A stretch of DNA of 32,000 bases from Halomicronema hongdechloris C2206 (GCF_002075285.3 NZ_CP021983.2:930001-962000); one strand, 5' to 3'; positions 1 through 32,000 are shown, counted from the first letter of the stretch. Numbers and translations are program-made. The notes: generated by a model from the sequence alone, not told the origin.

Positions 1-319
1 TCACGGCTAGGTCCTGGGGATTGGCGTCCCCATAGGCTCGATGGCCATAGCGCTGCAGCAGCGCGGGTACCTGATAGAGGGCCTCGGTGGTAACGCTGTG
101 TAGGGCCGAGGTCACTGGCAATTGGGCTGCCTCTGGCCCAGGCCCCCCTCCCCCAGCCAGGCTCAATAGGGCAATGACTGCCCTAGCAGCCCAGCCATTA
201 ATCGTAATGCTCGGCGCTTCAGACCACGAGACAAGGTCTGACCAAGGGCTATGAGGTAGGGGCGTAGTGAGGTCCAAGACGCCATGGGCTTCAAGGCTAG
301 GGAGAGTGCGATAAGTCAT
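1..319 (-). CDS. Hypothetical protein, 5' part only; the gene continues past the left edge of the window
   Basis: Hand translation of the minus strand gives an open frame from ATG at 319..317 to position 1: MTYRTLPSLEAHGVLDLTTPLPHSPWSDLVSW...ALYQVPALLQRYGHRAYGDANPQDLAV. Its ATG overlaps the TGA stop (318..316) of the upstream gene as ATGA. It is absent from the ORF track because it is truncated. I do not recognise a family. Confidence 0.45.
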   Translation of the reverse strand, partial: MTYRTLPSLEAHGVLDLTTPLPHSPWSDLVSWSEAPSITINGWAARAVIALLSLAGGGGPGPEAAQLPVTSALHSVTTEALYQVPALLQRYGHRAYGDANPQDLAV

Positions 320-2163
320 TGGCTAAGCCGCCCCAGAGGGGCTAGACCGGTCCTTGAGGGCCATCGCATCAGCAACGGACAAGGACCAGTGGCCTGATGG
401 GGGGGAATTAGCGCCACCACATGGGGGACAGGGCGAGGTTCATACCCCATCAACGAGTCGCCTTGGTAAGCCAAGGAGGTGCTGGCGCCCGAGTCCACCA
501 TGACGGCATCCCGTAAGCCCAACTGTTGGAGCAGCTGGCCTAGGGTGACCGAGTCGACCCGGTCCTGACTCACCCCCACCACCGGTTGACCAGCCTGGTT
601 AATGCCCCAAAAGGCGCGGTGACGTTGGGCCTCGAAATCAAACAGATTGCCAAAAGCACTAGCCGGCTGAGCCTCACCGTCCTTGACCAGCCAGGCAGCT
701 GCTACAAAGGCATCGGTTACCCGCGGTAGCTCTGCTCGCAAGCCCTGCAGCGTATTGTGCTGAGCTGGTTGAAAAGGAATATACTTGACCACCTCGGGAG
801 ACATTAAGACCAGAGGGCGGCCGGCTAGTTTGCGATTTTCACTGGCATTCCCCGGCACAAACGTGTGGCTATTCTGACTCAGCACTGGTCCAATCATGAC
901 ATTGGAGTCCAGATACTTGAGGGAAAAGAACCCACCATCTACCGCCGCGACGGCATTGGTGTGGGCGATGATCTCGGGAACCTGATAGCGGCTATCGGCA
1001 TGGATGGTCACAGGCCATCCCCCGGTGGCCAAGGCTAGGGGAATTCCTTCCAGGGTTAAGGTGTGCAGTTGCACAGGGGCACTGAACTGGAAAGTGTCAG
1101 GGCTAGGGGCAGGAGGGCCTGCCCAGGCCTGATCCAGTAGCTGGGACAGTGTCGATTGCCCAAAGCGAGCAATGGCCAGGAGATTGTCAGACTCACCTGC
1201 ATACGCTTCGTCAGTATTGCTCATGGTCAGGGCGGCCCGATACCCCGCCGCCTCTACTGCTGCCATCACTCGCTCATCATAGTGGCCAGCTGGGTAGGTA
1301 AAGTAGTGGATGGGCTTGTCAAGCTTGGCTTCTAGGCGAGCCTTAACCGCTGTCACCTCTCGACGCAGGTCGGCAGCGGGAAGCGATCGCAAATCGGGCG
1401 GATGCGTAACACTGTGGGCAGCAATGGTGACAAGAGGATCCTGGGCCATGTCCTGTAGCTGCGTCCAGGAGAGCCTCGAGCGGCCAGCGATAGTGCCATC
1501 TAACTTGCCGGTAAACACTGAGAAAACCGCTGGATAACCGTACTGCTGCAGCAAGGGGTACACATGGGTATAGTGGCCAGCGTAGCCATCGTCGAAGCTA
1601 AGCACGATGGATTTCTCTGGCAGAGGCCTGCCGGTATGTAAATGATTGACTAATTGCTCCAAACTAATTGGAGTCAGGCCCTGCCGACGAATCTGCTGAA
1701 ACTGCTCTGCCAACTGAGACGGCGTCACATCAAAGAATACCTGTGGCGTTGTTAAAACGTCGTGGTACATCAACACCGGTACCTTGGCCAGGCGAGCGTC
1801 TGCATGGATTGCTGGCCAAGCCCGAGTTGGCAGATAGGGGATAGGCAGGGATAGCCTGGACGCCAGCTCCTCAGTGAGGACACCGGAATCAGACGTAGCC
1901 TCAGCCCTATCTGTTGCTAACGGAGTGTGACAGACCCGTCGGGAGGATACTTCTGTGGGAAAAGCTGCCATACCAACAACCGCAGGGGCTGCGGGCAAGG
2001 TTACTGGGAATGACTGCCGCCGAGCAGGAGGCGATAATTCAGGCTGAATTACCAGGATAGCGGGTATAGCTGCTGCGACAGCCACTGCCGTTACCCCAAG
2101 CGTCCCCCAGTACCGAGGACGTAACCGCCAACGTTTGCCCAGCCCCAGTCCGTCCAACTGCAT
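316..2163 (-). CDS. Membrane-anchored fusion protein: polysaccharide deacetylase (NodB-type) domain plus C-terminal phosphodiester glycosidase (DUF2233/NAGPA-like) domain
   Basis: The N-terminal hydrophobic segment is TLGVTAVAVAAAIPAILVI. NodB-type motifs are VLMYHDV, VLSFDDGYAGHY and AAHSVTHP. The C-terminal half has AAVDGGFF, AFWGINQAGQPVVGV and MVDSGASTSLAY, which parallel the motifs in the ORF at 11738..13600. Confidence 0.75.
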   Translation of the reverse strand: MQLDGLGLGKRWRLRPRYWGTLGVTAVAVAAAIPAILVIQPELSPPARRQSFPVTLPAAPAVVGMAAFPTEVSSRRVCHTPLATDRAEATSDSGVLTEELASRLSLPIPYLPTRAWPAIHADARLAKVPVLMYHDVLTTPQVFFDVTPSQLAEQFQQIRRQGLTPISLEQLVNHLHTGRPLPEKSIVLSFDDGYAGHYTHVYPLLQQYGYPAVFSVFTGKLDGTIAGRSRLSWTQLQDMAQDPLVTIAAHSVTHPPDLRSLPAADLRREVTAVKARLEAKLDKPIHYFTYPAGHYDERVMAAVEAAGYRAALTMSNTDEAYAGESDNLLAIARFGQSTLSQLLDQAWAGPPAPSPDTFQFSAPVQLHTLTLEGIPLALATGGWPVTIHADSRYQVPEIIAHTNAVAAVDGGFFSLKYLDSNVMIGPVLSQNSHTFVPGNASENRKLAGRPLVLMSPEVVKYIPFQPAQHNTLQGLRAELPRVTDAFVAAAWLVKDGEAQPASAFGNLFDFEAQRHRAFWGINQAGQPVVGVSQDRVDSVTLGQLLQQLGLRDAVMVDSGASTSLAYQGDSLMGYEPRPVPHVVALIPPHQATGPCPLLMRWPSRTGLAPLGRLSQ

Positions 2164-2304
2164 TGGCGCTCCCTCAGAGGTCCTGGGGATGATCCAATGT
2201 CCGGTATCATCCCTCCATCCAAGACCCTACTGGAGGCAAGCTAAGCATTGACTAGGATCGATTTAAGGTCTGACGGACCACTGATTAACCCTGCGTTAAG
2301 GGAT

Positions 2305-2895
2305 TCATCCCTGAGACTGCTGATGATGTAGAGAGGAGGATAGGGTCGAGGGATCCTGGCCGTCATTCAATTGGCTTTGAACCCACTGATAGTAGTCGGA
2401 CAGCAGATGGCTAGATAACCGCTGCTTAATGGTCATGAGAATACTCTTCAGCAGTCCATTGCCCGTGGTTTCCAATAATGAGCGGGGAGTGAATCGCAGC
2501 GCCGGGGGTAATTCGACCTCAACCACGAGATGGGCGGTTCCCTCCAGATGGGTGGAGTCTTGACGACAGATCGGCGCGAGATGGCCTTTCAGGTGCAGAT
2601 CGAATCGCTGGTTGACATATTGATTGCCACGGATTTGGCAACCGGTGGAATACAGTTGAATGCGACCGTTGGCCTCAGTATCTATCTGCAGATCCACCGT
2701 AGGCTGAATGTGTAGCATCATGAACTTAAGAGGCCGCATAGTTAAGCGGAAACGTCCATCTCCCAGGACGTCAACCCGTTTCATGTCCATGAGCGCATTG
2801 ATCAAGCGTCGAGGTTGGCGTAGGTAGTGGCCTACTGGAATAGGTTGGGGATCAACCGACAGATGGATAGACTGAGACGCAGTGAAACGAACCAT
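2305..2895 (-). CDS. DUF1997 family protein (conserved in cyanobacteria and plastids)
   Basis: The sequence MVRFTASQSIHLSV...HYLRQPRRLINALMD...RFRL and the length fit my recollection of DUF1997. I chose the internal ATG at 2895; the track ORF extends to 2934. Confidence 0.6.
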   Translation of the reverse strand: MVRFTASQSIHLSVDPQPIPVGHYLRQPRRLINALMDMKRVDVLGDGRFRLTMRPLKFMMLHIQPTVDLQIDTEANGRIQLYSTGCQIRGNQYVNQRFDLHLKGHLAPICRQDSTHLEGTAHLVVEVELPPALRFTPRSLLETTGNGLLKSILMTIKQRLSSHLLSDYYQWVQSQLNDGQDPSTLSSSLHHQQSQG

Positions 2896-3025
2896 TGGGC
2901 AACTATGTAGGTCAGCACTTGATCGGCGTGGCATACGACTGCCATTAATAAATGTTAACCTTTGTAAGGATAGTTAGCAGGGCCGCTCTCCCTTAGCCCT
3001 GACGGATGGCAGACCGGTTATCAAT

Positions 3026-3053
3026 CTGGCTAAGACTCTCTGGCTAAGACTCT
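3026..3053. repeat. Tandem direct repeat CTGGCTAAGACTCT x2
   Basis: Identical copies at 3026-3039 and 3040-3053, in the long intergenic region between the DUF1997 gene and pheA. Confidence 0.9.
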
Positions 3054-3634
3054 TGGTTAGGTTATCAAAGGCACAGGGTAAAGATGGTCCCCTTAGCTAT
3101 CCCGCACCCAAGCAACATCAGCGAGTATGGAGAACCATATTCCTAAAAACTGGCTGGGGCAGTTGGTTGAGCTTAACGCTACTCTCTGGGTTGGCCAATC
3201 CAACTGAGGTTTGGACCACAAGGACAAGAGCTGATTAGATAGGCTAGTAGCTTGCAGCCTAGTGAATAAATTTTGCTTGGATGATTCTGGAAATTAGGAG
3301 GTAGTAGCCACGTCTTTCTGATATGGCCAGAAAAACGTCAGGGCCTCAAACTAATTTTTAATAGTACTTGGGTGCGAGGATGTTTGGAAAGCTTAAGAGC
3401 TAATTTGCAAAGAAAATCTTAAAAAGCCTGCAAGGCAAGCGCTGTCGAGGCTTCAGCGATCTTGCCTGAGCGTTTACAGTGATCCCGAAAACCTTGCTCT
3501 GACGACTGTTTAGGTGTTTTGCAAATCGCCTCTAATCAAAGTCCTGAGCTCCTTGCCAATTGGCGTTGAAGGGGATTGGGGCTGTCATGATCCGTTATCG
3601 TTAACACTCGAGCCGATTCCTGAAGCGAATAACT

Positions 3635-4525
3635 ATGGTGCGTTCTGTTGCTCACTTGGGTCCCCGGGGAACCTATTCTGAGATGGCTGCCCTTGCCTAT
3701 ATTCGTTGGGCCAAGCTCGACACTGGCGATGAGTTGATGCTGCGAGCATATCCCAGTATTGCCCAGGCTCTACAAGCCACAGCAACTGGAGAAACAGAGG
3801 TGACGGTGGTGCCAGTGGAAAACTCCGTGGAGGGCAGTGTTGCCATTACTCTAGATATGCTCTGGCGCCTAGAAACCCTTCAAATTCAAAAGGCTTTAGT
3901 GTTACCGATTGTCCATGCCTTTCTGTCTCGGGCAGATAGGATGCAGCAAGTTCAGACTGTCTATTCTCACCCTCAGGCCCTAGGTCAATGTCAGGGATGG
4001 ATAGAAACCCAGTTGCCTCACGCTCGTTTGATTCCAACCAGCTCAACTACAGAGGCGTTGACCCACTTACAGGATGATGTGAGAGTTGGTGCGATCGCAT
4101 CCGAATGGGCTGCTCAAATCTATCAGTTACCTGTACTTGCCCACGCCATCAATGACCACGCCGACAACTGTACCAAGTTCTGGGTCCTAGGTCGTAAAGC
4201 CAGTCATCAAGGGAACCAGACCTCATTGGCGTTCAGTTTACCAATCAATGCTCCGGGGGCATTGCTCAAACCCCTACAAATTTTAGCGGCCCATGACATC
4301 AACATGAGCCGCATTGAATCTCGCCCTACCAAACGATCCCTGGGAGACTATCTATTCTTCATTGACATCGAAGCAGATGCCAGCCTTCCCAACGTAAAAG
4401 CCGCCTTACAATCTCTCAAGCACTGTACTGAGACACTCAAGATATTTGGCAGCTACAGCCTGCTCCCAATCGACAACCCTTGTCCTTCAGACCCAACCAC
4501 CAACACCTCCGCCGGCGCGGAGTAG
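3635..4525 (+). CDS. pheA: Prephenate dehydratase
   Basis: The N-terminus VAHLGPRGTYSE is a PDT-domain hallmark. SHPQALGQC is present. The C-terminal ACT domain has INMSRIESRPTK and YLFFIDIE. Confidence 0.9.
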   Translation: MVRSVAHLGPRGTYSEMAALAYIRWAKLDTGDELMLRAYPSIAQALQATATGETEVTVVPVENSVEGSVAITLDMLWRLETLQIQKALVLPIVHAFLSRADRMQQVQTVYSHPQALGQCQGWIETQLPHARLIPTSSTTEALTHLQDDVRVGAIASEWAAQIYQLPVLAHAINDHADNCTKFWVLGRKASHQGNQTSLAFSLPINAPGALLKPLQILAAHDINMSRIESRPTKRSLGDYLFFIDIEADASLPNVKAALQSLKHCTETLKIFGSYSLLPIDNPCPSDPTTNTSAGAE

Positions 4526-4547
4526 GTCCCCTCAACAGACCATCAAC

Positions 4548-5189
4548 TTACTCCAGCACATCTTTGAGGGCAGCCCGGGCCGCTAGATGATTACGGGTTG
4601 TGGTCAAAATATCGACTTCCCGCTCCAGACGCTCCGTCGTATCCTGGATTTCTAGCAGAGACTGTTGCTCATCGGCGACACCGTACAGATTACTAGCAAC
4701 CCAATAAGATAACTCTAAAGGCAACTCTGGAATATTCTCCGGGAATTCAATCTCCTGGCTCGTGAGCTTAGCCGAAAGCCTCACCACATCTCGTAATAAG
4801 CGCTCTAGCTCAGTACTCAGAGGATACAGATCCTCTTCAGTTGGGTTATCTTCAATCCACTCCACCAAGCCTACTCGATAAGGCTTTTGCCGCACATAAT
4901 TTAAGACTCGAAATCGTTGCTGGCCAATCGTCAGAATTTTCATGCGGTCGTCGGCTAACCGCTGGTAGTGGATGATTTCCGCACAACACCCAACAGGTGA
5001 TGGTTGACCCGTGGCTGGATCCAGCATTAATACCCCAAAGCGTCTATCACTCTGGAGTATCGTGTTCATCATGATGCGATAACGGAATTCAAAAATGTGG
5101 AGCGGCAAATGCCGACCAGGAAATAACACTAGATTGGGCAGCGGGAACAGAGGAAGCTCGCGAACGGCAATTGATGATGAAAAGGTCAT
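4548..5189 (-). CDS. LON peptidase substrate-binding (Lon N-terminal) domain protein
   Basis: LPLFPLPNLVLFPGRHLPLHIFEFRYRIM is the classic start of a Lon N-terminal domain. The length of about 210 aa, with no AAA or protease domain, fits the stand-alone family. Confidence 0.8.
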   Translation of the reverse strand: MTFSSSIAVRELPLFPLPNLVLFPGRHLPLHIFEFRYRIMMNTILQSDRRFGVLMLDPATGQPSPVGCCAEIIHYQRLADDRMKILTIGQQRFRVLNYVRQKPYRVGLVEWIEDNPTEEDLYPLSTELERLLRDVVRLSAKLTSQEIEFPENIPELPLELSYWVASNLYGVADEQQSLLEIQDTTERLEREVDILTTTRNHLAARAALKDVLE

Positions 5190-5456
5190 TACTGTTCGGC
5201 TGCAGTAAAAAGTCAGCTGGGAACGACAAACAACTCAGGAATCCAGGTAAAGAAAAATTGAATACCTGAATTCATTGTACCGCAAGCATCTCAGCTGGAG
5301 GGATTAAGCTAGTGCGTTATCCTTCTGGTTGGGCCGAATTTATTATTGGCTACAGATTAATCGAACAGTACCCTACAGTGCGATTAACCTTCTCCTCAGC
5401 AATGCGGCTCTTCAGCATGGAGCTCAGCCCAATGTTCGATATTTTCTATAACCGTG

Positions 5457-5774
5457 CTAGAGCTTAACCTCAATATCAACTCCAGCTGGTAGATCTAATT
5501 TCATGAGGGCATCGATAGTCTTGGAAGACGGCTGATAGATATCAACAATACGACGATGAGTACGGGTTTCGAAATGCTCTCTGGAATCTTTGTTGACGTG
5601 GGGTGAGCGTAGTAAACAGTAGATACGACGCTTTGTCGGCAAGGGAATTGGGCCAATGGCAGTGGCATTGGTGCGATTAGCCGTATCTACAATCTTTTCA
5701 CAAGACGTATCGAGTAGGCGGCGGTCAAAGGCCTTGAGGCGGATACGAATTTTTTGCTGCTGAATCGTTGCCAT
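5457..5774 (-). CDS. rpsJ: 30S ribosomal protein S10
   Basis: [11 protein letters not shown]...[25 protein letters not shown]...IDI. It lies directly downstream of tuf, as is usual in cyanobacteria. Confidence 0.97.
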
Positions 5775-5881
5775 GGAAGCTTTACCAAACTTGGGTTGTC
5801 AAGGTTCTAAACACTAACGGAGGCAAAGGAGCGGCTTGAAGCATCAAACCACTCCTTCAAATTAACCCTATGTAGGGAAAA

Positions 5882-7111
5882 CTATTGGACGATCTTAGCA
5901 ACCACACCGGCACCAACAGTACGGCCGCCTTCCCGAATAGCAAAGCGCATGCCTTGCTCAATGGCAATGGGATTAATCAGACTCACATTCATTTTAATGC
6001 GATCTCCTGGCATTACCATCTCAGCCGCACTACCATCATCAGCCGTGAAGCTCTCAATAGTGCCGGTTACATCTGTGGTTCGGACGAAGAACTGAGGCTT
6101 GTAGCCAGGGAAAAAGGGTGTATGACGTCCCCCTTCCTCTTTCTTCAAGACATACACCTCAGCCTCAAACTTTGTATGGGGTGTAATACTACCCGGCTTG
6201 GCAAGTACCATGCCCCGCTCGACATCAGTTTTCTGGATACCCCGTAGGAGAACTCCCACGTTGTCACCAGCCATGCCTTCGTCGAGCACTTTTTGGAACA
6301 TCTCCACACCAGTCACTGTGGTGCTGCGAGTATCACGAATGCCGACAAGCTCAACCGTGTCGCCAACTTTCACCTTACCCCGCTCAATCCGTCCCGTAGC
6401 TACGGTGCCGCGTCCAGTAATAGAGAAGACGTCCTCAACCGCCATCAGGAATGGCTTATCCACGTCACGCTCAGGGGTCGGAATAGCTTCGTCTACTCGG
6501 TCCATCAGTTCGAGGACCTTATCTACCCATTCATCGTCACCGCGATCGATGTCAGGCTTAGAGGTCAATGATTCCAATGCCTTCAGGGCAGACCCAGCCA
6601 CGATAGGAATGTCATCGCCAGGAAAATCATAGGAACTCAGTAGCTCACGTACTTCTAGCTCCACCAGCTCTAAGAGTTCCTCATCATCTACTTGATCCTG
6701 CTTGTTAAGAAAGACCACGATGTTTGGCACGCCGACTTGCTTCGCTAGCAGGATGTGCTCACGGGTCTGAGGCATAGGACCATCAGCAGCAGATACCACC
6801 AAGATTGCCCCATCCATCTGAGCGGCTCCAGTGATCATGTTTTTCACATAATCAGCATGGCCAGGGCAATCCACATGGGCATAGTGACGATTCTCTGTCT
6901 GATACTCGACGTGAGCAGTATTGATAGTGATTCCTCGAGCTTTCTCCTCGGGAGCCGCATCAATCTCATCGTACTTGCGAGCTTTACCGCCACCGGCAAC
7001 AGCAAGCGCCATGGTAATCGCCGCAGTTAGCGTGGTTTTACCATGGTCCACGTGACCGATGGTGCCGATGTTGACGTGAGGTTTGTTTCGTTCAAATTTT
7101 GCGCGTGCCAT
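5882..7111 (-). CDS. tuf: Elongation factor Tu
   Basis: [38 protein letters not shown] and NKQD motifs across a full-length 409-aa protein. Confidence 0.99.
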
Positions 7112-7132
7112 TACGTACGTGTCCCTTATAAC

Positions 7133-9208
7133 CTATGCGTTCCCACTGTTTTTAGCGATGATGGTTTCAGCAACATTACGAGGAACCTCGTCATATTCAC
7201 TGAATTCCATCGAAAATATGCCTCGACCCTGCGTTTTGGAGCGGATATCGGTGGCATAACCAAACATCTCAGCCAGAGGAACCTTTGCAGTCACCTTGGC
7301 GAGGCTTTCCTCAGTGCCCATACCTTCAATATGACCGCGGCGAGAGTTGAGGTCGCCGATCACATCACCGAGGAAATCCTCGGGCACCTCAACTTCGACT
7401 TTCATCATGGGCTCTAGAAGGACAGGCGAAGCCTTCAACACAGCATCTTTCATAGCCATGGAGCCAGCAATCTTGAAAGCCATCTCGGAAGAGTCCACAT
7501 CATGATAAGACCCATCCACTAATGTAACTTTCAAATCGATCACGGGGTACCCAGCTAGGATACCAGATTCACAGGCTTCTTTCATGCCCTGCTCGGCAGA
7601 TGGAATGTATTCTTTAGGAATCGAGCCTCCAACAATTTTAGACGTGAACTCAAAGCCACTGCCAGGCTCGCTCGGCTCCACATCAATCACAACGTGGCCA
7701 TACTGTCCCTTGCCACCGCTTTGACGAACAAATTTACCTTCTACCTGAGTAGGCTTACGGATGGTTTCCCGGTAAGCCACTTGGGGGGCGCCAATATTGG
7801 CTTCAACCCTAAACTCCCGCAACATACGATCAACCAATATATCTAGGTGGAGTTCTCCCATCCCAGCAATCACCGTTTGGTTGGTTTCAGGGTCTGTACT
7901 GACGCGGAACGTTGGATCTTCTTCCGAGAGAGACTGTAAAGCCTTGGACAATTTGTCCATATCTTGCTTGGTTTTGGGTTCAACCGCCACCGAAATAACT
8001 GGCTCAGGAATATAAAGCGATTCCAGAATAATCACATTATCGGGGTCACAGATGGTGTCACCAGTGAACGTATTTTTCAGACCAATGACAGCCCCTAAAT
8101 CACCTGCCCGTAGTTCATCAACCTCGATACGCTCATCTGCTTTAAGCACAATCAAACGGGAGGCACGCTCCTTTTGATCCTTGGTGGCGTTATAGATGTA
8201 GCTACCCTTTTTCAAGATGCCGGAGTAAACCCGTAAAAACGTCAGTCGACCATAAGGATCAGACATGACTTTGAAGGCTAAAGCCGCCAAAGGCTCGTCA
8301 TCGTCTGCATGGCGCTCAGCTGTTTCACCACTCGGCAGTAGTCCTTGGATGGGAGGCACTTCAGTCGGAGCCGGCAGATAATCCACCACAGCATCCAGAA
8401 GTAGCTGGACTCCTTTATTCTTAAAAGCTGAGCCGCACAACATAGGAACAATAGTGCCAGCAATGGTTCCTTGACGCAGGGCAGTGGCGATATCCTCCTC
8501 GCCGAGTGATTCCCCCTCAAGATACTTTTCCATGAGGGCATCGTCGGCCTCAGCCACTGATTCAATTAGCTTAGTGCGATACTCATGGGCAAGATCGGCG
8601 ACATCGTCGGGGATATCTGTGTCGACCATATCCATGCCGAGATCGTCATTGTAGATGCGGGCTCGCATACCGACTAGATCGACGACTCCCCGGAAACCGT
8701 CCTCGGCACCAATAGGGATTTGAATCGGAACCGCATTCGCCTTCAGGCGTTCGACTATCTGGTTGTAGACCTTGAAGAAATTTGCCCCGGTGCGGTCCAT
8801 CTTGTTAACGAAGGCAATCCGCGGCACTCGATACCGCTCGGCTTGGCGCCAAACTGTCTCTGACTGAGGCTGAACTCCACCCACAGAACAAAAAACGGCG
8901 ATCACCCCATCGAGTACACGCATAGACCGTTCCACTTCAATCGTGAAATCCACGTGGCCAGGCGTATCAATGATGTTGATCTGGTGATCTCGCCAACGAG
9001 TGCTAATGGCTGCAGCTGTGATTGTAATTCCCCGCTCCCGTTCCTGTGCCATCCAGTCGGTAACGGCAGTTCCTTCATGCACTTCACCGAGTTTGTGCAC
9101 GATACCGGAATAGAACAAGATGCGTTCAGTTGTCGTTGTCTTGCCGGCATCAATGTGGGCAGCAATACCAATGTTTCTGACACGTTTCAGCGGGGTGCTC
9201 CGTTCCAC
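7133..9208 (-). CDS. fusA: Elongation factor G
   Basis: [29 protein letters not shown] and NKMDR motifs in a 691-aa protein. Its stop lies 21 bp upstream of the tuf start. Confidence 0.99.
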
Positions 9209-9305
9209 AGCTACCTCCTTTCTGCTGCTAACTAGGGCAGCGACTAATCTTGCCTACTGTTAAGATTCTATACGCTTCAGTCAAGCCCAACCAACGGCAA
9301 GGCGA

Positions 9306-9776
9306 TTAGTATCGGTAATGGGCAAATGCCTTATTCGCCTCAGCCATACGATGGGTTTCCTCCCGGCGACGCACAGCACCACCGGTTTCATTGGCGGCGT
9401 CCATGAGTTCATTGGCTAACTTCATTTCCATACTCTTGCCAGAGCGCTGCCGAGAAAACTGAGTCAGCCAGCGTAGTGCCAGAGCTATTCCTCTCTCCGG
9501 GCGAACTTCCATGGGAACTTGATAGGTCGCCCCTCCTACTCGGCGGGCTTTGACCTCCACTAATGGGGTGGTATTGCGGACCGCTTGTTCAAAGATTTCT
9601 AGGGGATCACCACCAGTGCGGTCTTCGATGATTTTAAAGGCGCCATAGACGATGCGATCGGCCACTGATTTTTTCCCATCTTGCATCATGCGCCGAGCCA
9701 TCATGGTGACGAGGCGACTGTTATAGAGAGAGTCCGAGGGAACAGGGCGCTTCTGGATAAAGGTGCGGCGAGACAT
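9306..9776 (-). CDS. rpsG: 30S ribosomal protein S7
   Basis: Typical S7 sequence (SRR...DSLYNSRLV...[21 protein letters not shown]) in the expected str-operon position. Confidence 0.97.
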
Positions 9777-9933
9777 GAATGATCCTTGTGAAACTTAACC
9801 TGAACAATTCTTACGATGCAATCGATGGGTGGCTAACACAATGTGGCCGATACAGCAGAGTTCAGCCTGTGATCTCGTGGCTACCAGACATTCCTGATGG
9901 CTAAATCAGGGCAGCTATACCATTGATTAGCGC

Positions 9934-10305
9934 TTACTTGGGACGCTTAGCTCCGTATTTAGAGCGTCCCTGACGCCGATCTTTAACACCTGCAGTATCA
10001 AGAGTGCCGCGAATGATGTGGTAACGCACGCCGGGCAGATCCTTAACACGGCCACCCCGAATCATGACAACTGAGTGCTCTTGTAGATTATGCCCAATGC
10101 CAGGAATGTATGCAGTCACCTCGAACCCAGATGTTAACCGTACCCTTGCGACTTTACGTAGCGCTGAGTTGGGCTTCTTAGGAGTAGTGGTGTATACGCG
10201 AGTACAGACCCCACGGCGCTGAGGACAGCTCTTTAGGGCCGGTGACTTGGTTGTTTGTTTAGCTTTCTGCCGCTCGCTGCGAATCAGCTGCTGAATCGTG
10301 GGCAT
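9934..10305 (-). CDS. rpsL: 30S ribosomal protein S12
   Basis: MPTIQQLIR...[39 protein letters not shown]...[14 protein letters not shown]. Confidence 0.98.
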
Positions 10306-10369
10306 AGACTGTTCAAGGAGTTAACGACTGAACTTGATAGGAAATGAATGCGAGTTGTCATAAGCTACT

Positions 10370-10399
10370 AACATACCATCTTTGCTAGAGAGCCGTCAA
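10370..10399 (-). promoter_or_regulatory. Candidate sigma70-type promoter of the str operon
   Basis: On the minus strand, TTGACG (10399..10394) is followed by an 18-nt spacer and TATGTT (10375..10370), about 65 nt upstream of the rpsL ATG. This is a pattern match only. Confidence 0.3.
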
Positions 10400-10442
10400 T
10401 CAATGGTCGAGTTGTTAGTAGTAAAGTTAACGTTGCCGTTGA

Positions 10443-10847
10443 CTACTCTTGCTCTGGGGACAACTCCTCTCGATTGGAAGTCAGACACTCGGTTCCGGGT
10501 TCCGAGCTGAGCGTTAAGGAGAAGGCATTACCGCAGCCACAGGTCTGGACAGCCTGAGGGTTGATAAATCGGAAGCCTCCTCCCATCAGGTCTTCGGTGT
10601 AGTCAATGGTTAGTTCCTCTAGTCGAGGCCGATCAGTGGCAGAGATGACGATGCGAAACTCCCCATGATCCTGAAAGATGTCATCAGTTGATGGCGCTGA
10701 AAGTCGAGGATTATCTAGCCCTAGGCAGTAAGTCCACTCGCCACATCCCCCGCTTTGAAGGCTCAGGCGAATAATGGGGGGAATGTTGGGTTGCTTCATC
10801 TGCAAGCGCTTTAGCTCTCGCAGGGCTGCCGGAGTTAAGTGGATCAT
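10443..10847 (-). CDS. HesB/IscA-family iron-sulfur cluster insertion protein
   Basis: The N-terminus is MIHLTPAALRELKRL. It has the SGGCGEW Cys and a C-terminal CGCGNAFS motif. It also carries about 25 aa of unusual C-terminal extension. Confidence 0.8.
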   Translation of the reverse strand: MIHLTPAALRELKRLQMKQPNIPPIIRLSLQSGGCGEWTYCLGLDNPRLSAPSTDDIFQDHGEFRIVISATDRPRLEELTIDYTEDLMGGGFRFINPQAVQTCGCGNAFSLTLSSEPGTECLTSNREELSPEQE

Positions 10848-10869
10848 AGTGGCAGAATTGAGTCACCTA

Positions 10870-10904
10870 CACATAGCAGACATACACATCACATAGCAGA
10901 CATA
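10870..10904. repeat. Direct repeat CACATAGCAGACATA x2 with a 20-bp period
   Basis: The copies are at 10870-10884 and 10890-10904, read directly from the sequence. They lie 23-57 bp upstream of the IscA-like start codon. Confidence 0.8.
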
Positions 10905-10957
10905 GGCCACTCATACAGTTTAAGGAGTTTTCCGGTATGTATGGAATGTAGATGACA

Positions 10958-10994
10958 TAAAAAATCAGGAGGCTGTGCAAGTAAACCTCCTGAT
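10958..10994 (-). terminator. Rho-independent terminator downstream of the cupin gene
   Basis: A perfect 9-bp stem, ATCAGGAGG (10964-10972) with CCTCCTGAT (10986-10994), encloses a 13-nt loop. On the minus strand it is followed by TTTTTT (the A-run at 10959-10964). Confidence 0.7.
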
Positions 10995-11042
10995 GCAGGA
11001 TGCTATGGGAGAGTGTGATTCGAATTCGAACTGGAGGTGGAC

Positions 11043-11462
11043 CTAGTTTTTTACCCGGGCATAGTCGTCATGGAAGCGGACGATATCGTCTTCACCGAGA
11101 TATTCACCGTTTTGGACTTCGATCAGCACTAGGGGAATGACACCAGCATTTTCTAGGCGGTGGGCTGTGCAGGGCGGAACATAGGTGGATTGGTTAGTGC
11201 ACAGTAAAATTTCTTGCTCACCACAGGTGACTTTGGCCGTGCCGGATACTACGATCCAGTGCTCACTCCGGTGATGATGCATCTGCAGGCTGAGTCTGTG
11301 GCCTGGTTTCACTTCAATACGCTTAATCTTGTAGCCTTGAGCCTCTTCTAGGATGGTGAAGGAACCCCAAGGTCGCAACTCAGTTGCCGCGATACCTTTG
11401 GCCCCATTGGCAGCGGGTACCGGTAAGGTCGTAGTTTGTAGGCTTTCTTCGGTCTTAGGCAC
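11043..11462 (-). CDS. Cupin protein, mannose-6-phosphate isomerase type II C-terminal-domain type
   Basis: RPWGSFTILEEAQGYKIKRIEVKPGHRLSLQMHHHRSEHWIVVSGTAKV is the characteristic type II PMI cupin signature. No nucleotidyltransferase domain is attached. Confidence 0.8.
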   Translation of the reverse strand: MPKTEESLQTTTLPVPAANGAKGIAATELRPWGSFTILEEAQGYKIKRIEVKPGHRLSLQMHHHRSEHWIVVSGTAKVTCGEQEILLCTNQSTYVPPCTAHRLENAGVIPLVLIEVQNGEYLGEDDIVRFHDDYARVKN

Positions 11463-11737
11463 GATGGACGTCCTCCAAATCTATTCGTCTCAGTAGGTCT
11501 CGATAGCTGTAGGCCATGACCCTAACCCTAGGATTTAGGGTTCCTTGGTTGAGGGCCAAGTCAAGGATGGTGATGGGTGAAAAAAGAAGAGAGATCTGGG
11601 CTAACTATAACAACCTCACTTTGGGGACGATGGCCTCAAACCCTAGTGACCGGAAGATCTATATCGATTCTTTATCAGTGATTTCTCCCCTTCAAATCAA
11701 GTTCATTAATGAAATGCTTTAGGTTCTGATTGTCCAG

Positions 11738-13600
11738 TCAAGGCCTGATAAATATGCCAATGCCATTGTGAACTCGAGCGGCGGTGCGGGGATTGCGGTT
11801 GAGTAAGGATCCCCCTAGGTAGAGGCTGGAGGAGCTGCCACCGTCTAGGTTAAGGGCCTGGACACACCCCAATTGCTGCATTAAGTGAGCAAGCTCGCTG
11901 AGGGTGAGGCCGCGACCGCCGGGGCTGTTGTGGGCGGCAACAAACACCCATTCGCCAGTGGCTCGTTGCCCTAGGGCGCTGCGGGGAGCTGCTTGGGTGG
12001 CAAAGGCTTGGCTAAAGCCTTCAGCGGTGGTATCTAAAACAATGCGGCCCCCTTTGAGTAAGAGGGGACCGCCCCCTATGGCATGGGGATAATCGCCAAA
12101 GGCAGCTGGTCGAGGCTGGGAGGTCAGTTGTACGGAGGTACCTGGGGAAAGTGCGATCGCAGCATCTCGATAGGCCCGTACAGCGAGTAAATAGCCTTGG
12201 GACGGAATCGCTACTGCCGTACTACCAGCGGTCCCGGCGGCAACCTGGTTTAAGACCCTACCATCGCTAACTGTCACCAGCACCTCATTATCGATAATGG
12301 GACTGTAGGTTGTCCCCCAAGCCGATGTATATAGGCCGATGCCAGCCTGGACATAGCCACTGTTGATCGCTTGGATGGGGAAGCGCTGTCCCCCGGCCAG
12401 GGTGATAGATTGCTGCAAAGCCAGGCGATCGAGGAGTAGGTTGCCCGTTTCATCCCAAGCGGCGACTCCCCGGTCAAGAATGGGACCAGAAATCCACTGT
12501 CCATCTCGACGGATAGCCCCTAGGGGCAGACGATTATTCCGATTGAAGTAACCGCCGTTAATGGCCGCAGCTGTTTGCCAGCGGCGAGCCGTGGTCACTA
12601 AGGGAGCAATGCCTGTAGCCGTGGTGGGATCTGTCCAGATCGGGCGCACGGCAATATTGGCCTGGCGGGGATCGACGATCAGGCTGTAAACCGGAAATGA
12701 GCGATCCCCCAGCGCCACATATCGCTGCTGCCATCGCAAGCCGGGGGCCCAGACAATATCTTTGGTGACTAAGGTATCTTGACGCACATCAATGATTAAG
12801 CGCGGCGGGTCAGGTAAGGTCCAGACTCGAGGACGGGCTGATTCATCCATGCGAACGTGCAGCTGAGTTTGTGATGGCCCCGGCCGTAGGGTTACTGATG
12901 AGATCAGGTTTCCCTCGATAGTCAAGGGCTGTTTCGAACGATCTTGGGGAGGGGCGGCAGCCTGCACAGTAACAGTGACAGCGCCTAGGTCTTCCGCCAC
13001 TTGCCAAGTAGTGGCACGGTCTAAATCGAGGACGATGCGATCGCCCCAGGATTGTCGGCCTCGACGTAGAGCCTGTATCGCAGCGGTGGGGGTATGGAGG
13101 GAGAGCACCCCTCCCCGAATATCCCAGGACCAGTCTGCCTGATTGGCCAGGGGCGACAGGTCCAAGTAACGGTCTCCAGCATCATGCCAGGCCGTCAGAG
13201 GTAAGGGCTGGACCTCAGGATTGGAAAACCACTGCACCGGTTGTCGATCGGCCCTAGTGGTGTTTAGGAATTCCACGCCGATGTCGATTAGAGCCGTGTC
13301 ACTCACCCCCAGATGCCCGGATCGTTGCTGCCAAGATCCCCTGATTGGAGTGCCATTGAGGATGATGCGGTTTCCTGCTGCGGCGTGATCCTCTGGCTTG
13401 ATTTGGGAGGGGACCTGGCCCACTAAGGCGGTAGCTCCTGCAGCGTTACCCCAAGCGGGAGGTTGATAGGCTGGGGCTGATATTGGCAGCCAGATAGACA
13501 GACCCAGGCCAACGGCGATCCACGTTATCCACCTATATCGCTGGTCATACCTCTGGCGGTGTTTGCGACCCTTAACCATAGTTTTCCTGGGCAATGTCAT
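11738..13600 (-). CDS. Phosphodiester glycosidase (DUF2233) family protein with an N-terminal membrane anchor and an AMIN-like domain
   Basis: The transmembrane segment is WITWIAVGLGLSIWLPI. The AMIN-like segment is RVWTLPDPPRLIIDV. C-terminal motifs AAINGGYF, GEWVFVAA and NLDGGSSSSLY match the C-terminus of the ORF at 316..2163. Confidence 0.7.
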   Translation of the reverse strand: MTLPRKTMVKGRKHRQRYDQRYRWITWIAVGLGLSIWLPISAPAYQPPAWGNAAGATALVGQVPSQIKPEDHAAAGNRIILNGTPIRGSWQQRSGHLGVSDTALIDIGVEFLNTTRADRQPVQWFSNPEVQPLPLTAWHDAGDRYLDLSPLANQADWSWDIRGGVLSLHTPTAAIQALRRGRQSWGDRIVLDLDRATTWQVAEDLGAVTVTVQAAAPPQDRSKQPLTIEGNLISSVTLRPGPSQTQLHVRMDESARPRVWTLPDPPRLIIDVRQDTLVTKDIVWAPGLRWQQRYVALGDRSFPVYSLIVDPRQANIAVRPIWTDPTTATGIAPLVTTARRWQTAAAINGGYFNRNNRLPLGAIRRDGQWISGPILDRGVAAWDETGNLLLDRLALQQSITLAGGQRFPIQAINSGYVQAGIGLYTSAWGTTYSPIIDNEVLVTVSDGRVLNQVAAGTAGSTAVAIPSQGYLLAVRAYRDAAIALSPGTSVQLTSQPRPAAFGDYPHAIGGGPLLLKGGRIVLDTTAEGFSQAFATQAAPRSALGQRATGEWVFVAAHNSPGGRGLTLSELAHLMQQLGCVQALNLDGGSSSSLYLGGSLLNRNPRTAARVHNGIGIFIRP

Positions 13601-14145
13601 AGCAGCCCCCTCCCTAATCCCGGAATCGGCACTCCATAATATATATCTAGATACCGACTCCCTTGACTAAGTTGCCGGGATCATGCCAGAGATGAAGTTG
13701 ACGCTACAGTAATCGGTTCCGACTCCACTGGTATAATTAGCGATCCAGTCAGGGCCTGAGGTTACTGGGGGTTTGACTTAGAGAGTAGTTAGGGAACTGT
13801 GAGAATCACCCAGATCACTCATTCAGTCATCTCTACAACCTGAGTTAGGCACTCCAGGCTGAGGCAAGCGCATAAGCTGTCTAAGGGGGCTCAGAAACCC
13901 ATGCCTTTATGGGGCCTGATTAGAGTGACGCGTCAGGATGCCTTCTGATGTACGCTCTATTCGTCCATATCTATCTATTGTTGATAGAGTTGCCTTAGGC
14001 TTCCTCGAGACTCCAGCTAGCGGATCTCTGAGGATTTGGAATTGAGGAGCATGCCTATGCTGGCACTGTCTGCGCTGAGCAAGGGCCCCCCTGCCAGCTA
14101 TGTGATATCGATTATTGATTAACCCGTTGTTACATTGGCCGTCCC

Positions 14146-17100
14146 ATGGGGAAAACGCGCGTGAATCACAGTCAGTCAATCTACCCGGTTACCGCTCAAT
14201 CTGCCTGGGGGCCGAAATGGCTCGTAGAGGAGCGAGATGCCTGTGGTGTCGGCTTTATTGCCGATCAGCATGGGCGCACCAGCCATGCCCTGGTACAGAA
14301 AGCCTTGACGGCTCTCAGCTGCATGGAACATCGGGGGGGGTGTTGTGCTGACAAGGATTCTGGTGATGGAGCCGGGGTGATGACGGCAATACCCTGGGCT
14401 CTGCTGCAACAGTGGGCCGAGGCGCAGGGATTGGCTGCCCTAGATCCTAGGCGGACGGGGGTGGCCATGGCCTTTTTGCCTCGGTCAGAGGTGGGCGCAG
14501 AGCGAGTTCGCCAGGAGTTTACGCGAGGTGTAGCTGAGGCCGGCTTGGATGTCTTGGGTTGGCGGCAGGTGCCGGTCAATCCGGATGTCCTAGGTCCGCT
14601 CGCTCGACAGCATCAACCTCGCATTGAGCAACTGGTGGTGCAATCTCCCAGCGTTACCGGAGATGACCTGGAACGGGAGCTATACTTGGCCCGACGCCAT
14701 GTCTTTCATGCCGTGGATGCATTGTTAGCGCAGGCGGTGGATTTAGAGCCGGTGATTGCTCAAGGACTGCGGGATTTTTATGTCTGTTCCTTTTCCTGCC
14801 GCACCCTTGTCTACAAGGGTATGGTGCGGTCGGCGGTGTTGGCGGCCTTCTATGATGACCTACGCAATCCTGACTTCGTCAGTCCTTTTGCGGTGTATCA
14901 CCGTCGCTTCAGTACCAATACCATGCCCAAGTGGCCTCTGGCTCACCCCATGCGATTGCTAGGCCACAACGGTGAAATTAATACTCTGGTTGGTAATATC
15001 AACTGGATGATGGCTCGCCAGGCAGATTTGGCCCATCCCGTCTGGGGTGATCGCATTGATGCGATTAAGCCTATCGTCAATCTAGACAATAGCGACTCGG
15101 CCAATCTAGACAACGTCATGGAGCTCCTGGTGCGCTCGGGTCGAACGCCGCAGGAAGCCCTGATGATCTTGGTGCCAGAAGCCTACGACAATCAGCCAGA
15201 TCTGGCCCAATATCCTGAAATCGTAGATTTCTACGAATATTACAGTGGTTTGCAAGAGCCTTGGGATGGTCCAGCCCTGGTGGTTTTTAGTGATGGCAAG
15301 CAGGTGGGGGCCACCCTCGATCGCAACGGATTGCGTCCGGCTCGCTATGTGGTCACCCGCGATGGCCATCTGATTGTGTCGTCTGAGGCTGGCGTTGTCG
15401 ATGTCCCCGCAGCGGAGATCACCGAGAAAGGGCGCTTGGGACCTGGCCAAATGATCGCCGTCGATCTGGACCGCCATGAAATCCTGAAAAACTGGACCAT
15501 CAAGCGACGGATTGCGGCCAGTCAACCCTATGGTCAGTGGCTGCAGCAAAATCGACAGACAATACAGCCCCAACTGTTCTTGGACGCCCAGGAGCTCCCG
15601 GCAGATCAGTTGCTGCGTCAGCAGACGGCCTTTGGCTACACCGCTGAAGACCTGGATATGATCATTCAGGACATGGCAGCCCAGGGGAAGGAACCCACTT
15701 ATTGCATGGGTGATGATATTCCTCTGGCCGTGCTCTCAGAGAAGCCTCATCTGCTCTACAACTATTTCAAGCAACGCTTTGCCCAGGTGACGAATCCGGC
15801 TATCGATCCGCTGCGGGAACGGCTGGTGATGTCCCTGACCACCCAGTTTGGGGAACGGGGCAATCTGCTAGATGAGCGGGCTGACTATGCGCGGCTGTTG
15901 AAGCTGGCCACTCCGGTGCTGAATGAGAATGAGCCTGCAGGGGGATTACTGAGTCTGGCTTTGAGGTGGCGACGCTCTCTACCCTGTACCGCCTGGATCA
16001 GGGGGCCTGGCGGCCTACAGACGGCAGTAGAAGCATTGTGTGAACAGGCGGCAGCGACCGTCAGAAACGGCAAGACAATTCTGGTGCTGTGCGATCGCAT
16101 TGATACCAGTGGCCAAGCTGCTAGCCTCACGGCTCAACAGACCTACATCCCCCCTCTCCTGGCAGTGGGGGCGGTGCACCACCATCTGATTCGCACCGGG
16201 CTGCGCATGAAAGCCTCCCTGGTGGTCGATACGGCCCAATGCTGGAGTACTCACCACTTTGCCTGCTTGCTCGGCTATGGAGCCAGTGCCATCTGTCCTT
16301 ATCTGGCCCTGGAATCGGTGCGCCATTGGTGGGCCGATGCTAAGACCCAGAAGTTAATGGAAACGGGTAAGTTACCGCAGCTCACCCGCAACGGTGCCCA
16401 GGACAACTATCGCAAAGCGGTAGAAGCAGGGTTGTTGAAGATCCTCTCGAAGATGGGCATCTCCCTGTTATCTAGTTACCAGGGAGCCCAGATTTTCGAG
16501 GCCATCGGCATCGGCCCCGATCTATTGGAGCTGGCCTTCTGCGGCACCGTCTCTCGCCTGGGGGGCATTAGCCTAGTGGATCTGGCCCAGGAAACCATTC
16601 GCTTTCATCAGAAGGCCTTCCCAGAACTCACCGGCAAACGGTTAGAAAACATGGGGTTTATCCAGGCGCGGCCCAAGGGCGAGTACCACATGAACAACCC
16701 GGCCATGACCAAGCTGCTGCACAAGGCCATTCAAGATCGACAGTACGACCACTACGAGCTGTATCGGGCTCAATTGACCAGCCGTCCGGCTACGGCCCTG
16801 CGAGATTTGTTGGAGTTTGATGCCGATCGGCCCGCCGTGCCCCTGGAGGAAGTGGAGCCGGTGGAAACCATCATGCAGCGATTCTGCACGGGGGGCATGT
16901 CCTTGGGGGCCCTGTCGCGGGAGGCCCATGAGGTGCTGGCTGTGGCCATGAACCGCATCGGCGGCAAGTCCAACTCTGGGGAAGGGGGCGAAGATCCGGT
17001 CCGGTTTAAGGTGCTCTCGGATGTCGATGCCGACGGTAACTCGCCCACCTTTCCCCATCTGCGGGGGCTGCAGAATGGTGACACCGCCAGTTCTGCCATC

Positions 17101-18834
17101 AAGCAGGTGGCCTCCGGGCGCTTCGGCGTCACCCCAGAGTACTTAATGCACGCCCGGCAGATTGAGATCAAGATTGCCCAGGGGGCGAAACCAGGGGAAG
17201 GTGGTCAGTTGCCAGGACGCAAAGTCAGCCCCTACATCGCCATGCTACGGCGCTCGAAGCCAGGGGTGCCGTTGATTTCACCGCCGCCCCACCACGATAT
17301 CTATTCCATCGAAGATCTGGCCCAGCTGATTTTCGATCTGCACCAGATCAATCCCGACGCCGGGGTGTCGGTGAAGCTGGTGGCTGAAATTGGCATCGGC
17401 ACCGTCGCCGCTGGGGTGGCGAAGGCCAATGCCGATGTGATCCAGGTATCTGGCCACGATGGCGGTACCGGGGCTTCTCCCCTGAGTTCTATCAAGCATG
17501 CCGGGGTGTCCTGGGAATTGGGCTTAACCGAAGTCCACAAGGTCCTGATGGACAACCAGCTGCGGGATCGGGTCATCCTCAGGGTAGATGGCGGTCTGAA
17601 GACTGGCTGGGATGTGATCATGGCGGCGTTGATGGGGGCGGAGGAATTCGGCTTCGGCTCCATCGCCATGATCGCCGAAGGCTGCATCATGGCCCGCATT
17701 TGCCACACCAATAACTGCCCGGTTGGGGTAGCAACCCAAAAAGAGGAGCTGCGGCAGCGCTTTACCGGGGTGCCGCAGCAGGTGGTCAATTTCTTCTACT
17801 TCGTGGCCACCGAGGTGCGATCGCTACTGGCCCGGTTGGGGTATCGCTCCCTCAGCGAGATTACGGGGCGCAGTGATCTGTTGAAATCCCGCCAGGATCT
17901 GCAGCTGACCAAGACCGACAGCCTGAATCTGTCGACTCTGCTGGATCTCCCCGATGTGCGCCAAGATCGCAGCTGGCTGAGCCACGAACGGGTCCACAGC
18001 AATGGTCCCGTGTTGGATGATCAGCTACTGAGAGACCCTGAAATTCGTCGCGCCATTGACCATCAAGGCAGTGTCACCAAGACCATACCGCTGGTAAATA
18101 CAGACCGAACCGTGGGGGCGCGCTTAGCGGGTGTCATCGCCAAGCAATATGGCAACGCTGGCTTTGAAGGACAGCTTAACCTCACCTTTGCAGGCAGTGC
18201 TGGCCAGAGTTTTGGGGCCTTCAATTTACCAGGGATGAGCCTGACCTTGATGGGCGAGGCCAATGACTATGTGGGTAAGGGCATGCATGGGGGAGAGCTG
18301 ATTATCAAGCCGCCTGCCACCATCACCTATGACCCCTCTGAGAATGTCATCATCGGCAACACCTGCCTCTATGGTGCCACTGGCGGCACCCTCTATGCCT
18401 TAGGCATTGCTGGCGAGCGCTTTGCAGTTCGCAACTCTAAGGGACAAGCGGTGATTGAGGGGGCCGGCGATCACTGCTGTGAATATATGACCGGCGGTAC
18501 CGTGGTGGTGCTGGGCCGGGTGGGTCGCAACGTCGGGGCTGGCATGACCGGTGGCATTGCCTATTTCCTAGATGAAGATGGCAGTTTTCCGACTAAGGTC
18601 AACCCAGAGATTGTTAAGGTGCAACGGGTTTTGACCCGAGCTGGGGAAGACCAGCTTAAGGCCTTGATTGCAGCCCATGCCCAGCGAACGGGTAGCCAGA
18701 AGGCGGCCCGGATTCTAGCCGATTGGTCGACGTCCTTGCCTCAGTTCTGGCAAGTGGTGCCGCCGTCGGAGGCAGAGACCCCGGTTGCCAATTCAGAAGT
18801 GACCGATGCCAAGGTCCTCAGTTCGGTGCAGTAG
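14146..18834 (+). CDS. gltS: Ferredoxin-dependent glutamate synthase (single large polypeptide). A 21-codon stretch appears to be read out of frame; see findings.
   Basis: The N-terminal amidotransferase nucleophile context is [11 protein letters not shown]. The FMN/Fe-S domain has [33 protein letters not shown] and [18 protein letters not shown]. The C-terminal domain has [11 protein letters not shown]. The size of 1562 aa and the absence of an adjacent small-subunit gene fit the Fd type. Confidence 0.95.
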
Positions 18835-18847
18835 GGTGAGGCTGCCT

Positions 18848-19375
18848 ATGCGAAAACAGCATCTCATCAATGCTGCCATCTATATCATGGCTACCCTAGG
18901 GGCTAACTACACGGCGGCGTGGTTCATTCCGTTTCCGGTCTTCGGCCAAGTGGCTGTGGGTACCTTTATCTTCGGCATCACCTTTACTCAGCGGGATCGA
19001 TTACATGCCGGCGGACGTGGTTGGGTCTATGGCACTATTGCCTTGGCAGCCCTGGCCAATGTAGCCATGAGCGTCCTGCTAGATGTGCCCATGCGGATCA
19101 TTGCCGCTAGCTTCTTGGCCATCGTGCTGGCAGAGACGGCGGATACGGAGGTCTACCAAAAGCTGCTGCGCTATCCCTGGTTGCTGCGGGTGGCTGGCAG
19201 TAATGCGGTCTCGGTGCCCCTGGATACTCTGCTATTTACTCTGATTGCCTTTGCTGGAGTGCTCTCCACTGGCGAAATAGTCTCGCTGTTGTTTGGAGAA
19301 ACCCTGACCAAGTATGTCATTGGGGCTGTGGTTGCCCTATGGCGGGAGGGGAAGTTAGTGTGGCAGCAATCCTAA
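18848..19375 (+). CDS. VUT-family (DUF165, YhhQ-like) membrane transporter, putative queuosine-precursor transporter
   Basis: It is multi-pass hydrophobic. TFTQRDRLH, ETADTEVYQKL and SNAVSVPLDTLLFTLIAFAG resemble VUT/DUF165 motifs. I chose the ATG at 18848, preceded by GGTGAGG, rather than the track start at 18806 that overlaps gltS. Confidence 0.6.
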   Translation: MRKQHLINAAIYIMATLGANYTAAWFIPFPVFGQVAVGTFIFGITFTQRDRLHAGGRGWVYGTIALAALANVAMSVLLDVPMRIIAASFLAIVLAETADTEVYQKLLRYPWLLRVAGSNAVSVPLDTLLFTLIAFAGVLSTGEIVSLLFGETLTKYVIGAVVALWREGKLVWQQS

Positions 19376-19384
19376 GGAATTTCC

Positions 19385-19987
19385 ATGGCAAGACGTTGGC
19401 TGTGTCTGGGGCTGTTGACCGGGGGGTTATGGCTGCCATCGCGATTATCTCTGGCCCAGGCACCGGCAGAGCCTGACTACCTACGGCCATCGACCCCGTG
19501 TCCCCAGCAGCTTTCTCAGTTGGTGACGGGACTGGTGCGGGACCTGCCCAGCTATGCCAATCGGGTCGCCAGCCGTAGCCTGGAGCGGCAGAATGACTTT
19601 GGCTCGGTGCTGTTGGCAGGTCAACCCGACGTCGAGCCCCTAGATTTGGCCGAGTTTACCCAAGGGCCGTTGTCGCCAGTGGCGGCTGAGCTACAGCAGG
19701 TCTTCTTTACTACCCTGGAGCGTCAGTACCTGCGCGATCGCATCGTGGAGCTGCAGCACTACCATTGGCTCTTTCTCACCCGGGCGGAGAGTGGCTGGTA
19801 TCTGGCCTTTATGTTTTCCAGCCTCCAGGCCCATGATTCCCAAGGGCGTCCTCCTACCCCGCCCCAGGACAGCAGTGATGGCATCATCGCTCAGGCGGTG
19901 AAGCTATGGCTGCGGGATTGTCGGGCTGAGGCGGTGTATCCGGTGGAGTCGGAAGTTGACCCGGTGACGGCAGAGACGTCGCCATAA
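19385..19987 (+). CDS. Hypothetical secreted protein
   Basis: The N-terminal signal-like sequence is [27 protein letters not shown] do not recognise a family. The 3' end overlaps the convergent cofH by 97 bp. Confidence 0.5.
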
Positions 19988-21102
19988 AGGGTATCTCGCT
20001 GGCGATGGGGGCGACCCAACGATGCGATCGCACCCTGCAACTGAGCCACTGTCATACAGGTGCCCCCCTGGGCTCCGGCCATGGAGGTGATGTGCTCTTC
20101 CATCAGGGTGCCGCCGATATCATTACAGCCCCAGGTCAGGGCCTGGGTAGCCCCCGCCAGCCCTAGCTTCACCCAACTAGGCTGATGGTTGGCGATCCAG
20201 TTGCCCAAATAAATGCGAGCCACTGCCGTCAGCAATAGCGCATCGGCTAACACCGGCTGGTCTCGACCGACCCGGTTACGTAGTGGCTTCGGCGCTTCCT
20301 GGCCCACAAAGGGTAGCAAAATAAACTCTGTGATCGAGGCCGCTTTCCCTGCGTCCAGAGCGGCCCGTTGTAATTGCCGTAACTGCTCTAGGTGCCGAAT
20401 CTGCTGAGTAGGCGTCTCAATGTGACCCGAGAGCAGGGTGCTCGTCGTAGGAAGGCCAATCTCATGGGCCAAGCCGACGATCTCGAGCCAGGTGGCCGTA
20501 TTGATTTTTTCTGGACAGAGAATGCGCCGCACCGAATCATCGAGCACCTCTGCCGCTGTGCCCGGTAGGGAGCCGACCCCGGCTTCCTGCAGCGTCTCTA
20601 GCACCTGGCTGTAGCTGATGTCGTCCTGGCGGGCAATAAATTGCACCTCCTGGGGGGAAAATCCATGCAGATGCAATTGGGGAAATTCCGCCTTGATTGT
20701 CCGCGCCAGCTGCAGGTAGTAGGCCAAGGCAGATCCATCGATCTGGGCCTCAGGATTCAGGCCCCCCTGCATACAAATTTCCGTCGCTCCTTGTTGCACG
20801 GCTTCCCTGGTCTTGGCCCAGATGGTTTCCCAGCTTAACCAGTAGGCTCCGCCCTGTCCGGCATCGCGGCGAAAGGCACAGAAATTACAGTGTTGCTCGC
20901 AGATGTTGGTGTAGTTGATATTACGGTTGACCACATAGGTGACGGTATCGCCTGCCTGCCGTCGCCGCAGGACATCAGCCGTGCTGCGAATGGCCGCGAC
21001 CATGGCCGGATCCCGCTGCCGCAATAGGCATTCCCCAGCCGCAGCAGAAATATCGTCCCCTGCGATCGCACTCTGTAAGATCGCCTCAACCATTAGGCCC
21101 AT
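19891..21102 (-). CDS. cofH: Radical SAM enzyme, most likely FO synthase subunit CofH (an MqnC/MqnE-type enzyme cannot be excluded by eye)
   Basis: The radical-SAM cluster motif is [23 protein letters not shown] and [10 protein letters not shown] match the CofH/MqnC-type layout. Confidence 0.65.
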
Positions 21103-21469
21103 GGCAATAGCCTAAAAATACATAAGAAACTCTTCTGTCTTCCATTGTGACGGCTCCGGCTTAATTCGCAAACGCTGAGGGCACTGCCAACCAGTACAGC
21201 GGCAATCGCGGATTCAGCAATCCCCGCAATCAGCATGTTCTTTAAGAACCATAAAGTAGCCGTAAAACTACTGAGGTGACCTATGGAAAAATGCTGAAGT
21301 TATCAGGTTACCCCTTTTACCTGCAGCTGCAGCAGAGTATTTCTAGAACAGAGCCCCCTTGGTCATACCGAGCCATCTCTCGAGCCGGCCTGTCGCCAGA
21401 TAGCTCCTCAGGGGTGGACTTAGGCCAGGGTTAGTCCCCAGGCTCCAGTTACGGTATTGATCAGGCGCA

Positions 21470-22000
21470 ATGAGACCCTACACAGCAGCATGGAGATTGA
21501 TGGTGTATTCGCTACTTATCCGAGCCGTAGCTCGTCGTCCATCATCAACGTCGGGCTTTACCCTCCTGGAGGTGCTCATCTCCATGGTGATTATGGGAGT
21601 TTTAGCGGCGCTAATCTACCCTACCTTCATGGACATGAGTCGTCGCGCTCACTACGGCAAGGCTAAACAAGCGATGGGATCTGTCTCTAAGGATCTGCAG
21701 CTTTATCGTCTAGAGAACGGCCAGTACCCTCCTGAGGTTGCCGCCAATGTAAAGCCAGAGGGAGTCATCAACTGGCCTCAGACTGTTCCCTATGATTCCT
21801 CCCTAGACTATGACCATTGGCGCGTAGGCGGAGGACGTTGCTATGTGCAGATTAGCTTTCTAGGAGAGAGCAATCAAAAAGCGTACACCGACTATCAGGA
21901 GAATGTGCCACCGCCAGCCATTCAAAAATTTGACGACAATCTTGTCTTTGGAGTCGATAGTTATGAATGCGGTCTCTCGGGGCAAGGTAACGTCGAATGA
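21470..22000 (+). CDS. Prepilin-type N-terminal cleavage/methylation domain protein (type IV pilin or pseudopilin-like)
   Basis: The G|FTLLEVLISMVIMGVLAALIYP class III signal motif sits after a basic leader. The true start may be the internal ATG (MVYSLL...). Confidence 0.75.
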   Translation: MRPYTAAWRLMVYSLLIRAVARRPSSTSGFTLLEVLISMVIMGVLAALIYPTFMDMSRRAHYGKAKQAMGSVSKDLQLYRLENGQYPPEVAANVKPEGVINWPQTVPYDSSLDYDHWRVGGGRCYVQISFLGESNQKAYTDYQENVPPPAIQKFDDNLVFGVDSYECGLSGQGNVE

Positions 22001-22161
22001 CCTCGGTGCCCCATTCTGCACTTAGCCAGCGAGATTCGCGGGACGGTTACAGTCGTCTAGGGTGATTATGGTGAGATTTGGTGATCTCTGGTGTAAGCTG
22101 CTCTTCAAACGATGTTCAGCTACGGTCACCTCTCCTAGAGAGTCGCGCAATTGCCAGCCTC

Positions 22162-22926
22162 ATGCCTGACCTCGGTGCTCCCCCTCCATACGATGTCCCT
22201 GATGATCAGCCTTGGGTGCACGTTTGGGGCCTATCCCTATCCCAGCCGCCTGCCGCCGCTCAGGAGTGGGCTCACACCCTCTCGCAGCAGGAATGGCAAC
22301 GGGCGGCCCGATTCTCTCAGCAGTGCACCGGCCTCGATACATCTGGCGTCGATCCTCGCACCCGCTTTATCCTCAGCCGAGGTGGATTGCGATATCTGCT
22401 GAGCCGCTATCTTGGAGCAGCGGCTAACACTCTGACCTTTGCCTATACAGACCGAGGTAAACCCTATTTACACCTCGATAATCAGCCCAGCTCCCTGCAT
22501 TTCAATCTCTCCCATGCCGGCAATTGGGTGATCTATGGCATCGGTGATTATCCCCTAGGCATCGATATCGAGCAGATCCGTTCCCTCAAGTATTTATCGG
22601 GGCTGATCAAGCGCTGCCTGACCCCCCGAGAACAGGCTCAGGTGTCTGCCCTCGATCCCATGGCTGCCGAGTACCAATTCTTACGGTACTGGACCGGTAA
22701 AGAGGCCTATCTCAAAGCCATTGGTGAGGGATTAGCTTATCCCATGGATGCCATTGAAATCGAATGGACCCCCCTGGGACTGAGAAATAGCGAAGGCTAT
22801 CCCCTGAATGAGTGGGGGCTGCATTGCTGGGAGCCGGATCAGAACTACATCGCCGCTCTGGTAGCTGACTATCGCTGCCAGGTAAGGTGGCAATCACTAT
22901 TATCCAATCAGGCAAGCTCTCCTTAG
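22162..22926 (+). CDS. 4'-phosphopantetheinyl transferase, Sfp/HetI type
   Basis: VHVWGLSL lies near the N-terminus. PLGIDIEQI and FLRYWTGKEAYLKAIGEGL are the Sfp-type signatures. I chose the ATG at 22162; the track ORF begins at a TTG at 22078. Confidence 0.8.
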   Translation: MPDLGAPPPYDVPDDQPWVHVWGLSLSQPPAAAQEWAHTLSQQEWQRAARFSQQCTGLDTSGVDPRTRFILSRGGLRYLLSRYLGAAANTLTFAYTDRGKPYLHLDNQPSSLHFNLSHAGNWVIYGIGDYPLGIDIEQIRSLKYLSGLIKRCLTPREQAQVSALDPMAAEYQFLRYWTGKEAYLKAIGEGLAYPMDAIEIEWTPLGLRNSEGYPLNEWGLHCWEPDQNYIAALVADYRCQVRWQSLLSNQASSP

Positions 22927-22962
22927 CGCGCCATGGCGAATGTTGCGCACGCCCCAGCGCCC

Positions 22963-23550
22963 CTATTTCCCCATTTGTCGTTTCAATTCGTCTAACTCTT
23001 CCTCCGTTTCCCAGCGGCGGAAGGTTTCTTCCAAGGGATCCATAGATGGGCTAGAGGGGTGACTGAAGGTTTTATAGGGAGACTGATTCCACCCTACATT
23101 CGCTGCTGTTTGAGCTTGTTGGCTGGCCCGTTGGGCTTCTGCTTGGGCAATCTTGGTTTTTAATTCAGCACGCTTATGATGGATACGCTGCTGCAATTGC
23201 CGGGTCTGGTCCAGCTGCTGTTTCACCCCTTTCATCTGACCCCAGAGATGATTGCCTTGCCGCAGTAGGGCGGCTTCCCGCTCTTGGGCTGGTTTCACTA
23301 GATCTTGCCGGTTAGCAGCCTTGGCTTTCTCAATACGCCCGTGCCACCGTTGTATCTCCTGGGCTGTTGCCAGAATGCCCTCTTCCAGCTGCTTTTCCCG
23401 TTGCTTTAAATCGCCCAACAGATGAATGGCATCTTCTTCTTGGCCCCGCAGCTGCTCCTCTAAAGCCATCAGCTCTAGGTGGGGATGAGCGCGTAGAAAT
23501 TCATCCAGTCGCATCTCGAGAAAGCGACTGAGATCATCAAACAGCCCCAT
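22963..23550 (-). CDS. Conserved coiled-coil protein; the N-terminus MGLFDD is reminiscent of PspA/IM30-like proteins
   Basis: The composition is a long heptad-like run rich in Q, E, R and K. It lies 20 bp downstream of the 23571..24608 gene on the same strand. Confidence 0.55.
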   Translation of the reverse strand: MGLFDDLSRFLEMRLDEFLRAHPHLELMALEEQLRGQEEDAIHLLGDLKQREKQLEEGILATAQEIQRWHGRIEKAKAANRQDLVKPAQEREAALLRQGNHLWGQMKGVKQQLDQTRQLQQRIHHKRAELKTKIAQAEAQRASQQAQTAANVGWNQSPYKTFSHPSSPSMDPLEETFRRWETEEELDELKRQMGK

Positions 23551-23570
23551 AGTGTTTCCTACCCATGACC

Positions 23571-24608
23571 TTAGAACTGCTGTCCGATATAGATGGAGCG
23601 GACCTCACCGTTGCGACGAATGACGGCTTCCTGATTGGCGACCGATACCAGGGTCCAGCCGCTATTGCCGATTTGCTCGCCCAGGTAAACCCGTTGAGAC
23701 ACTCCGTTGATCTCAAACAGAGCGGCCGACCGTTGACCCAATTCTAAAACACCGACCAGCACGTGGGCCGGGGCAGCAGTGGCAACTCGCTGCTCAGAGG
23801 GAGAAGCACTAGCCTGGGGGCGGGGTGCCGGAGAGCCGGAACGGGTACCGGAATTGGTATTGGCGGTGGGGACTGGCTGATAGGGAACATAGACTCGCTC
23901 AATCACATTTACTGAGCCTGACGGTCCTAGGGGGCTGCTCCCCCCTGCTCCCCCAGGGGCATTTGCCATGGGTGGCAAGGAGCCAACTCCGTCGACGGAA
24001 ACATTGGGGATGCCTCCATCGGCGGAAGAGGCTACCTGAGAGCCTGCAGTGGCGGTCGGCTGCGATGACTGCTCGGTAATGACCTCTAGAGACCGCCGCA
24101 GGTATTCGAGAAATTGAGTGTCGCTCTGGGCAACTGCTTGCTCTGGGCTTCCGGTGGCCGTGACAACAGGGGATGTTTGTTGGCGATTGACTAGCCACAG
24201 CAGTAAGGTAGCCCCTAGGGAAATCCCGGCGGCGGCTAACAGTAAGTGATCGAGGTGACGGGTCCACCAGGACTGGGGGGGCTCTGCGGTGGATTCGGAC
24301 TCGGCGACGGCCGCTGCCGCTTCCCGGGCCCGGTCCAGGGGCCCTACCACCGGCATCGCTAAGGCCGTGGTCAAGGGGCTATCATGGTTGCTCGGCGCTG
24401 GGGCCGGCGCCTGAAGCGAGGATGCCAATGCGGTTGAATCTCCCTCCAAGGCTTGATCGATAGGCTCGAAAAGCTCGTCCATCAGGCGCTCGGCATAGGA
24501 GTCGACCAACGTCGCCGAATCCATGTCTGGAGTTTCTAGATCGATTGCCGTGGTAGGGGTTGCCTCTGGCAATGACTGGGCCGCCACACTGTCAGACTGC
24601 TGGGTCAT
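23571..24608 (-). CDS. Hypothetical single-pass membrane protein with a P/A/S-rich linker and a C-terminal PilP/GspC-like beta domain
   Basis: The transmembrane segment is LLLAAAGISLGATLLLWLV. A low-complexity linker follows. The C-terminus LVGVLELGQRSAALFEINGVSQRVYLGEQIGNSGWTLVSVANQEAVIRRNGEVRSIYI resembles the PilP/GspC HR-domain pattern, judged by eye only. Confidence 0.5.
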   Translation of the reverse strand: MTQQSDSVAAQSLPEATPTTAIDLETPDMDSATLVDSYAERLMDELFEPIDQALEGDSTALASSLQAPAPAPSNHDSPLTTALAMPVVGPLDRAREAAAAVAESESTAEPPQSWWTRHLDHLLLAAAGISLGATLLLWLVNRQQTSPVVTATGSPEQAVAQSDTQFLEYLRRSLEVITEQSSQPTATAGSQVASSADGGIPNVSVDGVGSLPPMANAPGGAGGSSPLGPSGSVNVIERVYVPYQPVPTANTNSGTRSGSPAPRPQASASPSEQRVATAAPAHVLVGVLELGQRSAALFEINGVSQRVYLGEQIGNSGWTLVSVANQEAVIRRNGEVRSIYIGQQF

Positions 24609-24772
24609 GGAACCAATTTCAGGAGAACACTTGCCATATGTTGCCTAGACGTTAGCAAGATATGAACTGAACAGATGCATTAGCAATGAATTGTTAAGTA
24701 ACGTTAGCAAGTCTACCCTGGTCATGCCAACTCTGACTCCAGGGGAATTGCCGGCAACTCTGCCCCATGCCC

Positions 24773-25417
24773 CTAAAACAGCTTGGCCTCTTGGCGCTGG
24801 GGATCAAACTGGTAACGTTGGCTGCGGTCGGTGACGCCATAGAGGTTGAAGGATACGGTGGGGGTATCGCCTAGGGGTTCGACGCTGTGAATGGCGTCTG
24901 GGGTGAAGGTGATGATGTCACCTGGATTGAGCGTCAGCTCCGTGACGGGTTCGATGCGGTGGGGATGCTCTGGCTCTGGGCAACGACGCCACAGCCGATT
25001 CTTCTCCTGGCCTCCAATCAGAGCCACCAGTCCCCAGGTGGCGTGGTTATGGATGGTGGACTGACTGCCGGGGCGCCAGGTGACCATCTGAACGGTTAGG
25101 GGATATTGGTGTTCCCGGTAGAGGAAGTTCACGGCCCAACCCGTCTCTGGAGAGGGCTCTTTATACTCTAGCTGTAGCCAATAGGAGCTAATCAGCAGGC
25201 GCCGCACCAGGGGAGTGATGGCCTTGAGGCGACTAATGTCATCTGGGTAGGTCTCTAGAATGTCTTCGAGATCCGTCAGAAACCGATAGAGTCGATAGAT
25301 GCGATGGTCAAAGACCGGCCCTCCAGGGCCATCGCATGCTGGAGTCTCGGTGGTGCCAAAGGCAGAGTAGTCAGCCTCGCCGGTCACTAGCCAGTTGTGG
25401 TTTTCCATGGTGTTCAC
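24773..25417 (-). CDS. Cupin-fold metalloprotein, cysteine-dioxygenase-like (COG5553-type)
   Basis: STIHNHATWGLVALIGGQEKNRLW and FTPDAIHSV fit the His-rich cupin motifs of this family. It is divergent from the FGE-like gene with a 54-bp spacer. Confidence 0.6.
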   Translation of the reverse strand: MNTMENHNWLVTGEADYSAFGTTETPACDGPGGPVFDHRIYRLYRFLTDLEDILETYPDDISRLKAITPLVRRLLISSYWLQLEYKEPSPETGWAVNFLYREHQYPLTVQMVTWRPGSQSTIHNHATWGLVALIGGQEKNRLWRRCPEPEHPHRIEPVTELTLNPGDIITFTPDAIHSVEPLGDTPTVSFNLYGVTDRSQRYQFDPQRQEAKLF

Positions 25418-25471
25418 GACGGCGTTAAACTCGCCATTCTTAAGGTAGCAACCATCGCATCGAGATGACAG

Positions 25472-26416
25472 ATGAGCGGGAAGGCTGTGAATAGGCTCAG
25501 CATGATCAGACAGTCAATAGGGCAGTCAATAGGGGTAGGAGGAATGGCGACGGTATTGGCCTTAGTCGCCTGTGGTGATAGCCCAACTACCATATCTCGA
25601 TCTCGCTGTGAGGCGCAGCCTGGATTTGTGTTTATTGCGTCAGGCGACTTTGTCGCCGGTAGCGATGAGGCTGAGCGGGCTATGGCTTATCGCCTGTCAG
25701 CTCAGGCGCTGGGCGATGACCCCAAGGCGGTTGCAGCTGCAGAAGTCTCTTTGCGGCAGCAGGGGTGGTTCGACAGAGAGCCACAACGCCGCTCTCAGTT
25801 TCTGGCTGGATTCTGCATGCAGCGGCACCTGGTGACCCAAGCTGACTATGCTGCTTTCGTGGCAGATACCGGCCATCGGGCCCCAGATATCTCAGAGGCT
25901 GATTACGAAGCGCAGGGATTTTTGGTGCATCCCTATGAGACAGTACGGGACTACCGTTGGCAGGATCGCAGTCCCCCCGCTGACTTGACCAACCATCCAG
26001 TGGTGCTGGTGTCCTATGATGATGCCCTGGCCTACGCCCGTTGGCAGGGGCAACAGGATGGGGTCAGTTATCGCCTGCCGACGGCGCTGGAGTGGGAGAA
26101 GGCGGCCCGTGGCACCGATGGCCGCTACTTTCCCTGGGGGAATACGTGGCAGGCTGAGGCTACCAACTGGGCTGGGGTGCCGCCCCAAGGTACCAGTGCG
26201 GTAGGCAGTTTTTCGGATACGAGTCCCTATGGCGTCACTGACATGGCTGGCAATGTATTTGAATTTACCTCAACCCTGCGGCAGGGAGGCCAGGAAAGCG
26301 TGATGAAGGGCTGTTCTTGGGACGATTTACCGGGGTTTTGCCGGGCTGCCTATCGCCATGACCGACCGGTATCCTCCCGTCATATCCTATTCGGATTTCG
26401 CTTAGTTTTAGAGTGA
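25472..26416 (+). CDS. Formylglycine-generating-enzyme (SUMF1/EgtB/PvdO, DUF323) family protein, predicted lipoprotein
   Basis: The lipobox is LALVAC. FGE-fold motifs are HPVVLVSYDDALAYARW, YRLPTALEWEKAARG, FPWGN, VTDMAGNVFEFT, KGCSW and FGFRLV. Confidence 0.8.
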   Translation: MSGKAVNRLSMIRQSIGQSIGVGGMATVLALVACGDSPTTISRSRCEAQPGFVFIASGDFVAGSDEAERAMAYRLSAQALGDDPKAVAAAEVSLRQQGWFDREPQRRSQFLAGFCMQRHLVTQADYAAFVADTGHRAPDISEADYEAQGFLVHPYETVRDYRWQDRSPPADLTNHPVVLVSYDDALAYARWQGQQDGVSYRLPTALEWEKAARGTDGRYFPWGNTWQAEATNWAGVPPQGTSAVGSFSDTSPYGVTDMAGNVFEFTSTLRQGGQESVMKGCSWDDLPGFCRAAYRHDRPVSSRHILFGFRLVLE

Positions 26417-26529
26417 GGTTAATGGGGAATCCAGGATTTTCTCAGCAAATTCTCAGGAAAGTCCGGCTTAATAGCATGAGGTGATTCTGTGTAGTTGCCG
26501 AGACGTACTTTAGGCGAGAGGATTTTTCA

Positions 26530-26766
26530 ATGAAGGTACAGTATCTAGGTGCGATCGCAGTAGCTTCTGCGCTTAGCTTTGGCATGGTAGCCTGTGGTCC
26601 CAACTCGACGGCCGATCCCTGTGCGGGCGGTGATGCTACCACAGAAGAGCAGGCTGACCCCTGTGCCGCCGACCCTTGCGCTGGCGACCCCTGTGCCGCC
26701 GATCCCTGCGCTGGCGACCCCTGTGCCGCCGATCCCTGCGCTGGCGATCCTTGCGCTGGTTCTTAG
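26530..26766 (+). CDS. Small lipoprotein composed of D-P-C-A-[A/G] pentapeptide repeats (8 DPCA motifs)
   Basis: GAGAGGA lies 8-14 nt upstream of the ATG. The signal peptide has lipobox FGMVAC. The mature part is ...ADPCAGG...EEQADPCAADPCAGDPCAADPCAGDPCAADPCAGDPCAGS. Confidence 0.6.
   Translation: MKVQYLGAIAVASALSFGMVACGPNSTADPCAGGDATTEEQADPCAADPCAGDPCAADPCAGDPCAADPCAGDPCAGS
26656..26760 (+). repeat. 30-bp tandem repeat, 3.5 copies, coding for (DPCAADPCAG)n
   Basis: The units are 26656-26685, 26686-26715 and 26716-26745, plus a half unit at 26746-26760. Units 2 and 3 are identical and unit 1 differs at 2 positions. Confidence 0.95.
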
Positions 26767-27016
26767 GGCTGATCACCTGCATCGAGGAGCAGCCTCATCA
26801 ATAGCCTGCAGTTCATCTAGCCTTCAGGCAGAGGTAAGGATAGAAAAAGAGGGCTGGATTGGCTAGTGGGCTTTATTTACTAATTGCTCTGCCGACTAGG
26901 CAGTCCTGGGTGGCCCGGAGGGTACTGAAAACCACGATCGCCCCCTGCGACTATCCGCAAATCAATGTAGATCTAGCTTTAGATCCCGTTTGGATCACGC
27001 TTACTGACACACCTCC

Positions 27017-27047
27017 AGCCCTTGGCCCCCCGAGGGCTTTTCTATTG
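27017..27047 (+). terminator. Weak stem-loop plus T-tract, possibly an orphan terminator
   Basis: AGCCCT (27017-27022) pairs with AGGGCT (27033-27038) around a 10-nt loop and is followed by TTTTCTATT. No convincing plus-strand ORF ends just upstream. Confidence 0.25.
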
Positions 27048-27124
27048 GTATATTCTGGTATAGCCGTTGCCTATAAGGTGACAAGCCAGAGTAATAGCTA
27101 GGTCTCAATGCCACTCAGAGTCCG

Positions 27125-28489
27125 CTAGGAGCGCGATTTGTGACAAAATCGGTGATCTAATCGGGCATTCTCTGGCAGATAGTCTTGCTGGCGCCAATAG
27201 TTGGGAATATGGGCGATGACAGCATCATCAACTTGCTCAATAGGTTTCCAGCAGATATGGCAGGTGGGATGACGCTCCAGCAGGGTCTCCTTTAGCGCTA
27301 TGGAGAACTGACCGGATTCCTGACCACTGGGGAGCCCGATGAGGGAATCGAGGCGTTGCCGCCAGGTCTCAGCCCGATACTGGAGCCGCTCTGGTTTGTC
27401 AGTGCTGCTACTGATGTATTCGACAAAGGTCTTGTCGTAGGTCATCAAGTCTAGGAACTCTTCCCGCACCCGATCGGCAATGGGCAGCATCTGCTCCCGC
27501 GTGTAATAGCTGAAGGTATACAGCAGCGTATCCCATAGGGCAACATTGAGGCGTTTACTTTCCCAGTCGCCATTGGGATTGTAGGCATTACCCACATTGA
27601 AGCGACGACAGGCATGCTCCCCAAATACGGCATCCGCCATGGCAATGGAGCTCTCGAAGACGGCTCGCATTTTCTCAAGCTCTGGGTCTTTTAGCTGGCG
27701 ATGGCACTCCATTTCGGTATTGAGAAACCGTTTGAAGGGGCTCTTGTAGTTATGGTGAGTGTTACGCCACATGGCGAAAAAGCGCAGAATCAGCTGCCGA
27801 TCAGCCATGCGAGGATGGGGGTGTTCAGAGCGCATGATCTTGAGCATGTGGGGATTCTGGGCGAGTTCCTGCAATAACTCGTTATAGTTCCCCCGATAAA
27901 CACAGTTGCGCACCTCTTGATCATTCAGCTTTTCGGCGCCTAAGTTGAGTCGCTCAAAGACTTCGAACTTGACATCCGGATCGGACTCTTGCTCGATGAT
28001 GATCAACCGCAGGGTGAAGTTGAGAATTTCCTCCTGCAGCTCTAGGGACAGGTTACTGAAAGATTTTCGGTTCAGTTCTGTCAACACCTTCAAGCCCGAT
28101 AGCCGGAAGTCCTGACCACTGGGAAAGGTGCCGTTGACGAAGGAGCAGATGCTGGTCAGCCGCTGTTGACCATCAACGACGGAATAGGTACGATTCGTTT
28201 CCTCAGAAAGATAAATGACGGGAATCGGAATTTCCAGCAGCAGGGATTCAATCAGCCGGCTGGCTTTACCGCTGTCCCAAACAAAATTTCGTTGGAAATC
28301 GGGCTGCAGGTTGAGCTTACCCCGGTTGACCCAACTCACCAGCGTTTCGACTGGTAAATCCTGTTTTTCGGTCTTGACTCGCCGTTTGTCGGGGGCAACG
28401 TCTAGGGGACTGTCATCGTCAGTGTGGTCGATGATCAACTCGGACTCGATCGGGCTCTGCTCAGGCATAACAATGGGGACAACGGTCAT
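27125..28489 (-). CDS. DUF262 (ParB-like/GmrSD N-terminal) domain protein with a C-terminal HNH-like zinc-finger tail; candidate type IV restriction-like defence nuclease
   Basis: LQPDFQRNFVW and SVVDGQQRLTSI are the DUF262 hallmarks. The C-terminal 45 aa, CHICWKPIEQVDDAVIAHIPNYW...ENARLDHRFCHKS, have CxxC...H...N...H..C spacing like an HNH/His-Me finger. Confidence 0.75.
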   Translation of the reverse strand: MTVVPIVMPEQSPIESELIIDHTDDDSPLDVAPDKRRVKTEKQDLPVETLVSWVNRGKLNLQPDFQRNFVWDSGKASRLIESLLLEIPIPVIYLSEETNRTYSVVDGQQRLTSICSFVNGTFPSGQDFRLSGLKVLTELNRKSFSNLSLELQEEILNFTLRLIIIEQESDPDVKFEVFERLNLGAEKLNDQEVRNCVYRGNYNELLQELAQNPHMLKIMRSEHPHPRMADRQLILRFFAMWRNTHHNYKSPFKRFLNTEMECHRQLKDPELEKMRAVFESSIAMADAVFGEHACRRFNVGNAYNPNGDWESKRLNVALWDTLLYTFSYYTREQMLPIADRVREEFLDLMTYDKTFVEYISSSTDKPERLQYRAETWRQRLDSLIGLPSGQESGQFSIALKETLLERHPTCHICWKPIEQVDDAVIAHIPNYWRQQDYLPENARLDHRFCHKSRS

Positions 28490-28817
28490 GGGAGATGGGC
28501 TCTCCAGGCTCTACGGGAATATTTACGCTCAAGGGTACCGCATTCGCCCCGGAGAGTCAGTAGCGTTCGATAGTCTCAGGCAATCAAAACTCTAGTGAGA
28601 GAGAACCCCAACTCAGAGCACAGAGCAAGGCGGTCAGCTCAGGCTACTAGTACACCAAGGCAGAAGGGGGCATCTCGAAGCAATCTAGCCTTTTCGCTCT
28701 AGTCAATAGTCAATAGAGACATTATTTCTGCCGCAGAGTACTAGATGCAGACAACAGTGTAATGAGTTTGCTGAGGATAGCGATAGGCCGGGAAGCCAAG
28801 GAGTGGGGTAGACGTGT

Positions 28818-28845
28818 TTAGAGCGAATTTGCAAATTCGCTCTAA
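28818..28845. repeat. Perfect 28-bp palindrome TTAGAGCGAATTTG|CAAATTCGCTCTAA
   Basis: Read directly; the two halves are exact reverse complements. It sits mid-way in the divergent intergenic region between the DUF262 gene and the lipoprotein gene. A half-site TTCGCTCTA recurs at 28693-28701. Confidence 0.9.
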
Positions 28846-28997
28846 GGTATTCCGCCTCTGGTAATCTGACTTGATCCTATGATTTTCCCTAGACAAGAGA
28901 TAACCTCTGCTAAGCTTAGAAGAGCTAAGTTTTATAACGAAGAGGATATAGGGGTTCACTTCTGAGAAAAGATGAAGCTTATCTGAGATTCACGATT

Positions 28998-29032
28998 CAC
29001 AGCCATGACCTCCCCACAGCCATGACTTTCCC
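28998..29032. repeat. Tandem direct repeat CACAGCCATGAC(C/T)T(-/T)CCC x2
   Basis: Copies at 28998-29014 and 29015-29032, read directly. Confidence 0.85.
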
Positions 29033-29113
29033 AGATTGACTCAAGTTCAATGAGTGTTTCATCAATTAGTTGGCGACTATTTGCTAGCATCAATAGTAAT
29101 TATGATGTCGATT

Positions 29114-29141
29114 AAGTTGTAAATCGGAAGTTGTAAATCGG
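29114..29141. repeat. Tandem direct repeat AAGTTGTAAATCGG x2, immediately upstream of the lipoprotein start
   Basis: Identical copies at 29114-29127 and 29128-29141. The second ends 10 nt before the ATG at 29152. Confidence 0.9.
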
Positions 29142-29151
29142 ATAAGATTCC

Positions 29152-29547
29152 ATGAAAACCTCCTTTCTTTTTGTCGTATCTCTATTGTTCCTTGGCGCTT
29201 GTTCTCGTTCCTCTGATCTTGCAACGATAGAATCGCACTTAGAAAACTTGGTAGAAAGGGATCGAAAACTTGACGAGGCCATCGTAGCCGCTGAGTCGAT
29301 TCCTAACTTTACACTTGATCAGGATGAATTAGTTAAGTATAACCTTAGAACCGGTGAAGCCTGGCATTTGACAGATGGTATCTGGCAAACAATAGGTGAG
29401 GGCTCTGCCGTTTCGCCGTCAGAATATAACTTCACTTATTATTACGATGAGAACGATGCCATAACTTTGGTGCGAATCGATATGACATCAGGGGATTCAT
29501 GGAAGTCAGTGGGCTTTGATGATTGGCAGATAATTCCTGACGAGTGA
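29152..29547 (+). CDS. Hypothetical lipoprotein (orphan, in AT-richer DNA)
   Basis: The signal peptide MKTSFLFVVSLLFLGAC has a lipobox. I do not recognise a family. The composition is visibly AT-richer than the flanking genes. Confidence 0.55.
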   Translation: MKTSFLFVVSLLFLGACSRSSDLATIESHLENLVERDRKLDEAIVAAESIPNFTLDQDELVKYNLRTGEAWHLTDGIWQTIGEGSAVSPSEYNFTYYYDENDAITLVRIDMTSGDSWKSVGFDDWQIIPDE

Positions 29548-29625
29548 TTTTTGACTGATCTAGCAGGCTCTTTCTAGGCATTTTGCTGGGGATCTCACTA
29601 AAATGTGCGATCGCACCCGACAATC

Positions 29626-29676
29626 CTGAAAAACCCAAATCCCCCTGAGCCTCCAGATAAGGCAACATCAGGGGGA
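29626..29676 (-). terminator. Rho-independent terminator downstream of proX
   Basis: A 9-bp stem, TCCCCCTGA (29640-29648) with TCAGGGGGA (29668-29676), encloses a 19-nt loop. On the minus strand it is followed by TTTGGGTTTTT. It lies between convergent genes. Confidence 0.6.
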
Positions 29677-29717
29677 CCCGATCACACAGTTAGCGAAGAG
29701 CTAGCGTCCCAGTATCA

Positions 29718-30812
29718 CTACTGCATCGCTTGGGCTCCAGCCGCCCGAGCTTCCTCGACCCAGCCGTCAAAGGTCTCTTGATTATCGGCGATCCACTCTT
29801 CCGCGTGAGCGCGGATGTCGGCTGGAGAATCTTCCCCATCCCGCATTAGCTGGTTCTGGGCGCTAACATCCTCGATGGGAATCGTCACCAACTCAAACAG
29901 ACGAGCCGCTGCTAGATTCTCCTCTACAAATTGGTCATTCGACAAAATCCGGATCTGATCGACGGCAAACCCCAGGTTTTTCCCCTCAGCGGTGGTGTCT
30001 TCTGCGGTAACGTCGCCTTGCTCCTCTGGCAAATCGGTATAAGGGACCTCTAACCATTCCACATCTTCGCCAGGGGTGAGTACACCACTGACCCATAGGG
30101 GCGTCCAAGTGTAATAGAGAATCGGTTCACCCTGCTCAAACCGAGTAATCGTATCTGCCATCAGGGCAAGATACTGACCCTGGTCATGCTGCACGGTCTC
30201 TCTGAGATCATAGGCATCGAGATGATGCTCAATCACCAGTTCACAGCCCCAGCCAGGGTTGCAGCCTGTCAGGTTGGCCTGACCATCGCCATCGGTGTCA
30301 AACAGGGCGGCAATCTCGGGATCCTGAAGCTGCTCTATAGAGGTGATGTCATACTCCTCTGCCGTGGCCTTATCGATCAAATATCCCTGTAAGACATTGT
30401 CGATGATGACGCCCATGCGCTCCAGCTGGTCATCACCCCCGCTATTTTCAAAGAAGTCACTGTGCAACTGCTCCCAGTGGACCGCCGTGTAGTCAATGCC
30501 GCCATTGGCAATATCTACGTGCATGGTGGCATATTCTAATTCCTTGCCATCCTCCACCTCATAGCCAAGCTGTTCTAGGCCAATATTGACCACTTCGGTT
30601 TGAAATAATTCCTCCAACACAGAATAAGCGGGGGTAACGCTGACGCCTTCGCCTGGCATGGGGACGGATTCAGCCTGTTCTTCCCCGTCTGTCGGAGCAG
30701 TATCTGTGGCTTGGTTACACGCCGTTACGCCTGCCGTCAGCACGGTGGCAGCCGTGGCCATGGCCAACCCGCGGCCAACTGGTAACGTGGGTAAATTCAA
30801 TGCAAATTTCAT
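29718..30812 (-). CDS. proX: Glycine betaine/proline ABC transporter substrate-binding lipoprotein
   Basis: The lipobox is LTAGVTAC. The CNPGWGCE motif and the overall acidic ProX-like sequence fit. It lies downstream of a ProW-like permease. Confidence 0.85.
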   Translation of the reverse strand: MKFALNLPTLPVGRGLAMATAATVLTAGVTACNQATDTAPTDGEEQAESVPMPGEGVSVTPAYSVLEELFQTEVVNIGLEQLGYEVEDGKELEYATMHVDIANGGIDYTAVHWEQLHSDFFENSGGDDQLERMGVIIDNVLQGYLIDKATAEEYDITSIEQLQDPEIAALFDTDGDGQANLTGCNPGWGCELVIEHHLDAYDLRETVQHDQGQYLALMADTITRFEQGEPILYYTWTPLWVSGVLTPGEDVEWLEVPYTDLPEEQGDVTAEDTTAEGKNLGFAVDQIRILSNDQFVEENLAAARLFELVTIPIEDVSAQNQLMRDGEDSPADIRAHAEEWIADNQETFDGWVEEARAAGAQAMQ

Positions 30813-30902
30813 GGTCTCAAATCGTAAACTGCTTTAGAAATCACTCTGTCAATCCAGAGCATCTATCCTGACTCTGTGACTAGAGTAGGGTATCTCGCCA
30901 AG

Positions 30903-31862
30903 TTAGCGGATGCGGGCAGGTGAAGGCTGCTGGCCCAGAAATCGATGACGAATGAAACCAACTAGCCCCCGGTCTGCCCAATCCAATCCATCCTGGGGTG
31001 GATGGCCGATGGCTTGGGTAATTCGATCCAAGACAATGGCCATCAACACAATACCAAGCCCGCCGACGGCCGCTAGACCCACATCCAAGCGGCCAATGCC
31101 GCGGTTTACCATCTGTCCTAGTCCCTCAACGGCAATTAGCGAGGCAATCACTACCATAGACAGGGCCAACATGATGGACTGGTTCACGCCGGCCAAGATA
31201 GTCGGCATGGCCAGGGGAACTTGCACCTCCCAAAGCACCTGCCGTGGCGTTGAACCAAAGGCCAGGGCAGCTTCAACGGTTTCTTTAGAAACTTGGCGAA
31301 TGCCGATGTTGGTCAAGCGAATCAACGGCGGCACGGCAAAGATGAAGGTAACGATCACCCCCGGTACCTTACCAGTGCCAAATAACATCACCACGGGAAC
31401 CAAATAGACGAATGCTGGCAGGGTCTGCATGGCATCTAGAATCGGCCGAATGATTTGCTCGAAGCGTTCGCTGCGAGCGGCGGTGATGCCCAGGGGAATA
31501 CCAATGACAGTGCAGAGTACCACGGCGGTAACGACCAGGGAGAGGGTCGTCATAGACTCGTTCCAGGCGCCCATGGCCCCAGTTAGCAGCATGGCAATCA
31601 GGGTGAAGATGGCAACGCCTCGACCGGCAAACTGCCAGGCTATAAGCACCAGCACCCCGATGAATAAAACCGGAGGCACCGATTGGAAAAATGTCTCAAT
31701 ACCGTTGAGGACCTGCCCTACCGGCCAACGGATGAGCTGGAAGATCCAACGAAAATTATCGACCACCCAGCCCACACCGGTTTCGATCCAGTCGGCCAAG
31801 GGCAACATTTCGGTGGATCGGTTGAGAAATAACCAGTTCAGGAGCTCTACGAGAGGATTCAT
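30903..31862 (-). CDS. proW: Glycine betaine/proline ABC transporter permease
   Basis: It is multi-pass. The ABC permease EAA-like region is AALAFGSTPRQVLWEVQVPLAMPTILAGVNQ. The extended N-terminus is typical of ProW. Confidence 0.85.
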   Translation of the reverse strand: MNPLVELLNWLFLNRSTEMLPLADWIETGVGWVVDNFRWIFQLIRWPVGQVLNGIETFFQSVPPVLFIGVLVLIAWQFAGRGVAIFTLIAMLLTGAMGAWNESMTTLSLVVTAVVLCTVIGIPLGITAARSERFEQIIRPILDAMQTLPAFVYLVPVVMLFGTGKVPGVIVTFIFAVPPLIRLTNIGIRQVSKETVEAALAFGSTPRQVLWEVQVPLAMPTILAGVNQSIMLALSMVVIASLIAVEGLGQMVNRGIGRLDVGLAAVGGLGIVLMAIVLDRITQAIGHPPQDGLDWADRGLVGFIRHRFLGQQPSPARIR

Positions 31863-31897
31863 AGTCTGTCGAATGTCTAATCGAATATCTAATGCGT

Positions 31898-32000
31898 TTA
31901 GGACACTGCCATCTGTGGTGACTGTTCGACGACCTGAGAGATGGGCGCTTCAGTCTTTACCTCACTCAGGCGACCAATGCTGGAGAAGATATCAGAATGC
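31898..32000 (-). CDS. proV: C-terminal end of the upstream gene, probably the glycine betaine/proline ABC transporter ATP-binding protein (partial)
   Basis: Hand translation of the minus strand gives ...HSDIFSSIGRLSEVKTEAPISQVVEQSPQMAVS* with the stop at 31900..31898, 35 bp upstream of proW. The assignment rests on operon context only; the 33 aa are not diagnostic. Confidence 0.45.
   Translation of the reverse strand, partial: HSDIFSSIGRLSEVKTEAPISQVVEQSPQMAVS

Follow-up and report, generated by a model that had tools for sequence, protein, structure and literature searches.

Does an exported protein of the FGE fold act on the small cysteine-repeat lipoprotein encoded beside it, and do the two belong to one system? 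The question is raised by three genes of Halomicronema hongdechloris C2206 that lie in a stretch of 32,000 nt (GCF_002075285.3 NZ_CP021983.2:930001-962000), referred to here as the window, along which all positions are counted. An initial annotation of this DNA had proposed a cysteine-centred cluster, not recognized as a described system, of a CDO-like cupin, an FGE-like lipoprotein and a lipoprotein made of cysteine repeats. Canonical FGE binds an extended peptide and oxidizes its cysteine with Cu(I) and O2, and the FGE fold as a whole has two known uses: C-S bond chemistry on small molecules, and a single protein modification by which sulfatase cysteines become formylglycine.

Gene layout of the locus

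All three ORFs were recovered by ORF reading where the initial annotation had placed them. The cupin (214 aa) is encoded on the minus strand at 24773..25417, and the exported FGE-fold lipoprotein, a member of the SUMF1/EgtB/PvdO superfamily, on the plus strand in an ORF at 25472..26416. The 78-aa Cys-repeat lipoprotein follows on the plus strand at 26530..26766 (GenBank hypothetical protein XM38_009240, ASC69994); its ATG comes 113 bp after the stop codon of the FGE-like gene, as had been claimed. Since the start codon of the FGE-like gene is ambiguous, its distance to the cupin gene is 54, 84 or 126 bp; the 54 bp reported earlier hold for a start at 25472. The two probable starts are the ATG at 25502 (MIRQSIG...), which the orthologue alignment favours, and position 25544, the start used in GenBank (290 aa, ASC69993.1, 100% identical).

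As read from the sequence, the divergent intergenic region (25418..25501) presumably holds the promoters of the cupin gene and of the FGE-like and peptide genes. A weak sigma-70-like match on the minus strand (25529-25502) was no better than those in shuffles, and 27 orthologous cupin/FGE spacers contained no common k-mer motif or operator above shuffles. Downstream of the peptide gene, a consensus scan found a terminator-like hairpin (27017..27038, plus strand) with a 9-bp stem, 6 G-C pairs and a T-rich tail, and the same scan found no comparable hairpin from the FGE-like stop to the peptide start. The position of this candidate terminator would fit a two-gene transcript of the FGE-like and peptide genes. 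The trio is kept in relatives whose flanking genes are not those of the window. TIGR04376 and a 345-aa protein upstream of the cupin were considered as members of the module and rejected, neither being a conserved neighbour.

The Cys-repeat lipoprotein and its wider family

The peptide begins with a hydrophobic N-terminus and a lipobox (FGMVAC/G), and it holds 8 cysteines beyond the lipobox cysteine, at every fifth residue. The eight D-P-C-A-[A/G] units described earlier for this 78-aa lipoprotein can be read from the ORF as a lone ADPCAGG unit, a 12-residue spacer and 7 contiguous DPCA[A/G] units; the sulfatase motif CxPxR is indeed missing, the repeat reading C-A-A-D-P. A pattern search for the repeat gave 6 matches in the window and 0 in 100 shuffles. 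In the DNA the DPCAA/DPCAG units form a tandem repeat (26656..26759, plus strand) with a 15-bp period, in which Tandem Repeats Finder recovered a 30-bp unit present 3.1 times at 96% identity. Because >30 taxa conserve the signal peptide, the lipobox and the repeats, and orthologue substitutions are mostly synonymous or at third codon positions (e.g., 9 vs. 2 and 6 vs. 0), the ORF is, on these sequence comparisons, a real gene under purifying selection in this frame. The AF2 model, built on a shallow alignment, has a pLDDT of 46 and no secondary structure, which predicts a disordered peptide, the state that would be expected of a substrate or a tether. Assignment to the Pentapeptide-repeat proteins (A[DN]LXX, beta-helix) was rejected on this low pLDDT and on the lack of any Pfam match at E≤0.1 for repeat-only proteins.

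A word-indexed homologue search with the peptide returned 3 matches only, because low-complexity words are not indexed; homologues were therefore sought by scanning DNA with a degenerate pattern and by a full HMMER profile search. The latter recovered 150 clusters at E≤1e-3, the long matches being mostly eukaryotic low-complexity proteins. Across phyla P-C-A is invariant and the adjacent residues vary, a pattern that points to a recognized motif and not simply to a demand for thiols. The copy number of the repeat varies rapidly. The [DN]PCAA(K) repeat is widespread in signal-peptide proteins, where it stands alone or is fused to other domains, including a YHS (seleno)protein (158-170 bits), Cytochrome_P460, a SoxA/TsdA cytochrome c, a sulfocyanin-like cupredoxin and DM13. 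Some PCA loci adjoin rhodanese genes, YeeE-like transporters (identified by sequence motif, not HMM search) or ECF sigma factors. No metal transporter or metal sensor was a conserved neighbour of the PCA/FGE-like loci, and no fusion of the repeat with an FGE domain was seen among the long homologues in a Rosetta-stone comparison.

Searches of Pfam, NCBIfam and the literature gave no description of the repeat or of its pairing with an FGE-like protein, and literature searches on DUF6969 (discussed below), the locus tags, "Cys-every-fifth" and FGE-like proteins with a precursor peptide gave no result of relevance. The [DN]PCAA repeat is an uncatalogued module. The only curated model to touch the peptide is that of the CefA Cys-every-fifth RiPP (NF038108), with which it shares the cysteine at every fifth residue. 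It differs from CefA in scoring 18.0 bits against a cut-off of 30 (14.1 for a relative), in carrying Sec/lipoprotein signals instead of a RiPP leader and in having no CefA maturase adjacent.

The FGE-like lipoprotein

The product of the upstream gene matches PF03781 (FGE-sulfatase, E 1.2e-39) and carries a lipobox (LALVAC/G) whose cysteine is encoded at 25571-25573. From the two lipoboxes, the FGE-like protein and the peptide are predicted to be exported to the same compartment. The AF2 model (pLDDT 90.2) has the FGE fold, with Foldseek TM scores of 0.6-0.67 to ToxD, CalU17, pFGE, FGE and PvdO (E ~1e-15 for FGE structures). In the alignment with human FGE, the protein shows an additional helical insertion close to its N-terminus. 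Beyond the lipobox the only cysteines are C22, C91, C257 and C266, and all of these, together with a W259-D260-D261 motif, are invariant in 91 cyanobacterial orthologues. C257 and C266 form a conserved pair (KGC...GFC) that is spaced C-x8-C in cyanobacteria and C-x-x-C in the proteobacterial relatives, in which the WDD motif also occurs among those aligned.

With neither a single sequence nor a profile did HMMER extend its alignment to FGE structures into the C-terminal region of the active site, and MAFFT with human FGE was therefore used. The human sequence used agrees in its central and C-terminal segments with that of the FGE structure. In this alignment, which is tentative in the loop, C266 aligns with the catalytic C341, an Asp stands at C336 and the Ser of the GGS motif is kept. 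The protein and canonical FGE (SUMF1) share the fold (TM ~0.6, 25% identity), PF03781, the one cysteine at C341 and the GGS Ser. They differ in that human C336/C341 form a C-x4-C pair whereas the second cysteine is displaced here, and in that the FGE-like protein has a lipoprotein signal, the helical insertion, a partner without CxPxR and no sulfatase gene. In agreement with the initial annotation, no sulfatase was found in the window or as a conserved neighbour in 80 related cyanobacterial loci. As the C-x4-C copper pair is absent and no sulfatase gene lies nearby, the protein is, judged by its sequence, not a canonical FGE. What was found where a copper-binding cysteine pair had been sought is the conserved variant C257/C266.

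Placement in other families of the superfamily was rejected. The scores fall far below the cut-offs for EgtB (70.5 vs. 360), SenA (65.7 vs. 420) and OvoA (41.8 vs. 400), and the FGE-like domain is present alone, the DinB-like iron-binding N-terminal domain of these enzymes being missing. A lipoprotein export signal is also unexpected on a cytoplasmic biosynthetic enzyme of this kind. For PvdO the score is 56.5 bits against the NF051459 cut-off of 500, with no pyoverdine genes in the window, and for GldK it is 46 against 350, with no T9SS genes. The FGE-like protein does resemble PvdO and PorK/GldK as an exported FGE-fold protein without the canonical FGE site (TM 0.54-0.65); among them PorK is likewise a lipoprotein, and the periplasmic action of PvdO is oxidative. 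What sets the FGE-like subfamily apart from these proteins is a Cys pair and a WDD motif of its own; the subfamily is large (>2,800 proteobacterial matches). By family scores, PDB search and Foldseek, the protein clusters with no enzyme of known substrate, a result that leaves the original proposal standing.

Conservation of the pairing

Among 80 cyanobacterial loci with FGE-like orthologues (870 kb), none of the 20 PCA-repeat ORFs is more than 470 bp away from the FGE-like gene. The peptide occurs at 18 of the 80 loci, upstream or downstream of the FGE-like gene and on the same strand, and in the FGE-like tree the loci that bear it fall into no fewer than 7 distinct clades. Three genomes have two FGE-like paralogues, and in them the peptide and the cupin accompany one paralogue only. 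The reverse test used 120 metagenome loci seeded by the repeat DNA pattern only, and at 19 of these (16%) an FGE-like gene lies no more than 1 kb away. Some 10 of the 19 are on contigs that do not look cyanobacterial (FGE-like identity 40-49%, GC up to 0.72); at least one group among them is alphaproteobacterial, its protein being identical to one from an alphaproteobacterial MAG. Two of the three proteobacterial FGE-like contexts examined contained no PCA gene within 5 kb (L203 and L204; L205 mirrors L203), no FGE-like gene occurs within 6 kb of the PCA peptide gene in Synechococcus PCC 7335, and many other PCA genes lack an FGE-like neighbour.

The pairing is not chance. The co-occurrence that had been suggested as a check holds in many cyanobacterial clades and in both gene orders, and it extends to proteobacteria. 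The proposal of an undescribed cysteine-centred cluster withstands these checks, given the conserved adjacency and the absence of a curated family or paper for the repeat; the peptide is found at only 18 of the 80 loci.

The cupin and DUF6969

Searched with phmmer against the PDB, the cupin finds type I CDO, 3-mercaptopropionate dioxygenase and mercaptosuccinate dioxygenase (E 2e-14 to 2e-10), with 6xb9 (type I CDO, 2.3e-14) and 3uss/4tlf (3-mercaptopropionate dioxygenase, 5e-13) among the matches. Its H-x-H, third His and S..Y motif align with those of the PDB thiol dioxygenases. The metal ligands of 6xb9 and 3uss, which form a 3-His Fe(II) site, correspond in the alignment to H123, H125 and H177 of the cupin, all three invariant in 22-35 orthologues. 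These matches and the 3-His site bear out the earlier description of a CDO-like cupin divergent from the FGE-like gene; it has no signal peptide and would be cytoplasmic. The likeness to bacterial thiol dioxygenases covers an alignment of ~160 residues with the iron site and the Ser/Tyr motif. The differences are that the triad reads Ser-Asn-Tyr instead of Ser-His-Tyr in a pairwise alignment, that the substrate-selecting position (Arg in CDO, Gln in MDO) appears, from one alignment, to be Ala/Val, and that no Pfam family passes threshold, with no CDO model at E≤0.01. The cupin adjoins the FGE-like gene in 36 of the 80 cyanobacterial loci and is its commonest neighbour. It is absent from the other 44, and from the PCA loci L001, L005 and L010, and it is adjacent in many loci without a PCA gene.

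In proteobacteria, DUF6969 stands in the cupin's place. This cytoplasmic His-rich protein, with invariant His clusters typical of a metal site, is encoded at a further 17 of the 120 repeat-seeded loci, in many cases directly downstream of PCA-cytochrome genes with operon-like spacing, and its linkage to PCA genes in proteobacteria matches that of the FGE-like gene in frequency (17 vs. 19 of 120). That DUF6969 is a distant cupin was rejected (hhalign probability 0.2%, nothing by BLASTP, no PDB relative). As the two are not homologous, their parallel is positional only.

What the pairing may do

Its recurrence across numerous cyanobacteria and proteobacteria, with no earlier description, makes the pairing a probable new cysteine-based cell-envelope system. 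Tentatively, we place first the reading in which the repeat cysteines are the periplasmic target of the FGE-fold protein and the three genes form one conserved cysteine-centred envelope module. The small gene would yield a lipid-anchored, disordered tail of D-P-C-A-[A/G] with a thiol every fifth residue, and the upstream gene a lipid-anchored FGE-fold protein in the same compartment that would recognize the P-C-A units and oxidize their cysteines, as canonical FGE does with its own client. The active site would be non-canonical, built from the invariant cysteine that aligns with human C341 and the displaced second one. Candidate products are formylglycine, a disulfide or persulfide, or another oxidized cysteine derivative, and the tail so modified could bind metal or sulfur or be redox-active. 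The divergent cupin may be a co-regulated partner that handles a related thiol on the cytoplasmic side.

Several observations count against an enzyme-substrate relation. FGE folds without catalysis exist in the periplasm, as in PorK, an outer-membrane-anchored ring lipoprotein of the T9SS. This precedent, the absent C-x4-C site, an active-site region that HMMER could not align with FGE and the size of the FGE-like subfamily weigh against it, as do the small share of loci with the peptide, the FGE-like and PCA genes that occur apart from each other, the equal linkage of DUF6969 and the lack of PCA-FGE fusions.

The closest analogue, by comparison of sequences and gene contexts, would be the bufferins and oxazolins, which are MNIO-modified, Sec-exported, Cys-rich copper-binding RiPPs (Buf1/DUF2282, Buf2, Buf_EGKCG); oxazolins have repeated five-residue E-G-K-C-G motifs in variable length, with up to 58 cysteines (PMC12452194). 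Both sides comprise small proteins with Sec or lipoprotein signals, conserved cysteines and five-residue Cys repeats, sometimes fused to other domains, often encoded apart from the enzyme and with ECF sigma factors nearby. Fusions of Buf1, Cytochrom_C and FGE-sulfatase show that FGE-sulfatase domains do pair with exported Cys-based copper peptides (PMC12452194), and by analogy they would speak for action of the FGE-like protein on PCA repeats. The PCA side differs in having no conserved MNIO (DUF692), DUF2063 or DoxX neighbour in the neighbourhoods of the 80 and 120 loci. The BufA2 model gives 18 bits against a cut-off of 60 (for one PCA relative only), the motif is [DN]-P-C-A-A instead of E-G-K-C-G, and the genes that recur alongside encode an exported FGE-fold protein together with a cupin or DUF6969.

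The main rival, possible if on balance unlikely, is that the PCA tails are thiol-rich carriers which stay unmodified and bind soft metals (Cu(I), Zn, Cd, Hg) or sulfane sulfur/polysulfide, serving in the periplasm as a buffer or delivery arm in the manner of the Met/His-rich tails found on copper proteins or of SoxY's GGCGG arm. In that case the FGE-like protein would be a copper-dependent or thiol-oxidizing accessory that receives metal or electrons, or shares a stress response, without covalent change to the tail. Fusion of the repeats to metal, redox and sulfur domains, the rhodanese, YeeE-like and ECF genes near some loci, a copy number that shifts rapidly as in buffers and the many PCA genes without an FGE-like neighbour would all suit a carrier, and the analogous bufferins and oxazolins bind Cu(I) (PMC12452194). 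However, free thiols are normally oxidized in an aerobic periplasm, metal binding needs no strict Pro before and Ala after each cysteine, no metal transporter or sensor is conserved nearby, and the recurrence of an FGE-fold protein in particular, with a cytoplasmic metalloprotein, is left unexplained.

It is improbable that the cysteines are instead modified before export, by the cupin in cyanobacteria or DUF6969 in proteobacteria, with a later or separate role for the FGE-like protein. Thiol dioxygenases that act on protein cysteines are known (plant cysteine oxidases, ADO) and count for such maturation, as do the frequency of the cupin beside the FGE-like gene and the operon-like position and His clusters of DUF6969. 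To our knowledge, bacterial CDO-family enzymes characterized so far act on small thiols, which counts against it; so do the lack of homology between the two candidate enzymes, the many cupin loci without a PCA gene and the PCA loci without a cupin. A precedent is given by the MNIO enzymes, which modify bufferin precursors before Sec export (PMC12452194).

Coincidental or inherited synteny, with three unrelated functions kept together by shared ancestry or a fast-evolving repeat gene inserted at a permissive spot, would suit the absence of the peptide from 62 of the 80 loci, the frequent absence of the cupin, the lack of a common regulatory motif in orthologous spacers and the ease with which low-complexity repeat genes arise and expand, but it is very improbable and disfavoured by the adjacency tests, which found both gene orders, at least 7 clades, rearranged neighbourhoods, a second phylum with FGE-like proteins 40-49% identical and an FGE-like gene within 1 kb at 16% of loci, against far below 1% estimated for a random gene beside this single-copy subfamily (assuming one such gene per few thousand genes).

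Action of the FGE-fold protein on the repeat can be extended to a full envelope modification system, which in all of its parts we regard as clearly unlikely. In such a system, many cysteines of [DN]-P-C-A-A repeats would become formylglycine or another oxidized residue through an exported FGE-fold oxidase that bears the variant Cys pair, on stand-alone lipoproteins and on the tails of periplasmic cytochromes, cupredoxins and YHS proteins, and the product would be a metal-binding, cross-linking or redox-active appendage. The cupin or DUF6969 would complete the pathway, which would span Cyanobacteria and Proteobacteria.

Implications

If the link between the two genes is functional, the FGE fold would gain a second class of protein clients, extracytoplasmic and with many target sites each. 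A function for the repeat would annotate hundreds of hypothetical proteins and bear on the handling of copper, sulfur or electrons in the envelope of marine and mat bacteria. The link would also point to an independent, non-MNIO route to exported Cys-based peptide metallophores such as the bufferins, and both DUF6969 and the large orphan FGE-like subfamily would have a testable role.

Gene content of the locus

All three ORFs named in the initial annotation were found in the window, whose source is Halomicronema hongdechloris C2206. The cupin (24773-25417, - strand), which is without a signal peptide, matched no Pfam family above threshold; about 160 of its residues align with solved bacterial structures of cysteine dioxygenase type I, 3-mercaptopropionate dioxygenase and mercaptosuccinate dioxygenase (E 2e-14 to 2e-10), and these alignments cover its iron ligands (H-x-H and a third His), which are invariant in orthologues. 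The FGE-like ORF (25472-26416, + strand; 100% identity to ASC69993.1) carries PF03781 (E 1e-39) and a lipobox, LALVAC|G. Translation most probably begins at 25502 or 25544, not at 25472, which widens the spacer to the divergent cupin from the 54 bp originally given to 84-126 bp. The 113-bp gap to the downstream peptide gene was borne out. No terminator-like hairpin was found between the FGE-like and peptide genes, and one lies 3′ of the latter at 27017-27038.

The peptide (hypothetical protein XM38_009240, ASC69994.1; 26530-26766, + strand) has a lipobox (FGMVAC|G) and, behind it, the eight D-P-C-A-[A/G] units first described, seven of them in an unbroken run. The underlying DNA is a tandem array of 3.1 copies of a 30-bp unit (96% identity), and the repeat pattern has six matches in the window versus none in shuffled sequence. 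That this small ORF is a gene is borne out by its signal peptide, lipobox and repeats, which are kept in more than 30 taxa, with the repeats contributing 3 to 15 Cys in relatives. Among close relatives, most changes outside the repeats are synonymous or affect third codon positions (9 versus 2, 6 versus 0 and 8 versus 4). Pro/Arg-rich ORFs overlap the repeat in other frames (26594-26866, +; 26636-26782, -; 26676-26804, +); conservation is confined to the PCA frame, and we reject them as by-products of a GC-rich tandem repeat.

The remaining genes of the window are housekeeping (EF-G, EF-Tu, glutamate synthase, a betaine ABC transporter) together with a GmrSD-like gene; no sulfatase was found within the window, as the initial annotation had noted. 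The GmrSD-like gene (27125-28489, - strand; DUF262, the N-terminal domain of GmrSD restriction endonuclease, E 1e-29) is convergent with the peptide gene and is probably a defence gene unrelated to the module. Two large secreted-looking proteins (316-2163 and 11738-13600, both - strand) bear NAGPA (phosphodiester glycosidase) domains, to which one of them adds a polysaccharide deacetylase domain; they flank the str operon of EF-G and EF-Tu. Downstream of the cupin on its strand lie a TIGR04376-family protein (22963-23550, -; 254 bits) and a 345-aa Pro/Ser-rich protein with a weak T2SS-C-like C-terminus (23571-24608, -). TIGR04376 is paralogous to the cyanobacterial 'hercynine metabolism protein' that accompanies EgtB/EgtD; neither of the two proteins is conserved beside the module in 80 related loci.

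Linkage of the FGE-like and PCA-repeat genes

The linkage of the trio is real. An alignment of FGE-like orthologues was used to collect 80 cyanobacterial genome loci (52-66% identity, one per species), and when all their ORFs were clustered only two recurrent neighbours emerged beyond local synteny, namely the cupin and the PCA-repeat ORF. The cupin neighbours the FGE-like gene in 35-36 of the 80 loci, nearly always divergent and upstream. A six-frame regular-expression scan of the 870 kb gave 19 PCA-repeat ORFs, to which tblastn added a 20th with three PCA units (L018). Adjacency to the peptide is conserved: all 20 stand at most 470 bp from the FGE-like gene and are spread over 18 of the 80 loci, on the same strand downstream in 14 and upstream in 4, with an additional opposite-strand copy in two (L003 and L008). 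These peptide-carrying loci are spread over at least seven separate clades in a neighbour-joining tree of the FGE-like proteins, and the trio is retained although the genes surrounding it differ between the window and its relatives. Three genomes (Leptolyngbya sp. Heron Island J, Leptothoe sp. PORK10 BA2 and one MAG) have two FGE-like paralogues, and in each pair (L007/L080, L014/L073, L019/L079) cupin and PCA peptide stand beside the deep-branching paralogue only. The linkage is strong but not obligatory: 62 of the 80 loci are without a PCA gene, and in Synechococcus PCC 7335 no FGE-like gene is found within 6 kb of the PCA peptide. Sensor-histidine-kinase-like ORFs, judged by eye and sometimes accompanied by a response regulator, adjoin the cluster in several cyanobacteria (L003:1899-3278, L008:2758-4140, L018:5045-7180, L027:8153-10983); in L003 and L008 the cupin stop codon falls within the kinase-like gene, which suggests a single transcript there.

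The linkage was also seen from the side of the repeat, using a degenerate DNA pattern that matches P-C-A-[AG]-[DN] three times in a row, without the enzyme as query, which returned at least 120 metagenome loci. Among the matches listed, the repeat ORF has an FGE-like gene no more than 1 kb away in 19 of 120 loci and a DUF6969 gene (PF22308, E 1e-87) at that distance in a further 17, DUF6969 often following directly downstream with operon-like spacing; one or the other is a neighbour in 36 of 120 loci and in 10 of the 25 whose flanks reach 1.5 kb or more on each side. If such genes occur once in every few thousand, as we estimate, adjacency by chance would be expected in far fewer than 1% of cases. 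About ten of the 19 FGE-like proteins among these listed matches have 40-49% identity to the window protein and sit on contigs of GC up to 0.72 that are not cyanobacterial-looking; one group of these is identical to a protein of an alphaproteobacterial MAG.

DUF6969 is cytoplasmic, with invariant His clusters (H64, H82, H84, H97, H99, H131), and no PDB relative was found for it; examples are L085:1492-2268, L104:4714-5415, L122:436-1203, L132:10215-10955 and L203:5944-6681. It forms a conserved pair with the FGE-like gene in proteobacteria, also in the absence of a PCA gene, and sometimes beside rhodanese and DUF2336 genes (L203:6699-7175, L203:7353-8516; L132:8127-9263). One DUF2336 protein (P0299) has a Cys/Pro-rich low-complexity region at its N-terminus, and YeeE-like transporter genes (a motif-based assignment) are present in seven PCA loci among the matches listed. 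These rhodanese, DUF2336 and YeeE-like neighbours hint at a link with sulfur handling.

Distribution of the PCA repeat

These scans further revealed, beyond the initial annotation, that [DN]-P-C-A-A is a widespread module of signal-peptide proteins, often trailed by Lys in proteobacteria. It occurs in stand-alone proteins of 55-150 aa and, in many bacteria, as a tail at the N-terminus, the C-terminus or both ends of other domains, including YHS (seleno)protein domains (NF041384, 158-170 bits), cytochrome P460, SoxA/TsdA-type cytochrome c, sulfocyanin-like cupredoxins and DM13 domains (for example L085:620-1450, L104:2063-3229, L115:119-745, L086:225-869 and L082:8341-9162). In the two cyanobacterial loci L003 and L008, the FGE-like gene stands between a PCA-YHS fusion and a free-standing PCA peptide. 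A four-peptide profile matched 150 clusters (50% identity level, E<=1e-3) among 1.84 billion proteins, some of the longer matches being spurious low-complexity proteins. The repeat falls outside every Pfam and NCBIfam model, the only matches being sub-threshold ones to CefA 'Cys-every-fifth RiPP' (18 of 30 bits) and BufA2 (18 of 60 bits).

Class and cysteine site of the FGE-like protein

Assignment to the FGE family held for the fold and failed for the copper-binding Cys pair, since the C-x4-C of FGE is absent. The AlphaFold2 model is confident (pLDDT 90.2, pTM 0.88) and about equally close to ToxD, CalU17, pFGE, FGE and PvdO (TM 0.6-0.67, 23-29% identity), and thus the protein falls in no characterised clade. 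Its scores are far under the cut-offs of the curated equivalog models for EgtB (70/360), SenA (66/420), PvdO (56/500) and GldK (46/350), and, with no DinB-like domain, it is not an EgtB/OvoA-type synthase. The module departs from a canonical FGE-sulfatase system in three of the four defining features tested and is not one.

A motif, K-G-C-S-W-D-D-x-P-G-F-C-R-A-A-Y, is invariant in 91 orthologues; in a MAFFT alignment, tentative in this loop, its last Cys falls at human C341 and an Asp at C336. The central and C-terminal segments of the human sequence used agree with the printed FGE sequence. Proteobacterial relatives have G-G-S-W-D-D-K-G-C-G-V-C-R-P-A-A, a C-x-x-C pair. By these alignments, a nearby Cys pair is conserved in the subfamily in a repositioned form, which fits a variant metal/redox site or else a structural disulfide.

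Discussion

In the best-supported reading, the FGE-fold and PCA-repeat lipoproteins would cooperate in one extracytoplasmic compartment. We tentatively propose that the repeat is the client of the FGE-fold protein, its cysteines being acted on oxidatively, the chemistry being inferred. This proposal draws on the reciprocal linkage across two phyla, the paralogue-specific association, the invariant Pro and Ala around each Cys and the predicted disorder of the window peptide (AlphaFold2 pLDDT 46, shallow alignment). It also draws on the FGE fold itself, which is known to accommodate an extended Cys peptide at a copper site built from thiols.

The main rival, which we regard as rather doubtful, is that PCA repeats are unmodified carriers of soft metal or sulfane sulfur, as the domains fused to them and their rhodanese, YeeE-like (by motif) and ECF-sigma neighbours would suggest. 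By analogy with the MNIO enzymes acting on bufferins, the Cys could instead be modified before export by a cytoplasmic metalloprotein, cupin or DUF6969; this is improbable, and the lack of homology between the two (hhalign probability 0.2%) argues against its simple form. Pure coincidence in the adjacency of the trio is very improbable.

The closest described systems are bufferins and oxazolins, Cys-rich peptides exported via Sec or as lipoproteins, the E-G-K-C-G repeats of oxazolins being turned by MNIO enzymes into Cu(I)-binding groups (PMC12452194). Their loci have ECF sigma factors close by, the precursors are frequently encoded at unlinked sites, and fusions of the type Buf1|Cytochrom_C|FGE-sulfatase have occasionally been reported (PMC12452194). 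The module shares their architecture and logic but differs in its repeat motif and has none of their defining maturase genes among its clustered neighbours. Full-text literature searches for the PCA repeat, DUF6969, the window locus tags and 'Cys-every-fifth' found no paper, in agreement with the original view that the pairing is not a described system. We class the module with exported Cys-repeat peptides having dedicated oxidative partners. It appears to be undescribed and to reach well beyond the H. hongdechloris genome, and there is a meaningful chance that it would represent a new modification system.
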